Shown: in pieces, positions 1 to 64,000 of the stretch
How positions within the stretch are numbered: the first letter of the stretch is position 1
Layout of the letters: each line of letters starts with the position of its first letter
Program-made: the position numbers and the translations under genes
Virus record (IMG/VR): IMGVR_UViG_3300004481_000331
Span: 1,548-65,547 of that record
Strand: one strand, 5' to 3'
DNA length: 64,000 nucleotides
Source of the DNA: a virus
Lineage: Duplodnaviria > Caudoviricetes
The notes under the pieces: model-generated
What the model was told of the DNA's origin: nothing
Database searches by the model: none
The model's input: only the letters and a program-made list of their open reading frames with translations

Positions 1-2517
1 CCAAAACCAGATGCGCTGCGCGCTGGGTTGCTGCATCCATCCTTTATTTGAATAATGAGGAGCAAATCTTTCAATAAGATTAGTGGTTGCGTCGTACATA
101 TACGCACGTAGATTAGATTTTGGATATCCAATGCTGTCTGCTACCACAGCATTTATACCCGGTGTTTCAGGAAGATAAACTACATCGCCGGTTTCAATGT
201 GAACGGTGAACTCATCTAATGGCAGTAAAATCAGGTCAACTAAATAAATATCTCCCCAGCCAGCTACGGCAGTGTTCCCAACTTGTATTCCTATAATTTG
301 AATATCTGTATATTCATCCGGCGCAAGTCCACCACCAATAGTTATATTACCAAGGTAAGCGTAGCATTCTAACTTATTAAAAATGACTGTGTCAGTTGTT
401 TGAACTACACCACCAAAAGAAGTTATAAGCCTTCCTGTAAAATCTGTATTGCCACCACCATCGATATAGTAGCGAACAAAAGCAGCAAAGACACCATGGT
501 ATTGTTTAGCAATCACATCATTAAAAGTGAAGTAGACACGGTTATCAGGAGTGGCAGCGACAGCGGGACTCCACTGAACTGTGCGATCAGTTGGAGTACA
601 GTATGTCATCAGCGCAGGAGTATCCACAATCGCGCAAGAAATATCAACCGTACAAGTTATACCATTTGGATTTTGCTCATCGGAGCAGTTCAGATAAGCC
701 GCAAATTCTGTCCCACGTGATAGAGAACGAACAGCCATATATAAATCATTATAAGAATGTCCAGGTGGTGACAATATAAGGCTGGTCTGCAAATCTTTTG
801 CAATAGTTTTAGCCAATGCCGCTACATCCCCTTTGGCATTCTCATCTTCAATTGTAATATACGGCGTAGTAATAGTATAAGGGTCAAAGTAAATCAGTTT
901 AGGACCAACACTGTTGGCAACAGGCACACTGGTTACCAGATAGCGCACCCACCAACCAGTTTCAACAAGTGTAGTTGTTGTCCAATCAACTGGCGGTGTC
1001 CAGACAACTGTATGCAGACCCGCTTTTTGAAAACCATTGCTTGTATCAACCACGTAGGGAAGGTCAACCCATGCGCCATTCCAATACTGCCATTTTCCAA
1101 CCCATGTACCGCCACCGCCGAGTTCATAGGTGACGTAGAACACCAAACTATTGAAAATACCAGCCCCTGGAACAGTAATGCCACTACTGACAGAACGGCA
1201 GCAGAAAGCCATATATGCATTAGCACTTACTGATGCTGATGCATCAAAGACACTAATATTTACAGAAGTTGGGTCATCACATTCTATCCAGGGAAGGAAA
1301 TCACCCGAAGTATCTACGCCATTATTAGATTTTCTGATGTAATCAATATTAGCCTTATTTTGCTTATTAGCTACTGGAAGCATTTCACATCCATCACACT
1401 GACCAACCAGAAAGTCAGTATCCAGAATACCGTCAATGTTTATTCTAGGAAAGTTAGTCGTCAACTGAAATGTTCGTTGACTTGTTGTGGCTGTCTTGTC
1501 GCACTCAATAAATAAAATAATATCATCGCCTTGATCCCAAGTATCTTGTGCAAAGATTTCAGTCAACAAGCCGCCCATTGCAGCGTGTAAGTCATAATAG
1601 GTATTATTAGTCCAAGCACCTGCAATGGTCGCAGTAAGCAACGTGGACAGTCTGGGCATGGCAAGATAATCTTGCTCAGTGTACCCCGGGTTTAGTGGAA
1701 AGGCTTTTCCACGTAGCGCACTAATGCGCAGTAATGTTGAAGTAGCTGGTGTGTAGGTTGCTGCGCTGCATACTTCAAGATCAGCATTAGCAGCAGGAAC
1801 ATATGCGCCGCGTTCACATTGCACATTTCTAAATCTAAGTGCCGTGTACCACGTAGCGTTTAATCCTGCCGCCGCATAATAACCAATCTTTGCAGGTGCT
1901 GAATAAATAACGGCTGCATCCCTTTCTTGCCGATACACTGCACTATCAGCAGTTTCAATAATGGTGGGGTCGGTGGGAACTACATACTGATACCAGTTGG
2001 ATTTATTATTCGCAACTACACACTCGCTTTGTCCAGGCTTCTGTGACATCCAAAGCAAGTGCGCAATGATCAGTGTAAAGTTTTCAAGTGCAACTAATTC
2101 AGCCGCTGCGAAAGGTGTAGCATATGGGTTGTCTAATTCAGGAATTGAGTATGCGTGGATTGTAGCGTAGCGGATATTTGTTTCTTGCTCGCCGCGTGCC
2201 TCAATCCAAACTGGCGAATTTTGCCAAACTGTAGTCCAGTAACTTACCGCTTGTTCAAGTAACTCAATCAATAGATTGACTTTTTCAATTACTGTATCTT
2301 GATTTTGACCATTGGGCGCGAGCGTAAAACTATCCTGCGTTAAATCGAAGTTTCGGTTAACAAGCCTTGAACCATCAGAAAACGGACTGCTTTGCCAAAT
2401 CCCACCGCTTTTCCAAGGAGATAGCAAAGGTGTCCAATCGATCAAGTTTAGGTCAAGTAAATTAACTGTACCTTTCTGTGTTCCATTTGTAACTTTTAGT
2501 ATTGAGTTGTAAGTCAT
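1..2517 (-). CDS. Tail-tip / distal tail protein, partial (runs off the left edge, >=839 aa)
   Basis: Not in the ORF track. ATG at 2517 (MTYNSILKVTNGTQKG...); my manual read-through found no in-frame stop down to base 1, and the frame agrees at both ends. It lies directly downstream of the tape measure gene. Confidence 0.75.
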   Translation of the reverse strand, partial: MTYNSILKVTNGTQKGTVNLLDLNLIDWTPLLSPWKSGGIWQSSPFSDGSRLVNRNFDLTQDSFTLAPNGQNQDTVIEKVNLLIELLEQAVSYWTTVWQNSPVWIEARGEQETNIRYATIHAYSIPELDNPYATPFAAAELVALENFTLIIAHLLWMSQKPGQSECVVANNKSNWYQYVVPTDPTIIETADSAVYRQERDAAVIYSAPAKIGYYAAAGLNATWYTALRFRNVQCERGAYVPAANADLEVCSAATYTPATSTLLRISALRGKAFPLNPGYTEQDYLAMPRLSTLLTATIAGAWTNNTYYDLHAAMGGLLTEIFAQDTWDQGDDIILFIECDKTATTSQRTFQLTTNFPRINIDGILDTDFLVGQCDGCEMLPVANKQNKANIDYIRKSNNGVDTSGDFLPWIECDDPTSVNISVFDASASVSANAYMAFCCRSVSSGITVPGAGIFNSLVFYVTYELGGGGTWVGKWQYWNGAWVDLPYVVDTSNGFQKAGLHTVVWTPPVDWTTTTLVETGWWVRYLVTSVPVANSVGPKLIYFDPYTITTPYITIEDENAKGDVAALAKTIAKDLQTSLILSPPGHSYNDLYMAVRSLSRGTEFAAYLNCSDEQNPNGITCTVDISCAIVDTPALMTYCTPTDRTVQWSPAVAATPDNRVYFTFNDVIAKQYHGVFAAFVRYYIDGGGNTDFTGRLITSFGGVVQTTDTVIFNKLECYAYLGNITIGGGLAPDEYTDIQIIGIQVGNTAVAGWGDIYLVDLILLPLDEFTVHIETGDVVYLPETPGINAVVADSIGYPKSNLRAYMYDATTNLIERFAPHYSNKGWMQQPSAQRIWFW

Positions 2518-2518
2518 A

Positions 2519-5500
2519 TTATGTCGCTCCTAATTCTGCGCGAATGATTCTGCGAACCGTGAGTTCGAAAGCAGCCGATGACATACCATTCTGGATGACT
2601 TGACCACCCATATTAACATTGAGTGTTCTACTCATTGCACCAGCCATTATAGGTACTTTTGCGGCTGTACCAATCATGGGCGTAACTGCGCGAGTCATTG
2701 CACGTTGCGGTAGCATGGCATTCCTTTCCACACCCTTTTCCATGCCGACCATAGCCATTTTAAACATATACTCAGTGACTTTTGAAGGAGAACCAAAGTG
2801 CAGTAAGTCGTCTATTGCATCGAGGACATCTTGTATCATGTTTTCTACTGTATTAACTAATCCTCTAACATTAGAAATAATGCCTTCCTTCAATCCGTCA
2901 ATGATCGCTCTACCTGCATTTCTAAACCGTCCAACAAGCCCTAATATCCAATTAACTATGGAATTGAAGTGTTCTACGATGTTATCACGCATTGCTTGAA
3001 TGCGCTCATTAACTGCTGTTCGGATTGCTTCAATAGCATCACTGATGAAGGTCTTAATATTATCCCAAGTTTCTGTGACACGTTCAGTAATGGCAGTCCA
3101 AATATTTTCCATAATGCTTTTGATATTATCAAAAGATGTTTGTACGCCGACTTTGATATTTTCCCACGTGGTTGTTAACCAAACAAGAATGCCATCAACT
3201 ATGCCACCAATAATTGTCTTAATATTTTCCCAGGTTGTAGTTGCGATTATTACAATAGAATTCCAAACAGTTTCTAAAATTCCTTTAATGGTTATCCAAA
3301 CAAGACCAATATATTCTTTGACTTTCTCCCACGCTTCAGACCATTTACCTTGGAATATCGCAGCCCAAAAGTCAAAAAGCACGCCAATTGCTTCAAAGGC
3401 AATCTCGAATATTGCCTTTATACTGTTCCAAACTTGAGAAATTATTTCTTTAATAGCGTTGAAAGTATTCATGAAAACTGTCTTGATCGTCTCCCAGGCA
3501 ATCATTACAATACCTAATATTGCCATGAAAGCATTAGTAAAAATCGTCTTAATCGCTTCCCAAGTACCTGCAACGGCTGTACCAAAGATTGCTTTGAAGG
3601 CATTCCAAATAACCATAATAGTATTTACTATTGTCATCACAATTCCAACTATAATTCCAATAGCTGTTTTGAATACTGTGGTAATTGCATTCCATAACGT
3701 TGAAACAACTGTCTTTACACTTTCGCCATGGCGTTCCCACCAGCCTCGGATTGCAGTCAAAACAGTATTTATAATATTTCTTATTCGGTTCATTACATTA
3801 GTTACAATATTCGCTACAAAGCTAAAAGCATTGCGTACACCAGTGACCAAATTAGTCCACAGGTTAGTTAAGAAAGCAACCACATTGGCGAAGGCTGTCT
3901 TTATCCATGCCCATACCTTTGCAGCTATGTCACGGATACCCAGGAAGTTTGTTTGCCATGCAGTCACCAGCAAAGCAATTGCGCCGATGATCAAGAAAAT
4001 AGGATTAGTCAAAAATCCGATAACTGCCCCAACTGCCATGATCACAGTTTTAATGATCATAAAGATTTTAATTGCCACTAATACAACCGCAATAACTGTA
4101 CCTACAATTGCCGCAACTTTTCCAAGATTTGCAAGAAATTTGCTCCCGAAGTCAGCCGGAAAAAACGACTTGATTTTATCCACAATCGGTTGAAGGTTTT
4201 CATCCCAAAATGCTACAATTGCATCCCAATAAGGTTGCAGCATTTTGCGTAAGTTTGCAACCGCGCCTGCCAACCTGAATAAGAAAACTTCCCAGCGTAG
4301 TTTTATCTCACTCCATTTTGCATTCCACAAATTTGCAACTGGAGCCCATGCTTTACCTAAATTACTACGCAATTCTTCCTTCATAGCATCGATAGCATCA
4401 CGCATATTATCTACAATGCCTTCAGGGTCAAAGCCACCACCTCCGGTTGTTGGTGTTGGAGGCGTTTCTAATTCACCGCCTCCTGCTCCTCCTGCTTCAG
4501 CCGCTGCTTCAGCCGCCTTGGCACTTTCAATTTGGGCATTAGTCAACTCGAGCATGGTTTGCAGCATTTCTTCAGTCAATGCGGCTTGCTCACGCATAAC
4601 TGCTAAAGTTTCTTCGCTCGCATCTAACCGTTCTTCTGCGGTAACCATATCCGCATTGGCAATCTGTTGTTCTTCTTGCGCGGCATTGACTTCAGCCATT
4701 TTGTTAGCCAATGCTTCAGCACTTGCGCCTGATCGAAGCATCTGATTGTATTCGAGTACGGCTTTATTCGCTTTTTGACCGGCTGCTGTTTGCCGTTTAC
4801 GTGCAACTTCCAAAGCACGCTCAGAGTCTTCAACTTTCTTGGTTGCATCAGCCAGGGCAGATTGCTTTTGAATCAAGTCAATGATCTCATCACCAAACTC
4901 ACCGCTAATCGCTGTAATATCAGCTAAAATATCTGCGGTGACTGTACCTGTCTTACTCATTGACTGAATTATGCGCCCTGACAAGTCAGCCCATATAGTA
5001 CCAATTTCTTCTTCAGCAATTGCACCCAAGCCACCCATAGTAGTGAGTACACTTTTCAATGGTGCTTGAATAGCACGCAATACATTAAAATCTGTCTCAG
5101 TAAAACCAGCCAGATATTCATGCATGGTATCCGCGCCCCATTGATCAATGTCCGGCGCAACACGAGGCGGTGATCCCGGCATAAACCAACTAGTCAATAA
5201 CCTGCTGATAAAATTGATTGCTTGAATGATCGCAGTCGAAGCCCCTTGGATAAGACCACGCGCCAACTCAGTCACAATTTTGATGCCCCAATCAAACATC
5301 TTATTGACAGTCTCGGATATTTTGTCAACCAGTTTAGTCATGAAACTTTCGCCAGCATCTTCAGCCGCTTCGCCCATTCCGCCTAAAGAATCAGATGTAG
5401 CGTCGGCACCTTCACCGATTGCCGTTGCTGATGCATTAGCCGCATCTACTGACTTCTCAAACCATGTAGCCAAACTAGCCAGCGGTTCAGTGATCAATGA

Positions 5501-6496
5501 TGCAATAGCACCTATTTTGATCATGACAGGATAAAGTGCACCGCCTTCGGTGATCAGTTTAGTCACGCCACCAATTACTTTATTGATCGAAAGAACCACA
5601 TTGAAAAAGGCTTGCTGAAGAGGCGCACCCATAGCCGCTTTGAAATCTGGCAAAATACGAGAATTCAGCGTACCAAGCTGCTTACCTGCGGTCATCATAG
5701 AGGCGGCATATGCGCCTGATATGCGCCCACCTTCTTCGATCACAGCATTAGTCAAAGCCATGACACGCTGCTCATTATTCAGCGCGTCTACATTGACACC
5801 GATCTGATCAGCATAGGCTTTGTATGCATCTTCCACGCTGGCGATCATGATGCCATGAGTACGCAGAACACGCACATTGCCAGTGGTGATACCGTGCAGC
5901 AATCCTTCCAAAGCGTCAGACGAACCTTCATTAGCCAGCGTGGCTGCATCCTGCGCAACCCGGGCTAAGTCAACGCTTTTTGCCATGTCTATGTTATAAC
6001 GTGCAAACTGCGCAACCAGTTGGTTCGCTACGCCCAGGCTAATACCGGCATCACTAATTTCTGATACAAAGCCATTAATTTGCTCGCCACTATACCCCAT
6101 GCGCTGACCAAGTGTCTGCGCAATATAATTTAACTGCTGCACACGTGATGCCACCATGAGCGCAGAGTCAGAGCCTTTAACCATAAAGTCAATAAATCCG
6201 CTCACCGCCCCTTTGACTGCATTAAAGACAGTATTCAACGCTTTTACTGCAATAGCAGCAATACCTAAACCTGCAGTCATCGCACCAAGTTGTTGAGTAG
6301 TAATTCCTAACGCACCAGCTACTGAAGCGATCACGGTGCTAAAAGGATTCATGGTTGAAGTCGTCTGACCTATCGATGTGCTGGTTTTGGTTGTAGCATT
6401 AGTCGCGGCAAGCAAGCCCTGCATATAAGCGGCTTGTCCTTGCTGAAAGTTCGCATTATTCCAAATTGCTGCAAGACCGATCTGTTGTGCGCCCAT
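2519..6496 (-). CDS. Tail tape measure protein (1325 aa)
   Basis: Very long Ala/Gly/Ile-rich helical ORF with Trp-periodic repeats (W..I...F) in the C-terminal half; follows the chaperone genes. Confidence 0.9.
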   Translation of the reverse strand: MGAQQIGLAAIWNNANFQQGQAAYMQGLLAATNATTKTSTSIGQTTSTMNPFSTVIASVAGALGITTQQLGAMTAGLGIAAIAVKALNTVFNAVKGAVSGFIDFMVKGSDSALMVASRVQQLNYIAQTLGQRMGYSGEQINGFVSEISDAGISLGVANQLVAQFARYNIDMAKSVDLARVAQDAATLANEGSSDALEGLLHGITTGNVRVLRTHGIMIASVEDAYKAYADQIGVNVDALNNEQRVMALTNAVIEEGGRISGAYAASMMTAGKQLGTLNSRILPDFKAAMGAPLQQAFFNVVLSINKVIGGVTKLITEGGALYPVMIKIGAIASLITEPLASLATWFEKSVDAANASATAIGEGADATSDSLGGMGEAAEDAGESFMTKLVDKISETVNKMFDWGIKIVTELARGLIQGASTAIIQAINFISRLLTSWFMPGSPPRVAPDIDQWGADTMHEYLAGFTETDFNVLRAIQAPLKSVLTTMGGLGAIAEEEIGTIWADLSGRIIQSMSKTGTVTADILADITAISGEFGDEIIDLIQKQSALADATKKVEDSERALEVARKRQTAAGQKANKAVLEYNQMLRSGASAEALANKMAEVNAAQEEQQIANADMVTAEERLDASEETLAVMREQAALTEEMLQTMLELTNAQIESAKAAEAAAEAGGAGGGELETPPTPTTGGGGFDPEGIVDNMRDAIDAMKEELRSNLGKAWAPVANLWNAKWSEIKLRWEVFLFRLAGAVANLRKMLQPYWDAIVAFWDENLQPIVDKIKSFFPADFGSKFLANLGKVAAIVGTVIAVVLVAIKIFMIIKTVIMAVGAVIGFLTNPIFLIIGAIALLVTAWQTNFLGIRDIAAKVWAWIKTAFANVVAFLTNLWTNLVTGVRNAFSFVANIVTNVMNRIRNIINTVLTAIRGWWERHGESVKTVVSTLWNAITTVFKTAIGIIVGIVMTIVNTIMVIWNAFKAIFGTAVAGTWEAIKTIFTNAFMAILGIVMIAWETIKTVFMNTFNAIKEIISQVWNSIKAIFEIAFEAIGVLFDFWAAIFQGKWSEAWEKVKEYIGLVWITIKGILETVWNSIVIIATTTWENIKTIIGGIVDGILVWLTTTWENIKVGVQTSFDNIKSIMENIWTAITERVTETWDNIKTFISDAIEAIRTAVNERIQAMRDNIVEHFNSIVNWILGLVGRFRNAGRAIIDGLKEGIISNVRGLVNTVENMIQDVLDAIDDLLHFGSPSKVTEYMFKMAMVGMEKGVERNAMLPQRAMTRAVTPMIGTAAKVPIMAGAMSRTLNVNMGGQVIQNGMSSAAFELTVRRIIRAELGAT

Positions 6497-6786
6497 TACT
6501 TTTTCTTGCCCTTTTTCTTTGTGGCTCGGTTCATTTCTTCAGCCTGAAGATGATCATCATAAGCCGCCATGGTACGCTTGGTATCAAGGTATGCAAGCAT
6601 CACAGGTATATCTTCATCAAGGCGGCAAAGATTCAAAGCAGATGGCAGCACTTTCCATTCCCATGCGAGATCAATAGCACTCAAAACTTGACTATGTACC
6701 CAGTGTCCTTTTAGTTCTGGCGTTTCTTCAACTACCTGCGCCAGTGGCTTCGGATTGCTGGTCGAGCTGCTCTTGTAGTTGACTGC
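6496..6786 (-). CDS. Tail assembly chaperone downstream ORF (gpT-like), probably expressed by frameshift
   Basis: The ORF track gives only TTG 6684 with no SD. The frame is open from 6807 and overlaps the end of 6728-7339; it sits immediately before the tape measure gene. Confidence 0.55.
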   Translation of the reverse strand, partial: AVNYKSSSTSNPKPLAQVVEETPELKGHWVHSQVLSAIDLAWEWKVLPSALNLCRLDEDIPVMLAYLDTKRTMAAYDDHLQAEEMNRATKKKGKKK

Positions 6787-7339
6787 GAAACAACGCCTTC
6801 GCTGCTTCTACTTGTTCCTCCTTAATTGCGCCAGATGTGCTCACACGGAAAATCTCAGCCTGGATACCTGCAAGATCAACCGGTGTCTTAATTACTTGAG
6901 TCATCTTGTAAACTACTGCGCGGTCATCAAGATCATCCGGCACTTCGATATACCGCCTTCTCAATTTCTTTACCCATGCATCATCTTCGGGCAAAGGCAC
7001 GTCTATGCCTTCGCAGACAATAGCGGTACGGATTTGATTTAGTTCAATATCCATCTTGGCAATTGCTTTTTGATGCAATCCCCATGCCAGTTGCCTGCGT
7101 GCTGTCTCAACTTCATCATCTTCCACAATCAAGATTTCTGCAGTCAACTCGCATGTGATACTACCGCCGCCTACAACTTTCACTTCATAAGTCGGCGGGT
7201 CAACAGGTTCGCCTAAGACATCACGGTAATGCTTTTTGATGCCTTCCTCTACTTCTGCAACTTCAAAGACAGAAATAGGTTTGATCGGCACTTCCGTTCC
7301 GTCTTCACACACATAGACAAACTTACCATCTCTTTTCAT
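6728..7339 (-). CDS. Tail assembly chaperone (gpG-like), 203 aa
   Basis: Acidic ORF between tail tube and tape measure genes; SD AGGGAG. Confidence 0.65.
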   Translation of the reverse strand: MKRDGKFVYVCEDGTEVPIKPISVFEVAEVEEGIKKHYRDVLGEPVDPPTYEVKVVGGGSITCELTAEILIVEDDEVETARRQLAWGLHQKAIAKMDIELNQIRTAIVCEGIDVPLPEDDAWVKKLRRRYIEVPDDLDDRAVVYKMTQVIKTPVDLAGIQAEIFRVSTSGAIKEEQVEAAKALFRSQLQEQLDQQSEATGAGS

Positions 7340-7348
7340 GGTTCAATG

Positions 7349-7424
7349 CGCTCCCTGGTCAGGGCAAGCTAGCAGTCGTGGAAAAGGCGGGGAGCGACGC
7401 CTTACTGCTAACTTGCCCTGACCA
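7349..7424 (-). promoter_or_regulatory. Long RNA stem-loop in the tail tube-chaperone intergenic region
   Basis: 21-bp inverted repeat 7356-7376 / 7404-7424 (1 mismatch); inner hairpin 7384-7389 / 7398-7403. Confidence 0.6.
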
Positions 7425-7442
7425 ATTATCTAATCTCCCAGG

Positions 7443-8912
7443 TTAGACACCAACCTTCATGATAAAGGTTGTGGTGTTCAGTTCACCGACCACATAGGCA
7501 GTTTTTGGATTGCACATCACAATAGCATTAAAACCTGAGTTGGTTGGGACGACAATTTCTTCCCAGGTATAACCACCGTCAATGGTCATGTGAAGCGAGC
7601 CAACAGGTCCCGCTGTGTTACTGATCAGCATGCCTACGCCTTGGTTAATGAAATCCATGTCCACCGTGAGTTCGGTCAGCGAGCCTGTGTAACTGCGAGC
7701 TTCCCAGGTTGCGCCGCCATCATAGGACATATAGAGCGAAGTTGCTGCACCTGCGCTATTGGTTCCGACCAGAACACGGTTTTGGCTGAAACAAACAACA
7801 CTGAGCAAGTCATCGCCTGAACCAGTCGCAGTCGCAGCCGTCCAGTGATCGCCGCCATCCACAGTTTTAATAATGTCATCGCCATCGCAAACTGCAAAGC
7901 CGTAGTTCTCATCACAGAATGAGATCGCATTGACATCCGAGCCGCCAGTTGCGCCCAAAGCATTTTGGTTCGTCCAAGACGCGCCACCATCAGCCGAGAA
8001 GAACACATTGCCCTGATCAGTACCAAGCCAGATATGCTCACTGTCAAGAGCAAAGAGCGACTTTGGGCCTGTTGCCGCTTCGGTCAAAGTTGCGCCAACA
8101 GTCGATAAAGTCCAAGTCGCTCCACCATCGTCTGAGAAAGCCACGGACATCGCTGTAGCCGCTAAAGTACCTCGAGCCACTAGGATACGGTTCACGCCCT
8201 TGGAAATCTCAAATATAGCAATGCCAAAGATGTTAAGCGCAGCAGCGAACGGGTCAGACGCCAGGGCGGCAAAAGAAGTGCCAGCATCCAAACTGCGCAG
8301 CACATCAGCCGTACCAGCGCCCGCATCTGTACCCGCTACGATCACATCACAAGGCGTGGTGTACTCGCCGCAAGCGTCATCGCAAAAGATATTGCCAGCG
8401 ACAGCAACACAGTTGGCAGGCTGAATCTGAGTAAGGCTAATGCGTGAAGCGGTCAGTTTCCAGACATCCACACGAGGCGGGGCGGCTACAATGGTGAAAT
8501 CCTGAGTTGATTCATTGTCGTCTACATGGTGACCAAACGAGCCAATCTCATCCCCAGTAATCTCAGCATTGTAAACAATCGAGCCACGTACCCAATTCTT
8601 GAAGACGCCAGCCTCACCGCAGTTGCGCTTCAATGCATACAAGGTAAACGGGCAAGTAACTTGATCAAGCCAACCTTGCGTTTCTTCGAGCATTTTGCCC
8701 AAAGTTACCTCGATGGCATCAGGCGGTGAATACTTCTTACCAACAGTTCTGAAGCCATCACGGCGGCTGCGCCAGCAGTAAATATATTCAATGCCGCCAA
8801 GCCGAGGATTGGGAATGGTGTCCAAATCCACACAGTCGCCAAGGTAGTAACTTTTGTCGCCCAAGCGGAATTGGATAAATACTGCTGCATCTTTCTGAGT
8901 TAGAACGGTCAT
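7443..8912 (-). CDS. Major tail (tube) protein with C-terminal BNR/Asp-box beta-propeller, 489 aa
   Basis: Occupies the tail-tube position. Six Asp-boxes: SLDAGTSF, SDDGGATW, SADGGASW, TVDGGDHW, SYDGGATW, TIDGGYTW. Confidence 0.7.
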   Translation of the reverse strand: MTVLTQKDAAVFIQFRLGDKSYYLGDCVDLDTIPNPRLGGIEYIYCWRSRRDGFRTVGKKYSPPDAIEVTLGKMLEETQGWLDQVTCPFTLYALKRNCGEAGVFKNWVRGSIVYNAEITGDEIGSFGHHVDDNESTQDFTIVAAPPRVDVWKLTASRISLTQIQPANCVAVAGNIFCDDACGEYTTPCDVIVAGTDAGAGTADVLRSLDAGTSFAALASDPFAAALNIFGIAIFEISKGVNRILVARGTLAATAMSVAFSDDGGATWTLSTVGATLTEAATGPKSLFALDSEHIWLGTDQGNVFFSADGGASWTNQNALGATGGSDVNAISFCDENYGFAVCDGDDIIKTVDGGDHWTAATATGSGDDLLSVVCFSQNRVLVGTNSAGAATSLYMSYDGGATWEARSYTGSLTELTVDMDFINQGVGMLISNTAGPVGSLHMTIDGGYTWEEIVVPTNSGFNAIVMCNPKTAYVVGELNTTTFIMKVGV

Positions 8913-8924
8913 TTCTGTGCCTCC

Positions 8925-9311
8925 TTATTTGTCTCTAATGAACTGCATGATTGAAGTGATCAGCGGGGCGAAAAGCGTCTGTACTGCTGCAAACACTTGC
9001 CCAGGGTTGCTACGGATATCTTCGGCTGTCCAAAGACTGTGGGTATGCATTGCATCATCCAAAGTTTCAGGGTCAAATTGGAAATTCAAAGTATATGCAA
9101 ACTCATTCCAATCAATTCCAAACTGGATACCTTCAGTTTCCAAGACACTTTTGAGCGCAAAGCCATCCACAATCCGTTTACTTTTTAGTGTGACACGCCG
9201 AACAGAATTACCTTCAACAAACTGCACCAAAGAAGTGCCTTTGTCGTGAGCAATTACCGTTACCGGTATTTCTTGATCGATCATTACTTTTTCTTCAGGT
9301 TCATCGCTCAT
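8925..9311 (-). CDS. Hypothetical protein in the head-tail joining region
   Basis: 128 aa with SD GAGG; in operon. Confidence 0.6.
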   Translation of the reverse strand: MSDEPEEKVMIDQEIPVTVIAHDKGTSLVQFVEGNSVRRVTLKSKRIVDGFALKSVLETEGIQFGIDWNEFAYTLNFQFDPETLDDAMHTHSLWTAEDIRSNPGQVFAAVQTLFAPLITSIMQFIRDK

Positions 9312-9321
9312 TGCTTACCTC

Positions 9322-9828
9322 CTATACTTTATGACCGGAAGCCTTTGTCGCTTCTTTGACAGCTTTTTCCATCCGGCGCTTGAACTTGACGTTCCATTCT
9401 TTCTGAATTGTCTTACTGAACTTACGTGCTTTTGTGCCGGGATGCATAACTTTCTTGGCAAATACTTGATTCACACCCTGCGCACCTTTGGTTGCAACCA
9501 TTATACCCGGCATGGTTTTTGGCGCACCGCCAGTTTTGAAGGCGAGCATCTTAGCCTTTTTAGGTACTATTGCATGCTTTTTTGTACCTTCATCTACATA
9601 GCCATAGATTTGATCATCCGTACCCACAAGCACATCCACAGAATTAGGGCCGACACTGATTTCTTTCACAAACTTGACTTTACGCTTCCAACTCCACGTA
9701 GTTGCTTCATATGAAAATAATATCTCTGAAGCAACCTGTTCCAGATAAGCCGTAAAGATAGCATTCATGGCTTTATCATTCAGTTTATTCGGCGTGATGG
9801 CTTTGGTCAAAATGACTGAGGGGCTCAT
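9322..9828 (-). CDS. Putative tail-completion (HK97 gp10-like) protein
   Basis: Basic protein with YVDEGTK...HPGTKARKF motif. Start refined to 9828 by an ATGA overlap with the upstream stop. Confidence 0.55.
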   Translation of the reverse strand: MSPSVILTKAITPNKLNDKAMNAIFTAYLEQVASEILFSYEATTWSWKRKVKFVKEISVGPNSVDVLVGTDDQIYGYVDEGTKKHAIVPKKAKMLAFKTGGAPKTMPGIMVATKGAQGVNQVFAKKVMHPGTKARKFSKTIQKEWNVKFKRRMEKAVKEATKASGHKV

Positions 9829-10970
9829 GCTACAATCCCTCCCCTGCGCAGTTTCAATGACTGCGCCCATCGCCAAGCTGTCCATGCACCATCACTTGTA
9901 CCAAAAGTACAGTTAATGCGTTCTCGAGTGATTGTATCTGGTATCTTGGAATCACGTTCCCACAGGTTTCTCAGCGGGTCACAACCACACGGCTCTTTGG
10001 GCATTTTAGCATGCGCTAAACGTACGATCATATCTTCTAACTGGTGTGTGATAGGCACACCAGATAGATAATTCAACTGCATTTCTTCATAGTCAGAACA
10101 GCGGCATGATCGCCTTATCCAAGCACCATCAATATAGTCAGCCGGGAAAACTTCAATCGCACCAATGCCTGGATATTTGACATAACCGCAAGCTGTCTGA
10201 GTATATGCACTGCAACCAGTCGCTGAGCAAACTGCGCTGCATGAATGATTATTAGATAAAATAACCTGAGTTGTTTGATCATTGTAGCGTCTTACAACAT
10301 CCACAGTTGTCTCACCCCACGTGGCAACGTCTGCATAATCTAACCCTACATCAAGATTATTAATGTAGTCAACTTTGATCATGCGGCAACGTGGTATCTC
10401 AATTGTGAGCATACCGCCTGATATGATCACACTGCTTGGAATGATTTCTATTTCTGTGCCTGGATGAAACACTGCAATTTCAGAGATGTCAGTTACAGAC
10501 GTAGCAATTGGGCCAATCACTGCTGGGTCAGTCGCATGATTGACTGCTGCGCTGGTCAAGATTGCGCTATGAGTTTCAATTCCAAGTGCAATCACATGAC
10601 CATAATTCGCAAAGGTCGGACAGCGGTACGGACGCTTTTCTTCAATCGTCCACTGGTAACCGATCAAGTAACCTAACTCGGCTTCAATCTCTTTCTGCGC
10701 TTCGCACAAATATTTAGCCACCATCATACGATCTGCCAGCGACCAGATATAGCGGCACTGGTTATCGCTTAGGTTATGAGCGATGCCCCAAAATGGGTTC
10801 TCATCATAACCAACCAAGTGTGCATATCGAGCCAGCTTGACTGCAGAACACTCACTGATCAATGAAGCATATTCCGCTACAATGATCGTGCTGCCGCCGC
10901 TGCCTGCACCGCTAATAACTGTTGGCGTGGTAATGGGTGTTCCTGTTCCGCTGCCAGATGTAGGACTCAT
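9825..10970 (-). CDS. Putative head-tail connector/adaptor, 381 aa
   Basis: Motifs like 'AQKEIEAELGY' and 'LEDMIVRLAHAKM' resemble gp6/gp15-like helices; position fits; Cys-rich. Confidence 0.5.
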   Translation of the reverse strand: MSPTSGSGTGTPITTPTVISGAGSGGSTIIVAEYASLISECSAVKLARYAHLVGYDENPFWGIAHNLSDNQCRYIWSLADRMMVAKYLCEAQKEIEAELGYLIGYQWTIEEKRPYRCPTFANYGHVIALGIETHSAILTSAAVNHATDPAVIGPIATSVTDISEIAVFHPGTEIEIIPSSVIISGGMLTIEIPRCRMIKVDYINNLDVGLDYADVATWGETTVDVVRRYNDQTTQVILSNNHSCSAVCSATGCSAYTQTACGYVKYPGIGAIEVFPADYIDGAWIRRSCRCSDYEEMQLNYLSGVPITHQLEDMIVRLAHAKMPKEPCGCDPLRNLWERDSKIPDTITRERINCTFGTSDGAWTAWRWAQSLKLRRGGIVA

Positions 10971-11590
10971 GGTGAAACTGCCTCCACATCAGGATTAACG
11001 AAAGTGTATCCTGCTCGCTGCCGCCAGACATAATACGTGCCAGTATCCAAGAAAGGCAACTCGCCTTGTGTGTCACGTGCAACGCCAAAGGCATCAGTGT
11101 CGCCTTTCCAGACAATATTCAAGCCAGCAAGGTCAGTCGAAAACCAGACTTCTGCACCTTCAATGGGCAGCAAAGTGACATCATCTGTTAGCGTGTAAGT
11201 AAAGTCAATTGCGCCCGCGTTCAATGCTTCGCTCAGTTCAAACCAGCGGACAATAGTATCAGGCGTGAATATATCGCCCGGTTGCCCTTGCACATAGATG
11301 GTGACTATATCGCCAGTACGGACGCTGAGAATGATCGATTGAGCCGCAACCGCAGTCTCGCCTGCAGCCGCTTGCGCGCTCGTCTTGGGCAAGACTGTAT
11401 AATTTGCGCCAATGCCACCCAACTGCATCATTGCATAAAAAGTGTAGATACCGCCGCCCACAACCTGATTAAGGAAAAGTTGTATCATCAGCATCCGGTT
11501 CGCATCTGCGGTATAACTCGCAATTGCGGTTGGCGATGAGATATCTACATCGATCAAGACATCACTTTGAAGCAATATAGCCGTAGTCAT
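10967..11590 (-). CDS. Virion accessory protein with C-terminal prealbumin/Ig-like domain
   Basis: C-terminus 'LPIEGAEVW...DTDAFG...LDTGTYYVWRQRAGYTF' resembles a carboxypeptidase-regulatory-like fold. Confidence 0.5.
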   Translation of the reverse strand: MTTAILLQSDVLIDVDISSPTAIASYTADANRMLMIQLFLNQVVGGGIYTFYAMMQLGGIGANYTVLPKTSAQAAAGETAVAAQSIILSVRTGDIVTIYVQGQPGDIFTPDTIVRWFELSEALNAGAIDFTYTLTDDVTLLPIEGAEVWFSTDLAGLNIVWKGDTDAFGVARDTQGELPFLDTGTYYVWRQRAGYTFVNPDVEAVSP

Positions 11591-11596
11591 AAGCCC

Positions 11597-13648
11597 TCAA
11601 AAAGTATTCCTGAATAAAGGTCCAAAAACTTCAGCAAAGATACCGATCACATCTAAACCGCTTGGAATAGTTATCTTCAATCCATTGGCGGTAATCGTGG
11701 CTGTGTCAAGATCGATTGTAACACCGCCCGGAATAATACTGACCGCTCTCCCTTCAGCAGTTATCATCGCCGTTGCTAATGCAATGATCACTGCACTGTA
11801 AACTGTAAGGTTCTGCCCTTCAGCCAAAAGATTCGCAGTGTTGAGATTGATCACAACTGCTCCGGGCAACACATCAAGCAAAAGCCCTGCTGCATTGATC
11901 AATGCAGCATCAAGATTGACAGTCGCAGCACCAGGAATAACGTCAAATTGCCAACCTGTTGCCATAACTGAAGCATTGCTTAAATTGATCTGTATTGAAC
12001 CAGGGGCAGGCGCACTGATTGTGATGACTTGACCAGTTGAGAAAAGATTGCCTGCCTCCAGTTGGATGATCACACCACCCGGCACCACATTGAAAGATAA
12101 ACCGCCTGCGATTAGAGTCGCAAGATCAAGCGATACTGTGACTGAGCCAGGAACTATATCTGCTTGCAAACCAGAAATGGTTACGTTCGCTTGATCAAGC
12201 GGTACTGTGACTGCGCCCGGAATGACATCCAAAAGTTGCCCATCGGCTTGCATATCAGCCGCATCCAAAGGCACAAAGACACTGCCCGGAACGACATCCA
12301 ATAATTGCCCATCGGCTTGCATATCAGCCGCATCCAAAGGAATTGATACGCCACCTGGAACAACATCTAGTAATTGACCATCTGCATTGACATCAGCGGT
12401 ATCTAAAGAAATAGAAACGCCACCTGGAACGACATCCAGTAATTGCCCAGCCGCAACCAGCCCTGCTGCATCAAGATAGATAGTTATTGCGCCTGCTGGC
12501 GGTGCGCTGATCGTGATAACTCGTCCAGCACTTACGATATTAGCCGCATCCAGTAAAATTGAAACCGCACCCGGAACAACGTCAAACACCTGCCCTAATG
12601 CATTGAGCGCAGCGGCATCCAGCATGATCGCAACCATGCCTGGAACTACATCGAGCAATTGACCTATCGCATTGAGTGAAGCCGCATCGAGCGCAATGGA
12701 CACTGCACCCGGAACAACGTCAAGTTGCTGCCCTTGCGCATTGAGCAAAGCTGTGTCCAGATTGATCGTGATAGGCGCGCCGCCGAGCGAGATTGTAACA
12801 GCCAATCCATTGGCGGTCAGCGTTGCTGCATTGAGCAAGATTGAGCGCGCCCCGGGTATCACATCCAACAAGTTACCATTTGCCGCAAGCAGAGCAGTAT
12901 CAAGCAAAATGGTGGCTGTGCCTGGAACAATGTCAAGCGGCTGACCGTTTGCTGTGATGATCGCATTATCCAAAAGGATTGACACTGCCCCTGGTACGAC
13001 ATCCAGGGCAAGCCCATTAGCCGTGATGCTTGCAGCGTTCAGGTTGACAGTTACGCCTGCCGCTGGTGCGCTGATGCTGATTGCTAAACCGTTAGCCAGC
13101 AAAGAAGCCGCATCGAGCGCAATTGTACGCGCACCCGGCATCACATCCAAAGCAAGCCCACCAGCAGTCACAACTGCGGCATCAAGATTAATGGTAATTG
13201 ATCCATCAGGTAGTTCTAATTTTACAGAACTTACCCAAACATACCGCCTGCTTGCCGATGGTACGCCAACTGTGCCGGATGAAACAACAACTGCTCTCAG
13301 CGCAGTCCAGTCGGTTACTGCGCTGAGATCAGTCGAACCGTTATATGCTGTCCAAGTTTCCGTCAGACTTCCTGAACCAATGGCAGAACCACGAGCAGTT
13401 GTGCCTTCATAAATCTGCACACTGACTTGCCTATCATGTCCAGTCGCTGCACTTTTACGCGCTCTAAATCTGATGGTGCAAGTTTTGGTCGCAGGTTCAA
13501 CCGGGTCTTCCAAAGTAAAGATGGCTGTACCATTGGCACTATTTGATCCAATGATATAGTCAGTATCGCTGTCATCATTAATGTCTGTATAAGTACCAGT
13601 CCAGTTTGTCAGCGAAACATCGCCATCCGGATACTTAGTTTGAGTCAC
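11597..13648 (-). CDS. Repeat-rich fibre-like virion protein (683 aa)
   Basis: About 150-aa N-terminal globular domain followed by about 22 copies of a 23-aa repeat (xVxIxLDAAxLxAxGQxLDVVPG). Confidence 0.7.
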   Translation of the reverse strand: MTQTKYPDGDVSLTNWTGTYTDINDDSDTDYIIGSNSANGTAIFTLEDPVEPATKTCTIRFRARKSAATGHDRQVSVQIYEGTTARGSAIGSGSLTETWTAYNGSTDLSAVTDWTALRAVVVSSGTVGVPSASRRYVWVSSVKLELPDGSITINLDAAVVTAGGLALDVMPGARTIALDAASLLANGLAISISAPAAGVTVNLNAASITANGLALDVVPGAVSILLDNAIITANGQPLDIVPGTATILLDTALLAANGNLLDVIPGARSILLNAATLTANGLAVTISLGGAPITINLDTALLNAQGQQLDVVPGAVSIALDAASLNAIGQLLDVVPGMVAIMLDAAALNALGQVFDVVPGAVSILLDAANIVSAGRVITISAPPAGAITIYLDAAGLVAAGQLLDVVPGGVSISLDTADVNADGQLLDVVPGGVSIPLDAADMQADGQLLDVVPGSVFVPLDAADMQADGQLLDVIPGAVTVPLDQANVTISGLQADIVPGSVTVSLDLATLIAGGLSFNVVPGGVIIQLEAGNLFSTGQVITISAPAPGSIQINLSNASVMATGWQFDVIPGAATVNLDAALINAAGLLLDVLPGAVVINLNTANLLAEGQNLTVYSAVIIALATAMITAEGRAVSIIPGGVTIDLDTATITANGLKITIPSGLDVIGIFAEVFGPLFRNTF
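11657..13201 (-). repeat. Coding tandem repeat, 69-bp period
   Basis: Near-identical DNA copies TTGCCCATCGGCTTGCATATCAGCCGCATCCAAAGG start at 12236 and 12305. Confidence 0.8.
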
Positions 13649-14083
13649 TTACTTATACTCCACCTTGGTTGAGGCGATCATAGTTGACAGATCGAGCGTG
13701 GTGGTCATCACAATAATCCCGGTCAGGTCGCTCATGATTTCTTTCAAGTGCGAGCCATTTATCCAGTACTCTTGTTTCTTCGGGTCAGTGATGCCACGTG
13801 CAGCCAATCGCTTTGTCCAGGTCGGATGCCAGCTATTAGGATACAAAGCCGGGACAAGGTAAATCCGGTAATCGCCATCGGCATGCTCATTGGTATCAAT
13901 CACAATCTTTGTAGGCGAGTTTGGGCTACCCAAGTCGCCAATATCAAAACCCTTTGTTCCGGCATTGCTTTTGATATCTTCAGTGGTTGCGGCAACGAGC
14001 AGTTTCAGCACAGGTTCATTGTATGCCCAATAGCCAGAGCCACGCGGCCATTCCTTCAATTCTGCTTCAGGTTGAGTTGTCAT
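13649..14083 (-). CDS. Hypothetical virion-region protein
   Basis: 144 aa, SD GAGG, in operon. Confidence 0.6.
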   Translation of the reverse strand: MTTQPEAELKEWPRGSGYWAYNEPVLKLLVAATTEDIKSNAGTKGFDIGDLGSPNSPTKIVIDTNEHADGDYRIYLVPALYPNSWHPTWTKRLAARGITDPKKQEYWINGSHLKEIMSDLTGIIVMTTTLDLSTMIASTKVEYK

Positions 14084-14091
14084 GATAGCCT

Positions 14092-14517
14092 CTATGATAA
14101 AGTCATGATGCCATTGGCGTGGAAGGATAGCGTATAGTTACCGCCGTTGCTGTTGGTCGCAATCTCCCACAATATGAGCACCCATTTGGTTGCGGTTGTG
14201 TCATCATACAACCGGGCTTCTACGATGGTAGCTGTAGCCAATGATGTCCAAAGCACATCGGTTCCGTCGTCATCCCATTTTGCCCAGTTGTTCGTATCAT
14301 CCTGAGAGACTACCGGTGTTCCGATACTTTCACCACCAGCGGTGTAACCGGATGCTACAATTTCATTGGTCGCAGAATAAGCTACATCTGCGCCATCCGG
14401 GCTTGCCAGGGCAACCGAATATAACGCAATCTTGAAAGTATCGCTGTTGCAGTCAATGGTTTTGAGCAATAACTGCTCCTTGAAGTTGTTTAATACAATT
14501 GCATCACCTTCTGCCAT
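14092..14517 (-). CDS. Conserved small phage structural protein (head accessory/decoration type)
   Basis: Motif 'ID..SDTFKIAL...NE...GYTAGG' is typical of a widespread phage structural family; start refined to 14517. Confidence 0.55.
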   Translation of the reverse strand: MAEGDAIVLNNFKEQLLLKTIDCNSDTFKIALYSVALASPDGADVAYSATNEIVASGYTAGGESIGTPVVSQDDTNNWAKWDDDGTDVLWTSLATATIVEARLYDDTTATKWVLILWEIATNSNGGNYTLSFHANGIMTLS

Positions 14518-14518
14518 T

Positions 14519-14788
14519 TCATTCACCTACCTTTCCAGGTTGTGCGAATAGTTTCGCTGTCTTTAGCCCAATGACAATATCCTTGGGTTTTCCTTCAGAT
14601 TGATCAGTTTCGCTTAGCTCTTGCGCATGGAATTCCACAATTCGCTGCTCAATTGTAGTCAATTGATTCCGGTAGTGCTCTAGCGCAGATGGTTTTCGCT
14701 CATCTTCATCTGACACAGTTTGTAGAACACTGATGAGATATTCCGCTAATTGCTTTCTCAGAAGTAATTCTTGTAAAGTTTCACTCAT
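14519..14788 (-). CDS. Small coiled-coil hypothetical protein
   Basis: SD GGAGG(GAG) before ATG 14788. Confidence 0.55.
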   Translation of the reverse strand: MSETLQELLLRKQLAEYLISVLQTVSDEDERKPSALEHYRNQLTTIEQRIVEFHAQELSETDQSEGKPKDIVIGLKTAKLFAQPGKVGE

Positions 14789-15089
14789 CGCTCCCTCCAA
14801 CTAAACTTTGTAGAAATGATTGTGCGCCGGCAATTGCAAGCCATAGCAAAACAAACTCGGTAATGCTATATGCAATGAACCATGCTAGAACAGCCGCAAT
14901 CCAAACACCCACGCAGTGTGGACAGTTGATCAGTTCAGCCAACCACCACCAGAAATTATGCTTATCTGCAGTCACTTTGCGCCCGATCAATGAGCGCACA
15001 GGTTTAGTAATCTCATCGATTGAGATCAGACGGCTCAGGCGATAATTGGCGAAAATTGACAATACTATGATGATCAGATGTTCTGTCAT
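14781..15089 (-). CDS. DUF1360-family membrane protein
   Basis: 'YRLSRLISIDEITKPVR...ELINCPHCVGVWIAA' motif; hydrophobic helices. Confidence 0.7.
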   Translation of the reverse strand: MTEHLIIIVLSIFANYRLSRLISIDEITKPVRSLIGRKVTADKHNFWWWLAELINCPHCVGVWIAAVLAWFIAYSITEFVLLWLAIAGAQSFLQSLVGGSDE

Positions 15090-16903
15090 AACTGACTCAG
15101 GTAATCGATAACCGTTTTCCGGTTTCTTCCTTCTCGCTCAAGTTTCAGCAAAGCATCAGGGTCAAAGGTTTCTCGTTCCATCATTTTGATCTGCTTCAAA
15201 GACATCTGATCGATGGGCAGATAACTTTCTGGTTGCGTAGGCTCAGGTTGAGTTTGAGCAACTTCTTCTTTGATCACAGTTGGGGCAGGCGGTTTGTAAA
15301 GTTTGAATACTGGTTTGCCGCCTTCACGCAAATCCAGCAATCCTGGCTTGGTTTGTGTACCTGATAGATCGTGCTGATCAACGGGCACAAAGTTCCTGGT
15401 CAAGCCTGCACGGTAACGCGCACCTGTCGCAATACCGTAGTAAGATTGAGTTCCATAGTTTGAACCGATATATTCCACGATCACAGCATTATCTGTACTC
15501 GCAAGAATAGGCGCAGTTTTGCGCACTGCTTTAACAACTGTTGGCGATTTACTTCCACAGCATGCCATTGGTCTATTACCTCCATAAATGTCGGGAAAAG
15601 TGGCTTGAAGTTTAGCCAGAAATTTTGCATGATGGATCGGTGAAGTATTGATCATCGTTCTGCCTTGCCCTTCACGGCGATACCACATGCCTTTTTCCGG
15701 CAAATATACACCGCACCAACCTTTGATACCCAGGGCTATATTGATTGCCCAATCTTCACGCCCATCCCCGAACGCTTCAGGATAACCGCCTATTTCTTCC
15801 CAAGCGGCTTTGGGAAACATGATCGCAGAATGCACATGATTTCTATATAACAGCGCTTCGAAGTTATATGCACTCACACGGATGTCTAAATCAGGTCGTT
15901 CCACGCCTTCAGAAAAAGGCATGATGCCATCATAGATAAAGCTATGCGGATTAGCCAACTGCGCCCGGTACAACTTTTCCAAAGACCCCGGTTTGCGCAT
16001 ATCATCAGCACACATGACCGCAATGTACTTTCCGTGGGCAGCGGCTATGCCCGTATTATTAGCAATGGCTGTGCCGCCTCGCTTTGATCGCCTGATATAC
16101 CGGACACCTTTTGATGCATCTGCAACCTTAGCACACCAGTCAGGTGTTTGATCAATTGAAGCATCATCTACTATGATCAATTCAAACGAGGCAAAGGACT
16201 GCTGCGGCAATTGTCCCATACAAGTGTAACCGCCTATGAAACTGTTCACGCAGTCAGGTAAGTAGCGTCCATAGTTGTAACAACTGACGACTACCGAAAC
16301 CATAGGCGGTGTCCTGATCAGTAGTGCTTGGTTTTGAGGTTCACGCCGCAGCAGTTTGCGGATGCCTTTACCAAAATTGCCTCGTCTCGCATGCACAAAG
16401 TCAGGCACAGTATCAAGCATCTGGACTGGCAAGTTTTCCCTATGCACACGTAGCTGGTACTCACATGTGCTGCCCCACAAAGGATAATCCACTTCATTGA
16501 GCAGCCCAACTTGGTTGATCGTAGAGCGAGGTATATACATGAAAGTGCCATGAATATAACCATTCGGAAAAGCGGGATGATCACCTCCAATCCGCTCACC
16601 GATCAATGCGCCTCTATTCTTTTGAAGACACTCGTACCAAGTCAAGCCTGTGAAATGAGTATCCTGGTTGAGAATAAGCACATCATCTACACAAGCCCGG
16701 ATGCCTGCATTGACCGCGCCAGTGAAGTAACCTTTTTTCTTCAACTGCATAACTTCTATATTTGTACGATCAGTATTCAGTTGGTAAGGTTCATCAGAGC
16801 AGTCGTCTACAATGATCACATGAAACCGGTCGGGGATTGTAGCAAGTAATCGATCAGTTTCCTGATGCCCATTGTAGAAAGGTATGATGATAGTCAAATC
16901 CAT
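15086..16903 (-). CDS. Tandem GT2 glycosyltransferase with extra C-terminal domain (605 aa)
   Basis: Two GT-A domains (IIIPFYN...IIVDDCS...LNQD; VVVSCYN...IIVDDAS...CADD). SD AGGGAG supports start 16903. Confidence 0.8.
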   Translation of the reverse strand: MDLTIIIPFYNGHQETDRLLATIPDRFHVIIVDDCSDEPYQLNTDRTNIEVMQLKKKGYFTGAVNAGIRACVDDVLILNQDTHFTGLTWYECLQKNRGALIGERIGGDHPAFPNGYIHGTFMYIPRSTINQVGLLNEVDYPLWGSTCEYQLRVHRENLPVQMLDTVPDFVHARRGNFGKGIRKLLRREPQNQALLIRTPPMVSVVVSCYNYGRYLPDCVNSFIGGYTCMGQLPQQSFASFELIIVDDASIDQTPDWCAKVADASKGVRYIRRSKRGGTAIANNTGIAAAHGKYIAVMCADDMRKPGSLEKLYRAQLANPHSFIYDGIMPFSEGVERPDLDIRVSAYNFEALLYRNHVHSAIMFPKAAWEEIGGYPEAFGDGREDWAINIALGIKGWCGVYLPEKGMWYRREGQGRTMINTSPIHHAKFLAKLQATFPDIYGGNRPMACCGSKSPTVVKAVRKTAPILASTDNAVIVEYIGSNYGTQSYYGIATGARYRAGLTRNFVPVDQHDLSGTQTKPGLLDLREGGKPVFKLYKPPAPTVIKEEVAQTQPEPTQPESYLPIDQMSLKQIKMMERETFDPDALLKLEREGRNRKTVIDYLSQL

Positions 16904-16918
16904 TGCTCGCTCCCTGGT

Positions 16919-16954
16919 GGTGGGGGTAGTTATCCCATGATCACTACCCCCACC
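16919..16954 (-). terminator. Stem-loop after the capsid gene (terminator/stabiliser)
   Basis: 12-bp inverted repeat GGTGGGGGTAGT / ACTACCCCCACC. Confidence 0.55.
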
Positions 16955-16985
16955 CCGCACCGCAATAAAATTTTGACTATGGTTG

Positions 16986-18323
16986 TTATGGACAGACAGC
17001 CGGAGCAAACGAGGTCAGCGGGTAGAAACTGGTCTCGGTTGGGTCAGCGCTCATGAAGCCACCAGGAGTAATGCACTGCACGTCTTGGAAGCGAATCTGA
17101 GTAAACGGTGCTTTGCAGAACAGGCGAGGGTGAATCCAGCCTTTCATCTGGCGACACTCGTTTTCTGTATCAATGCGCCACAGGACGCGCCCACCATCGG
17201 TGCTGAAGTAACCGCCTTCAGGTGTTTCGCTTGCAGCTACATCGGCGCTGATATGCTCGCCTTCCCAGATACGGAAGTTGCCAACTGCTGATGTCAGGAA
17301 GTAGATATCGCCAGTAGTTGGGCCATTGATCAGACCAAAGTCGTAGCCCAAGATTGGGATAATCTGACCATCCAAAATGATCTGACCGAAGCCAAACATG
17401 CCACCGATCAACCCATCCCGGAACTTGCGTGCTTCGTAGGACTGCAAAGCAACTTCGTTGTACTGCGAGCCATCACAAACTGACCAGCAGGTGTAGAAAT
17501 CCAGCAAGCAGTTGGTCATGGAGACTGGCATAACGATGATCATATCGCCAGTTGAGATATTTTGAGTGCGCAGGCGAGGAGCCCAGGAAATGCGCTGTTT
17601 GATGCGCCGATAGGCAGCGAGCAGAACGTCAATGAAGTTGTAAGTCGCAGCGACCGGGTTGCCGTTCCAGGTGATGCCAGCACCGCCAGACATTGGATTG
17701 CCATTCCAATCAACCACGACACTGTCCAGAATAGAGCAGTCATAGCCAGTCCGCACCCACCGCTCTAAGCCATCGAACTGCCCGGGCGTGGCTGAGTTGC
17801 CTGTGACGACCATCTGGTTCACATCATTAATGATCTGATCAGCAACGAACTTCATATCCCATTCGCGCTCATCCATGACTTTTGTGCCATCGAGCCGCCA
17901 AAGGGGGTCGGTCACGCAGTACTTCTTGGGCTTCATAATGTCACGAGTTGGACCCAATCGACCAATGCGCCCAAAGTCCTCAACCGTCAACTTGCAAGAA
18001 CCCCATTCCACACCATTGGGGTCAGCGCAGGGGTCAGACAGGTAACCGGCTGTGGGAGAGCCTTGGTAGTAAGCTGGACGGACAAAGGTAATGAACTCGA
18101 TAGAACGGTAACATTCATTGCCCACATTGAAGCCGAGCCAATCCAGCAAAGGCAACTGCCCAGCCATATGCAATGAGAGCAGGTCGCCATCACCACAGCG
18201 GTCAAAGAAGTTGCAACAACCAAACGGCGTAGCGGTAGTGCTTAAAGTCATGGCACGCTGGCGCATGGTCGGTTTTGCTGCGCTCTGAAGTGCAGCGATT
18301 AAATCATCAGTCGAGATATTCAT
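16986..18323 (-). CDS. Major capsid protein (445 aa)
   Basis: Directly follows the protease/scaffold gene; strong SD AGGAGG at start 18323; size fits; 'GNSATPGQFDGL' resembles an HK97-fold motif. Confidence 0.75.
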   Translation of the reverse strand: MNISTDDLIAALQSAAKPTMRQRAMTLSTTATPFGCCNFFDRCGDGDLLSLHMAGQLPLLDWLGFNVGNECYRSIEFITFVRPAYYQGSPTAGYLSDPCADPNGVEWGSCKLTVEDFGRIGRLGPTRDIMKPKKYCVTDPLWRLDGTKVMDEREWDMKFVADQIINDVNQMVVTGNSATPGQFDGLERWVRTGYDCSILDSVVVDWNGNPMSGGAGITWNGNPVAATYNFIDVLLAAYRRIKQRISWAPRLRTQNISTGDMIIVMPVSMTNCLLDFYTCWSVCDGSQYNEVALQSYEARKFRDGLIGGMFGFGQIILDGQIIPILGYDFGLINGPTTGDIYFLTSAVGNFRIWEGEHISADVAASETPEGGYFSTDGGRVLWRIDTENECRQMKGWIHPRLFCKAPFTQIRFQDVQCITPGGFMSADPTETSFYPLTSFAPAVCP

Positions 18324-18371
18324 TCTTGAGCCTCCTTTAGAATTAGGCAAATTTGTGCAGCATCGCTACAC

Positions 18372-19916
18372 TTAGTATTTTACCGGGATGCGTGATAAGA
18401 CATCCGCAGCAATTTCTTGACCATCGGGTTCTTGCGGCTGATCATCAACTTGTTCTTGCCGCGCCCGGTGAGTGACACGCAGCGAAGAAACCACAGGCAA
18501 ATCATCATACCATTGGCGAGAACGCTTTTTTTCTGCATCGATCAACTGCGCCATCTGCTGTTTGATCTGTTCAATTTCTTCTTGCATTTCTTCAGGCGGG
18601 GCTGCACCTTCTGGCTCGCCTTCAGGCTTTTTGCCTTCCTCGAGCGCAGTAATGCGCCCTTCGAGCGCGCTCAACTGTTCCATGATCGGCGCTAAGGCTT
18701 CATCGAGATTGACTTGACGTGCAAGCCGTTCTGCAATTGCATCCAGGGCAGATTCATCAAACTCGATGGTAGGCGGTTGCGCTGCAGGCGGTGTTTCTTG
18801 GATGACTGCAGGCGGGGCAGGTGGCGGCTGATCATCCAGGCGAGTAATCATGCCATTTTCCGCAATCATGCGGTTTGCTTTGTCAGCGTTATTGGCAAGC
18901 CACTCCTTCGCCGCGTCTTCGTCACCACTGAATAACTTGATCAATGCTTCCATTTCTCGTTTCTGTAACATTCTGGTAACCTCCTTGGTAAGTATGGTTG
19001 ACGTGAACCAAGCAGCGGCGTACTGCTCTGGAACGTCAGACATTTCATATATCATGCCTTCATTATAGACAGGCACGCTTAGCCCTTGATCAGCGCCTAA
19101 AATCTCAGGCGGGGCAGTCGGCAAAAAGCCAATTGATTCACCCCAGTAATCTGGTTCATCAAGATGAGATTGCACAAGCAGCGCAGCAAGTTCAGTGTCA
19201 TTATAGACACCTGAACTCAGAAGCAAATAGCCATCCACAGCCAGCCAGTCACATTGCCCCACACACCACTGGTCGCCCATGTGCATAAATTGACGCATGG
19301 GATACTCGCCTGTGCGTGTAACTTGATCAATGAATGAGCGGAATAATTTTGTGCTATCGATGTCACCCGCCTTATTCAGCGCAGCAGTGCCGGAAATCGA
19401 GAACCAGCGATATGAGTCATCTTCCTGGCGAATAATGCGGGTCTGACTGCGCAACTGCCGAACTGCTGGAAAATCCAACTGTACTTCAACCCACTCACTA
19501 ACTAATACGCCCGACTCTGCCAAGGTCACATTAGCGCGGTACAGTTTTCCTTGAGATGAAATGAGCGCAAATATCTGACCAATCTTTTCGTCTGCATACA
19601 AGTCATTAATCCAGGCTTGCGGGTCGGTTGCTTGAACGGCTTGCCAGATTGGCTCAAACAAATAGTCACCCAATGGCTTTACTTCTTTCTTGGGCGGTTC
19701 GCTGATCGGCAGAGAACTGAGATCGAGAATAAAGCGGCTTTGCAACACTACGCCATTTGCTTGCGCAAAAGCAGACGCCTCGCAGTCAGCCCCGCCTTCT
19801 GACGTGCATTTCTCAAAAGCAGAATTAAACACGGCAACCCACTGCCGCCTATCTTTATCGGATAACTTTTGGACACTTTCGGGCAATGATGCATCATTCT
19901 CGTCTGTATAAGGCAT
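18372..19916 (-). CDS. ChaB-domain + prohead protease + scaffold fusion
   Basis: N-terminal 'LPESVQKLSDKDRRQWVAVFNSAF' is ChaB-like; central region resembles an HK97-type protease (NKAGD..., H, SIGF); C-terminal Pro-rich/coiled-coil scaffold. Confidence 0.65.
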   Translation of the reverse strand: MPYTDENDASLPESVQKLSDKDRRQWVAVFNSAFEKCTSEGGADCEASAFAQANGVVLQSRFILDLSSLPISEPPKKEVKPLGDYLFEPIWQAVQATDPQAWINDLYADEKIGQIFALISSQGKLYRANVTLAESGVLVSEWVEVQLDFPAVRQLRSQTRIIRQEDDSYRWFSISGTAALNKAGDIDSTKLFRSFIDQVTRTGEYPMRQFMHMGDQWCVGQCDWLAVDGYLLLSSGVYNDTELAALLVQSHLDEPDYWGESIGFLPTAPPEILGADQGLSVPVYNEGMIYEMSDVPEQYAAAWFTSTILTKEVTRMLQKREMEALIKLFSGDEDAAKEWLANNADKANRMIAENGMITRLDDQPPPAPPAVIQETPPAAQPPTIEFDESALDAIAERLARQVNLDEALAPIMEQLSALEGRITALEEGKKPEGEPEGAAPPEEMQEEIEQIKQQMAQLIDAEKKRSRQWYDDLPVVSSLRVTHRARQEQVDDQPQEPDGQEIAADVLSRIPVKY

Positions 19917-19939
19917 GGGCATCCTCCTGTTATTAAATC

Positions 19940-19965
19940 GAGCCGCCCTGATCACAGGGCGGCTC
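19940..19965. terminator. Stem-loop in the leader of the head operon
   Basis: GAGCCGCCCTG-ATCA-CAGGGCGGCTC, perfect 11-bp stem. Confidence 0.55.
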
Positions 19966-20011
19966 TTTGCTCATCGGCTAACGGCCTCATAAAATAATTT
20001 AGGTTAGTAAT

Positions 20012-20040
20012 ATCATAGCATATGCAGTTATGAAAGTCAA
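20012..20040 (-). promoter_or_regulatory. Sigma70-type promoter for the head/tail operon
   Basis: TTGACT (20040-20035), N17, TGn-TATGAT (20017-20012). Confidence 0.65.
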
Positions 20041-20050
20041 GTAATTTGGG

Positions 20051-20111
20051 GCTTGACACAACCAATATATTCTGATATTATTATGACATCACGAGCGCAC
20101 AGGAGACAGAA
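20051..20111 (+). promoter_or_regulatory. Conserved early promoter-RBS element, copy 1
   Basis: TTGACA 20053, TGn-TATTAT 20076, SD CAGGAGA. Confidence 0.85.
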
Positions 20112-20396
20112 ATGAACCTAATCAAATCCATCAAAAAGGCAATTGTAGATTTCAAGGCAGGCGAAGCAGAACTTAAACTTCAGCAGGCGAAGGTCGAGAA
20201 AGTCACCTTTCAGGATATGTGCTACATTGAACTAAACAACCTTTTCCTTGACGTTGAACGCGGCAAAGTAAAAATGAGCGTTCACGTTGGAAACACACTT
20301 CGCACATTGGTTGGGATGGCTTACGATCAGAATGATTCAATGATCGATTGGTGGATGGCAGAATTCATGAAGTTACCGAATTGGTTGGATTATTAA
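20112..20396 (+). CDS. Hypothetical early protein
   Basis: First gene after copy 1. Confidence 0.75.
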   Translation: MNLIKSIKKAIVDFKAGEAELKLQQAKVEKVTFQDMCYIELNNLFLDVERGKVKMSVHVGNTLRTLVGMAYDQNDSMIDWWMAEFMKLPNWLDY

Positions 20397-20409
20397 AAAG
20401 GAGACGATC

Positions 20410-20658
20410 ATGAAACCGCAATGCAACGCCAAGAAAATACGTGCAGGATTATGGAAATATCGGAAGCATCTAATTGAGTTGCGCAACGAGAGCGCAGAAG
20501 TTTATCCTGGCGATCTGGATTATGGCACATGGTCGGTCACCGCAGACGACATCAGCGCACTAATATTAAATAACGCAGACAGATGGTTAACAACTTATCC
20601 TACGCTCAATGAAGCAAAGATCGCTGTTGACATTAACTTAGCAGCAAAGCCGCAATAA
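20410..20658 (+). CDS. Hypothetical early protein
   Basis: SD AGGAG. Confidence 0.7.
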   Translation: MKPQCNAKKIRAGLWKYRKHLIELRNESAEVYPGDLDYGTWSVTADDISALILNNADRWLTTYPTLNEAKIAVDINLAAKPQ

Positions 20659-20668
20659 ATAAAAGGAG

Positions 20669-20914
20669 ATGATCATGATCAAGCCTATGTCAACTTATCA
20701 GAAAGACAGATTGGGGCAACTTGTCAGAAATCAAGAAGAACGCAGCCAGAATGTAATAATTTCAATCATGCAATTAACCAGCACTATGTTCCAGATTTGG
20801 TATAAAAATCGCACTTCACAGATTGTGGTTATTGATCAAAGCGGCAAATTATCGCTGCCGAAGTCAAAGTGTGTGTATGATAGCAACTTCAGAGTCAATC
20901 AAATTCTAAACTGA
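20669..20914 (+). CDS. Hypothetical early protein
   Basis: SD AGGAG. Confidence 0.65.
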   Translation: MIMIKPMSTYQKDRLGQLVRNQEERSQNVIISIMQLTSTMFQIWYKNRTSQIVVIDQSGKLSLPKSKCVYDSNFRVNQILN

Positions 20915-20928
20915 ATAAGGAGAAAATC

Positions 20929-21297
20929 ATGAGCAACAATAAGCATAATATTACAATCAAGCACTACGACTACGATCAAGGCAAGCAAATTGTAGATTGT
21001 GAGAATGTGTCACCTCGTGATCTGGCGCAGTCTTTGACAATTGAGCAGTTTGCCCAAGTCATGATTAGCGTACTGAACGGCAGTCGCGTTGCATCCAAGA
21101 TTGGTGAAACAGTCGGCAAAGAATTAGTTGATGCACACCGCACGCTGCAAGGGTGTGCTTATAACATGATGCTGGCTGCGCTGATCGAGATGGCAAGCAA
21201 ATGGTCAGATGCACGCAATGAAAAAGCAGTCGCCGCCTGCAACCTGATCAAAGAAATGGTTGAGCATGGTGATATCAAGTGGCAACCATTCATCTAA
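20929..21297 (+). CDS. Hypothetical early protein
   Basis: SD AGGAG. Confidence 0.7.
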   Translation: MSNNKHNITIKHYDYDQGKQIVDCENVSPRDLAQSLTIEQFAQVMISVLNGSRVASKIGETVGKELVDAHRTLQGCAYNMMLAALIEMASKWSDARNEKAVAACNLIKEMVEHGDIKWQPFI

Positions 21298-21310
21298 CAT
21301 GATCATGATC

Positions 21311-21348
21311 AACAAAAAAGCCGCCTGTGCGAAGGCGGCTTTTTTGTT
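21311..21348. terminator. Bidirectional rho-independent terminator
   Basis: Perfect 16-bp inverted repeat AACAAAAAAGCCGCCT / AGGCGGCTTTTTTGTT between convergent genes. Confidence 0.85.
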
Positions 21349-21589
21349 AGGTGCATGCAGAACGTATTCTATCAACTATACATTCCAAAGGTACTTCAAT
21401 GAAGCGTGTTCCGCGGTAATTGCTGCGCATGCGATCATTATCCGCAAACTGCACAAATATGCCATCTGAGCGTACTACAACTTTGAAAACTGGAAAGCCA
21501 TCTATACGCACAAGACCGCTGGCAGGGTCGATACTGACACACTCGCCAACTCGATCAAGCACTGGTTTACCGTCTTTACTAATATGCAT
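21347..21589 (-). CDS. Hypothetical protein
   Basis: 80 aa, last gene of the packaging operon. Confidence 0.55.
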   Translation of the reverse strand: MHISKDGKPVLDRVGECVSIDPASGLVRIDGFPVFKVVVRSDGIFVQFADNDRMRSNYRGTRFIEVPLECIVDRIRSACT

Positions 21590-22220
21590 ATTCCTCGCCA
21601 GTCTTGCTGTTTCGGTAATTCAAAATGCACTGGCATGCAGTCAAGCAGATTGTGTGACCGCTCCCTGGCTTAGCCCCTTTGTATGGGTCATCCGCAACCA
21701 TCACCCATCCCATTTTAGTATATTTGATGCAATCTTCACAGCTTTCTTTTGCCGTTGTAATCCAGTACACTTCATCAAAACCAGCCTTAGCCGCTGATCG
21801 TGCTCGAGCTTCTTCCCTGGCTTCCCTTGCAGAATTAATATACATCCTGGCACGTGCAGCAATTTGTTTCTCAGTCAATTCTTCAGTTTCAATAGCACTC
21901 CTGAAGCCTTTTAGATAACCATACTGCTCTCGCAGCATTGCACCAATTTTGCCCCAATCGGATGGTGTCATCATATTTCTGCCACCAATAAAGGATAAGT
22001 ACTGCCTGATGTACTCATCTTTTATTTCTTGTTGCATGGCTGAATACCAGTCAACTGAACTGATCGTGCCAGAAAATACGTGTGAAGACAGAACGTCAAC
22101 TGCATTGCTTGAAATCTCGAGTGACTTATTGACAAAATTTAATACTACGTCTCTGGATACAAAGCGACCACGCTCATCCCTGAACCTGCCTACAAACTCG
22201 TCCCAATAGTACGTAGTCAT
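21579..22220 (-). CDS. Minor head / head morphogenesis protein (SPP1 gp7/Mu F-like)
   Basis: 'WITTAKESCEDC...CLTACQC' motif; located after the portal gene. Confidence 0.7.
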   Translation of the reverse strand: MTTYYWDEFVGRFRDERGRFVSRDVVLNFVNKSLEISSNAVDVLSSHVFSGTISSVDWYSAMQQEIKDEYIRQYLSFIGGRNMMTPSDWGKIGAMLREQYGYLKGFRSAIETEELTEKQIAARARMYINSAREAREEARARSAAKAGFDEVYWITTAKESCEDCIKYTKMGWVMVADDPYKGAKPGSGHTICLTACQCILNYRNSKTGEEYAY

Positions 22221-22255
22221 GCCAGCCTCCTGGCTATAAGCCAGTCACGGATTTC

Positions 22256-22600
22256 TTATGCATTGACAATCCGGAATTTTATCTTTGGATATCGATAGCC
22301 AAACATTCTCGCCTTTAAATTAAATACAGCCGTTCTAAACCCTTTGACATCTTCAACTACCAAAGAACCGTTTTCCATATAACTGAAGTCGGCAGTATAA
22401 GTGATCGCTTGTATCTTTTTGCCTTCTTCATTCCGGTAAGCTGACTGAAGCACATAAGTCGGATGGGTTTCCAGTTCACTGATCACACCTGCGCTCTGCA
22501 GCATGAGCAATTCTGTATATCTCCTGCCTTCAGCCCGACTATCAAATAAGATATTGCCGATCAATACTTTTTGAGCGTTATATTTACCTTTATTTCTCAT
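22256..22600 (-). CDS. DUF1064-family PD-(D/E)xK nuclease-like protein
   Basis: 'FDSRAEGRRY..L...YTADF.Y...VVEDVKG' motif; start refined to 22600. Confidence 0.7.
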   Translation of the reverse strand: MRNKGKYNAQKVLIGNILFDSRAEGRRYTELLMLQSAGVISELETHPTYVLQSAYRNEEGKKIQAITYTADFSYMENGSLVVEDVKGFRTAVFNLKARMFGYRYPKIKFRIVNA

Positions 22601-24275
22601 CCTGCGCACCTTCCCACTTCTGCGCATTGAGAAGCGAAGCATAATCATCACTGACACGTTTCCTGGCATTACTGATCGCCCGGTCTACGTCTTGTTCAGT
22701 AATGGTTACACCACCTTTATCGTAAAGCACATCTTCAGTTGCAACGCGCACCGCCCGGTACACTCGTCTGATCAAAAGATCACCAGCCCTTGGATATAAG
22801 ATTTGCATGCGTGCAATGGGGCACTTATAGTGATAGCGTACAATTGGCTCATCCGGGAAGGCATCGATCACCCTCCAGATATGCGGCTTAGAAAGTAACC
22901 TGTCCCTGGTCATGGCTTCTTGTGCAGCGGTTGGCGTTTCTGGCTCAGCCGTAGCAATTGGGATGATTGGCGTAGTAGGTTGTTCTAGTTCACTGTCGTC
23001 TTCATCAGTCGCTTCCGATTCTTCTGCTTGCACCGTCCATTCTCGTGGAATGATGTCATGCTCTGCGAGCATCGCTCGGAATTCTGATCGAGATATGCCG
23101 CCTTCAAGATCGATATTTAGCCCCGCTTCACGCGCCGAGCGGTACACGTCAACCCAAGCCTTTGAAGAAGAAGCTGCTAGAAGTTCGCCTTCATCGTCTC
23201 GCTCATCAAACTCATACTGCAAAGTTGACGGAAGAATATCCGGGCGCTGTATCTGCTCTTGGAATGTAAGCGCAAAATTCATGCCACCTTTGCTGGTTGC
23301 TTTTTCATGCTGCGTCTGCACTTCTGTGCCACGCCCCAAACTGCCAAACTGAACGGGATAGAATTCGCTTGGGTCATAGCCGAAGCACAAAGCATAACCA
23401 TACATCAGCAGCGAGGTAAATTCTTGCAAATTGAAATCTTTGGGCAGTTGAGATAATGCGATCAATTTAGCATCAATTTGTTCCATGCCTGCGGATGCCA
23501 GTACACTCACCGGCGCAAAGTATTGATAGCCTTCGCCCTCAAGTTTCACTTTGCGTGACTGCATTGCCGTTTCCCACTGATCTTCCGTGATGCCCTGCAG
23601 CAGCAACAAACCTCGTGGGGCTTGCGCGCCAAGTTGCTCTTTGTCATGCATATATACTGCGATCATGATCTGTGCCAAAGTCATGCAGCGCATGAGAGCG
23701 CAGTAACCTAATCCACGCAGGCGTTCTTGAATACTTGGCATTGAAGTCATGCGCATATACTCAGGCGTTTTCCAAGCCATCCGTTTACCACCGCCCATAG
23801 GATAGTAGTATAAAGGTGTCTTGGGTAACCCACTCAATTGGCAACGAGTAGGGTCAGCATGATAAAAACCACGAACTGGACCTTCTGCGCCATCTCGCCC
23901 TAACTCGATGATCGAACCAATATTAGTTGTATAGTATGAGATTGAAGCAGCGGTCATGCCCGGACGCCAGCCAACAAAACCGGGGGCTTGTTCCCAATTG
24001 TGCAATATCTTCGACCAGCGTGAAACTTGATTCCTGCCGCCAGTGATCGACCAGCCACGATTGGAATCAATAGAAGAAACGCTGTTGATCACACCCGCAA
24101 GGTGAGGTTCAAGACCCCAAAATTCGCTTAGCCACGTATCCAGTACACGTGAGTTTGGCTCATACTTTGGGACTTGCTCACTTGCAAGGTTCACCCATTT
24201 AAGTACATCAAGATAGAATTCGCCGCTATCGACTGGCGTGGTTGCAAATCGCGGTTGCTTAGATTTTCCTGCCAT
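22590..24275 (-). CDS. Portal protein (561 aa)
   Basis: Directly downstream of TerL; size and position fit. Confidence 0.75.
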   Translation of the reverse strand: MAGKSKQPRFATTPVDSGEFYLDVLKWVNLASEQVPKYEPNSRVLDTWLSEFWGLEPHLAGVINSVSSIDSNRGWSITGGRNQVSRWSKILHNWEQAPGFVGWRPGMTAASISYYTTNIGSIIELGRDGAEGPVRGFYHADPTRCQLSGLPKTPLYYYPMGGGKRMAWKTPEYMRMTSMPSIQERLRGLGYCALMRCMTLAQIMIAVYMHDKEQLGAQAPRGLLLLQGITEDQWETAMQSRKVKLEGEGYQYFAPVSVLASAGMEQIDAKLIALSQLPKDFNLQEFTSLLMYGYALCFGYDPSEFYPVQFGSLGRGTEVQTQHEKATSKGGMNFALTFQEQIQRPDILPSTLQYEFDERDDEGELLAASSSKAWVDVYRSAREAGLNIDLEGGISRSEFRAMLAEHDIIPREWTVQAEESEATDEDDSELEQPTTPIIPIATAEPETPTAAQEAMTRDRLLSKPHIWRVIDAFPDEPIVRYHYKCPIARMQILYPRAGDLLIRRVYRAVRVATEDVLYDKGGVTITEQDVDRAISNARKRVSDDYASLLNAQKWEGAQDEK

Positions 24276-24290
24276 ATTACACCTCCTAGA

Positions 24291-25844
24291 TTATGCTCCC
24301 ATTCCTTGCACCCAACCCCGTTTCTGCGTGAGCCACCACCATCCCCAGTAAGCCACGTCAGCAAGGTCAAGCGGTTCATTTGGAAACCTTTTCAATGCAC
24401 GTTCTAGGATGTCATGCGTTCCAAGTACATGCACTATTTTACCATGCTCGTAATCCACAAGCATGCGCTGCGTCCTGGCTACTTTACTGCCATGCCCTTC
24501 ACCCGCTTTAGCCTGTTTGAATGAAGGTAATCTCGTTTCCCGGGTGATGCCTGGATAGTCAGGATTATTGATCAGTTGCCTGCACACGTCCCGATAAGCC
24601 GGAAGCCACACATCACCGCCTTGATCAGTTTCAACGCCCACAGTTTCAAAGCCATACTCAAGTGCTTTGGTAATTGCGATCATCAAAGCCTTCTCAGGAG
24701 ACATAATTTGTTCCATTGAAAAGAAGCGGTAAAGTTTCTTATCACGTGAAATACCATCAGCCTGGATACCTTGACTGCATGAACCATCCGTAGAAGTTAC
24801 AGCCGGGTCAACCCAAACCGAGCCTGCTACAATATCTGGCACTTCTTCACGTGTGCAGCGAGCAAACTCAATATGATCATATATCCCGCCCAACACTTCA
24901 GCGACCTCATGCTGCGCTTCACACAAAAAAGCACTGATGCCCCAAGTATTTATTTGTTCTTGGCAAACAGGCAACCCTTGACCTTCCCAGGTGGCTTGAC
25001 CGTCAATGATTTTATATTGTCCATCGATCAACTGGTAAGTCAGGCGCGTGACTGCAGGATGAGGCCCAGACAAGATACAGTCAGTCAAAAACTTGCGCTC
25101 TTTGCTGGCTAAGTTTGTTGCAATACTATTTCTGTGGATTAGGTTCTGCACAAATAGCACAGCCAAGTCGCTCGAGCCAGCCGGAAGGATTGATTCAGTG
25201 ATCGTCTCAATTTTCTTTTTGACCAGTTTCGGGCTGTCATGCTTATTATCTACATCATCGAAGATGATCATATCCGGGCGCTGTTCTTCGCTCTTTGCGC
25301 CTCGAGTAGCCACATCCAAACCGATGGCATCAATAGTCAAGCCTGATCGAGTTCTCAATCGCTGGCGACGCCAACCACGACTATGCCCATACTTGCCTAC
25401 CCTGCGTTCTGATAGAGCTGGATGATGCGCTTCCATCGCCCTTGATTCAAGCATCGATGCAATAGTTTCCACGTGCTTGTCTGCTTGATCTTGTACTGAA
25501 CAGCAGTACCAAATATACTTCCGGCTGCGTAGCGCACCGACTCTCACGCATGCAAGTTCTGCACTGGTTGACTTTGCACCTGATCGAGGCCAAATAGCAA
25601 TAAAAGGCAATGGACGGACACCTTTGCTGATCGAATCTACCCATGACCAGAAATCAATGTGCCTTTGTGCAAAGGGCGCACTAACATAGGCTGGAAATAT
25701 CAAAGCTAGCCATTCTTGCCATGGCAACACTGCATCAAAATCCAGCAGTTCTTCATCCGGCAAAAATAGGTCACTAACCTGCTCGATTAGTGAGTCGGAT
25801 AAAGGTTTCTTGTATCCGGGAAAGAGTCCTATTGTCGGGAACAT
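24291..25844 (-). CDS. terL: Terminase large subunit
   Basis: Walker A-like PRSGAKST, Walker B IIFDD, RNase H-like WVDPA...VETDQGG...DLAD; exact start uncertain. Confidence 0.85.
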   Translation of the reverse strand: MFPTIGLFPGYKKPLSDSLIEQVSDLFLPDEELLDFDAVLPWQEWLALIFPAYVSAPFAQRHIDFWSWVDSISKGVRPLPFIAIWPRSGAKSTSAELACVRVGALRSRKYIWYCCSVQDQADKHVETIASMLESRAMEAHHPALSERRVGKYGHSRGWRRQRLRTRSGLTIDAIGLDVATRGAKSEEQRPDMIIFDDVDNKHDSPKLVKKKIETITESILPAGSSDLAVLFVQNLIHRNSIATNLASKERKFLTDCILSGPHPAVTRLTYQLIDGQYKIIDGQATWEGQGLPVCQEQINTWGISAFLCEAQHEVAEVLGGIYDHIEFARCTREEVPDIVAGSVWVDPAVTSTDGSCSQGIQADGISRDKKLYRFFSMEQIMSPEKALMIAITKALEYGFETVGVETDQGGDVWLPAYRDVCRQLINNPDYPGITRETRLPSFKQAKAGEGHGSKVARTQRMLVDYEHGKIVHVLGTHDILERALKRFPNEPLDLADVAYWGWWWLTQKRGWVQGMGA

Positions 25845-26493
25845 TTTCTTTTACCGCCAATGCAAGTGCCTGATAGATATTAACTGCTTCTTCGGTTGAG
25901 ATCATTTGCTGCATATCTACGAGCCGTCTGCGCTCAGTTTCAACCAGTTTCCTGCGCTGTTCAATGATTAACTGAACCTCATTCCAACCTGCATAATCCG
26001 AGACGCCTCGCCTGATCAGTTCATCCAATGAAGTAAAAGCATCATTGACTTTATCATTGTCTTTAGTAATGAAGCCAGTTCTTAGTTCATTGTATGCATC
26101 CCTGACTTTGCGCCAAGTTGAACCACTTTCACCATGATCAACTCGAGTCAGCAAGTCAGATAAACGAGTATCAAGTAAAGCAATCTCTGATCTTAGTTCT
26201 AATAATTCGCCATCACTCGCCGCTTCTCTATATCGATCAAGTAAACGAGAAGGCATATATTTTGAATGCCTTCCATCTTTCCATTTTGGTGATGCAATAC
26301 CGCGCGGCGAGTTACCACCATGCCATTTACACACGTTCTGACCGGGGCGAACCATTTGGGCGCATTGCCGTCCAGCTTGCCTTGACCATGCCTGACAGCG
26401 CGCCTTGCCAGTTCTCTTAGCACCCCATTCCTCTGTGAAGGTCGGTACAGGGTGAAAATCGTCTGGTTTAGGATAGGTCGTATAAGAAGGCAT
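25774..26493 (-). CDS. terS: Terminase small subunit (HGGxSTG-like Zn motif)
   Basis: C..W....GRQC......C..HGG.SP.G motif plus coiled coil; upstream of terL. Confidence 0.7.
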   Translation of the reverse strand: MPSYTTYPKPDDFHPVPTFTEEWGAKRTGKARCQAWSRQAGRQCAQMVRPGQNVCKWHGGNSPRGIASPKWKDGRHSKYMPSRLLDRYREAASDGELLELRSEIALLDTRLSDLLTRVDHGESGSTWRKVRDAYNELRTGFITKDNDKVNDAFTSLDELIRRGVSDYAGWNEVQLIIEQRRKLVETERRRLVDMQQMISTEEAVNIYQALALAVKENVPDNRTLSRIQETFIRLTNRAG

Positions 26494-26525
26494 GCCATCG
26501 CCATCGCCATGGGGTTATTAAATGA

Positions 26526-27182
26526 TCATGGAGTACTGGGTAAAAGTTTCTTGTTGTCTTTGACCAAATAGATCAGCGGCATCGAGACAACAGTGATAAT
26601 TGCTTTCCAAATGATCTGACCGCCTACGATTCCCATAGCTGCACTAAACGGTGTCACCTGCGCGCCGAACAGTGGAGGCAAGACAACAAAAGCCAGCGTA
26701 CCGAAGATGAAACTATCCAGCGGCAAAGATACAGCGTTGCTGATCAGCACCCTTGCCCACTGAGGTGACTTGGGAATTTTAGTCATCCATAAGTGATAGA
26801 CTTCAGTATCAACAAGTTCACTGATCAATTCCGCAATGATTGAACCAATGGTAATGGCAGGCACAATTGCAAAGATGGTTTTCCATGCATCGCCAAGCGT
26901 GAAGAATGCAGGCGTAGGTAGTAATGACATCGCCCACAAGTAAAATGCTTGGAAGATATTGAACAGCCCTGCTATGATGATCGCTGCTCGAGCCCATTCT
27001 TTACCGAGTCGCTTATGCAGCAAATCACGCAAAGTGAACGTGAGCGCAAAGACAAGGCTTCCTGCCGGCAGCGTAGTATTGAATAGTTGAATCATCTTAG
27101 TCGCCCCTACATCAGCGATAGCTTGACAGACAACATAAGCCCCAACCAGAAATACAATTGTGAAGATAGTTGACTTTTTCAT
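26526..27182 (-). CDS. yhhQ: Queuosine-precursor (preQ0/preQ1) transporter, YhhQ/Vut_1 family
   Basis: Multi-TM; motifs 'F.LTF.LRDL..', 'SELVDT.VY', 'SNAVSLPLDSFIF'. Confidence 0.85.
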   Translation of the reverse strand: MKKSTIFTIVFLVGAYVVCQAIADVGATKMIQLFNTTLPAGSLVFALTFTLRDLLHKRLGKEWARAAIIIAGLFNIFQAFYLWAMSLLPTPAFFTLGDAWKTIFAIVPAITIGSIIAELISELVDTEVYHLWMTKIPKSPQWARVLISNAVSLPLDSFIFGTLAFVVLPPLFGAQVTPFSAAMGIVGGQIIWKAIITVVSMPLIYLVKDNKKLLPSTP

Positions 27183-27511
27183 TTTATTCTACTCCCATAA
27201 TATTCGATAGTTGCGGTTACATCAGCATGCACCATTGTCTGAGCGCAAACTGACACAACCAAGCTGGATGGATTGACAAGTACCAAGAGAAGTTTTTCAA
27301 AGATAAAGCGGCATAATGACTCTACCGTGTACTCATGCATGGCTTCATCCTTGAGAAACTTCTCGAAAGCTTCAAACTCGAGCAACCAATCACCGGGCAT
27401 AAATTTAATTTTGATCATACCGTGAAATGGTGCTTTTCCTATTGAACAGATAACAGAAAATTTTGGGGTGTACTCGATCAAGTGAACTTTTGAATCATTG
27501 GGAATTTTCAT
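27179..27511 (-). CDS. QueF-like T-fold protein (divergent)
   Basis: Single T-fold of 110 aa; Cys (CSIGKAP), LLEFEAFEKFL and TVES equivalents; context. Confidence 0.6.
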   Translation of the reverse strand: MKIPNDSKVHLIEYTPKFSVICSIGKAPFHGMIKIKFMPGDWLLEFEAFEKFLKDEAMHEYTVESLCRFIFEKLLLVLVNPSSLVVSVCAQTMVHADVTATIEYYGSRIK

Positions 27512-28623
27512 AAACTTAACTCCTTGTAGATATTGTACTCGCCAGCATAACCTTCTGCAGTTATCTTGGCTTGCATGCGGCGACCATAATCAGCCAGACG
27601 CGCAAGATCATAGTGCGTCTTTGGTTCTTTAATTACTTCATCAATCAACCGCAATGCATCAGTGACTTGGAAAGCTTTATACAAGCGATCAACTGGTAAT
27701 ACTTCCAAAAAAGAACGGAAAGCTGGATAAACAAGATCACAGCCTGCGGTTATTGATTCCAAGAGGACATAAGAAACAAAATCTTGTAGAGCAGAACTAA
27801 AATTAATTTTAGAACATGCCAAGTTTTTATAATAATCATCTTTGGGAATACCACTCAGCATAATAAAACGAGAATGACTTTTAGCAAATTTTTCTAATGC
27901 ATCGATCATACCAGGAACATTGCTTCTAAAATTTGCTCCTGAAGTACTGATAATCCACCACCAAGTAGGATGCAATTCCAAAAACTTAGCCGCAACTTCA
28001 AGCATAAATTCTGGCTGCTTTTCCTGATCAAGGCGGCTGGCATAATATATTACATCCTCTTTTTCTTTTTGTGGCTGCGTCCTGCGCCAGACATCATTTG
28101 AATCATAAGGTAAACAAGTTACATGAATTGGGCACTTGTAACCTGCGACTACCAGTAATTCTTTTAGGAAAGATGAAGAAACAAATATACCAGTATGCTG
28201 ATCAGCATAGCCGAGTTCTAATAATCTCATCCAGGAGCGCATTGGATAAGTGAAGTCATAAATATCCACAGATTGAGCATGCAGCATTGAATAAGTGCGC
28301 AATGATAGCCCCATTAGTTTGGCTGCATAAAATATGGCTTCCATCCCGGGCGTATAGAAATCTTGAAAGAATAATACATCACCATCTTTTATTTTGCCTG
28401 CTCGCATCAATTTTAGAAACTGAGACACTTGTGATAAAGAATATATACCACGTGCAGTTGCATCAAGGACACAGCCGAACTGAATTTCTTGATCAACCTG
28501 CTCACCTGTTATCATTGTATAGTCAATATTTTCTGCCTCAAAAGTATCAGGCATCCACCGGAAACATAAGTCATAAGTGTAGCGACTTTTCACTGGCTCA
28601 ATCGGAAAATAATATACGATCAT
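27508..28623 (-). CDS. GT-B (GT4-like) glycosyltransferase
   Basis: 'YYASRLDQEKQP' and 'SSALQDFVSYVLLESITAGC' GT4-type motifs; start refined by ATGA overlap. Confidence 0.75.
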   Translation of the reverse strand: MIVYYFPIEPVKSRYTYDLCFRWMPDTFEAENIDYTMITGEQVDQEIQFGCVLDATARGIYSLSQVSQFLKLMRAGKIKDGDVLFFQDFYTPGMEAIFYAAKLMGLSLRTYSMLHAQSVDIYDFTYPMRSWMRLLELGYADQHTGIFVSSSFLKELLVVAGYKCPIHVTCLPYDSNDVWRRTQPQKEKEDVIYYASRLDQEKQPEFMLEVAAKFLELHPTWWWIISTSGANFRSNVPGMIDALEKFAKSHSRFIMLSGIPKDDYYKNLACSKINFSSALQDFVSYVLLESITAGCDLVYPAFRSFLEVLPVDRLYKAFQVTDALRLIDEVIKEPKTHYDLARLADYGRRMQAKITAEGYAGEYNIYKELSL

Positions 28624-29048
28624 TTTATACCACCGCAAGTGTCGCCGCTGTAATCCGCAGGAACAGCTTTTAGCCCTTGATTAATATTCCAAGTGATTGT
28701 ATTGAACTCACCAATAATGACTCTGACTGTATCTATTTCTTTCAGCCGTTTTATTGTACTTGTGCGAAAAGTCAAAACTATATGACATCTGGCTAAAAGA
28801 TCAACTGGTAATTGCTCAAGCATATCAGGATAGACAGAAATTGTGACTTCTATTCCTGGCTTGTGATACCACCTATAAATTTCATTGAAGCCATAGCGCA
28901 GCAAGAATTCTTCATTGAAGTAAATATGCTTAAAGTCAAGATTTTCATTGATCGGATAGTCATAGACAAATAATGTCTTTTTCCCATACATACGAGTATT
29001 TTCTACTTCAATGCCTAATGCTGCTGACCAGCCAGTTCTATCATTCAT
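28620..29048 (-). CDS. Hypothetical protein of the modification cluster
   Basis: 'GIEVENT.MYGKKTLFV' motif; translationally coupled on both sides. Confidence 0.65.
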   Translation of the reverse strand: MNDRTGWSAALGIEVENTRMYGKKTLFVYDYPINENLDFKHIYFNEEFLLRYGFNEIYRWYHKPGIEVTISVYPDMLEQLPVDLLARCHIVLTFRTSTIKRLKEIDTVRVIIGEFNTITWNINQGLKAVPADYSGDTCGGIK

Positions 29049-29386
29049 CTGGATACCCTCGCTCCAAACTCGTTATCTTCCCAAACTTCACATGAAATTA
29101 AATCAAATTCTGTTAGCAATTTAATTGCAATTGATTCACAAGATAATCCACCAAAATAGATACAGCCGATCTCATCAATACTGAAAGTGTCTTCAAACCA
29201 CTTTTTAATCTTGTGTGCATAGGAAATAAATTCAATGTCTCGGTCTGCATGCGCAACTGACTTTTCTGCAATAATAAAAAACTTATGCCGGTGTAAGTTA
29301 CTTAAAAAATCTACTTGACTAGTCGCTTCTTTCCAGAAATGATTACCGCTGACTTCAAGTTTTATTAGGATAGAAATTTGCATCAT
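29045..29386 (-). CDS. QueD-paralogous T-fold protein (LxxxHRHxF type, DpdL-like)
   Basis: 'H.W..A...VDFLSNLHRHKF...HADRDIEFI...SCE.IA...V.ED.E.GA'. Confidence 0.65.
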   Translation of the reverse strand: MMQISILIKLEVSGNHFWKEATSQVDFLSNLHRHKFFIIAEKSVAHADRDIEFISYAHKIKKWFEDTFSIDEIGCIYFGGLSCESIAIKLLTEFDLISCEVWEDNEFGARVSR

Positions 29387-30390
29387 TTTATATATTGATA
29401 CCTCCCTAATGCTTCTTCAGCATAATCTATAAACCGATCAGGATTCATTGGCCTCATACCTTCAATCTGACTTTTATACTCGGGATAAGAAAATTGACCG
29501 GATTCATCAATTGAGTGAAGAACTGCACAAAACTGCGCAAAGTGAGTTGACTTCGATAATCCTGGCATGACTATAAAATAGTTGATGCCGCTAGCTTGTT
29601 TAATATACTTCATTACTTGAAGAAATGCATAAGTATGACTGGCTTGTGTCAATGAAGGATGAAATGAACCGCCTCTCCACTGAGCAGAATCATTCATATC
29701 TTCAGCGGTAACGCCCCATGATCGTAACTGACTAAGGAACTTAGATGATCGTAAAGAATGAAATGATTCCTTCAGTTTAGTTTTATTGATAATTGGCAAA
29801 CCTTTAGGCTTGTCAAATATCATTATTACCCCATAACGTGAGCCATTAATCCAAGTTGAACTGTCAGCACTATTGATAGGCAATCCCATGATCTCAGGAT
29901 ACTTGCCCCATGCCAAAGCGTGTGATTTTATTCGTCCATTAGATAACTTATTAGCCATCTGATATCTTTGATAACTATACTCTTTGGCTGATTGCCAGCC
30001 AGCAGAAATACAGACATGATCATTGATCGAAAGCAATCTTGGCAATTCATCCCAATCCATACCTTGAATAAATATAGGCATCGGTGCAAGACCAGCCGCT
30101 ACTTGTTGATCGAGTAATATACGACTGGCTAAAGGGTCACGTGGCTTATCTAACTGTATATAACCCCATACATGACTCTTGACTGCATGGCAAAAAGAAA
30201 TGTAATCATCGACTTTAATTTTATCAACTGACTTTCCAGTAGCTGCACTTTTGATGCCTTTCCAGTAATCTGTAAAGCCACCACTATCGATCAATATATT
30301 AGCATGACTAGCTATGCGCAATGTATCCTGCAAGTAATCACTGCGCGATTTTAACAGATATGCATAACTGGCTAATATGTTAACTAACAA
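29383..30390 (-). CDS. dpdA: DpdA-like / TGT-fold guanine transglycosylase
   Basis: TGT catalytic motifs IDSGGF, QLD, HALAWG, SADSSTW; TTG start with SD GGGAG. Confidence 0.75.
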   Translation of the reverse strand: MLVNILASYAYLLKSRSDYLQDTLRIASHANILIDSGGFTDYWKGIKSAATGKSVDKIKVDDYISFCHAVKSHVWGYIQLDKPRDPLASRILLDQQVAAGLAPMPIFIQGMDWDELPRLLSINDHVCISAGWQSAKEYSYQRYQMANKLSNGRIKSHALAWGKYPEIMGLPINSADSSTWINGSRYGVIMIFDKPKGLPIINKTKLKESFHSLRSSKFLSQLRSWGVTAEDMNDSAQWRGGSFHPSLTQASHTYAFLQVMKYIKQASGINYFIVMPGLSKSTHFAQFCAVLHSIDESGQFSYPEYKSQIEGMRPMNPDRFIDYAEEALGRYQYIK

Positions 30391-31111
30391 CTATTGTACA
30401 CTCCCATTCTGGATGATCATCAAGAAATTCTCGTGTGGCTTTAATAGCATCTTCCAAAAGCAAACCATTTCCTACTTCAATGCGGAAACCATATATAACG
30501 CCCATCTTGCGTTCTTCGCCTTCAACTTCAGGTATCTTAATTTGCAAACCTCGAGTAAATAAATCCAGATCATCGCCGCTGACCGTTACTGGCAATTCTT
30601 CATCCTGCCCAAGGCTGGTAAGTACTTTTAGATATGCATCAGAGTCCCAAAGTCGCTTCATATCAAAGGCAGTAAAATCGCCGCCGCTCAAAGTCAGGTT
30701 GTTACTATCAACTGCATAAGCCACGGCTTGAGCCAGCGTTTCTGCATCTGTGCCGATCAGTAAAGGCATAACCCACCTGCCCTCATGATCATGCGCCAAA
30801 CCACGTGGCAATGACTCCCCCGCCTTTTCCATTTGTGCTAATGCTTCAATGCGTCCATTCCCGGCTTTGATCGCACCTTTGCCACCTAATAGATTGATCA
30901 GATTTATATCAAAGCGTGGAAGCTCTTGAAAACCATATTTCCCAATAGATTGCCCTATTGCCCCAAGATCATGCAACTTTGGATTTTCATTCCAAAGTAA
31001 ATTCACCGCTTCACGCACAGGTATCCATACCAACCTGGGCGGGTCTTTCATAGTCATCTGTTCTTCAGTCACTTGAGTATATTTGGTCGCTGGCAAAATT
31101 TGATCTGTCAT
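30380..31111 (-). CDS. ParB/Srx-like domain protein
   Basis: 'ENPKLHD..AIGQSI.KYGF...IKAGNGRIEAL...AYAVDSNNL'. Confidence 0.75.
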   Translation of the reverse strand: MTDQILPATKYTQVTEEQMTMKDPPRLVWIPVREAVNLLWNENPKLHDLGAIGQSIGKYGFQELPRFDINLINLLGGKGAIKAGNGRIEALAQMEKAGESLPRGLAHDHEGRWVMPLLIGTDAETLAQAVAYAVDSNNLTLSGGDFTAFDMKRLWDSDAYLKVLTSLGQDEELPVTVSGDDLDLFTRGLQIKIPEVEGEERKMGVIYGFRIEVGNGLLLEDAIKATREFLDDHPEWECTIVVS

Positions 31112-31131
31112 CTGCTGCCTCCTGTAATATC

Positions 31132-31159
31132 ATTATAACTTAGTTTTGATGCTTGACAA
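31132..31159 (-). promoter_or_regulatory. Promoter for the ParB-dpd-terminase operon
   Basis: TTGTCA (31159-31154), 16-nt spacer, TATAAT (31137-31132). Confidence 0.55.
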
Positions 31160-31212
31160 CCACTTTGTATTATGATATTATTATCACATCACAAGCAAAC
31201 AGGAGACATCAA
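31151..31212 (+). promoter_or_regulatory. Early promoter-RBS element, copy 2
   Basis: TTGACA 31153, TATTAT 31176. Confidence 0.85.
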
Positions 31213-31749
31213 ATGACTACAATTTGCAAGCACTTATTTGTTGATCAGGATGGTTATTGCCCGAATTGTGGAGAGACAATTCGCACAGTTAAGCGTGGAC
31301 AGCTTCAGCGCAAAGTTACGCAAACCGTAGCCAAGAAAGTTCAGACCGATTTCCAAGAGCATATGCGATCACAGAACGAGTATCTGAAAATTGCACGTGA
31401 GACGATTGAATTGCTCGCTTCAATTTATGATGCTGATGTCAATATTCAGAGCAGCCAGAGAATGGGCGCCACTCATATGTTTGAGACAGCAAGCAGCAAG
31501 CACACGATCAATTTTGGAATTCCTTTTTTGAAAGAAGTTTCCACAGATGGATTCGTAGATTATCGCGCAAATTGGATAGTCAGCCGCAAGTTCAGCCAGA
31601 AGCCGATTGGTGCTGATGCAGTCAAATTGGTTGCGGCGCATGAGTTTGCACACGTCCTGCAGACACGTGGCGGCTTCAGGGTGCGTGGTGTTATGCACGG
31701 CACAGCCTGGGAACACTTTTATAAAGAAATCATCGACCTGCTTTTCTAA
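31213..31749 (+). CDS. Zn-ribbon + SprT-like HExxH metalloprotease
   Basis: CxH...CPNC, then AHEFAH...HG..W; start refined to the SD-led ATG 31213. Confidence 0.65.
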   Translation: MTTICKHLFVDQDGYCPNCGETIRTVKRGQLQRKVTQTVAKKVQTDFQEHMRSQNEYLKIARETIELLASIYDADVNIQSSQRMGATHMFETASSKHTINFGIPFLKEVSTDGFVDYRANWIVSRKFSQKPIGADAVKLVAAHEFAHVLQTRGGFRVRGVMHGTAWEHFYKEIIDLLF

Positions 31750-31755
31750 ATTGAT

Positions 31756-31807
31756 GCTTGACAGTCATCTAATATTCTGATATTATTATGATATCAGGAG
31801 ACATCAA
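31756..31807 (+). promoter_or_regulatory. Early promoter-RBS element, copy 3
   Basis: TTGACA 31758, TATTAT 31781. Confidence 0.85.
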
Positions 31808-32971
31808 ATGATCAAACGGTTAGAGCAGTACCAATTGGATGAAGTTGAGAGAATGATCGAATTGCTGAATAAGCGTGCTATGAAGTTGAGCCAGCCGCTG
31901 ATCAATGTCAAAGTCAGCAATGTGCAGGTTGAAATAATCGCAGGTATCAACGTGCAGAAATTTGACGTTGAATTAGACGGAATTTGCCCACAGGTGCGTG
32001 GGTGGCGGTTCGTGGCTGCGCTCGATCACAATTATAGCGAAACTGGCGAGATGCAGAATGTCGTGAAGAATATCACGTCAGACGAAGTTCCGGAAACTTA
32101 TCGCACAGCGATGCCTAATTGCGATCATTGCAACAAGACAAGAAACAGATTAGTTACCTACATCCTGCGCAATGATCAAGATGAGTATATGCAGGTTGGT
32201 TCTTCATGCATCAAGGATTTTAGCGGAATTGACCTGAATGGTTATCTTGAAGCAATCAGCCAGTTGATCGAGTTCATAGGGGAAGCCGAAGAAAGCGATC
32301 CGGAAGAATTTTCTTTTGCAGGCGGCAGCAGTCATTATTTGATCGATACCAAGACATTTATCGCTTATACCATCCGCATGATCAATGAGCATGGTTGGAT
32401 GAGCATCAGCAAAGCAGTATCAATGGGGCATGCATCATTAGCCACAAGCGAGCGAGCACTTGATCAGATAATTCAGTCATCCAAAGAACGCAATTTTGTC
32501 ACTGAAGAAGAACTTGCTACAGCAGTCAAGACAATTGAACAAGTAAAATCAGCACTTGCGAGTCAGTCACGCCTTAGTGAGTACGAGTGGAATTTGAGAA
32601 CAGTCGCCAATCGATCCGGTCTGACGCTGAAAGATTGCGGCATCGCAGCCAGCATGGTTCAGTGGTTGAATGGCTACGTAGAACGGAATACGCCGAAGCC
32701 GGAAAATGGCAAGCACCTTGGCAAGATTGGTGACAAGATTGAGGTCGTAGTCACTATTGATAGCGAGAGAATGTTCAGCGGCGTGTATGGCATAACTTAT
32801 CTTTATAAGATGCATGATCAAGAGAATAATGTGGTTGTGTGGTTTTCATCCAATCGCTTATTCGATGCAGGCGCAGTTGTCACCTTGAAAGCGACAGTCA
32901 AAGATCACTCAGTTTTCAATGGCGTTTCTCAAACAGTCATCACACGTGCAAAAGTGCAGAAGGAGCAATAA
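31808..32971 (+). CDS. Conserved phage protein with Zn motif and C-terminal OB-fold-like domain
   Basis: CDHC...QVGSSC motif; beta-rich C-terminus. Confidence 0.65.
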   Translation: MIKRLEQYQLDEVERMIELLNKRAMKLSQPLINVKVSNVQVEIIAGINVQKFDVELDGICPQVRGWRFVAALDHNYSETGEMQNVVKNITSDEVPETYRTAMPNCDHCNKTRNRLVTYILRNDQDEYMQVGSSCIKDFSGIDLNGYLEAISQLIEFIGEAEESDPEEFSFAGGSSHYLIDTKTFIAYTIRMINEHGWMSISKAVSMGHASLATSERALDQIIQSSKERNFVTEEELATAVKTIEQVKSALASQSRLSEYEWNLRTVANRSGLTLKDCGIAASMVQWLNGYVERNTPKPENGKHLGKIGDKIEVVVTIDSERMFSGVYGITYLYKMHDQENNVVVWFSSNRLFDAGAVVTLKATVKDHSVFNGVSQTVITRAKVQKEQ

Positions 32972-32972
32972 C

Positions 32973-33194
32973 ATGATCAACTTATCCAAACTTATGAAAC
33001 AGAACAAGTACGAACAAATTACCTTGATCATCACCTGCAATGAGTATGCCGTAGAAAAAACTTTCTTCGGCGCAGTCAAGCGCGGCGGTCAACGCTTGTT
33101 CTCAGCACCAAATGAAAAAACGCTGGCTGGCTGCATCCAAGTACTGGATGAGCAAGCCAAAAAATACCTTGATCAGTTCGGAGAAGAATCATGA
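32973..33194 (+). CDS. Hypothetical protein
   Basis: SD AGGAG before ATG 32973. Confidence 0.6.
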   Translation: MINLSKLMKQNKYEQITLIITCNEYAVEKTFFGAVKRGGQRLFSAPNEKTLAGCIQVLDEQAKKYLDQFGEES

Positions 33195-33436
33195 GAACAA
33201 AAGTTTGTCTGACCTGTGGAAAAGTTTATCCTAATCGTAGTTTTGCATTGCCTGACATCTGCGAAGTATGCGGTGGAAGATTGGACATCACCTGTGAGAA
33301 AATTGGCTGCACACGTCCTGCCTGCAGCAAAGGCATTTATGGTCCTGGTTATATTGTGAGTGTATGCCAGGAGCACTACGATGCTGCCGATCAAGAAGAT
33401 AAAGATAACGCTATCAAATATCGATATGCTGAATAA
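33191..33436 (+). CDS. Small Cys-rich Zn-finger protein
   Basis: CLTC, CEVC and further Cys; ATGA overlap. Confidence 0.6.
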   Translation: MRTKVCLTCGKVYPNRSFALPDICEVCGGRLDITCEKIGCTRPACSKGIYGPGYIVSVCQEHYDAADQEDKDNAIKYRYAE

Positions 33437-33452
33437 GCAGAAAGGAAAAAAA

Positions 33453-33692
33453 ATGAGAGGTCTAATTGCGATCACCAATGCTGGACAAGGGTATCACCTT
33501 GGATTGATCAAGTCTGGCGAGACTGTTATCTTGCAAGCAGTCAGAGAAAAAGATTTTCTTGACTGCGAGTTGTGGCAATACCTTGGTCATCGATTAGTCA
33601 CCAAGAAGTTTTTGAAGGAAAAGAAATTAGATTTGCTGGCTGCGATCAATAAACAGTTCGGCACCAACTTCACCAAGATCAAAATTGATTGA
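33453..33692 (+). CDS. Hypothetical protein
   Basis: SD AAGGA before ATG 33453. Confidence 0.6.
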   Translation: MRGLIAITNAGQGYHLGLIKSGETVILQAVREKDFLDCELWQYLGHRLVTKKFLKEKKLDLLAAINKQFGTNFTKIKID

Positions 33693-33735
33693 ACTTCATG
33701 CTTGACAAGTGCTTTATTAAATCGGAGTAGGCAAA

Positions 33736-33966
33736 ATGATAAATTATCGCTATTATGTCAAAGTCGTTCCTGGCGCAGAAGATATCATGCGTGCAATTAT
33801 CGAGAGCTTTGGACGTGTGCCTACGATCATCGAAGCAAGTGCTGGCGGCATCTTATTGATCGAAGTAGAACCGGGCATGGAGCCGATGGTCGTAGAGCCT
33901 GTGATATCAGTCGAGCCAACAAAAGCACAAACTATTGCTGATCACCAATCTAGTATTCGGGCTTGA
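33736..33966 (+). CDS. Hypothetical protein
   Basis: SD GGAG; 76 aa. Confidence 0.55.
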   Translation: MINYRYYVKVVPGAEDIMRAIIESFGRVPTIIEASAGGILLIEVEPGMEPMVVEPVISVEPTKAQTIADHQSSIRA

Positions 33967-34023
33967 CAACTACTTTATATTATGATATTATTATAACAAC
34001 AAAAGCACACAGGAGAAAATAAG
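33961..34023 (+). promoter_or_regulatory. Early promoter-RBS element, copy 4
   Basis: TTGACA 33963, TATTAT 33986. Confidence 0.85.
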
Positions 34024-34146
34024 ATGAATGAAAAACAAGTTTGTCCAAATTGCCACACGCATTACTTGGAATGGGATGAAGAAATAGGGCAATGGTATTG
34101 CAGTAAATGTGATATGAATTTCTCAGATGAAGAATTGTATCAATAG
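34024..34146 (+). CDS. 40-aa TFIIB-type Zn-ribbon mini-protein
   Basis: Below the ORF-track cutoff: MNEKQVCPNCHTHYLEWDEEIGQWYCSKCDMNFSDEELYQ; SD-led after copy 4. Confidence 0.7.
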   Translation: MNEKQVCPNCHTHYLEWDEEIGQWYCSKCDMNFSDEELYQ

Positions 34147-34215
34147 GCAGAGCTGCAAGTGCGCAAACATCTGCCCAGTCATGCGTGCATATTTTAGTTA
34201 GTCAGGAGAAATCAC

Positions 34216-34713
34216 ATGAACCGCAAATTATTTACTCAAGATGAAGCGCTCGCCTTTTTTGCAATAAGAGTAGTGCTGGATGAACAGTATCCTTCGCTCG
34301 AGAAAGATAAGTTTCAGCCAGTTCATTGGGATGAGAAGCAAGAATTCTACGTTGTCTTTGGGCGTGATTACATCGAATTTTCTGATGACCTGCGCGAGTT
34401 TATGTGCCAAGAATGGCCTGTTCGCGAGCCACGCAATAAGTGGGATAGTTGGCGACCGATGACTGGCACCGCTAAGTTCATCGGTACACGCATCTTCGGC
34501 AAGAAAGTTTTTGATGCAAAAGTCAATGCAATGCGCAAAGTCAAAGAAGCCGAGAAACTGCAAGGTCGGAAGAATGCAGTCATCAATGAATATAAGCGCA
34601 TGCTCAAAGCAATCGCTGAATTCCAAGCAACCTGTGAAAGAAACGCAGACCTGATCGAAGGCGCAGAAATCACAATCACAATCAGCACACCTTCATTCTG
34701 CCAGGAGAAATAA
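34216..34713 (+). CDS. Hypothetical protein
   Basis: SD CAGGAGA. Confidence 0.7.
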   Translation: MNRKLFTQDEALAFFAIRVVLDEQYPSLEKDKFQPVHWDEKQEFYVVFGRDYIEFSDDLREFMCQEWPVREPRNKWDSWRPMTGTAKFIGTRIFGKKVFDAKVNAMRKVKEAEKLQGRKNAVINEYKRMLKAIAEFQATCERNADLIEGAEITITISTPSFCQEK

Positions 34714-34714
34714 C

Positions 34715-35014
34715 ATGATCACAAGAGACAGCGCCACGGTTGAAGTAATCGCTTTTGTCAAAAGTTTACCTTTGCCTGCAGACACGCAAGTTGAAGTGAT
34801 CGGTACTTGGGTGTGGGTCACTTTCGCGCAGAAACCACCTCGTGCATTGATCGATCAACTAAAAGGCGAGAAAGAAGCATGGACAGGTTTCCGCTGGATA
34901 CAAAAGCGTGAAGCATGGGCGCATGCATGCGGCAATCCAACTTTCGGCACTTCACAAACTCATCCAAGAAACACCTATGGCAGCATCTTGGTCAAAACTG
35001 AAGAAGGAATTTAA
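34715..35014 (+). CDS. Hypothetical protein (G.WVWV...GFRW....AW domain)
   Basis: SD CAGGAGA. Confidence 0.7.
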   Translation: MITRDSATVEVIAFVKSLPLPADTQVEVIGTWVWVTFAQKPPRALIDQLKGEKEAWTGFRWIQKREAWAHACGNPTFGTSQTHPRNTYGSILVKTEEGI

Positions 35015-35015
35015 A

Positions 35016-35327
35016 ATGCCTAATAAGCCATATGATCACTGGCTTGCTGTAAAATATCAGTCAACTTATGAAGATATCCAAGATTACCTATCACCTGCGG
35101 TACGATCATCATTAGATCAATCAGTGACAGAATTGGGGTTGAATACTACAAACCGGAAACTGCTGATCAACCATTACCGCGGTAATGCAGCGTGGGAAAA
35201 GTTCAAACAGTATGCAATGATCTGCGAGCACTTCACGCTGCTGGCTGACTTGATCGAACAAGACAGGGTGGATGAAGCAATCGCTGAGATAAAGCGCATG
35301 CAACTGATACTCACAAAATGCTGGTAA
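35016..35327 (+). CDS. Hypothetical protein
   Basis: SD AAGGA before ATG 35016. Confidence 0.6.
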   Translation: MPNKPYDHWLAVKYQSTYEDIQDYLSPAVRSSLDQSVTELGLNTTNRKLLINHYRGNAAWEKFKQYAMICEHFTLLADLIEQDRVDEAIAEIKRMQLILTKCW

Positions 35328-35353
35328 CCTGTTTGAAACTTTCTCAAGAAAAG

Positions 35354-35414
35354 GCTTGACATCCTGGTTATATTCTGATATTATTATGATATCACGAGCA
35401 AACAGGAGACACAC
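35354..35414 (+). promoter_or_regulatory. Early promoter-RBS element, copy 5
   Basis: TTGACA 35356, TATTAT 35379. Confidence 0.85.
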
Positions 35415-35615
35415 ATGATTTACAACCTATTAATTCTTGCACAGCGAATTTTGGTCAATGAAGGATATCTGGTTTACACTGGTGAAGCCATGCTTGTGGT
35501 TGAGCAGCCCAATCGCGTGGTGCGCGTTGCAGAAATAAAGACTTTGCTTGACTTCAGCAATCCAATGATCACCTTCACACAAGCAAATGATCGAGTTCAA
35601 ATATTCTTTGACTAA
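35415..35615 (+). CDS. Hypothetical protein (single-gene cassette)
   Basis: Lies between copies 5 and 6. Confidence 0.7.
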   Translation: MIYNLLILAQRILVNEGYLVYTGEAMLVVEQPNRVVRVAEIKTLLDFSNPMITFTQANDRVQIFFD

Positions 35616-35648
35616 ATTAGTAATTCATTGAAAACTCCTCAAGAAAAG

Positions 35649-35711
35649 GCTTGACATCTTAGTTATATTATGATATTATTATGACATCACAAGCAAACAG
35701 GAGAAATCAAA
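35649..35711 (+). promoter_or_regulatory. Early promoter-RBS element, copy 6
   Basis: TTGACA 35651, TATTAT 35674. Confidence 0.85.
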
Positions 35712-36008
35712 ATGACAACTTCAACAACCTTCGCTCAGACAATTCGGAAACATTTCAATTTTGAGACAGCGCATGCACCTGCAGTGCATCCTGATCAAAT
35801 AATTTGCCGCAAGAATGGCGAGGTAGTAATTCGAGGAACATTTTTCTACAGACATGACGGAAGCGCAGACAGTTGGGCGCAGAATGTCATGGATGATCTG
35901 AAAAATGCAGGCATTAGTTTTCAGTGGGTCAGCCAGCGTGAAAATTGGCAAGCATGGCCTAAAGACAGCTATTGGGAAGTGATCATTCAGAAAGGTTTCG
36001 GAGGCTAA
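35712..36008 (+). CDS. Hypothetical protein
   Basis: SD-led. Confidence 0.7.
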   Translation: MTTSTTFAQTIRKHFNFETAHAPAVHPDQIICRKNGEVVIRGTFFYRHDGSADSWAQNVMDDLKNAGISFQWVSQRENWQAWPKDSYWEVIIQKGFGG

Positions 36009-36009
36009 C

Positions 36010-36306
36010 ATGAGCGAGAACATTATCCGCAAAGATCAAGTTGAGATTGGCGACTTCAAAATTGTAAAAGTTCACCGAGTCCATGGAGCACAAGCCGTAG
36101 CCGCAGCCATGCGCTGTGTAGCCGGTCAATTGAATGCTACGATCTATTTGGTGAAAGACGATCAAATTGCAGCGCACTTTGAGCCGAGCAAGAAAGGCAG
36201 CACCACTTTGCGTCACACCGATATGATCAAGCGAGCCGAATACCTGAAAGCATGGGTGGATGGTTTTGTTGCCGGCATCAACTCATCTGACCTGAAAGTT
36301 GAGTAA
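36010..36306 (+). CDS. Hypothetical protein
   Basis: SD GGAGG. Confidence 0.7.
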   Translation: MSENIIRKDQVEIGDFKIVKVHRVHGAQAVAAAMRCVAGQLNATIYLVKDDQIAAHFEPSKKGSTTLRHTDMIKRAEYLKAWVDGFVAGINSSDLKVE

Positions 36307-36309
36307 GAT

Positions 36310-37194
36310 ATGAGCGACACTTATCCTTTATCAATGCGTGAGAATAAGCCATCCATGCATGCAGTACTGATCATGAATAACCGTGCTGATGGCTTGCCAG
36401 ATGGTGTGCATTGCGGCGCATATTATGTACCTGAAACCAAGGAAGTATTCAAGCGGTTGGTGGGCAGACCTTATGCCAATGCTGACTGTTTGATCAGAAC
36501 ACAAGAAGATAAGTTTTTGAAGACATTCGCCGGGTTGCCTATGATGCCACAAAATTGGCGCATAGAACAGCGGAACGGTTTGCCTTGGTTGGTTCGCCAG
36601 CAAGCAATGATCGTCTCAAATGAACCTCACGCAGAAATAAAATTCAATGATCTGAAAATTGACACTTTGCTAACTTTGGAATGGGTTGTGCAACATTTCA
36701 ATAAAAATGGCTGGACATTGGGCGACTATATCACCATTGGTTTTGACCTGAAACTTTACGAGTACTTTATTGTAGATTGCAGTTGCGCATGGCAAGATGA
36801 TCGCACGGATGATACTTTTAGAATTCATAAGTTCTTTGATCTATCAGGTGCAGGTAAGCGCATTGCAATGCTACGCACAAATGCCCGGATGGCATTGCAT
36901 AACTTCAAGTATGGCAGCGATGATAATTTCTTGCTTGATCATGAAGCAAGACAGGAATATGCATGCGTCTATGCATCATTCAACCGCCCGATCACTTCAC
37001 TGTGGGCGTCCATACCTGATGCACTTTATATGCACACGGAACGCAGCAATTGGGATAACTTAGTACCTCACACTTGGGTGATCACAAAGCAACCACTTGA
37101 ACCGGATATGATGTACCGCTATGAGTTGAAGTTTGGCTATTCCAAAACTTATACCACACTTGATCAGATGCGAGGAAAAGTCAATGAACAATAA
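36310..37194 (+). CDS. Possible protein-kinase-like fold protein
   Basis: Ordered motifs GxxxGAYY, VFK, E, GWTLGD, FIVD. Confidence 0.4.
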   Translation: MSDTYPLSMRENKPSMHAVLIMNNRADGLPDGVHCGAYYVPETKEVFKRLVGRPYANADCLIRTQEDKFLKTFAGLPMMPQNWRIEQRNGLPWLVRQQAMIVSNEPHAEIKFNDLKIDTLLTLEWVVQHFNKNGWTLGDYITIGFDLKLYEYFIVDCSCAWQDDRTDDTFRIHKFFDLSGAGKRIAMLRTNARMALHNFKYGSDDNFLLDHEARQEYACVYASFNRPITSLWASIPDALYMHTERSNWDNLVPHTWVITKQPLEPDMMYRYELKFGYSKTYTTLDQMRGKVNEQ

Positions 37195-37393
37195 ACCAGT
37201 TGAAGTGATTGGAATAAGATATCTGCCTTCTGGCTACATGCGTGCAACCTGCCCTGGTTGCAATGATGAATTAGCCCTGGCTGGCACCGGATTGACTATT
37301 TGCTCACAGTGTGGCATGGAAATATTTGTCACTAAACTCGAGCCACATGCCTCGATCAGATTGGGCGAGAATAGCCCTCAAGACATTATATAA
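37184..37393 (+). CDS. Zn-ribbon protein
   Basis: CPGC...CSQC; SD GAGG. Confidence 0.6.
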   Translation: MNNKPVEVIGIRYLPSGYMRATCPGCNDELALAGTGLTICSQCGMEIFVTKLEPHASIRLGENSPQDII

Positions 37394-37397
37394 GAGA

Positions 37398-37541
37398 ATG
37401 ATCATGCAACCTTTACTCATTATTGCATCAACTGTGCAAAGTCACACAACTCCTGGCGTATCCTGCGGCAGCGTTATCTTTATCCTGGTCGTCTTTATTC
37501 TAGGCTATATTGCATCCTGGTTGAATAACCGGAAATCATAA
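37398..37541 (+). CDS. Small membrane protein
   Basis: One hydrophobic helix; weak SD. Confidence 0.4.
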   Translation: MIMQPLLIIASTVQSHTTPGVSCGSVIFILVVFILGYIASWLNNRKS

Positions 37542-37548
37542 AATTGGG

Positions 37549-37609
37549 GCTTGACAAGATGCGTATTATTTGATATTATTATGTTATCAAATCAAACAGG
37601 AGACAGAAA
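37549..37609 (+). promoter_or_regulatory. Early promoter-RBS element, copy 7
   Basis: TTGACA 37551, TATTAT 37574. Confidence 0.85.
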
Positions 37610-38014
37610 ATGGCTAAAATTTGTGACACAGCAGAAAAATTGGCAGAAGAATTGAAGACACTGGATAACATGGGCATCGATCCGGTTTGGTCAATCCATT
37701 CTCATGACATCGGGCGGTTGGCAGTAAATTATTCATATGCATACGAAACATTCCAGACAATTGATCTGGTCATTGAATACACCTTCGGTGTGCAGCAAGT
37801 TGAAGTAGTCAAATTGATCAAGTGCCAGGAAGCTTTTGGAAAGTGGTCATGGAATAAAATCGTAATTGCATCCACACGGCACGATCAACCTGACATCATT
37901 GCACTGGTAGAAAAGAATGTTCAGATGGGACATGACAAGTTCACGCAATGGTTCAATGAAGCTGAACAAAAGCGGTTTGCAGACTTCTGGAATCATTTTG
38001 TTGAGGTCTTATAA
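37610..38014 (+). CDS. Hypothetical protein
   Basis: SD-led. Confidence 0.7.
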   Translation: MAKICDTAEKLAEELKTLDNMGIDPVWSIHSHDIGRLAVNYSYAYETFQTIDLVIEYTFGVQQVEVVKLIKCQEAFGKWSWNKIVIASTRHDQPDIIALVEKNVQMGHDKFTQWFNEAEQKRFADFWNHFVEVL

Positions 38015-38139
38015 AGTGAAGATCAGAAAAGCAGACACACGGTCAAAAAAGCAGCACAAGGCGCACCACGGAATGGTGGTGCGCCGGGGCGGCTTGCAAG
38101 CCATCAGAAACAGCATAGTCAATCGATCAGGAGGCAAAA

Positions 38140-38397
38140 ATGAGTAACAAGCACATTGCATCAATCAAAGCCGTTTCCTACACACCTGCTGCAACTAAGA
38201 TCATGGATTCAGCTTACTCAAAACAAACGGAATGCCAAGTTGAGTTGATAATCGATGCCCGAGGCGGCAATTTGGAATTTACCATGACTGAGAAACGCTT
38301 TAATACCAATCGCTCAAGTGGCATTTATTTGGTACTCACACGTGCAGAATGGAATGCATTGAAAGAATTAATCGCTGCCGAAGGCGGCACGCTCTAA
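38140..38397 (+). CDS. Hypothetical protein
   Basis: SD AGGAGG. Confidence 0.7.
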   Translation: MSNKHIASIKAVSYTPAATKIMDSAYSKQTECQVELIIDARGGNLEFTMTEKRFNTNRSSGIYLVLTRAEWNALKELIAAEGGTL

Positions 38398-38424
38398 TCC
38401 AAATCTGATCACAGGAGACAGAAA

Positions 38425-40038
38425 ATGATCGAAGAATTAGGTACTACAACCTATTCAGCCGAAGATGACAAACTGCGCTTTACACCGAACGCTCGCCTGG
38501 GTACTGATATATTCGGCAAGTTCAGAAGTTTAGGCTTCACTTGGGCACCACGGCAAGGGCTTTTTGTGCAAGTGTGGTCGCCTGCACGTGAAGAACTTTG
38601 CCTTGATTACTCAGTAATGATCGAGGAAGAAGACATGAGCATGGCAGAGCGTGCAGATGCACGATCAGAACGCTATGCAACTTACAGCGAGAATGCTGCA
38701 CAGCGCGCAGGGCAAGCCCGAGATCGCCTTGATGCGATCACAGAAAACATTCCGCTGGGTCAACCAATCCTGGTCGGTCATCATTCAGAGCGCAGAGCGC
38801 GCAAAGATGCTGAGAAAGTACACGCCGCTGCACAAGCGCAAGTTGACGAGTTGGAGCGCGCTGATTACTGGTCTGATCGTGCCAAGCGCACCAAGATGCA
38901 TGCAAATTATCTTAGCCGCTCAGATGTGCGCTATCGGCGCATCAAAGGGCTGGAAGCTGACCTGCGCAAGTATCAGAAAGAAATCGGCAGTTTTGACAGC
39001 TACTGGATGCGCTGGCAACTCGAAACCAAAGGCATCACGGATGAAGCACTAATTGAAGCCGAGATCAGCCAAGCCAAAGAACGGCACGTCCGGCACTATG
39101 AGCAATGGATTGCACACGTGCAAGGTCGTCTGGTTTATGAGCGAGCATTGTATGATGATCAACCTACTGGTGCTGATAAAGTTGCCAAGCCTCTCGAAGT
39201 GGGCGGGATGGTTTACTGCAAACGCTTTCCAATGCGCCATCCGGGTTGGGTAGAAATTTTGAAAGTCAACAAGTACAAAGGCGAAGTGCGCAGCGTCACT
39301 GTGCCATCACAGAAAGATTGGTCGCAGTATCCTGACAAAGTTTCCTTTGAAGACATCGAAGATATCTTGACTGCATCGGAAGCCAGCGCATGCGATCACA
39401 AGCCTGACAGCAAACCAATCAAGCCGCAGGTATGGCAACCACGTGAAGAAAAGCCTGAACTGACTGAGGCAAAAGCCGCATTGAACGCTGCGCAGCAAAC
39501 TCAGGTAGTGATCGGCGGCATGGAATTGTATCCTACGCCCATGAAGGTAGTAAACCAAATGCTGGTCAAAGCACAAACTTGGCGCGATGAACCAATGCTG
39601 ATTTTAGAGCCAAGTGCTGGGGATGGGCGCATTGCCATGGCGATCAATAAGTCATCACCACAGCACACAGTTCACTGCGTAGAGCTTGACTTCGCATCCT
39701 GTCAGGTTATGCGCAATGCAGGGCTGAACGTTCAGCAAGGCGACTTTTTAGAATATGCGCCAGAAGTGATGTATGATGCAGTAATCATGAATCCGCCTTA
39801 CAGCCAGCGGCGAGACATTGCACACGTCCGGCATGCTTGGGAATTGCTGAAGCCGGGCGGTGTCCTGGTCGCATTGATCAGCGAGCATGCATTCTTCGCA
39901 CAAGACAAAGACAGCCTTTCTTTCACAGATTGGATGATCAGCGTCAATTGCCAAAACTTCAAACTGCCTGGAAACACGTTCAAAGAAAGCGGTACAATGG
40001 TTCAGGCACGCATGATCTGGACTACCAGGGAAGGATAG
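38425..40038 (+). CDS. DUF3560 + SAM-dependent amino-methyltransferase fusion
   Basis: 'IPLGQPILVGHHSERRARKD' (DUF3560); 'LEPSAGDG', 'QGDFL', 'MNPPY' methyltransferase motifs. Confidence 0.8.
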   Translation: MIEELGTTTYSAEDDKLRFTPNARLGTDIFGKFRSLGFTWAPRQGLFVQVWSPAREELCLDYSVMIEEEDMSMAERADARSERYATYSENAAQRAGQARDRLDAITENIPLGQPILVGHHSERRARKDAEKVHAAAQAQVDELERADYWSDRAKRTKMHANYLSRSDVRYRRIKGLEADLRKYQKEIGSFDSYWMRWQLETKGITDEALIEAEISQAKERHVRHYEQWIAHVQGRLVYERALYDDQPTGADKVAKPLEVGGMVYCKRFPMRHPGWVEILKVNKYKGEVRSVTVPSQKDWSQYPDKVSFEDIEDILTASEASACDHKPDSKPIKPQVWQPREEKPELTEAKAALNAAQQTQVVIGGMELYPTPMKVVNQMLVKAQTWRDEPMLILEPSAGDGRIAMAINKSSPQHTVHCVELDFASCQVMRNAGLNVQQGDFLEYAPEVMYDAVIMNPPYSQRRDIAHVRHAWELLKPGGVLVALISEHAFFAQDKDSLSFTDWMISVNCQNFKLPGNTFKESGTMVQARMIWTTREG

Positions 40039-40039
40039 G

Positions 40040-40225
40040 ATGCCTAATAAAACTGGGTATTACCAAGATGGTAATGGTTATATTCATATGGTGCTCGGAA
40101 ACGGCACAGATAGAATTATGACACTCGAGCAAATCAATGATCACCAATTGAATAAAGACAACTTGGAAAATTTTGACCTTCAAAAATATATCCAGGTTTA
40201 CTACAAAAACTATAGGAGCAAATGA
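40040..40225 (+). CDS. Hypothetical protein
   Basis: In operon. Confidence 0.5.
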   Translation: MPNKTGYYQDGNGYIHMVLGNGTDRIMTLEQINDHQLNKDNLENFDLQKYIQVYYKNYRSK

Positions 40226-40404
40226 TCATGAGAAATAAAATAAGTCACCTGACCAAAGAAGCATTGATTAACCTATTCTTATTTACCTGCGGAATGTTAT
40301 CAACCACCAAAGGCTTTACTAATATGCAGCCGGACGAAGTTGTAGATTGGGTGCTTGCATCTTGGGAAAGTTACAAAAAACCAGACATAAAAAAGGATGC
40401 TTGA
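40222..40404 (+). CDS. Hypothetical protein
   Basis: ATGA overlap; SD AGGAG. Confidence 0.55.
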   Translation: MIMRNKISHLTKEALINLFLFTCGMLSTTKGFTNMQPDEVVDWVLASWESYKKPDIKKDA

Positions 40405-40406
40405 TC

Positions 40407-40649
40407 ATGAAGAAATGGACAATAGCAAAAAACAGAAAATATAATTTTCTCGACGCGCCTGCCAAAGATTACCTTGAGTTTCAATCAGGCAGCGTGGTTG
40501 GCTTTGACACAAAAGAATTGGCGGTTGAATTTTGCAAAACCGTCCTAGGAATGTCAGATGCAGAAATCGAAGACCTGCACTTCGAGGAAGTTGAACTGCC
40601 AGATGAAGATCAAAAATATACATTCAATCCTGGTGTGAACCTAACCTGA
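40407..40649 (+). CDS. Hypothetical protein
   Basis: ATG 40407 just after the upstream stop. Confidence 0.55.
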   Translation: MKKWTIAKNRKYNFLDAPAKDYLEFQSGSVVGFDTKELAVEFCKTVLGMSDAEIEDLHFEEVELPDEDQKYTFNPGVNLT

Positions 40650-40663
40650 TAAAATGCAGAATG

Positions 40664-40706
40664 AAAAGATCAGTTTTTGTGAAAACTTCACAGAAACTGA
40701 TCTTTT
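40664..40706 (+). terminator. Stem-loop terminator
   Basis: AAAAGATCAGTTT / AAACTGATCTTTT plus inner TGTGAA / TTCACA. Confidence 0.7.
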
Positions 40707-40722
40707 TAATTCCAAAATTGGG

Positions 40723-40782
40723 GCTTGACAACTATCAGGTTATTTGATATTATTATGATAATAAAAAACAGGAGATAATAAA
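40723..40782 (+). promoter_or_regulatory. Early promoter-RBS element, copy 8
   Basis: TTGACA 40725, TATTAT 40748. Confidence 0.85.
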
Positions 40783-41184
40783 ATGTCTGACATCATTGAG
40801 TTTACTGGCGAGTTAGAAATCAAATTGGCACTAAATAATATTCGGAACATGGGCATCAATATTAGCGCAGGCAAGATCAACCGGATGGCTGTGCGCGAAT
40901 TTTATCAGTTCGGCACAAAGGTCGTGGTAATTGTCACTGATCAGCAGTTGATCAACAAGCAAATTATTGACTTATCAGTTTTCATCCAAGAACGCTCAGA
41001 GCAGCATATTTGGCAACATAATCGCATTAATAGCACCATCGGCCGAGGTGCAGTTGACTTGGAAACGCAGATCAATTGGCATCAAAAGTACGGCGCCGAA
41101 ACTGCGCAGCACATGATCGCAGGAAATGAAGTCGCCTTTCTTAATTCAATGTGGAATCTTTTTTTAGCGCAGATGGAGTCATAA
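40783..41184 (+). CDS. Hypothetical protein
   Basis: SD-led. Confidence 0.7.
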   Translation: MSDIIEFTGELEIKLALNNIRNMGINISAGKINRMAVREFYQFGTKVVVIVTDQQLINKQIIDLSVFIQERSEQHIWQHNRINSTIGRGAVDLETQINWHQKYGAETAQHMIAGNEVAFLNSMWNLFLAQMES

Positions 41185-41185
41185 C

Positions 41186-41476
41186 ATGAGCAAAACTTAT
41201 CTGATACCGTTAATTGTCGCAAAGTGTCCTGGATGCAGTTCACACCTGAAAGCAGTGGTCACGGACTTAAAAAATGGTAATACATGCATGGCACTTAGTT
41301 GCGCGAATGAACCAAGTACTGAAGCAGCATGGTATCTTTGGTCATTGGTGCATGCAGAAGCATTGGGTGACTTTGAAGGTAATGTTGCACCGCTTATACC
41401 TGCAATCATTGAGTGGATTGAATGGGCAAATATAAGTAAAAAGCTGCAAATACCTAAAAATCCAAGGTTGAATTGA
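41186..41476 (+). CDS. Hypothetical protein (CPGC...C motif)
   Basis: SD GGAG. Confidence 0.6.
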   Translation: MSKTYLIPLIVAKCPGCSSHLKAVVTDLKNGNTCMALSCANEPSTEAAWYLWSLVHAEALGDFEGNVAPLIPAIIEWIEWANISKKLQIPKNPRLN

Positions 41477-41491
41477 TCGATCAGTAAAAAG

Positions 41492-41526
41492 AAGCCCGCC
41501 TACTGGCAAGGTCAGCAGGCGGGTTT
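41492..41526. terminator. Terminator between convergent units
   Basis: AAGCCCGCCT / AGGCGGGTTT stem. Confidence 0.6.
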
Positions 41527-41567
41527 GCCTCAGCCCAGGAGGAGCCGGGGCAACTAAAAGTATAGCA

Positions 41568-42266
41568 TCATTTCTCGGAAACTTCAAGTAGCACTTCTGT
41601 AATCATTCTATTCAACCGATCAAGCAAGTCAGTCAGTTCAAGACGTGTGTCATCGTTAATTGGGATGCATGCGAGATTACTGCGTAAGTATTCAGCCATG
41701 CACTGCGCATCCTGCAGCATATTCCGGTATTCGATTACTCGCGCTGGCTCGCTATCTTCATCATCTTCAACTTGTGACTGATCATTGGAATAACTTTGAT
41801 CATTACCAAACTCAGGCATTTCTTCAGAATTGCGCTGGTAAATGTCACCTTGCAAAGCCGTCCACAACCAAGCCACTGAAGGTGTCTTACCTGTCTCTCT
41901 TGCACGTGCTAAAGACATATCAAGAACAGTTTCTTTTTTGTCATCGCCCATTGAACGTGCAAACTCAAAGTGCGAGAAAGGCAGGTCGGAATACTTCATG
42001 CGCAATTCTGACACATAACTATGCGCAAGGTCAGCCCATGCCCTAATAGTACGTGCCGCTACTTCCTGGTTCAGACATTCAGCCATGAAAGAATAGACAT
42101 CTTCCCGGGAAACTGGCAAGAGGCGATCATCACACAGTACTTTGATACTATTGGTAATATCACCAATTTGCCAGCGATCAGCCTTCCAGTTGAATGCTAT
42201 TGCATGCAGCACATCGATTAACTCATCTGGTACTGCTGAATAAATCAAACTAATTCCTGTTCTCAT
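41568..42266 (-). CDS. Hypothetical protein (replication operon)
   Basis: Start refined to 42266 (SD AGGGAG, ATGA overlap). Confidence 0.6.
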   Translation of the reverse strand: MRTGISLIYSAVPDELIDVLHAIAFNWKADRWQIGDITNSIKVLCDDRLLPVSREDVYSFMAECLNQEVAARTIRAWADLAHSYVSELRMKYSDLPFSHFEFARSMGDDKKETVLDMSLARARETGKTPSVAWLWTALQGDIYQRNSEEMPEFGNDQSYSNDQSQVEDDEDSEPARVIEYRNMLQDAQCMAEYLRSNLACIPINDDTRLELTDLLDRLNRMITEVLLEVSEK

Positions 42267-42745
42267 GAGATTACTCCCTTCGGTAAATTTACTGCAGGTG
42301 CAGGCATAAGTTTCGCCTGCCGTTCCACACGTTCCCAGCGAGCGCAAATTAAATCCATGGTGATCATAGGCAACCGGTCAGCTTGCAGTTTGTGCAGTTC
42401 TTTTTGATCAGTAAGCGCATAATTCAAAACTGCCCTGACTTCGGCAATGAATTCCGGGCGCATCTTTTCTTCTTTCCACGCACAACCCATCCAGCGATAA
42501 AGCGAATTCCACTCAGTTGGCGATAACTCGCTAGAATGCATCGGGCGAAGAACAGCATGCTCAGACAACAGTACCCAACCCCAAACTAATTGGCGATTGG
42601 TTTCAGTAATTTCTGGCTGCGCATGTTTGAGCGCAAGATTGAACGCGCCAACTACACCACCTTGCACACCCTTGGAAAATTCAGTCGGTGTAGGGCACTT
42701 AGCATAGTATTGACACCACTTCCTGATCACCAATGGATTATTCAT
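42263..42745 (-). CDS. Hypothetical protein
   Basis: In operon. Confidence 0.6.
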   Translation of the reverse strand: MNNPLVIRKWCQYYAKCPTPTEFSKGVQGGVVGAFNLALKHAQPEITETNRQLVWGWVLLSEHAVLRPMHSSELSPTEWNSLYRWMGCAWKEEKMRPEFIAEVRAVLNYALTDQKELHKLQADRLPMITMDLICARWERVERQAKLMPAPAVNLPKGVIS

Positions 42746-42748
42746 GAT

Positions 42749-42973
42749 TCACACACTATTTCCAGGTATCACGTATCCAGACGGCAATGCAATGAAAAAA
42801 GTGTACCGTCCTGGCTTACTACCTTGCTTCTTGTAGACCTTGATTGGTTTCACGCCAAAGCGTTCAAAATATGACTGCGCAGCACCTTCAAAACTTGTCT
42901 CACAGATATATTGAATATATTGCTTTAAATCCATTTGCTTTGCACTTTGAATATCTACAACTACGCATTCCAT
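42749..42973 (-). CDS. Hypothetical protein
   Basis: SD AGGAG before ATG 42973. Confidence 0.55.
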   Translation of the reverse strand: MECVVVDIQSAKQMDLKQYIQYICETSFEGAAQSYFERFGVKPIKVYKKQGSKPGRYTFFIALPSGYVIPGNSV

Positions 42974-42983
42974 AACTGTACTC

Positions 42984-43373
42984 CTAAAATAAGCGCAACT
43001 GAATGCTAAAGACCTGATGCACAAGATCGCGCCAGTCATCTGCGAATTTATACTGCTCCGGATTTCCTTTGATAATCATCAAGAACATTGCATGAGTGAT
43101 TTCTTCTATCTCATCATCTAAAGACGTTCCGTAGTAATAAGACGACATTGAATCAAGGTCATCTTCGTCTGCAATGTCTGGATGAGTGATCGCTGCCAAA
43201 TGCTCAATTTCAAGGCGTAATGGCATGCCGATCAATAAAGTTATTTCTTCCCAATGTCGCTCCCGCAAATAATATTCCAGACGTTCCAACCATTCTGTGG
43301 AACCTTTATCTTTTGCACGTGCAAAGTGCATGCCAGCAGTTTTTTTGATCACCTCCTCAGTAATGGTATTCAT
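42984..43373 (-). CDS. Hypothetical protein
   Basis: ATGA overlap with dnaB. Confidence 0.6.
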   Translation of the reverse strand: MNTITEEVIKKTAGMHFARAKDKGSTEWLERLEYYLRERHWEEITLLIGMPLRLEIEHLAAITHPDIADEDDLDSMSSYYYGTSLDDEIEEITHAMFLMIIKGNPEQYKFADDWRDLVHQVFSIQLRLF

Positions 43374-44725
43374 ACGTTTAGTTTGACTTGCACCGCTGAG
43401 TGAAAGATTGGATAATGATTGTCTGCTAGAAGTTCAATCGTAGCAAGTTGTTCCAAGTCCCTGGCTTTGACAAAGATCAGTTTTACCAGTGGCATAATAT
43501 TGGTTCGATTAGCCAACTGCGATTGCTCATCCGATGGTGGAATGATAAAAGCAATCAGATCGGCGTCATGAATCAACTGACCACTGCCACGCAAGTTTTT
43601 CTTCAAAGCGGCTAAACTTGATGCATCCATGCCTTCTTTGACCACGGAATTGACTACGATCAATGAAACATTTTCTTCTTTAGCAATAACACGCAAGCCT
43701 TTAGAAATACGCGCACTGCGCTCTGTGTCATCAAGTTTCTCAAAGCCACTCATAAGAAACAAATAGTCAACCAGGACAAGATCAAGTTCACCATTATTTT
43801 GTGCCTTCAACCTTACAATATCCGCTCTCAGTTCATTAATAGTTAATTCTGATGCATCACTCACAAATAAATTAGTTGGTGATAAGTTTCCAATTTCATT
43901 GACCAGCACCGCCCACTCATCGGCTTCTAAGTCACCCGATCTTAGATGTCTGGTCGAGATACGTGCAGCCCCCGAGATCAAACGGCGAATAACTGCCAGC
44001 TCTGACATTTCAAGGCTATAGATAGCCACACTTCGCCCACCATTTCTTGGTAAAGCTGCCTGCAAGCCAATCTGAAGCATTAATTTTGACTTGCCTGCTC
44101 CTGGCTCACCTGCAAGATAAAATACCTCGCCTTTCTGCAAACCGCCAGTATATGCGTCTAAATCAATAAAGCCAGTCAAAATACTTGACGACACTTCGCC
44201 AGCTTCTTTGGCACGCACTTTTTCTGCTATGTCATCAAGCAAAGCGGTTAACGCTTTAGAAATATGTCTTGCGGCTTTTTTGGGTTGACTAAAAGTTGTC
44301 AATGCGCTGGCTGCGTCAAGCACAACTTGCTGCAAGTCATCACTGCCGGCATATGCAGCGTTGACTATATCATTAGCCACCCTGATATAGTGCCTACGGC
44401 TTGCACAGAGTTTAATGATCGTAGCATATTGTTCTGCGTGCAAAGAAGAAGGACAGTCATTGATCATGCCAGTGATATAAGCCGGGCCTCCAATCTCAGC
44501 CAGCCGCCCTTGCAATTCCAGTTCATTTGTCAGTGTGACAAAATCTACAATCTCATTCCGATCAATGAGGCGCATGATTGCCTCATAGATAAATTGGTTG
44601 CGAATTATATAAAAATCTGATGGTTCAATTACCAGTGATCGTGCTGTGTCTGGATTGATCAATAAAGCCCCGATCAATGCATTCTCAGCATCTTTATTAT
44701 ATGGTGTGCTGATCAAGTCATCCAT
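43370..44725 (-). CDS. dnaB: DnaB-like replicative helicase
   Basis: N-terminal 'AENALIGALL'; Walker A GEPGAGKS; YSLEMS; LVLVDYL; LRGSGQL.HDAD. Confidence 0.92.
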   Translation of the reverse strand: MDDLISTPYNKDAENALIGALLINPDTARSLVIEPSDFYIIRNQFIYEAIMRLIDRNEIVDFVTLTNELELQGRLAEIGGPAYITGMINDCPSSLHAEQYATIIKLCASRRHYIRVANDIVNAAYAGSDDLQQVVLDAASALTTFSQPKKAARHISKALTALLDDIAEKVRAKEAGEVSSSILTGFIDLDAYTGGLQKGEVFYLAGEPGAGKSKLMLQIGLQAALPRNGGRSVAIYSLEMSELAVIRRLISGAARISTRHLRSGDLEADEWAVLVNEIGNLSPTNLFVSDASELTINELRADIVRLKAQNNGELDLVLVDYLFLMSGFEKLDDTERSARISKGLRVIAKEENVSLIVVNSVVKEGMDASSLAALKKNLRGSGQLIHDADLIAFIIPPSDEQSQLANRTNIMPLVKLIFVKARDLEQLATIELLADNHYPIFHSAVQVKLNV

Positions 44726-45653
44726 TGCCATTGCTCCTGAATACTGGCGGTATATTTCCACGTGGTGAAGTCGCTTTTTTTGCTATGGTATCCCTTGCTG
44801 TGTTAGTGATCGATTGAGGCCCTGCTATGGTCAGTTCATCTTTGCGCATCCTTTCAATTGTCATTTTGACAATTTCTGAAGTGATTCCTGTGTCACGCCA
44901 CATCTGAAGCACCTTTATCCAAAGCGAGTGCTCTTTTTTGGTCGGGTAATATGTCACACCCGCATTCTGACAAAAAGCACTCGCCAATGGTCGCAGGTCT
45001 TCAGACAACCACGAGAAATCAAGCGCACCGTTCGCTCGCTTTTCTTCATGCGCCTGCAATGCTGCAAGTGTGCGCGCTCTCGCCTCGTCTGCCGTTCTTG
45101 GTGGTTTAGAATGCACACGGTCAGGCGCACTTGCCTGACCATGTTTTAAGTCTAATGCTGTAGTCTCTGATTCATTTAATGAATCTGAAGTTTCTTCAAT
45201 TTGCGAATTGAAGTTTTTTGAATTCGCTTTAGTTCGCGAATTGAAGTTTCTTAAATTCGCCTTGCTTTGTCCAGTTTGCTGATCTTGATCATGCGCAGTA
45301 ACTTCAAGCATCCAATCAGTTAATTTACTGATGTCTATCCGGTAATGAGTGCGAGTAATATTATCCCCATTAGTACAAGCCACTTTAGTTTGAAGCACAT
45401 CACGCAGTATCTTAGTTGCCCTTTTTACTTGATAATACGATAATCCAAGTTCTTCATTCCAGTCGTCTTCGGTCTTATAAAACCAACCATCAGGGTCTTT
45501 TGTCTTGTCTGCCCAGTAAATGCACTGACTAAGTAAAAGTGCGCTCGTATGATCATTGCCAGTCATCTGCAAGAACAAGCGAGGGATGGTCAAAATATTA
45601 GATTGTCCTGTCAAGCTGGCGATCAGTGAAAAAATTTGCTTTTGTGTTGACAT
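44718..45653 (-). CDS. Replication initiator (lambda O / replisome organiser-like)
   Basis: N-terminal wHTH 'ALLLSQCIYW...GWFYKTEDDWNEELGLS'; upstream of dnaB; internal iterons. Confidence 0.75.
   Translation of the reverse strand: MSTQKQIFSLIASLTGQSNILTIPRLFLQMTGNDHTSALLLSQCIYWADKTKDPDGWFYKTEDDWNEELGLSYYQVKRATKILRDVLQTKVACTNGDNITRTHYRIDISKLTDWMLEVTAHDQDQQTGQSKANLRNFNSRTKANSKNFNSQIEETSDSLNESETTALDLKHGQASAPDRVHSKPPRTADEARARTLAALQAHEEKRANGALDFSWLSEDLRPLASAFCQNAGVTYYPTKKEHSLWIKVLQMWRDTGITSEIVKMTIERMRKDELTIAGPQSITNTARDTIAKKATSPRGNIPPVFRSNGNG
45181..45260. repeat. Iteron-like repeats (candidate origin)
   Basis: GCGAATTGAAGTTTTTTGAATTCGC (45203) and GCGAATTGAAGTTTCTTAAATTCGC (45236); degenerate third copy at 45181. 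Confidence 0.65.
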
Positions 45654-45660
45654 AAAATAA

Positions 45661-45763
45661 AACGTCCTTTCCACTTATCAGTCGGTCATCAGACATAGGA
45701 ATAAATGCCTTGGCGGGGCATCGGGCAAAAACCGATGACCGCCTGATAAGTATCAAGGACGTT
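45661..45763 (-). promoter_or_regulatory. Structured 5' leader of the initiator gene
   Basis: 30-nt arms 45661-45690 / 45734-45763, including the SD. Confidence 0.6.
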
Positions 45764-45825
45764 CTTCCCTATGTTTATTTGCCCAAGTTTGTCAAAGAGC
45801 TAAGCGGTTGCCGAGCCGCATGATC

Positions 45826-45854
45826 ATTATAGCATAATAGTATTACTGGGTCAA
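45826..45854 (-). promoter_or_regulatory. Promoter of the replication operon
   Basis: TTGACC, N17, TGn-TATAAT. Confidence 0.7.
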
Positions 45855-45937
45855 CTGCTGTCTATCCTTGCATGCATATTATAACATAGGTTGGACATAA
45901 TAATATTGTCTAATTCTGCCAATATTCGGAAATTGGG

Positions 45938-45998
45938 GCTTGACATTAGTATTATATTATGATATTATTATGTTATCGAAGCACACAGGAGACAGAAA
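45938..45998 (+). promoter_or_regulatory. Early promoter-RBS element, copy 9
   Basis: TTGACA 45940, TATTAT 45963. Confidence 0.85.
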
Positions 45999-46292
45999 AT
46001 GATTACCCAACACGCACAAGAAAGAATAAATAATCGGTTCGCAAAATTGCTAAATCCTTCAGAAATCGCATGGATGAGCAGCACAGCCGAGAATTACAAG
46101 ACCGAGAGCAAGACATATTTGGTGACAAAGAAGTTCAGTAACAAAGTTGAGACACGGGATGCAGATGGACATTGGTGCCGTGGTGATGTAGTAGTCGCAG
46201 TAGTGCGCAGCCGCAAAGTTATCACAGTCATTTTAGTCAACAAAGAACGCAATGATTATTACTCAGACGGCAAATTAATTGACCTGCAATAA
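45999..46292 (+). CDS. Hypothetical protein (T.HA.ER motif, DUF4258-like)
   Basis: ITQHAQERI...VVAVV...VITV. Confidence 0.6.
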   Translation: MITQHAQERINNRFAKLLNPSEIAWMSSTAENYKTESKTYLVTKKFSNKVETRDADGHWCRGDVVVAVVRSRKVITVILVNKERNDYYSDGKLIDLQ

Positions 46293-46305
46293 AGGAAAAA
46301 ATATC

Positions 46306-46512
46306 ATGAATGAAGCAATCAGCAATTTGATCGTACAAGCAAAAGTAGAAGCGCATAATTATGCCTGCGCTTATCCTTGCTCTGATGCAATTCGCCCTGC
46401 AATTGAAGCGCAGCATTTTGTGCGCCTGATCAATGATGCATTATCCACAATCAAAGACGTAGCCACCGAGTATGCTTATAATGCAATTTTGGGAATTTCT
46501 CGGGAAGAATAA
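46306..46512 (+). CDS. Hypothetical protein
   Basis: SD AAGGA. Confidence 0.6.
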   Translation: MNEAISNLIVQAKVEAHNYACAYPCSDAIRPAIEAQHFVRLINDALSTIKDVATEYAYNAILGISREE

Positions 46513-46514
46513 TC

Positions 46515-46811
46515 ATGGCATACACCGCTGATATGATCAAAGAAAAACTGCAAACCAATCAGGCATGGTTGGAGCGTGCAGTGATCGCAATCTACGAGTA
46601 TCAGACCGAGCATGAGCAGCAAGTCGAGGTCACTGAAGAATACAACAAAGTTGGTTTCTCAGCCGCTGATGCAAATTACCTTTCCTATATCGCCACTTGG
46701 TTGAACAGTGGCAAGCACTTGTCAGGCACGCATCTTCAAAAAGTGCGCGGACGCATGATCAAGTATTCCGGTCAACTGGCTCGCATAGCAAATGGCGAGC
46801 AATCCAATTGA
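46515..46811 (+). CDS. Conserved phage hypothetical protein
   Basis: In operon. Confidence 0.65.
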   Translation: MAYTADMIKEKLQTNQAWLERAVIAIYEYQTEHEQQVEVTEEYNKVGFSAADANYLSYIATWLNSGKHLSGTHLQKVRGRMIKYSGQLARIANGEQSN

Positions 46812-46823
46812 GTGATAATTTGG

Positions 46824-46884
46824 GCTTGACAGTCATCTTATATCGTGATATTATTATGACATAAAACAACAGGAGACAGTAAAC
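46824..46884 (+). promoter_or_regulatory. Early promoter-RBS element, copy 10
   Basis: TTGACA 46826, TATTAT 46849. Confidence 0.85.
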
Positions 46885-47085
46885 ATGATCAGTCCTAAAA
46901 CTCCAGAAGGTTGGGCAACAAAGATGGCAAAAAATAGTTCATATTGGAAAATGCCTGATGAAGAATTCGCCAATGAAGTGCATGATCTATTGGTAGAGAA
47001 GTATGGAAACACATTGACAAGTGACCAGTTAACTGATGTCATCCAGTCAGCAATTCAGCAACGCAAAGAACTCACGGAGTGCTAG
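46885..47085 (+). CDS. Hypothetical protein
   Basis: SD-led. Confidence 0.7.
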   Translation: MISPKTPEGWATKMAKNSSYWKMPDEEFANEVHDLLVEKYGNTLTSDQLTDVIQSAIQQRKELTEC

Positions 47086-47086
47086 C

Positions 47087-47272
47087 ATGAAGAAAATTGG
47101 ATTGTCAATCTTACCTGCAGAAATTCAGCGTACGATCAAAGCCGACCTGTCAAAGTACAAATTTGTTTCTCATGAGTGGGCTTGGTACTTTTGGAGCACA
47201 AATAATAAGGCTAAGGCGATCAGGTTCGCAAAAAACAACTCAGATTATTATCTAGTGGATATGGAGGCATAA
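47087..47272 (+). CDS. Hypothetical protein
   Basis: SD GGAG before ATG 47087. Confidence 0.6.
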   Translation: MKKIGLSILPAEIQRTIKADLSKYKFVSHEWAWYFWSTNNKAKAIRFAKNNSDYYLVDMEA

Positions 47273-47273
47273 G

Positions 47274-47474
47274 ATGACACACAGCATCCAAGTTGTTGAA
47301 GTGAAGTCAAAGCATGATGATTACTGCAATGGTTGTGGCGCCCATGAGTTCGAGAAAGGCACTCGTTTCTTTGACTTACGCGTGACAGCCGGAAGTAATA
47401 CAATGATCACTCGCCTTTGCGAGCGGTGCATGGTCGCCCTGCAGAGCGAAGTCAGTAAGTTTGAGTTGAAGTGA
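47274..47474 (+). CDS. Zn-finger protein (CNGC...CERC)
   Basis: SD GGAGG. Confidence 0.65.
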   Translation: MTHSIQVVEVKSKHDDYCNGCGAHEFEKGTRFFDLRVTAGSNTMITRLCERCMVALQSEVSKFELK

Positions 47475-47484
47475 GGAGTATTCA

Positions 47485-47748
47485 ATGATCAAAAAAGATG
47501 GCATGAAGTTATGGGAATGCGCGTATATATTGACAAACCAATTTTCACGCAGAACAGACCGCTGGATTGATTACTACGAGTCAACTACACCAATCGCCAT
47601 CAGAGTACCGCAACAGCATTGGGATCGTATTAATCCGGGCGGCTATGTGGTGAGTGAGTTCACCTGCAAAGAAGCCAGCGATAATATCAATCCGCATGAC
47701 TGCCAGATGCATATCATAGAGCGAATAAGTAAAGGATTGCTCGCATGA
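47485..47748 (+). CDS. Hypothetical protein
   Basis: SD GAGGAG. Confidence 0.65.
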   Translation: MIKKDGMKLWECAYILTNQFSRRTDRWIDYYESTTPIAIRVPQQHWDRINPGGYVVSEFTCKEASDNINPHDCQMHIIERISKGLLA

Positions 47749-47966
47749 AAACCAGCACTGATGTACTCACGCAAATTATCTACATGATCAAAGTGCTCAA
47801 CTATATGGTAAACATGCCTGCGCCCAATTACCAGTACCATATGACAGCCACACAGTTGGTGATCGATGAATTAGATCGCTTAGAAAAAGTTTACCGCAAA
47901 TTATCAGACAATGATGATTTCCGCTGGACTTCCATTCAACACACAGTAAAAAAGGAAAAAGCATGA
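47745..47966 (+). CDS. Hypothetical protein
   Basis: ATGA overlap. Confidence 0.6.
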   Translation: MKTSTDVLTQIIYMIKVLNYMVNMPAPNYQYHMTATQLVIDELDRLEKVYRKLSDNDDFRWTSIQHTVKKEKA

Positions 47967-48172
47967 GCATCCAAATCGTTCCGCAAAACGGCATACACTG
48001 TTACTGCAATGCATGTAGCACAACTTCTGGGGAAGTGGCAAAGAATTATAAATTTTATGGTGTGCGTTTCCAGCGCGGTTATGATGCAATAGTTGTCTAT
48101 TTGTGCGAAGCATGCCTGCAAGAATTGAAAAGTGCATATACTAAATTAGGCAAGAATTTTGGCGAGAAATGA
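47963..48172 (+). CDS. Zn-finger protein (CNAC...CEAC), paralogue of 47274
   Basis: ATGA overlap. Confidence 0.65.
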   Translation: MSIQIVPQNGIHCYCNACSTTSGEVAKNYKFYGVRFQRGYDAIVVYLCEACLQELKSAYTKLGKNFGEK

Positions 48173-48175
48173 TCA

Positions 48176-48394
48176 ATGGCTAAGAATCGTGTGAACAGTC
48201 GTTTCCGGCATGGTACGGTTATTTGCTGGAATTGTGGAAAAGTCACCCGGGACACCGGCTGGGGGGAGAACAGTTTGCAGATGTGCAAGAATTGCATCGA
48301 AGCGCAAGAATGGGCTAATGGCATCACCGATGGCACTTACACACTTGAAGATATCGCAATCAAGAAACGCGAACTGGTCAAGAAATTCCTATAA
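48176..48394 (+). CDS. Zn-finger protein (CWNC...CKNC)
   Basis: In operon. Confidence 0.6.
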   Translation: MAKNRVNSRFRHGTVICWNCGKVTRDTGWGENSLQMCKNCIEAQEWANGITDGTYTLEDIAIKKRELVKKFL

Positions 48395-48400
48395 ATTGGG

Positions 48401-48461
48401 GCTTGACATCCTGTGTATATTATGATATTATTATCACATGATAAGCACACAGGAGACACAC
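48401..48461 (+). promoter_or_regulatory. Early promoter-RBS element, copy 11
   Basis: TTGACA 48403, TATTAT 48426. Confidence 0.85.
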
Positions 48462-48959
48462 ATGACCAAGAGCGAGATTTTCTCAATGTATAACAAAGCA
48501 CGTGCCGCAGCGAAGAAAGGCAAATTGGATGCAGGGCGCGTCAATCGTGCATTAGGTGTCTTGCAGAGCAAGCAGTCACGTGGTTACCAGACTACGATCA
48601 AGTCCTGCAATTGCGAAGATCACAAGCGGCATCCGCAGGTTGCGTGCAAGCACATGGTTGCCAAAATGATCGAAACACGCATTGAGCAAAAGCAGTCGAA
48701 AGTTCAACCGCAGCAGCAAATGATCATTGAAGTCACCTACGCTGGATATTCACCTGCAGATGCCTTTGTGTGGGGCGCATATGACAAGCAGAACAAAGTT
48801 GAAGAAGTTGTAATTAACGGCATGAAGCACAGCAATCCAGGTGATGCAATTCAGAATTTAGTCGATCAAGGTTGGAAGTTTGTCAATGCGCAATACATGA
48901 AGCGATATCCGAAACCGGGTTGCCATCGGTACATGATCACCTTACAAAAGGAAGGGTAA
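48462..48959 (+). CDS. SWIM Zn-finger protein
   Basis: CxC...CKH motif (SCNCEDH...ACKHMVA); SD-led ATG 48462, with an in-frame ATG also at 48438. Confidence 0.7.
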   Translation: MTKSEIFSMYNKARAAAKKGKLDAGRVNRALGVLQSKQSRGYQTTIKSCNCEDHKRHPQVACKHMVAKMIETRIEQKQSKVQPQQQMIIEVTYAGYSPADAFVWGAYDKQNKVEEVVINGMKHSNPGDAIQNLVDQGWKFVNAQYMKRYPKPGCHRYMITLQKEG

Positions 48960-48960
48960 C

Positions 48961-49395
48961 ATGAAAAATTCTTATTACCAGATGCCAGTGATTGATCTCA
49001 GCAAAATTGAGTTGACCGAAGCAGAGCGCAAAATTGCGCAGCGTATCATCAACACAAAAACCGGTCAACTGCGAGCCAGCAAGCCGCCCGTACCGCCGAA
49101 AGTCGAAGGCGCGCAGATTGAAGACAGCTTGTGCCATGTGTGGAATTATCGAGACGAAGAAGGCGCACTCGCTGGACGTGCAGCATACGTGTGGCGCATG
49201 GTCGCCTTCATGATCAGTCCTATGCCTGCACATCAATGCATGCCAGTCATGGCTTTCTGCGACCTGGGTGGCGACACCGCAGAGCGCAGGGCGCAGGAAA
49301 AAGAACTCGATGCATTGGCAGACCAGATTGTGTCAAGCATTCCTGCTGATCAGATGCATGGTGTCAAGCGATGGGCAAAGGCATTAGGTTATTAG
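48961..49395 (+). CDS. Conserved phage hypothetical protein
   Basis: SD AGGAAGG. Confidence 0.65.
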   Translation: MKNSYYQMPVIDLSKIELTEAERKIAQRIINTKTGQLRASKPPVPPKVEGAQIEDSLCHVWNYRDEEGALAGRAAYVWRMVAFMISPMPAHQCMPVMAFCDLGGDTAERRAQEKELDALADQIVSSIPADQMHGVKRWAKALGY

Positions 49396-49405
49396 GAGAT
49401 ATGAG

Positions 49406-49651
49406 ATGTCATGGGAAAACGAGAAATCTAAAACTAAAAGTGAAATACTGAAGTATCTAGGTATTCGAAACCATGTGCTAAAAGAACCAGATACCAATAT
49501 ACGCCTTGAGTTACTTCGCTTAGTTTGGAGAGAACTTTCCAGATTAGAACGGAAATATCAAAACTTAACTGGTGATCGAGAATGGACGTGGCATGCTTTT
49601 CAATTTACCGCTGAAGCAAAATCTTATCTAACTATTAGGGGTCAATCATGA
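49406..49651 (+). CDS. Hypothetical protein
   Basis: SD AGGAG. Confidence 0.6.
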   Translation: MSWENEKSKTKSEILKYLGIRNHVLKEPDTNIRLELLRLVWRELSRLERKYQNLTGDREWTWHAFQFTAEAKSYLTIRGQS

Positions 49652-49896
49652 AAAATATCTATCAAATAGCCAAAGAACGACTGGAACAAGTTGCATTGCT
49701 TGATCACAGTGGCGCAGTCGTCTGGCGAGGCAAGCAAGGTAATTTTGTGTACCTTTATCGCTATGACCGCATCATAAAATTGGCGAAAAGCGGTATGGCA
49801 ACTGATGCTCAACTTACCTTTGCCCGATTGAACGGAAACGGTTGGCAAGTATGCACAGTAAAAGAATATCAGCAATGGATTTCTAACATTGCATAA
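49648..49896 (+). CDS. Hypothetical protein
   Basis: ATGA overlap. Confidence 0.6.
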   Translation: MKNIYQIAKERLEQVALLDHSGAVVWRGKQGNFVYLYRYDRIIKLAKSGMATDAQLTFARLNGNGWQVCTVKEYQQWISNIA

Positions 49897-49940
49897 TTAT
49901 ATAAATATGTTATAATATCATCATAACAGGAGAAAAAATC
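49889..49940 (+). promoter_or_regulatory. Variant promoter-RBS
   Basis: TTGCAT 49889, 16-nt spacer, TGn-TATAAT 49911, CAGGAGA. Confidence 0.55.
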
Positions 49941-50456
49941 ATGGATGAGTTACGCAATCTACAAGCACAAAAGAAAAATTTGATCGATCAAGGACGAGAC
50001 TGGTGCAAACACTTTGTGGTGCCGATGGTTACAGAAATGGGCAATACATTTACACCGTCACCGATCAATAGGTTAGGTTACCGCAACCATCTGCAGTGGT
50101 GGAAGCGCATGACCTTTGGCAACGTGGTTGTAGAAGTCGCTCAATGCAAAAGTCAGACAACTATTGCTGCACCGGGCAATACACGAGTTGGCGATACTAC
50201 ATACTGGATACAAGTCTTCGTGGGTGAGCATCAACCGTGCAACCTGACAGTAACAGATCGGAGCAACTACGAGCGAGATAATGAGATATTTGTGCCGGGT
50301 GATTGGATGTCCGCGATCAATGAAGCCATAGATCAATTTGAATTCTTGGCAGCACAAGCCAAGTTGGAAGAAGAAAAAGAACAGGTGCGCATCCTGCAAA
50401 AGCAGTTGCTTGTGGACGTACCTGGATATCGCTTATCTTGGAATTCAGAGGAGTAA
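49941..50456 (+). CDS. Hypothetical protein
   Basis: SD-led. Confidence 0.7.
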   Translation: MDELRNLQAQKKNLIDQGRDWCKHFVVPMVTEMGNTFTPSPINRLGYRNHLQWWKRMTFGNVVVEVAQCKSQTTIAAPGNTRVGDTTYWIQVFVGEHQPCNLTVTDRSNYERDNEIFVPGDWMSAINEAIDQFEFLAAQAKLEEEKEQVRILQKQLLVDVPGYRLSWNSEE

Positions 50457-50460
50457 TAAC

Positions 50461-50841
50461 ATGCCACCTAAGAAACGTTTTGATCACACTGTACCGCCTA
50501 CAATCGTATCCAAAGAAGATGCAGAATTTGTGCGACAATTGCGCCTGGATATGAGCAATAAATTTAACAGCCGCGTCAACTTGTCAGACGCACTTCGAGA
50601 ATGCTTGTGCGCCCTTGACCGTGCCGATGGGTATGGCAATGATGGCAAGTTGAAGCCTATCGCCAGCCGGGTTATGCGCCAAGTCGCTGATTCTGATCGA
50701 TTGCCGCCTTTTCAATGCACGCAAGCGCAGCGTCTAATGATCGAAGCAATTAGCCTGAAACAAGATTGGACAGTGGCGCAGGTCATTCGTGCAGCCATCG
50801 ATGCCAAGCGCAAGGAGGTGCAAACAACAGTCAGTCAATAA
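50461..50841 (+). CDS. Putative tandem ribbon-helix-helix DNA-binding protein
   Basis: Two internal repeats (VPPTIVS...LSDALRECL and LPPFQCT...VAQVIRAAI); SD GAGGAG. Confidence 0.5.
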   Translation: MPPKKRFDHTVPPTIVSKEDAEFVRQLRLDMSNKFNSRVNLSDALRECLCALDRADGYGNDGKLKPIASRVMRQVADSDRLPPFQCTQAQRLMIEAISLKQDWTVAQVIRAAIDAKRKEVQTTVSQ

Positions 50842-50906
50842 CATGATCAACAACCAGTAGCTTATGATCAACAAATCCAAAACTATCAAAAAAAAGGAGT
50901 TTCACC

Positions 50907-51749
50907 ATGTTTACCAATATTCCAGATGATGTCAGAAACGCAGCAGCTAACATCCAAAGTCAGCAGCAAGAAGAAGGTGTACGCCTGCCTTTTCCAGTCA
51001 GTTACTTTCGCTGGATGAATGGTGACACAAAGCAGAAGCGAGCCGGTGATGCCACGTACTTTGGTGGCTGGGCGGTCACCGCTGAAATGCTAGAAACGCA
51101 AGTCGCTTTGACCGGGCAAGGGCTTTTACCTGGATTTGAGAAAACCACGCTGATCGGTGAGAGTGAGTATGATGCATACATCAGCCGCTTGATCGCAGTT
51201 GCCACAATCTGTAAGCGCAAGCGCTGGGTCGGAAGTACCAGTCACGTTCAAATCCTGGCTTATGCCGCAGAATACAGCAAGGCTGATCAGTCATTCAAAC
51301 CATGGGGTCAGGTCGTTTTGACCGCTAAAGGTTACAGCAGTTTATACATTGAACGCTGCCTGGATAACTGGTCGAGCGCAACTGCCGCCGCGCGGCGCAC
51401 GCATGCAAACAACTTACCTGCCTGGGCATTTTATGCCTTTCTGGGTACATTCGGCAACGAGATCATAGTCGAGCAAGTCGGCAAGTCAGTGAAGCGTCCG
51501 ATCACACCATGCCAAGTTTACCTGCCCAAAGACTTGAGCACCATTGATCTTGATTACCTGACCAAGCGGTATGTGAGCAATGAAATCCTTCTGATCATGA
51601 ATGATCTGGCACAAAGCGCGGAAGCGTGGCGGCTTGCATGGCAAGACAGCAATGCCAATGCCAATCAGTCAGAAAATGCAGGGCGCAACAGCGGCGGTCA
51701 TCAGCAAGAACCGCCTGACAATTTCTCGGGCGATGAGCCTCCATTTTAG
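50907..51749 (+). CDS. Putative ssDNA-binding/annealing protein
   Basis: Disordered tail ending in acidic-aromatic ...DNFSGDEPPF (SSB-like tip). Confidence 0.55.
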   Translation: MFTNIPDDVRNAAANIQSQQQEEGVRLPFPVSYFRWMNGDTKQKRAGDATYFGGWAVTAEMLETQVALTGQGLLPGFEKTTLIGESEYDAYISRLIAVATICKRKRWVGSTSHVQILAYAAEYSKADQSFKPWGQVVLTAKGYSSLYIERCLDNWSSATAAARRTHANNLPAWAFYAFLGTFGNEIIVEQVGKSVKRPITPCQVYLPKDLSTIDLDYLTKRYVSNEILLIMNDLAQSAEAWRLAWQDSNANANQSENAGRNSGGHQQEPPDNFSGDEPPF

Positions 51750-52082
51750 CCCATCAGCGGCGAGTACAGAGAGGTGAAACAGCGATGACCACGGCCACGG
51801 TCAAGCCAAATTAGCCCACAAATGAGGAAAGCCGTATGGGATGACTGGCGCAGATGTGCCGGATAAATATCAAGCGCAAAGGAGCTTGACGGTCTGCGCC
51901 AGTTATAAATTTGATACTTTTACTGAAAAAGTATTGGGCGAAGTTGATCATACATTGGACGAACCAGATTACCTGGGAAGCAATTGGTGATGAGTAAAAT
52001 CTGATACAGGTTATATCCAGTGAAGCCGTAACCCCTCTACACGGTCAAGCAAGTGGAAGGCTTGCAGAAGCAAGAGAAAATC

Positions 52083-52553
52083 ATGCAACTAATAGCAACA
52101 AGTCTAACAGGTTCAGAAATAGTCAACAGATTGCGCCAAGGGCATGTAGTTCGGCGCCCGGTATGGCAAGAACACTACTACACTCGCATATGCAATGAAA
52201 GCGGCTTTGATCAGCAAGGCAATGCGATATTTGACGAAAGACAAATAGGCATCTACACGCTCGGCAGCGATGGCTATTTTACGCACTTGGGATTTAGCGC
52301 ACAACCTTTCCCACCTGAATATGTTTGGCACGCCAATAGCGGCATGGTCAATGTAACCTCTCGGCAAGGTGAAGGCATGTGCGCTTTCTTCGCAGACGAT
52401 TGGGAAGATTATGGTTTCATGACCAGCGAAGAATTTAATGCATTGATCAAAGAATGCTCACCGCTAATAAGAACCAGAAAGTTAGAAATCAGAAATGCAG
52501 CCGCAGATGCACAAGATAAAGAAAGGATTGAAGATGAAGACGATTGTGAATGA
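52083..52553 (+). CDS. Hypothetical protein (DUF2829-like N-terminus)
   Basis: 'LRQGHVVRRPVW' motif. Confidence 0.55.
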   Translation: MQLIATSLTGSEIVNRLRQGHVVRRPVWQEHYYTRICNESGFDQQGNAIFDERQIGIYTLGSDGYFTHLGFSAQPFPPEYVWHANSGMVNVTSRQGEGMCAFFADDWEDYGFMTSEEFNALIKECSPLIRTRKLEIRNAAADAQDKERIEDEDDCE

Positions 52554-52917
52554 GCCAGCAGTAACCACCGAAGATATTATTCTTGACGTTGAAGGTAAGC
52601 CAACTCGTTTGACTTTTATCTTCATTGGAATTGACATAACTACCTGTCTAATTCATGGCTTGCATAGTTTTACAGCACGCGGTGATATTGCCCGTACTCG
52701 CATTCCGGTCAATGGTGTCGCAGTCAAGCATCCCAAAGATGATCAAGACATAAATTATGGCATGCGCTTGGCAACTAAGCGTTGCTGTCAAAATATAGAC
52801 CCAAGCGAAGAATGGCAAGGTGGCATGGGTAAAATCGGTGCTGTAATCTATCAAGCATTCAGAATTTGGCAGCGAGATAACAACAGACAGCCATTGTCTA
52901 AAGCCTTGCATGTCTAA
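52534..52917 (+). CDS. Hypothetical protein
   Basis: SD AAGGA before ATG 52534. Confidence 0.55.
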   Translation: MKTIVNEPAVTTEDIILDVEGKPTRLTFIFIGIDITTCLIHGLHSFTARGDIARTRIPVNGVAVKHPKDDQDINYGMRLATKRCCQNIDPSEEWQGGMGKIGAVIYQAFRIWQRDNNRQPLSKALHV

Positions 52918-52963
52918 TCATAGTATGATATGATAATAATATAAAATAAACAGGAGACAGAAA
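52906..52963 (+). promoter_or_regulatory. Variant promoter-RBS
   Basis: TTGCAT 52906, N17, TGn-TATGAT 52929, CAGGAGACAGAAA. Confidence 0.6.
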
Positions 52964-53311
52964 ATGCATATCAAAACTATTAGTGCAGAATATCAGCGGA
53001 AATTCAATGTGGGCGACTTCGAGAGCGCGGCACTCAGCGCAGGCGCATGGGCAGACATCGATCAAGGCGAAGATGCTGAGACATGTATGACTGTATTGCA
53101 AGAATTTTGCAAAGAAACTGTGCGCCAGCAATCGCAGCAAATTTTGCGCCACCGCAAGGGTCATGGCGTGGAATATGCCATGCTCGAAGATGACCACAAT
53201 CAACTGCAAGAAGCAGTGATCGAGTTTGCACGTGCAAACAAAGGCAATGCCGAACTGATCAGCCAACTGGCAGAATCGGAAATTCTGAAACAGTATTTGC
53301 CGAGCAACTAA
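52964..53311 (+). CDS. Hypothetical protein
   Basis: SD-led. Confidence 0.7.
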   Translation: MHIKTISAEYQRKFNVGDFESAALSAGAWADIDQGEDAETCMTVLQEFCKETVRQQSQQILRHRKGHGVEYAMLEDDHNQLQEAVIEFARANKGNAELISQLAESEILKQYLPSN

Positions 53312-53312
53312 A

Positions 53313-53561
53313 ATGCCACGAATTATTCATACTTCACCTGCGCCGGCATGTCCAGAATGTGGTGGGCTTATGGTGCTGCGCCAACCTCGCCCGGGTGGAA
53401 AAACTTTCGAAGCATTTTGGGGATGTCAATCATATCCTAACTGTCATGGTAAAAGGAATATCGATGAAGATGGTTTTCCGGAAGATGACTATGAGAATTT
53501 TGATGACTATGACTTAGATGATTCACATCCAGGGCATCCTAACAACTATGGTGATCGATGA
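53313..53561 (+). CDS. Topoisomerase-type C4 Zn-finger protein with acidic tail
   Basis: CPECGGLMVLR...FWGCQSYPNC. Confidence 0.75.
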   Translation: MPRIIHTSPAPACPECGGLMVLRQPRPGGKTFEAFWGCQSYPNCHGKRNIDEDGFPEDDYENFDDYDLDDSHPGHPNNYGDR

Positions 53562-53646
53562 ACAAGCCTACTCCCCCACCCCGCGAAGATATGCCGCTGT
53601 TTGTGGGGGCATCTTTTGGACGCAATTTTGACGGACGCTAAGGAGA

Positions 53647-54240
53647 ATGATCATGCAGTACTTATTCTTTGACACAGAAACCACAGGTGTACCACGTAAC
53701 TATAAAGCACCAATAACTGACCTGGAAAACTGGCCTCGCCTCGTACAAATAGCTTGGGTAGTTTTCAACGAGAATGGCGAGAAAGATGGTGGACTTTTCA
53801 CTGAATGTAACTATCTGATCAAGCCAGAAGGTTTCACCATCCCTGATCAAGCCACTGCAGTGCATGGCATCACAACAGAAAAGGCAATCAGTGAAGGTCA
53901 CTCATTAGTAAGCGTTTTGGCAATCTTTCACCATCAATTGGGCTTATGTGAAAAAGTAGCCGGGCATAATGTCATGTTTGATATTAACGTAGTAGGGGCT
54001 GAGTTTTTGCGCAGCAAATTGCCTGCGCCTAACATTGCACCATTGCGCATAGTTGACACAATGCTGCGCACTACACAGCTTTGCCGCTTACCTGGACCTT
54101 ACGGTTTCAAATGGCCTACCTTGACTGAACTGCATCAGTTTGTCTTTGGCGAACCATTTGAAGGTGCGCATGATGCACTCGCCGATATTACTGCAACCGC
54201 CCGATGCTTTTTTGAACTTAGGAAGCGAGGCAAATTATGA
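53647..54240 (+). CDS. DEDDh 3'-5' exonuclease (DnaQ-like)
   Basis: FFDTETTG; AGHNVMFD; AHDALADI. Confidence 0.9.
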   Translation: MIMQYLFFDTETTGVPRNYKAPITDLENWPRLVQIAWVVFNENGEKDGGLFTECNYLIKPEGFTIPDQATAVHGITTEKAISEGHSLVSVLAIFHHQLGLCEKVAGHNVMFDINVVGAEFLRSKLPAPNIAPLRIVDTMLRTTQLCRLPGPYGFKWPTLTELHQFVFGEPFEGAHDALADITATARCFFELRKRGKL

Positions 54241-54446
54241 GTCAATCATCGATCAATGAAGATAAACTTTCGCCACTTGGCGTTGTCTTTGGAATTTTGG
54301 AAATTCTCCTAGCATTCTGGATTTCTGCATTGATCATAATTGCTCTACACCTGAAGTGGGGCTGGGGCATTCCTATCTATATCATTGTATTACTCATCCT
54401 TTGCTTGGTTGTAGACCCAATTCTATGCATGATTGCAGGTGATTGA
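54237..54446 (+). CDS. Small 2-TM membrane protein
   Basis: Hydrophobic; ATGA overlap. Confidence 0.6.
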   Translation: MSQSSINEDKLSPLGVVFGILEILLAFWISALIIIALHLKWGWGIPIYIIVLLILCLVVDPILCMIAGD

Positions 54447-55114
54447 TCAATGCATGCCGAAGCGCGTTCTTTCATAATATAATGTTTACTCAAAAGCGCA
54501 GTCTTGCCTTAACAGTTTTAGTTGCATTGATCGCAATTGCCGCTTGGATAATTTCAATGCAAGAGGGTATTCCTGACTGGTTAATGCAATTTTCACAAGC
54601 CAGCGCAATAGTTTTCCTATCACTTTACTGTGCTTTATTTACTGAGAACATTATTGATAATATACTGCCGAAGTTGAACCAATCGATCAGAGATAATCGC
54701 GAGGCACGTGTCTATCATTTGATTGCTTTGGCAAACTCGATGCAAGGGCTAAGCACGCTGCAGACAGAAGTGCTCGCAAAGCAAGATTTTGCTGGTGCAA
54801 TAGTTTACGCCTTAGATGATGAGTTTGTAGCATATATTGAGACAGGGCGAGGAAAAGTCAGATGGGAAGCAGCCATTGAATTCTTTAAAGCATCTCAAGA
54901 AACTGAACCATATTTAATGCCCGAGCGTGATGCATTGCGCAGTACATTTGAATTTCTGAATAAAGAAACAGCCACTTGGTTGACTGATATGCTGGTTATA
55001 AAAGGGCTTGCAACGCGAGGCGGCGGTAATCGATCAGCAAAACTAACTGTGCCATTAATCGTGGCTGCTGGTAAATTCAATATTGAGTTAAAAGAATTGG
55101 AGGCGGTAAAATGA
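54443..55114 (+). CDS. Membrane-anchored protein with possible C-terminal wHTH
   Basis: Two N-terminal TM helices. Confidence 0.6.
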   Translation: MINACRSAFFHNIMFTQKRSLALTVLVALIAIAAWIISMQEGIPDWLMQFSQASAIVFLSLYCALFTENIIDNILPKLNQSIRDNREARVYHLIALANSMQGLSTLQTEVLAKQDFAGAIVYALDDEFVAYIETGRGKVRWEAAIEFFKASQETEPYLMPERDALRSTFEFLNKETATWLTDMLVIKGLATRGGGNRSAKLTVPLIVAAGKFNIELKELEAVK

Positions 55115-55779
55115 TAGTCAAAGCAGGAGTTGTCGTTTTTCTTTTGTGCGCTTGTGCAGCATCAATCATTGTCGTAATATACTTGGAAAGCGAGTTCAAT
55201 AAACCTGAACCAGTTGTCCACGTTCCAAGCATCACAACTGAGTCAGGCATATTTCTAGCACCGGGTATTGTGAGTGATGTCATCAAAACTGATGCTTATA
55301 TTCATGCATCAAACACCGCAGATGCCTCAGCCTGGACAGATGAGTATAATTTTCAACACTACTCGCTGCCTGTCACATATGCAAATAACCTTGGTATGTT
55401 GACCACAGCCGAAGCACAAGAATATATACTGCGTGTATTAAAAGATTGCGCACCTTGCACAATCAATGCAGATGACTTGATCATAGATACCAAAGTGCTT
55501 GGTTTGATGGCATCTGCACCTGTCCAGCGTGTTGAAGTCAGCGAGTTATTAAATGACTATATTGTGGTTGACCTCGCCAAATATTCACTTGATCAGCAAC
55601 GCCAACTTGCAGAAGCTGGATATAATTCAATGGAAGCCATAGCGATCAGCGCAGATGCAAGTCAAACAGCAATCGCTGCCTCAGGATTTAGTGCTACATG
55701 CATGCCTTGGATCGCCATTGGAGTTGTAGCCATAGCAATCATGTTTATAACACTGCAAGCAAAGAAAGGTGAGAAATGA
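55111..55779 (+). CDS. Membrane protein (N- and C-terminal TM helices)
   Basis: Hydrophobic termini; SD GGAGG. Confidence 0.65.
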   Translation: MIVKAGVVVFLLCACAASIIVVIYLESEFNKPEPVVHVPSITTESGIFLAPGIVSDVIKTDAYIHASNTADASAWTDEYNFQHYSLPVTYANNLGMLTTAEAQEYILRVLKDCAPCTINADDLIIDTKVLGLMASAPVQRVEVSELLNDYIVVDLAKYSLDQQRQLAEAGYNSMEAIAISADASQTAIAASGFSATCMPWIAIGVVAIAIMFITLQAKKGEK

Positions 55780-55940
55780 TTAGCAAACTATTATGCCTAT
55801 TAGGTTTGCATAATTGGAGCAAGTGGAGCAACCCAGTAAATAATAAAAATGGCATGCTATTTGCCCTAACTGGAACAAGCGAAACTTTTATTCTACGCAC
55901 ATGCCAACGCTGCAATCTCACGCAGAAAAAAGTACTATGA
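55776..55940 (+). CDS. DUF1660-like small protein (54 aa)
   Basis: MISKLLCLLGLHNW...CQRC; below the ORF cutoff; ATGA overlaps. Confidence 0.55.
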   Translation: MISKLLCLLGLHNWSKWSNPVNNKNGMLFALTGTSETFILRTCQRCNLTQKKVL

Positions 55941-56053
55941 ATAAATCGCAGTCACCTTTAGATGCATCATTTCTGAAGATACTGCGCTTCATGCTGCTTT
56001 TTATCCTTTTCTTTGTGGTGATCGGTTGCCTGTGCTTGTCAGTCGTCAATTGA
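55937..56053 (+). CDS. 38-aa membrane peptide
   Basis: One TM helix; ATGA overlap. Confidence 0.4.
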   Translation: MNKSQSPLDASFLKILRFMLLFILFFVVIGCLCLSVVN

Positions 56054-56126
56054 TCAAAAAAGGCTTATTTCTAAGTTGTGGAACGCAGTAAAACAGGCTT
56101 GTTAACTTATTTAACAGGGTGCAGAA

Positions 56127-56447
56127 GTGGCAATGTCCCTCTCAAGGTATCAAGTATCAAGAATGCTAAATAAAGACCACCAGACGCTAAAAACTTGGCG
56201 CGCGGTGGCTGAGAAATGGGGTATAAATCCTGGTATGGCATTCATGATCGCGAGGCGAGGCTATGAACCAAAGACATCAGCAATCAGAACAAAGTTAGGA
56301 ATGTCAGCAATGACACTGGCGCCTGTTTGTCCAAAGTGCGGTAAATTGCATATCAGCAAGAAATGCACGCACAAAACAATTAGGAAATGGCGCGATCTGC
56401 CAACTGATCAACTACGCTACGCGATTGAACATAGAGAAGTTATATAA
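56127..56447 (+). CDS. HTH + CxxC protein
   Basis: 'TWRAVAEKWGINPGMAFMI', CPKC. Confidence 0.55.
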   Translation: MAMSLSRYQVSRMLNKDHQTLKTWRAVAEKWGINPGMAFMIARRGYEPKTSAIRTKLGMSAMTLAPVCPKCGKLHISKKCTHKTIRKWRDLPTDQLRYAIEHREVI

Positions 56448-56555
56448 TTATGAATGAATTTATTTATATCTTCATGGAATTTATTAGTGAAGCATATACT
56501 AATCTTGTTGACACACTACTAAAAACTTGGGTTGACATAAGGGAGATTATATTCG

Positions 56556-57095
56556 GTGAATAGCCTATACCATAATACGCATGAGTTTTCTTTTCTAGGT
56601 GTGACCAGTCAACAAAGCTATGCCGATTTTATTGCCTGGGAAATATTTTTCAATCGATATAAGATAAATTCAATGATTGAACTTGGCACAGGCAATGGCG
56701 GGATGGCGTTATACTTTTTACTTCAAGCAATGCAGCGTGGCTTCAGTTTCAAGACATGGGATATCAGATTACCCAAGCAAATACTTACAACTCGCTTATA
56801 TATAACGCTAAAATTCTCTAATCATTATTTCCAGGCTGATGCCTTTGAAAGCGTGGAAATCATCAATGCAAGTTTTTCCAGCACTACGTTGCTATACTGT
56901 GACAACGGCGACAAACCAAAAGAAGTGGCTATCTTTTCACCTTATCTAACAAATGGTGATTACTTGGCGGTGCATGATTGGGGCAAAGAAATATTTGCTG
57001 AACAGATACCTGATTACTGCAAACCGCTGATGATCGAAGAAAGCATTAATTTAGGCTCGATCACACGCTTTTTCCAAATCCAGAAGCCGGTATAA
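56556..57095 (+). CDS. Class I SAM-dependent small-molecule O-methyltransferase (CmcI/Methyltransf_24-like)
   Basis: IELGTGNGG; LLYCDNG; LAVHDW. Confidence 0.7.
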   Translation: MNSLYHNTHEFSFLGVTSQQSYADFIAWEIFFNRYKINSMIELGTGNGGMALYFLLQAMQRGFSFKTWDIRLPKQILTTRLYITLKFSNHYFQADAFESVEIINASFSSTTLLYCDNGDKPKEVAIFSPYLTNGDYLAVHDWGKEIFAEQIPDYCKPLMIEESINLGSITRFFQIQKPV

Positions 57096-57124
57096 ATTTA
57101 GCCCCAAGGTTACTACAACTTGGG

Positions 57125-57185
57125 GCTTGACATTATTCTTATATTATGATATTATTATTACATCATAGCAAACAGGAGACAGACA
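57125..57185 (+). promoter_or_regulatory. Early promoter-RBS element, copy 12
   Basis: TTGACA 57127, TATTAT 57150. Confidence 0.85.
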
Positions 57186-57485
57186 ATGATCAGCCAGAGT
57201 CGTGATGCCAAACAAGCAATGTCCAAAATCTTCGGAAGCAAGAATGTCATGGTCAGAACGCACACTGAAGTCATCAAGGGTGGGCGTTATTATGGTGATC
57301 CATTGATCAGTGTGTGGTCACCGAAAGACGAGCAGCTTGCACGCATTGACGAGATTTTAGCCGCAGGTTTCAATGTGTCAATTTATATCATGAAAGATGG
57401 CAGAACAGCTTATCCGCATTATTTCTGGAATTATGGTTGCCCTGGCAAATTAGAAAATATTGATCTGAGCAAGTCGGAGTTCTAA
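57186..57485 (+). CDS. Hypothetical protein
   Basis: SD-led. Confidence 0.7.
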   Translation: MISQSRDAKQAMSKIFGSKNVMVRTHTEVIKGGRYYGDPLISVWSPKDEQLARIDEILAAGFNVSIYIMKDGRTAYPHYFWNYGCPGKLENIDLSKSEF

Positions 57486-57486
57486 C

Positions 57487-57783
57487 ATGGATAACTACAT
57501 CAATGAATCAATCTTCGAAGATGAAAGTCAAGAACTGGTCGAGTTGGTTTTCAATGCGATAGTTGACGAACTTTCCGGCGTGCAGGATGGAAATAAGCGC
57601 ACTGACAAAAGTGACTTTGTATCGGTTGACCTGACTGATCGCGATGGAATGTGGCATGTCTTTTTCACCGGCTCGCAGCGCAACTATATCCGCTCAATGG
57701 CTTTTGCTGAAGGTGTAATTTCAGGCTTATGCCGTGTGGCTGATCTCAGTGAAGAAATGCAATCCGAGATAGTTTGCAGATAA
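57487..57783 (+). CDS. Hypothetical protein
   Basis: SD GGAG. Confidence 0.65.
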   Translation: MDNYINESIFEDESQELVELVFNAIVDELSGVQDGNKRTDKSDFVSVDLTDRDGMWHVFFTGSQRNYIRSMAFAEGVISGLCRVADLSEEMQSEIVCR

Positions 57784-57796
57784 TCAGGAGAATAAA

Positions 57797-58021
57797 ATGA
57801 AAACTCAGAATTTTGGTGAGTATAATCGCGATGAAGCAAACGCCTTAGTACAGGCGCTGCGTGCAAATATTGAGCACATCAACACAAACCAAATTACCTA
57901 CACATGGTTAACTGAAGATGTTTATGAATTAAGTTTCACAGGCACAGTAAAAATGTTCCGAGAAGTTTGGCAATTCTGCGAAGGTTTCATAACTTGCTGG
58001 CGCATGATCAAAGGAGGATAA
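57797..58021 (+). CDS. Hypothetical protein
   Basis: SD CAGGAGA. Confidence 0.7.
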   Translation: MKTQNFGEYNRDEANALVQALRANIEHINTNQITYTWLTEDVYELSFTGTVKMFREVWQFCEGFITCWRMIKGG

Positions 58022-58024
58022 GTA

Positions 58025-58294
58025 ATGGTTTACTTACTACATTTCAAGCAGCCATACAAGCACGCTCGTCACTATATAGGTTTTGTGACATCAAAGCACA
58101 ACTTATCACTTCGCCTTGATCATCACAAGAACGGCAGCGGTGCACGTCTGATGCAAGTCTTAGCAGAAGCAGGTATCGAGTTCGAATTAGCCGCCACGTG
58201 GGAAGGCGATAGAAATCTGGAACGCAAATTAAAAAATAGGCATGGCGCAAGTCGGTTTTGCCCAATATGCCAAAAGGAAAAACACCATGGATAA
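58025..58294 (+). CDS. Small GIY-YIG nuclease-family protein
   Basis: VYLLHF...HYIGF...RLDHH..GSGA...ERKLK. Confidence 0.75.
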   Translation: MVYLLHFKQPYKHARHYIGFVTSKHNLSLRLDHHKNGSGARLMQVLAEAGIEFELAATWEGDRNLERKLKNRHGASRFCPICQKEKHHG

Positions 58295-58517
58295 TATCAG
58301 TCATGCTCGTATGATGACAGTCGCGGAATACCGGAAATACTCTCGCCCGGGAGCAGTGATCGAGTACAAGCATCAAGTTGTTGCCGCTGTGCAAGCCAGC
58401 CGTTTTCCAAAAACCTATTTGCTGCGCATGGAAACAGGCACTACACAAATAGTGTCTGAAGATATGCAGATCAAAGTTTATTTTCCAGAGCATAATATTG
58501 GTTTTAGGAGTAAATGA
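58287..58517 (+). CDS. Hypothetical protein
   Basis: SD AAGGA before ATG 58287. Confidence 0.55.
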   Translation: MDNISHARMMTVAEYRKYSRPGAVIEYKHQVVAAVQASRFPKTYLLRMETGTTQIVSEDMQIKVYFPEHNIGFRSK

Positions 58518-58849
58518 TGCAACAGAAACCAATAATGAAGCGATATGTCTGCCCGATGGCAGTGCACCATGCGCTATTACCTTTGGATATGCCAGTGAAA
58601 GAAATTGACTATTGGCTTGATACATGCAAGTCGCCTGCGGATGATGGTTGGGCGCTAGTCAGCAGTGAAGAAGGTTGGGTCGCATCAGATAACGAACCAC
58701 ACTGGGTATGCCCAAAATGTTTTGCTTTGATCATTGACCAAATACTAAATGGTTACGGATATGATTTTTTAATTCATCAGACGCCACACGGCTTTAGATG
58801 GAATGATCGAACCGCGACTTGTAAAGGATATACCATAACTAAAGATTAG
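58514..58849 (+). CDS. Hypothetical protein (CPKC)
   Basis: ATGA overlap; SD AGGAG. Confidence 0.6.
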   Translation: MMQQKPIMKRYVCPMAVHHALLPLDMPVKEIDYWLDTCKSPADDGWALVSSEEGWVASDNEPHWVCPKCFALIIDQILNGYGYDFLIHQTPHGFRWNDRTATCKGYTITKD

Positions 58850-58886
58850 GCTTGACATTTGACTTATAATGTGATATTATTATCAC
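58850..58886 (+). promoter_or_regulatory. Early promoter element, copy 13 (no RBS)
   Basis: TTGACA 58852, TATTAT 58875; ATG at the predicted +1. Confidence 0.8.
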
Positions 58887-59297
58887 ATGATGACAGATGC
58901 AGAAATCACAAAATTATTGGAAGGAATTTTCACAGCAAAGCCCGAACCTATTGCCAGTGAACTTACTGCAGAATTCGCGGAAGTCATTGAAGCCGCAAAA
59001 GTAGCAGGTTTGACTTTCATTCCAGTAATCATAATTGATAAATTCAATGAATTCTTCACAGGCAGATTAGATCGCAGTAAATATAGCGAGACAGCAATTT
59101 TGATCAATACACAATTAGTGATTACTGACACTGATCGCGTTGAGCGAACCATTGCACAGATGCAAGCCACACTTGCGCATGAGTTGGGTCACTGTCATCA
59201 TATCGAACATCTACATGGTTCTTATGAAGAATTCGGTTTTGGTTTTTGTGAAGATTACGCTGATAATTTTGCACGTGCATTAGGTTATAGAAAATAA
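58887..59297 (+). CDS. HExxH metallopeptidase (ImmA/IrrE-like)
   Basis: 'ATLAHELGH...CEDYADNFA..L'. Confidence 0.65.
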   Translation: MMTDAEITKLLEGIFTAKPEPIASELTAEFAEVIEAAKVAGLTFIPVIIIDKFNEFFTGRLDRSKYSETAILINTQLVITDTDRVERTIAQMQATLAHELGHCHHIEHLHGSYEEFGFGFCEDYADNFARALGYRK

Positions 59298-59349
59298 AAA
59301 AAATATAGATGCCCATGAACTGATCATATCGAATTCTAACAATATTCAT

Positions 59350-59404
59350 GCTTGACATTTAGTTTATATTATGATATTATTATAATATCAAACAGGAGAA
59401 AGTC
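59350..59404 (+). promoter_or_regulatory. Early promoter-RBS element, copy 14
   Basis: TTGACA 59352, TATTAT 59375. Confidence 0.85.
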
Positions 59405-59611
59405 ATGAAGATTACAGCACAGCAAGCATACAAAACAGCAATAAATGAACAGATGAAGTTCAGAGCACGTGGCTATGGTCGCAGAATAGTTTTCATCAAT
59501 ACATGCCCAGATTGCAATGGACGCGGCATCGATTGTGCAACATGCGGAAATGAACCAGACAATGCGCAAGACAAAGTCAAAGTTGGAAAGTATTGGTATG
59601 CAACGTTATGA
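59405..59611 (+). CDS. Zn-finger protein (CPDC..CATC)
   Basis: SD-led. Confidence 0.65.
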   Translation: MKITAQQAYKTAINEQMKFRARGYGRRIVFINTCPDCNGRGIDCATCGNEPDNAQDKVKVGKYWYATL

Positions 59612-59883
59612 ATAATCCAGACGAACTAATCAACCAATTCTCGCATATTGTAAGGGATGCAAGCCGCCCTTACTCATGCGCAGTTATATCGATGCATAAC
59701 ACAGCCGATTATCTGCGAGCGGGGTTACTGTCGCAGGAATTTATTGATTATTTCTCAGCCAATTCTTTTGGAGAAAGTGAAACATATAAATGGGAAACAA
59801 GGCGAGTTGACCAGATTGTAAACTTGAAAATCTGGAAGATAAATAATGCTCATTTAGGATTTACTAAGGAGTGTGGCAAATGA
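59608..59883 (+). CDS. Hypothetical protein
   Basis: ATGA overlap. Confidence 0.55.
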   Translation: MNNPDELINQFSHIVRDASRPYSCAVISMHNTADYLRAGLLSQEFIDYFSANSFGESETYKWETRRVDQIVNLKIWKINNAHLGFTKECGK

Positions 59884-60113
59884 AGGGCTACGCATATGCA
59901 GTAGTGTGGATTGCGCTGAATGATGAGCCAACCTGCAAAGATGTCTATCAAGTTGCAAGTTTTATATCTGTTCAATTGATCGCAGACTTATTCAAAAAAG
60001 ATGTCAAAGACGTTGCTGCAGATGTGGTCGGTTTCAGAACAGGCACAGCACCACGCCGATTGGTCAGGCAGGTAAATAAACATTGGTTTGACCTGCGGAA
60101 GTTGTTGCCATGA
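59880..60113 (+). CDS. Hypothetical protein
   Basis: ATGA overlap; SD AGGAG. Confidence 0.6.
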   Translation: MKGYAYAVVWIALNDEPTCKDVYQVASFISVQLIADLFKKDVKDVAADVVGFRTGTAPRRLVRQVNKHWFDLRKLLP

Positions 60114-60128
60114 ATTGTGATGACTGTC

Positions 60129-60165
60129 AAAAAAAAGCCCTTGCATAATGCAGGGGCTTTTTTTT
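60129..60165. terminator. Bidirectional rho-independent terminator
   Basis: A8-GCCCTTGCA-TAA-TGCAGGGGC-T8 between convergent operons. Confidence 0.85.
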
Positions 60166-60166
60166 A

Positions 60167-61183
60167 TCACATGGTGTACCATGCAGCGCAGTAAATCTTT
60201 TTCCCAAGTCGCCACCATTTTTTGCCATACTCATCATAAGCTACGTCTTCAGGATAAAGTATCTTCCCTTTGGATGTCTGCCCAATGATCGAGCCATAAT
60301 AATTCTTCGCTGATGGTTCACTACGCAGGTAGAGCGTGGTGGCTGTAACTGTAACTTTCTCAGGCATCTCAGGTTCAAGATCAACCACAATGCCACCATT
60401 GCCAAAAAATTCAGCACATTCTGTAACTGTTCCATAAAACCAGTTTCCGTCAGCTTTACTGGGTATGCCAGGAATGGTCAAGTTGTCTGCATACTGATGC
60501 ATCGCCGCTTGAGTCCATGGATAAGGAATGATCGGTGTATCCGCGTAGTAATGCGCAATCCACAAGAAATACTTGTCATTCCAGTTTGGGTATGAGCCAT
60601 CCAGACACCTGAAGAAAGTTTTCCAGAAGTATGGTGACGTATAGATACCGACCTTTGCGCCCGGACGTTTGCTGATCACATAATCACAAAATGCTTCCGC
60701 AATCTGATAGAGCTGCAAAGCATCCACTGCTGCATCAGCCAGCGCAGAACGTGTGCTCCAAGGATATAGAATTTGCTGTATCAATCGAGTTTGTTCTTCT
60801 GACCACTTCGCCATGCCACGTGAAGGCACAACTACCTGCGCTGTTTCTATCGATTGAAGTAAATTAGCACTCTCGAGCATTTCAGCAGCCGCAAGCAGCA
60901 AAGGTGTCTCGCAGTCGCAGACGTAAGTTTTCACGCCGGCACCAGTGTAATCAAGAAATACCTTCGCTTGCTCGATTGGGTCATAGTTCGGACGCAGGAA
61001 ATGATAAGCCCCAAATGGCACGCAGTTTTCTTCACAACCGCGCTTGTTGTTTGGATACTGATCATCCTTATAGTAAGTCGCCTCAGTCGCTTTATGAATT
61101 GCGGCTTCTACATGCTGCGCAGTAGTCGCCCACTGTATCACGCCTTGCCAGTGAGAGTCGTCAATAAAAAAGGTCTTAGTCAT
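60167..61183 (-). CDS. Endolysin: GH25 muramidase + C-terminal SH3-like cell-wall-binding domain
   Basis: IDDSHWQG, KATE, GAYHF, CDCE, GIYTS, LWIAHY, HQY; C-terminal 'LYLRSEPS...WWRL'. Confidence 0.9.
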   Translation of the reverse strand: MTKTFFIDDSHWQGVIQWATTAQHVEAAIHKATEATYYKDDQYPNNKRGCEENCVPFGAYHFLRPNYDPIEQAKVFLDYTGAGVKTYVCDCETPLLLAAAEMLESANLLQSIETAQVVVPSRGMAKWSEEQTRLIQQILYPWSTRSALADAAVDALQLYQIAEAFCDYVISKRPGAKVGIYTSPYFWKTFFRCLDGSYPNWNDKYFLWIAHYYADTPIIPYPWTQAAMHQYADNLTIPGIPSKADGNWFYGTVTECAEFFGNGGIVVDLEPEMPEKVTVTATTLYLRSEPSAKNYYGSIIGQTSKGKILYPEDVAYDEYGKKWWRLGKKIYCAAWYTM

Positions 61184-61184
61184 T

Positions 61185-61535
61185 TCAACCTTGTGGTGAG
61201 TTTTGCTTGATCACACCAATTTTCTGAAAATGTCCAAGGACAGAAGCCGCAAGTTTCAGAAATACAGTCGCATAGACAGCTTCACTACCCCAAGGCAAAA
61301 CTACATCTGCCACCTTTGGCAATGGAAATGCGCCCAACACCGCTACTGCCATCCAGGCAATGATCGGTAAGAAATCGCTTTGCAGGTAGTTGGTCAAGTA
61401 ATCCCATTTGAAATTCCTGCCAATTACCGCTAAAGTAATGCCAAAGACGACATCAACCACAGTCAGGGCGAGCAAGATAAATAATTGTGTTTCCATTCCT
61501 TGCCATGCATTGGTAAATACTTCTCCCAGGTTCAT
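61185..61535 (-). CDS. Holin
   Basis: Multi-TM small protein directly upstream of the endolysin. Confidence 0.65.
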   Translation of the reverse strand: MNLGEVFTNAWQGMETQLFILLALTVVDVVFGITLAVIGRNFKWDYLTNYLQSDFLPIIAWMAVAVLGAFPLPKVADVVLPWGSEAVYATVFLKLAASVLGHFQKIGVIKQNSPQG

Positions 61536-61555
61536 TTTAGCCTCCTAAGCTAATT

Positions 61556-61897
61556 TTATTCGGGGCAATCTAATACTTGATTTTCTAAGTCACGCTTTTT
61601 ACATTTTTTAGATACTTGCATGATCACACACCATATATAGATTATACAACCAATCAGTATAGGTGTAATAACGTAAGTATTGAAGTTATGTGCGCCGCCA
61701 GAACCTTCACCAGTAATAAGGTTGATCATTGCACTTATCCAAAGCATACTCAATAAAACAGAAAGTGCAATATGCACACGACAGATAGGGCTTCTAAATC
61801 GCCTGCAGCCATCACACGCAAAGACAATTAATGTTATACCTAGTAAAGGATAACCGATCAATTTAGCATAAGTAAAAATATGGTAATGAGTTTCCAT
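61556..61897 (-). CDS. Membrane protein in the lysis cassette
   Basis: Three TM helices; SD GGAGG before ATG 61897. Confidence 0.55.
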   Translation of the reverse strand: METHYHIFTYAKLIGYPLLGITLIVFACDGCRRFRSPICRVHIALSVLLSMLWISAMINLITGEGSGGAHNFNTYVITPILIGCIIYIWCVIMQVSKKCKKRDLENQVLDCPE

Positions 61898-61898
61898 T

Positions 61899-62168
61899 TC
61901 ATTGCCTCCCCATGATTGCAGCAATTGTGCCTGCAATTGTAGTATAAACAGTTTGAAGAAGCTGGAAAATTGTCAGACGTTCACGCAAAGTAATCACTAT
62001 TTCTTTCATTGTATCAACTTGCTTTTTTAATTCATCAAAGTCAGTTTTACTAACTAATACTAAGTTGTCTTTCCAATCATTCAATTCCTTACAATCTCGC
62101 TCGAGATGTTCAATCCTCAGTCGGATTACATTACCATTTCCATCTTGTGGTGTTGGCTGCGTAGTCAT
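61899..62168 (-). CDS. Coiled-coil protein with C-terminal TM (XhlA-like)
   Basis: Heptad pattern, hydrophobic C-terminus, lysis position. Confidence 0.5.
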   Translation of the reverse strand: MTTQPTPQDGNGNVIRLRIEHLERDCKELNDWKDNLVLVSKTDFDELKKQVDTMKEIVITLRERLTIFQLLQTVYTTIAGTIAAIMGRQ

Positions 62169-62176
62169 CGATCACC

Positions 62177-63421
62177 TTACTTCTGATATTCTGCGCGGCT
62201 ACCAAGCATATCCACGTTCAAATGGACATCGAAGTGTAGTATATCCTGATTAGCAGCAACCGGGTCACTTCCTGCAAACAGCGTACTTACATTAGTGTAG
62301 TCACGCCAAAGTTTCACTTGCACAATATCCGAAACTTGCCCATAACCCGAAGGCGCAGGAATATCAGAAAATAAGGTTATTTGATTGAGTGTTCCACTGC
62401 TCCAAATCCAGTTGGTGGTTGCCCATTTTGCCAACGTCCATGATGTAGTCTTTGCCGCGTTCTCTTTTTGCCAGCGATAGCCCATCAGGAAATTCGGCGT
62501 GTTAGTCGTTGTCTGCCACCAGTGGATATGAGGCCCTAATGAAGTACCCAATGCCCAATCATGATTAAGCTGGATATTCATGGTGAGAAAATCAGTCGGA
62601 TAGCGTGCACTCGTCTTCATAGTTATGCTGGCTTCCGCATCATTGAGAACTATATCGCCAGCAGGTGAAGTCAATCTCGTGGACAGCAGCGAAGTAAATT
62701 CATCTCGGTAACAGCGTGCCAAGCCCATTGAAACTAGTGTGCCATCTGGCTCAAACATTGAATAATTGCCTAATTGCATATTGCCAAAAGTTTGGCGTTC
62801 TTTTGGGTCAACATAAATAATACCGTTGCCAGGATTCTGCACAAGACAAATTCCAACCTTGACAATAAAGCCAGTGGTCGGCGGCGAACCTTGCATACCA
62901 CCGGCAGTAGTCGTAGAAAGAAAAACGTTGCCGCCCTCAGCGAAGTCAGCAGTATTTATTCCGCGCACCAAACCACGCACGGTCACAAAGCCATCTGAAT
63001 TATGTGGAATGTCATTGGTAGCCAAACCACAGACGCAAGCATTATTATATATGTCTGCACGTGCAAGAGCAATCAACGGACGACCACCAAGGGCTTGTGT
63101 GAATCTTACCGCAGAACCGTTTGAGATTGCTACGCCCGTATTATTACGGACACGCACAAGTGTTTCTTGACCAACCTGGATGACTGTATGCCCACCTGTG
63201 TAGACATTCAGCGTCTTATCGGTTTCATTCCAGTTGACATAACCTTCTATACCATTCAGCGGTTCAATCGGTGTGGTGTCAAATTGAAGATGGTCAAGGT
63301 TGGTTGATTGAAGATTAGCCGCAATTGCAGCGATGAATTCTGTCCAGTTCGCAATGCGCACTGGCGAAGCCGGGCCATACTCGTTAGTTCCTGCAACAAC
63401 TATAACTGGATCGTCAGGCAT
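62177..63421 (-). CDS. Minor tail / fibre protein (414 aa)
   Basis: 'RVRNNTG..I..G..V...ACVCGLATNDIP...GFVT.RG.V.GINT' capsid-cement/fibre-like segment; tail position. Confidence 0.6.
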   Translation of the reverse strand: MPDDPVIVVAGTNEYGPASPVRIANWTEFIAAIAANLQSTNLDHLQFDTTPIEPLNGIEGYVNWNETDKTLNVYTGGHTVIQVGQETLVRVRNNTGVAISNGSAVRFTQALGGRPLIALARADIYNNACVCGLATNDIPHNSDGFVTVRGLVRGINTADFAEGGNVFLSTTTAGGMQGSPPTTGFIVKVGICLVQNPGNGIIYVDPKERQTFGNMQLGNYSMFEPDGTLVSMGLARCYRDEFTSLLSTRLTSPAGDIVLNDAEASITMKTSARYPTDFLTMNIQLNHDWALGTSLGPHIHWWQTTTNTPNFLMGYRWQKENAAKTTSWTLAKWATTNWIWSSGTLNQITLFSDIPAPSGYGQVSDIVQVKLWRDYTNVSTLFAGSDPVAANQDILHFDVHLNVDMLGSRAEYQK

Positions 63422-63432
63422 GATACACCTCT

Positions 63433-63987
63433 TTATCTACCAAATAAGTTTTGTGTCCATTGCCATACCATCCAAATATAATAATTCGGTATGTATGAAC
63501 CAGCCACAAAAGCAAGAGATAAGTTGCCTTTTAAAATATGCGCAATAGCGCCCGCAGTTGTTCTGTAAGCTCCTAGAGCTATTGGAGCTGTACTGTTATA
63601 GATTTGAGCAGCTGCTGTGACTACACTTACCCAGGTACCGTCCAAGAAAACATCTAATATTCCGGGGCTAAATCTACCTACAACAAAATGAAATAAACTC
63701 GAGTTTGTTACATCTCCGGTATGAGTTACAGCAGAAAAAGTTGTTCCATCCGGTGTGATAGTAAAGGTAGGTTTAGAACCACTAAGCCGCAATTGAAATG
63801 CTACATTAGCCGAAGCTTCTCTTTTGGCAATTAGTGTTGAATATGCTACGGTTGTATCAGCATAAACCCATGCACCAACAGTCAAACCTTTATTAACTAT
63901 GTGAGCTTCAGTAGCTGTTACATCTAATTGAGCTTCATCTGTTCTATATAGATGCGCGGTTGTCCCATTAAATATAGCCTTTGTCAC
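63433..63987 (-). CDS. LamG/concanavalin-A-like domain tail protein
   Basis: 'LTVGAWV...FHFVVG......VFLDG...APIALGA'. Confidence 0.7.
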   Translation of the reverse strand: MTKAIFNGTTAHLYRTDEAQLDVTATEAHIVNKGLTVGAWVYADTTVAYSTLIAKREASANVAFQLRLSGSKPTFTITPDGTTFSAVTHTGDVTNSSLFHFVVGRFSPGILDVFLDGTWVSVVTAAAQIYNSTAPIALGAYRTTAGAIAHILKGNLSLAFVAGSYIPNYYIWMVWQWTQNLFGR

Positions 63988-64000
63988 ATATGCAGGGCAT

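What the first reader, a model, noticed from the sequence alone, without database searches (positions are those of the whole stretch)
26526..31111. 7-deazaguanine DNA-modification operon containing a GT4 glycosyltransferase: candidate sugar-decorated deazaguanine in phage DNA
Seen: ParB-like > DpdA/TGT-like > QueD-paralogue > unknown > GT4 glycosyltransferase > QueF-like > YhhQ. Five consecutive ATGA stop/start overlaps link these genes (29383-6, 29045-8, 28620-3, 27508-11, 27179-82), so the glycosyltransferase is an integral member. The block is AT-rich (spot count 15/60 GC at 27781-27840 vs 33/60 at 17581-17640 in the capsid gene). Established: phage DpdA swaps G for 7-deazaguanines (dG+, dPreQ0, dPreQ1, dADG and others) to evade restriction, and GT4-type enzymes glycosylate queuosine in animal tRNA. 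Inference: this operon may make a glycosylated or otherwise new deazaguanine base in DNA, which I do not know to have been characterised.
Basis: partly seen in the sequence, partly recalled or inferred. Interest (0 to 1): 0.88.

Follow-up and report, generated by a model that had tools for sequence, protein, structure and literature searches.

The report
Sugar transferase inside phage deazaguanine operon
A complete 65.5-kb uncultured phage carries an operon for swapping guanine in its DNA for a 7-deazaguanine base. The operon includes an apparently working sugar-transferring enzyme that sits next to the base-swapping gene in every related phage locus examined, so the DNA may carry a sugar-bearing purine that no paper I found describes.

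Summary
Seven minus-strand genes (31111-26526) form one operon, with five ATGA stop/start overlaps and lower G+C than most of the window.

Gene identities:
- ParB-like protein: indirect support only.
- DpdA: phrog_887, conserved DSGG, LD and SxDSS motifs, 26% identity to phage 9g DpdA.
- DpdL: exact LxxxHRHxF signature, 35.5% identity to phiST DpdL.
- 142-aa protein: weakly QueE-like, without the iron-sulfur cysteines.
- GT4-type GT-B glycosyltransferase: pLDDT 94, Z up to 26.8.
- QueF-like T-fold protein: keeps the Cys but has lost both lysines of the NADPH motif.
- YhhQ importer.

The whole genome has no FolE, QueD, QueE or QueC, so this is a salvage variant.

The refutation test passes. At least 590 viral stretches encode the transferase. 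In 88 loci examined, a DpdA gene lies beside it in 87; the exception stops at the contig end. DpdL, the 142-aa family, or both accompany it, and some phages fuse those two. Cultured carriers include PA5oct, whose G is modified but chemically undefined.

A sugar on the base is inferred, not shown. No paper I found describes it. This scan has already noted the same transferase association on many other genomes; the salvage layout is what is new here.

The parts
31132..31159 (-). Promoter-like site upstream of the operon, back to back with a plus-strand site at 31153-31181
   Evidence: TTGTCA-16-TATAAT, 11 of 12 consensus positions. This is a consensus match only.
30380..31111 (-). ParB-N-like protein, 243 aa; possible helper of DpdA, by analogy with bacterial DpdB
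   Evidence: No Pfam, NCBIfam or PHROG hit. 1803 homologues. The family profile matches Faecalibacterium phage Roos orf76 (hhalign prob 89.5%), and that protein hits Pfam ParB_N at E 1.1e-5, just below the cut-off. Atlas neighbour clusters carry ParB_N in 15-100% of members. ParB-type genes recur in the cluster in L010, L095 and Roos.
29383..30390 (-). DpdA, the DNA guanine transglycosylase, 335 aa, closest to the phage 9g / Nonagvirus type
   Evidence: phrog_887 'queuine tRNA-ribosyltransferase', E 6.5e-18. tblastn finds the annotated '7-deazaguanosine inserting enzyme' genes of 9g, JenP1 and BASEL phages at about 26% identity over residues 4-200. Invariant D35-S36-G37, D81, S174 and D176 in alignment A3.
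29045..29386 (-). DpdL, a QueD/T-fold paralogue, 113 aa
   Evidence: Carries L-SNL-HRH-K-F, the published DpdL signature LxxxHRHxF (PMC10516641 section 16). 35.5% identity to the phiST DpdL locus over 94% of its length, E 2e-8. phrog_17812, E 8.5e-15. Invariant H16, W18, H32-R33-H34, S82-C83-E84, E103-D104 and E106.
28620..29048 (-). Conserved 142-aa protein of no described family; possibly a QueE-derived base-binding protein without the radical-SAM cluster
   Evidence: No family hit. Present in 62 of 88 transferase loci, and also in Xanthomonas phage X1 and Burkholderia phage BCSR5 by hhalign (prob 83% and 96%). Invariant W7, G12, E14, E16, R19, H41, D106, Y133 and D136. Model pLDDT 86. Best structural matches are three QueE structures at Z 5.3, 5.0 and 4.8, which is weak. 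Fused to DpdL in L068, L069, L070 and L077.
27508..28623 (-). GT-B, GT4-like retaining-type glycosyltransferase, 371 aa
   Evidence: Pfam Glycos_transf_1 E 1e-4, 22.3 bits, below the 26.4 cut-off. AlphaFold model pLDDT 94. Foldseek top hits BshA and MshA at E 1e-13. VIA Z 26.8 to sucrose-phosphate synthase, 26.0 to BshA, 23.4 to BH4 glucosyltransferase and 20.7 to T4 alpha-glucosyltransferase. Invariant R197, E201, K202 and D281-x7-E289 in 35 homologues.
27179..27511 (-). QueF-like T-fold protein, 110 aa, with the catalytic-position Cys but without the NADPH-binding lysines
   Evidence: TIGR03139 QueF-II at E 6.7e-6, 26 bits, far below the cut-off. Best PDB match is archaeosine synthase QueF-Like 5jyx at E 0.13, nearly full length, with the Cys aligned. 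The QueF motif position reads EFEAFEKF here and EFEAFESW in L010, which is 51% identical. The L010 copy hits Pfam QueF at E 0.0068.
26526..27182 (-). YhhQ / Vut_1 queuosine-precursor transporter, 218 aa
   Evidence: Pfam Vut_1 at 110.6 bits (cut-off 27.2). TIGR00697 'queuosine precursor transporter' at 91.9 bits (cut-off 50.95).

Best explanation
This is a salvage-type, DpdL-class operon for 7-deazaguanine DNA modification. YhhQ most likely imports a queuosine precursor base (preQ0 or preQ1), or else a host pathway intermediate is used. The QueF-like protein, DpdL and the 142-aa QueE-like protein would convert that base into the form to be used. DpdA, probably helped by the ParB-like protein, would exchange it for guanine in phage DNA after replication. 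The GT4-type glycosyltransferase is a fixed core part of this class of system and most likely transfers a sugar from a nucleotide-sugar onto the deazaguanine, either as free base or once in DNA. The expected result is a sugar-bearing 7-deazaguanine that shields the genome from restriction. Shown here: the gene identities, the intact donor-binding motifs, and the strict linkage of the transferase to DpdA and to DpdL or the 142-aa family. Inferred: every chemical step, the acceptor, the sugar, and the order of glycosylation and insertion. My odds are about 0.9 that the transferase works in the deazaguanine pathway and about 0.5 that the final DNA base carries a sugar.
For: 1. Linkage. The transferase family is encoded on at least 590 viral stretches. 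In 88 loci (82 IMG/VR, 5 cultured phages, this window) a DpdA gene lies beside it in 87; the one exception has no downstream sequence. Of 51 loci with at least 1.5 kb on both sides, DpdA is present in 51, DpdL in 41, the 142-aa family in 37, and at least one of the last two in 51.
2. DpdL elsewhere in the genome. Where DpdL is not adjacent, it was found elsewhere in all three records of 72 kb or more that I checked.
3. Independence from lineage. The linkage holds across two different DpdA types (this window's type and the PA5oct/ACP17 type) and across T4-like, jumbo and 44-65-kb phages. That argues for shared function and against shared ancestry of one cassette.
4. The enzyme looks active. R197, E201, K202 and D281-x7-E289 are invariant among 35 homologues of 32-57% identity, together with about 20 invariant N-domain residues. 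The GT-B/GT4 fold is confident.
5. Sugar supply. A nucleotide-sugar epimerase/dehydratase gene lies between the transferase and QueE in one lineage (L093, L094 and the P0112 contig). Synechococcus phage BUCT-ZZ01 has a second GT1-type gene in the cluster.
6. No rival acceptor pathway. The complete genome has no thymidylate-synthase-like gene, so no hydroxymethyl-pyrimidine route of that type.
7. Literature. Cui et al. could not obtain dDG in E. coli from ACP17 or phiST dpdL plus dpdA and suggested that other enzymes may be needed; ACP17 carries this transferase between its DpdA-like gene and DpdL. PA5oct, another carrier, has restriction-resistant modified G of undetermined structure (PMC12191111).
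Against: No chemistry was observed. 7-deazaguanine itself has no hydroxyl, so an O-glycoside would need a prior step or an unusual C- or N-glycosylation. Pfam scores the transferase below its cut-off. Its closest structural relatives are mostly small-molecule GT4 enzymes and not DNA glucosyltransferases (T4 AGT ranks only 34th), which fits action on a free base or some other small acceptor. phiST makes plain dDG with DpdL and has no detectable copy of this transferase. Faecalibacterium phage Roos has ParB, DpdL, DpdA and YhhQ without it. DpdL systems therefore work without the transferase. The assignment of DpdL as a CDG decarboxylase is itself unproven, and it fits poorly with a genome that has no CDG pathway.
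Confidence: 0.55

Rival explanations
1. The transferase acts in the pathway, but the sugar is not in the final DNA. It might glycosylate a free deazapurine or pterin intermediate as a transient handle, a detoxified side-product or a storage form, while DpdA inserts a known sugar-free base such as DG.
For: The nearest structural relatives are small-molecule GT4 enzymes: BshA, MshA, sucrose-phosphate synthase, and the pterin glucosyltransferase 5zer at Z 23.4. The densely invariant N-domain pocket fits a small defined acceptor. DpdL-only phages make plain dDG.
Against: It is hard to see why a transient step would be kept beside DpdA in 87 of 88 loci across two DpdA types. Some clusters add a second transferase or a sugar-tailoring enzyme, which suits a displayed glycan better than a throw-away handle.
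Confidence: 0.17
2. The transferase has another target, such as a protein (DpdA itself, a virion or host protein), a host envelope glycan, or a different DNA base. On this view it sits with the deazaguanine genes only as part of a general anti-defence or replication gene block.
For: In T4-like and jumbo phages the cluster lies within the replication gene block, between polymerase, RecA-like and primase genes. This genome also has separate GT2-type genes near the capsid gene, according to a first-stage note that I did not check.
Against: The adjacency survives transfer into quite different settings: here and in L010 the cluster sits beside the terminase genes, and it occurs with either DpdA type. 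The DpdL/142-aa fusion and the translational coupling here tie the neighbours into one unit. No hydroxymethyl-pyrimidine pathway of the thymidylate-synthase type is encoded.
Confidence: 0.13
3. The transferase-like protein no longer transfers sugar. It serves instead as a scaffold or as a DNA- or base-binding partner of DpdA.
For: The Pfam score is below the cut-off. The first acidic residue of the EX7E-like motif is Asp, not Glu.
Against: All positions that align with the nucleotide-sugar binding residues of GT4 enzymes are invariant over homologues down to 32% identity. Sugar-nucleotide tailoring genes co-occur in one lineage.
Confidence: 0.07

Closest known systems
DpdL/DpdA3 system of Cellulophaga phage phiST, which gives 2'-deoxy-7-deazaguanosine (Cui, Hutinet et al., NAR 2023, PMC10516641)
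   Same: It has a DpdL with the LxxxHRHxF signature (35.5% identical) working with a DpdA-family transglycosylase. QueC is absent.
   Different: [quoted passage not shown] Here those three are absent. The DpdA is closer to the 9g type. A GT4 enzyme, a 142-aa QueE-like protein, a QueF-like protein, YhhQ and a ParB-like protein are added.
Phage 9g / Nonagvirus DpdA1 systems (dG+ in DNA) and the bacterial DpdA-DpdB pair
   Same: The DpdA is of similar size and about 26% identical over its N-terminal 200 residues. A ParB-type gene lies directly upstream of dpdA; that this resembles bacterial DpdB is from my own knowledge.
   Different: There is no preQ0 synthesis and no Gat-QueC. The ParB-like protein has no measurable Pfam ParB_N match of its own.
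Glucosylation of hydroxymethylcytosine by T4 alpha- and beta-glucosyltransferases, and newer phage DNA glycosyltransferases acting on 5hmC/5hC (10.1101/2023.12.21.572611, PMC13326640; titles and abstracts only)
   Same: A GT-B enzyme is encoded with base-modification genes in a phage. T4 AGT is a structural match at Z 20.7.
   Different: All described acceptors are pyrimidine hydroxyl groups. Here the only base pathway encoded is for a purine analogue, and the enzyme is no closer to the DNA transferases than to generic GT4 enzymes.
Archaeosine synthase QueF-Like (PDB 5jyx)
   Same: It is the best PDB match for the 110-aa protein, is the same length (109 against 110 aa) and aligns the Cys. That QueF-L also lacks the NADPH motif is stated in PMC10516641.
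   Different: The match is very weak (E 0.13). Cui et al. report that no phage QueF in their set aligned with QueF-L, so membership is open.
Faecalibacterium phage Roos cassette: ParB_N, DpdL, DpdA, YhhQ (PP479939.1, unannotated)
   Same: It has the same salvage layout and the same DpdL (42.5% identity), DpdA type (hhalign prob 96.4%), ParB-like family (prob 89.5%) and YhhQ.
   Different: It has no transferase and no QueF-like protein; the 142-aa family was sought there by tblastn only. Being cultured, it is a natural transferase-less comparator.

Membership tests
DpdA (TGT-superfamily DNA transglycosylase) | Sequence homology to TGT/DpdA proteins | tested here: met
   phrog_887, E 6.5e-18. 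tblastn finds 9g-type DpdA genes at E 3e-5 to 1e-4. There is no Pfam TGT hit and no PDB sequence hit with profile A3.
DpdA (TGT-superfamily DNA transglycosylase) | Conserved catalytic and substrate aspartates (DSGG-type motif, LD, and a second Asp motif) | tested here: met
   D35-S36-G37, D81, S174 and D176 are invariant in 10 homologues. Equating them with the TGT catalytic residues rests on my own knowledge.
DpdA (TGT-superfamily DNA transglycosylase) | Exchange of guanine in DNA for a 7-deazaguanine | not testable with these tools
   Needs nucleoside mass spectrometry.
DpdL (QueD paralogue, proposed CDG decarboxylase) | Signature LxxxHRHxF replacing the QueD motif CxxxHGH | tested here: met
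   LSNLHRHKF in the 113-aa protein. L28, H32, R33 and H34 are invariant in 20 homologues and F36 is nearly invariant. The motif is taken from PMC10516641.
DpdL (QueD paralogue, proposed CDG decarboxylase) | Homology to the founding member in phiST | tested here: met
   35.5% identity over 94% of the query, E 2e-8.
DpdL (QueD paralogue, proposed CDG decarboxylase) | [quoted passage not shown] | tested here: not met
   The complete genome has no hit to PF01227, PF01242, PF04055 or PF06508. QueC is absent as expected, but so is the CDG pathway. Most other loci that carry the transferase do have FolE, QueD and QueE.
GT4-type GT-B glycosyltransferase | Two-Rossmann-domain GT-B fold | tested here: met
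   Model pLDDT 94. VIA Z 26.8 with 338 residues aligned to 6kih, and Z 26.0 to BshA 6n1x. Foldseek E 1e-13.
GT4-type GT-B glycosyltransferase | Pfam Glycos_transf_1 above the gathering score | tested here: not met
   22.3 bits against a cut-off of 26.4 and 24.3 bits in the genome search. Some homologues carry a precomputed PF00534 assignment.
GT4-type GT-B glycosyltransferase | Donor-binding residues (Arg/Lys for the diphosphate, EX7E motif) | tested here: inconclusive
   R197, E201, K202 and D281-x7-E289 are invariant. The first acidic residue is Asp, not Glu. Mapping onto GT4 donor contacts comes from memory, not from a superposition.
QueF (NADPH-dependent preQ0 reductase) | NADPH-binding motif E(S/L)K(S/A)hK(L/Y)(Y/F/W) | tested here: not met
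   The position reads E-F-E-A-F-E-K-F, with both lysines replaced. The L010 homologue shows the same change. The motif is taken from PMC10516641.
QueF / QueF-L T-fold family | Sequence homology and the catalytic Cys | tested here: inconclusive
   TIGR03139 E 6.7e-6 but 26 bits against a cut-off of 86.9. QueF-L 5jyx at E 0.13 with the Cys aligned. The L010 copy hits Pfam QueF at E 0.0068.
YhhQ / Vut_1 queuosine-precursor transporter | Curated family models above their cut-offs | tested here: met
   PF02592 at 110.6 bits (cut-off 27.2). TIGR00697 at 91.9 bits (cut-off 50.95).
ParB N-terminal domain | Match to Pfam ParB_N | tested here: inconclusive
   No direct hit for the protein or for 25 homologues. 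It is linked by hhalign (prob 89.5%) to Roos orf76, which hits ParB_N at E 1.1e-5, just below the cut-off. Atlas neighbour clusters carry ParB_N.
QueE (radical-SAM CDG synthase), considered for the 142-aa protein | CxxxCxxC-type iron-sulfur cluster motif and radical-SAM core | tested here: not met
   No cysteine is conserved in 23 homologues. In the phage QueE set C79, C83 and C91 are invariant.
QueE (radical-SAM CDG synthase), considered for the 142-aa protein | Fold and N-terminal QGEG...F.R motif | tested here: inconclusive
   The top three structural matches are QueE, at Z 5.3 (rmsd 3.6, 115 aligned), Z 5.0 and Z 4.8. hhalign aligns the G-x-E-V-E-G-R...F-V-R stretch with QueE's QGEG...F.R, but at only 7.6% probability.

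The most novel reading that the evidence does not exclude
Phages of several lineages replace guanine with a sugar-bearing 7-deazaguanine. As far as I know, this would be the first glycosylated purine analogue in DNA. The core set would be DpdL, a cluster-less QueE relative, a GT4 transferase and DpdA. This 65.5-kb phage would build the base purely from salvaged queuosine precursor, using a QueF-like protein that has lost NADPH binding. That would also mean DpdL's substrate is not limited to phage-made CDG.
Probability: 0.4. Interest if true: 0.9.

Novelty: new variant of a known kind. Interest (0 to 1): 0.76.

Why it matters
Eight 7-deazaguanine derivatives are known in phage DNA, and none carries a sugar. 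All described DNA base glycosylations are on pyrimidines. A glycosylated deazaguanine would be a new class of DNA hypermodification. It could affect restriction, CRISPR and modification-dependent nucleases, sequencing of phage DNA, and enzymatic DNA labelling.

The linkage also offers a concrete candidate for the 'other unknown enzymes' that Cui et al. invoked when DpdL plus DpdA failed to give dDG in E. coli.

The question is directly testable, because several carriers are in culture: PA5oct, ACP17, X1, BUDD, BCSR5 and BUCT-ZZ01. PA5oct is already known to have an undefined modified G.

The salvage layout found here, and in cultured phage Roos without the transferase, questions the assumed role of DpdL as a CDG decarboxylase.

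Tried and rejected
- blastn of the operon against 50,697 phage records gave no match.
- The look-up of sequencing runs listed no run, and no RNA holder was listed.
- PDB sequence searches found nothing usable with profiles of the 142-aa family, DpdA or the ParB-like family. DpdL as a single sequence gave only chance hits.
- Foldseek of the 142-aa model against the PDB gave nothing at E <= 0.001. The atlas gave no lead for it.
- The search for homologous proteins for the QueF-like protein returned only the protein itself.
- ACP17 hyp132 and BUCT-ZZ01 hyp174 are not members of the 142-aa family.
- I first called the long DpdA-like proteins next to the transferase 'DpdA3-like'. tblastn with the L041 copy did not reach phiST or Campylobacter phages. 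I therefore call them only the PA5oct/ACP17 type (phrog_10773; Pfam TGT E 1.2e-5 for L041).
- The genome-contig scan found the transferase on only 5 contigs, all in metagenome-assembled genomes and 3 of them under 5 kb. I could not confirm the bacterial islands mentioned in earlier scan notes.
- The terminase has no close cultured relative, so no host could be assigned.
- The supplements of the Cui paper are not held.
- The script machine was lost, so no isoelectric point, tree or wider tally could be computed.
- A search for the pattern ATGA over the whole window was uninformative.

Full report
**What is there.** The window is nearly all (bases 1548-65547) of a complete 65,547-bp IMG/VR virus record with direct terminal repeats. 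On the minus strand, seven genes run from 31111 to 26526, directly followed by the small and large terminase genes. Five consecutive junctions are 4-nt ATGA overlaps; one was read directly and the others follow from the ATG start coordinates. The ParB-like/DpdA junction overlaps by 11 nt. A promoter-like site matching 11 of 12 consensus positions lies just upstream (31159-31132), and no strong terminator-like site precedes the terminase genes (consensus scan only). G+C is 0.37-0.40 over 27-30 kb against about 0.42-0.53 for most of the window, though four other bins are as low.

**Gene identities.**
- YhhQ is unambiguous: Vut_1 at 110.6 bits and TIGR00697 at 91.9 bits, both above their cut-offs.
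- The 335-aa protein is a DpdA. It hits phrog_887 at E 6.5e-18. It is about 26% identical to the annotated deazaguanine-inserting enzymes of 9g, JenP1 and related phages. It has invariant DSG, LD and SxDSS motifs.
- The 113-aa protein is DpdL. It carries LSNLHRHKF, exactly the LxxxHRHxF signature that Cui et al. give for the QueD paralogue they propose as CDG decarboxylase. It is 35.5% identical to the phiST locus.
- The 371-aa protein scores below Pfam's cut-off for Glycos_transf_1, but it folds with pLDDT 94 into a GT-B enzyme. Matches include GT4-type transferases such as BshA, MshA and PimA and other retaining GT-B enzymes such as sucrose-phosphate synthase and glycogen synthase (Foldseek E 1e-13; VIA Z up to 26.8).
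- The 110-aa protein is a weak QueF relative (TIGR03139 E 6.7e-6). Its best solved relative is archaeosine synthase QueF-Like, at E 0.13, with similar length and the Cys aligned. The NADPH motif position reads EFEAFEKF, so both lysines are lost; the 51%-identical L010 copy shows the same change. It is therefore unlikely to be a preQ0 reductase.
- The 243-aa protein has no Pfam match. Its family links to Faecalibacterium phage Roos orf76 (hhalign prob 89.5%), which hits ParB_N just below the cut-off, and its atlas neighbours carry ParB_N.
- The 142-aa protein belongs to no described family.

**A salvage variant.** Searches of the whole genome with the Pfam models for GTP cyclohydrolase I, QueC, PTPS/QueD and radical SAM found nothing, while the control genomes responded. 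The phage must therefore obtain its deazapurine from the host or the medium, which fits the presence of YhhQ. Only one other locus, L010 from a 44-kb contig, has the same layout. Cultured Faecalibacterium phage Roos has a smaller version: ParB_N, DpdL, a DpdA of this window's type, and YhhQ, with no transferase. DpdL travelling with a preQ0/preQ1 importer and without a CDG pathway is not explained by its proposed role as a CDG decarboxylase. One untested possibility is that the QueF-like protein, through its Cys, converts imported preQ0 into the DpdL substrate.

- The family has 139 or more clusters in the protein collection, and at least 590 viral stretches encode it.
- I fetched 82 viral loci and added five cultured phages and the window. 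I classified the neighbours with iterated HMMs. A DpdA gene lies beside the transferase in 87 of 88 loci; the exception ends at the transferase.
- Of 51 loci with at least 1.5 kb on both sides, all have DpdA, 41 have DpdL, 37 have the 142-aa family, and all have at least one of the last two.
- The commonest order is 142-aa, DpdL, transferase, DpdA, usually with FolE, QueD and QueE nearby.
- In the lineage where DpdL is not adjacent, it was found elsewhere in all three records of 72 kb or more that I checked.
- The DpdA partner is of two different types: this window's type in 14 loci and the PA5oct/ACP17 type in 73. The genomic setting also varies, from the replication block in T4-like and jumbo phages to beside the terminase here. 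The association is therefore functional and not merely inherited.
- Xanthomonas X1 and Burkholderia BCSR5 also have the 142-aa gene directly upstream of the transferase.
- In L068, L069, L070 and L077, DpdL is fused to a 142-aa-like domain.

**Does the transferase look active, and on what?** Among 35 homologues of 32-57% identity, R197, E201, K202 and D281-x7-E289 are invariant. These are the positions that I take, from general knowledge of GT4 enzymes, to hold the nucleotide-sugar. About 20 N-domain residues are invariant too, which suggests one defined acceptor. One divergent lineage places a nucleotide-sugar epimerase/dehydratase gene between the transferase and QueE, and BUCT-ZZ01 has a second GT1-type gene in the cluster. 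The genome has no thymidylate-synthase-like gene that could make a hydroxymethyl-pyrimidine acceptor. Structural neighbours are mostly small-molecule GT4 enzymes. T4 alpha-glucosyltransferase (Z 20.7) and the pterin glucosyltransferase (Z 23.4) are matches but are not special ones. I cannot say whether the acceptor is the free base or DNA.

**The 142-aa protein.** Its model (pLDDT 86) has no Foldseek match. In the exhaustive structural search the three best-covering hits are QueE structures at Z 5.3, 5.0 and 4.8. hhalign aligns its invariant G-x-E-V-E-G-R...F-V-R stretch with QueE's QGEG...F.R, but at only 7.6% probability. No cysteine is conserved in it. I read it as possibly a QueE remnant that still binds the pterin or deazapurine ring, and I hold that loosely.

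**Literature.** Cui et al. (PMC10516641) describe DpdL, DpdA3 and dDG, and their text contains no word beginning with 'glycosyl'. They report failing to make dDG in E. coli from phiST or ACP17 dpdL plus dpdA and suggest that other enzymes may be needed. ACP17 carries this transferase between its DpdA-like gene and DpdL. A 2025 preprint (PMC12191111) shows that PA5oct DNA resists several G-containing restriction sites and infers a modified G without identifying it. PA5oct carries the transferase next to DpdL. Six full-text searches found no report of a glycosylated 7-deazaguanine in DNA. The library does not hold every journal.

**Earlier notes of this scan.** A word search returned many earlier findings on other genomes with the same reading: a transferase locked to DpdL/DpdA genes, a stripped-down QueE copy, and sugar-activating genes. 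I had reached the linkage and the QueE lead before reading them. I could not confirm their bacterial islands: my genome scan found only five contigs, all in metagenome-assembled genomes. What this window adds is the salvage layout with YhhQ, a QueF-like protein that has lost NADPH binding, and a ParB-like gene.

**Verdict.** The operon is real, and the transferase is a core part of a widespread and undescribed extension of DpdL-type deazaguanine systems. A sugar-bearing deazaguanine in DNA is the most likely product, at roughly even odds, but it is not shown. It is best classed as a new variant of a known kind. It can be tested directly by mass spectrometry on phages already in culture.

Noticed in passing
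L068:7126-7986, L069:7126-7986, L077:6387-7226, L070:2022-2881: DpdL is fused to a C-terminal domain that resembles the 142-aa family (a G-x-E-L-E-G stretch and a C-terminal HPxFD motif). This is a natural gene fusion linking the two proteins. In L070 the gene appears split into two ORFs.
   Followed up: partly
L093:10508-11488, L094:10508-11488 and the 85-kb contig of P0112: An NAD-dependent nucleotide-sugar epimerase/dehydratase gene (PF01370, PF16363) lies between the transferase and the QueE-like gene in a divergent lineage of the cluster.
   Followed up: no
L001:3001-4344 (Synechococcus phage BUCT-ZZ01): A second GT1-type glycosyltransferase (Glyco_trans_1_4, E 3.4e-5) lies in the same deazaguanine cluster, next to the DpdA-like gene. 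A xanthine-guanine phosphoribosyltransferase gene is also annotated in the cluster.
   Followed up: no
L089:5303-7899 (Faecalibacterium phage Roos, PP479939.1, genome end): An unannotated four-gene cassette, ParB_N, DpdL, DpdA, YhhQ, in a cultured gut phage. It is a salvage-type DpdL system with no transferase and no CDG pathway in the region shown.
   Followed up: partly
L090:5461-6342 (Chryseobacterium phage MA9V-3): The DpdL match covers only the C-terminal third of a 293-aa annotated protein, so this may be another DpdL fusion. FolE, QueE and a thyA2 gene lie nearby.
   Followed up: no
L092:10458-11357: In a 318-kb phage contig, a second radical-SAM-like gene (weak Pfam hits) directly follows the DpdA-like gene, in addition to the QueE upstream.
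   Followed up: no
L095:8610-11246: A 33-kb contig places an AAA_28 ATPase gene, a 317-aa gene (possibly DpdA; not tested) and a clear Pfam ParB_N gene just downstream of the transferase. ParB-type partners therefore recur in these clusters.
   Followed up: no
window 31132-31181: Two back-to-back promoter-like sites, each matching 11 of 12 consensus positions, separate the modification/packaging operon from the plus-strand genes that start near 31153.
   Followed up: no
window 24291-25844: The large terminase has no close relative among 50,697 phage records (best 29.5% identity over 40% of its length, Rhizobium phage RR1-B). The phage belongs to an uncultured lineage with no host assigned.
   Followed up: partly
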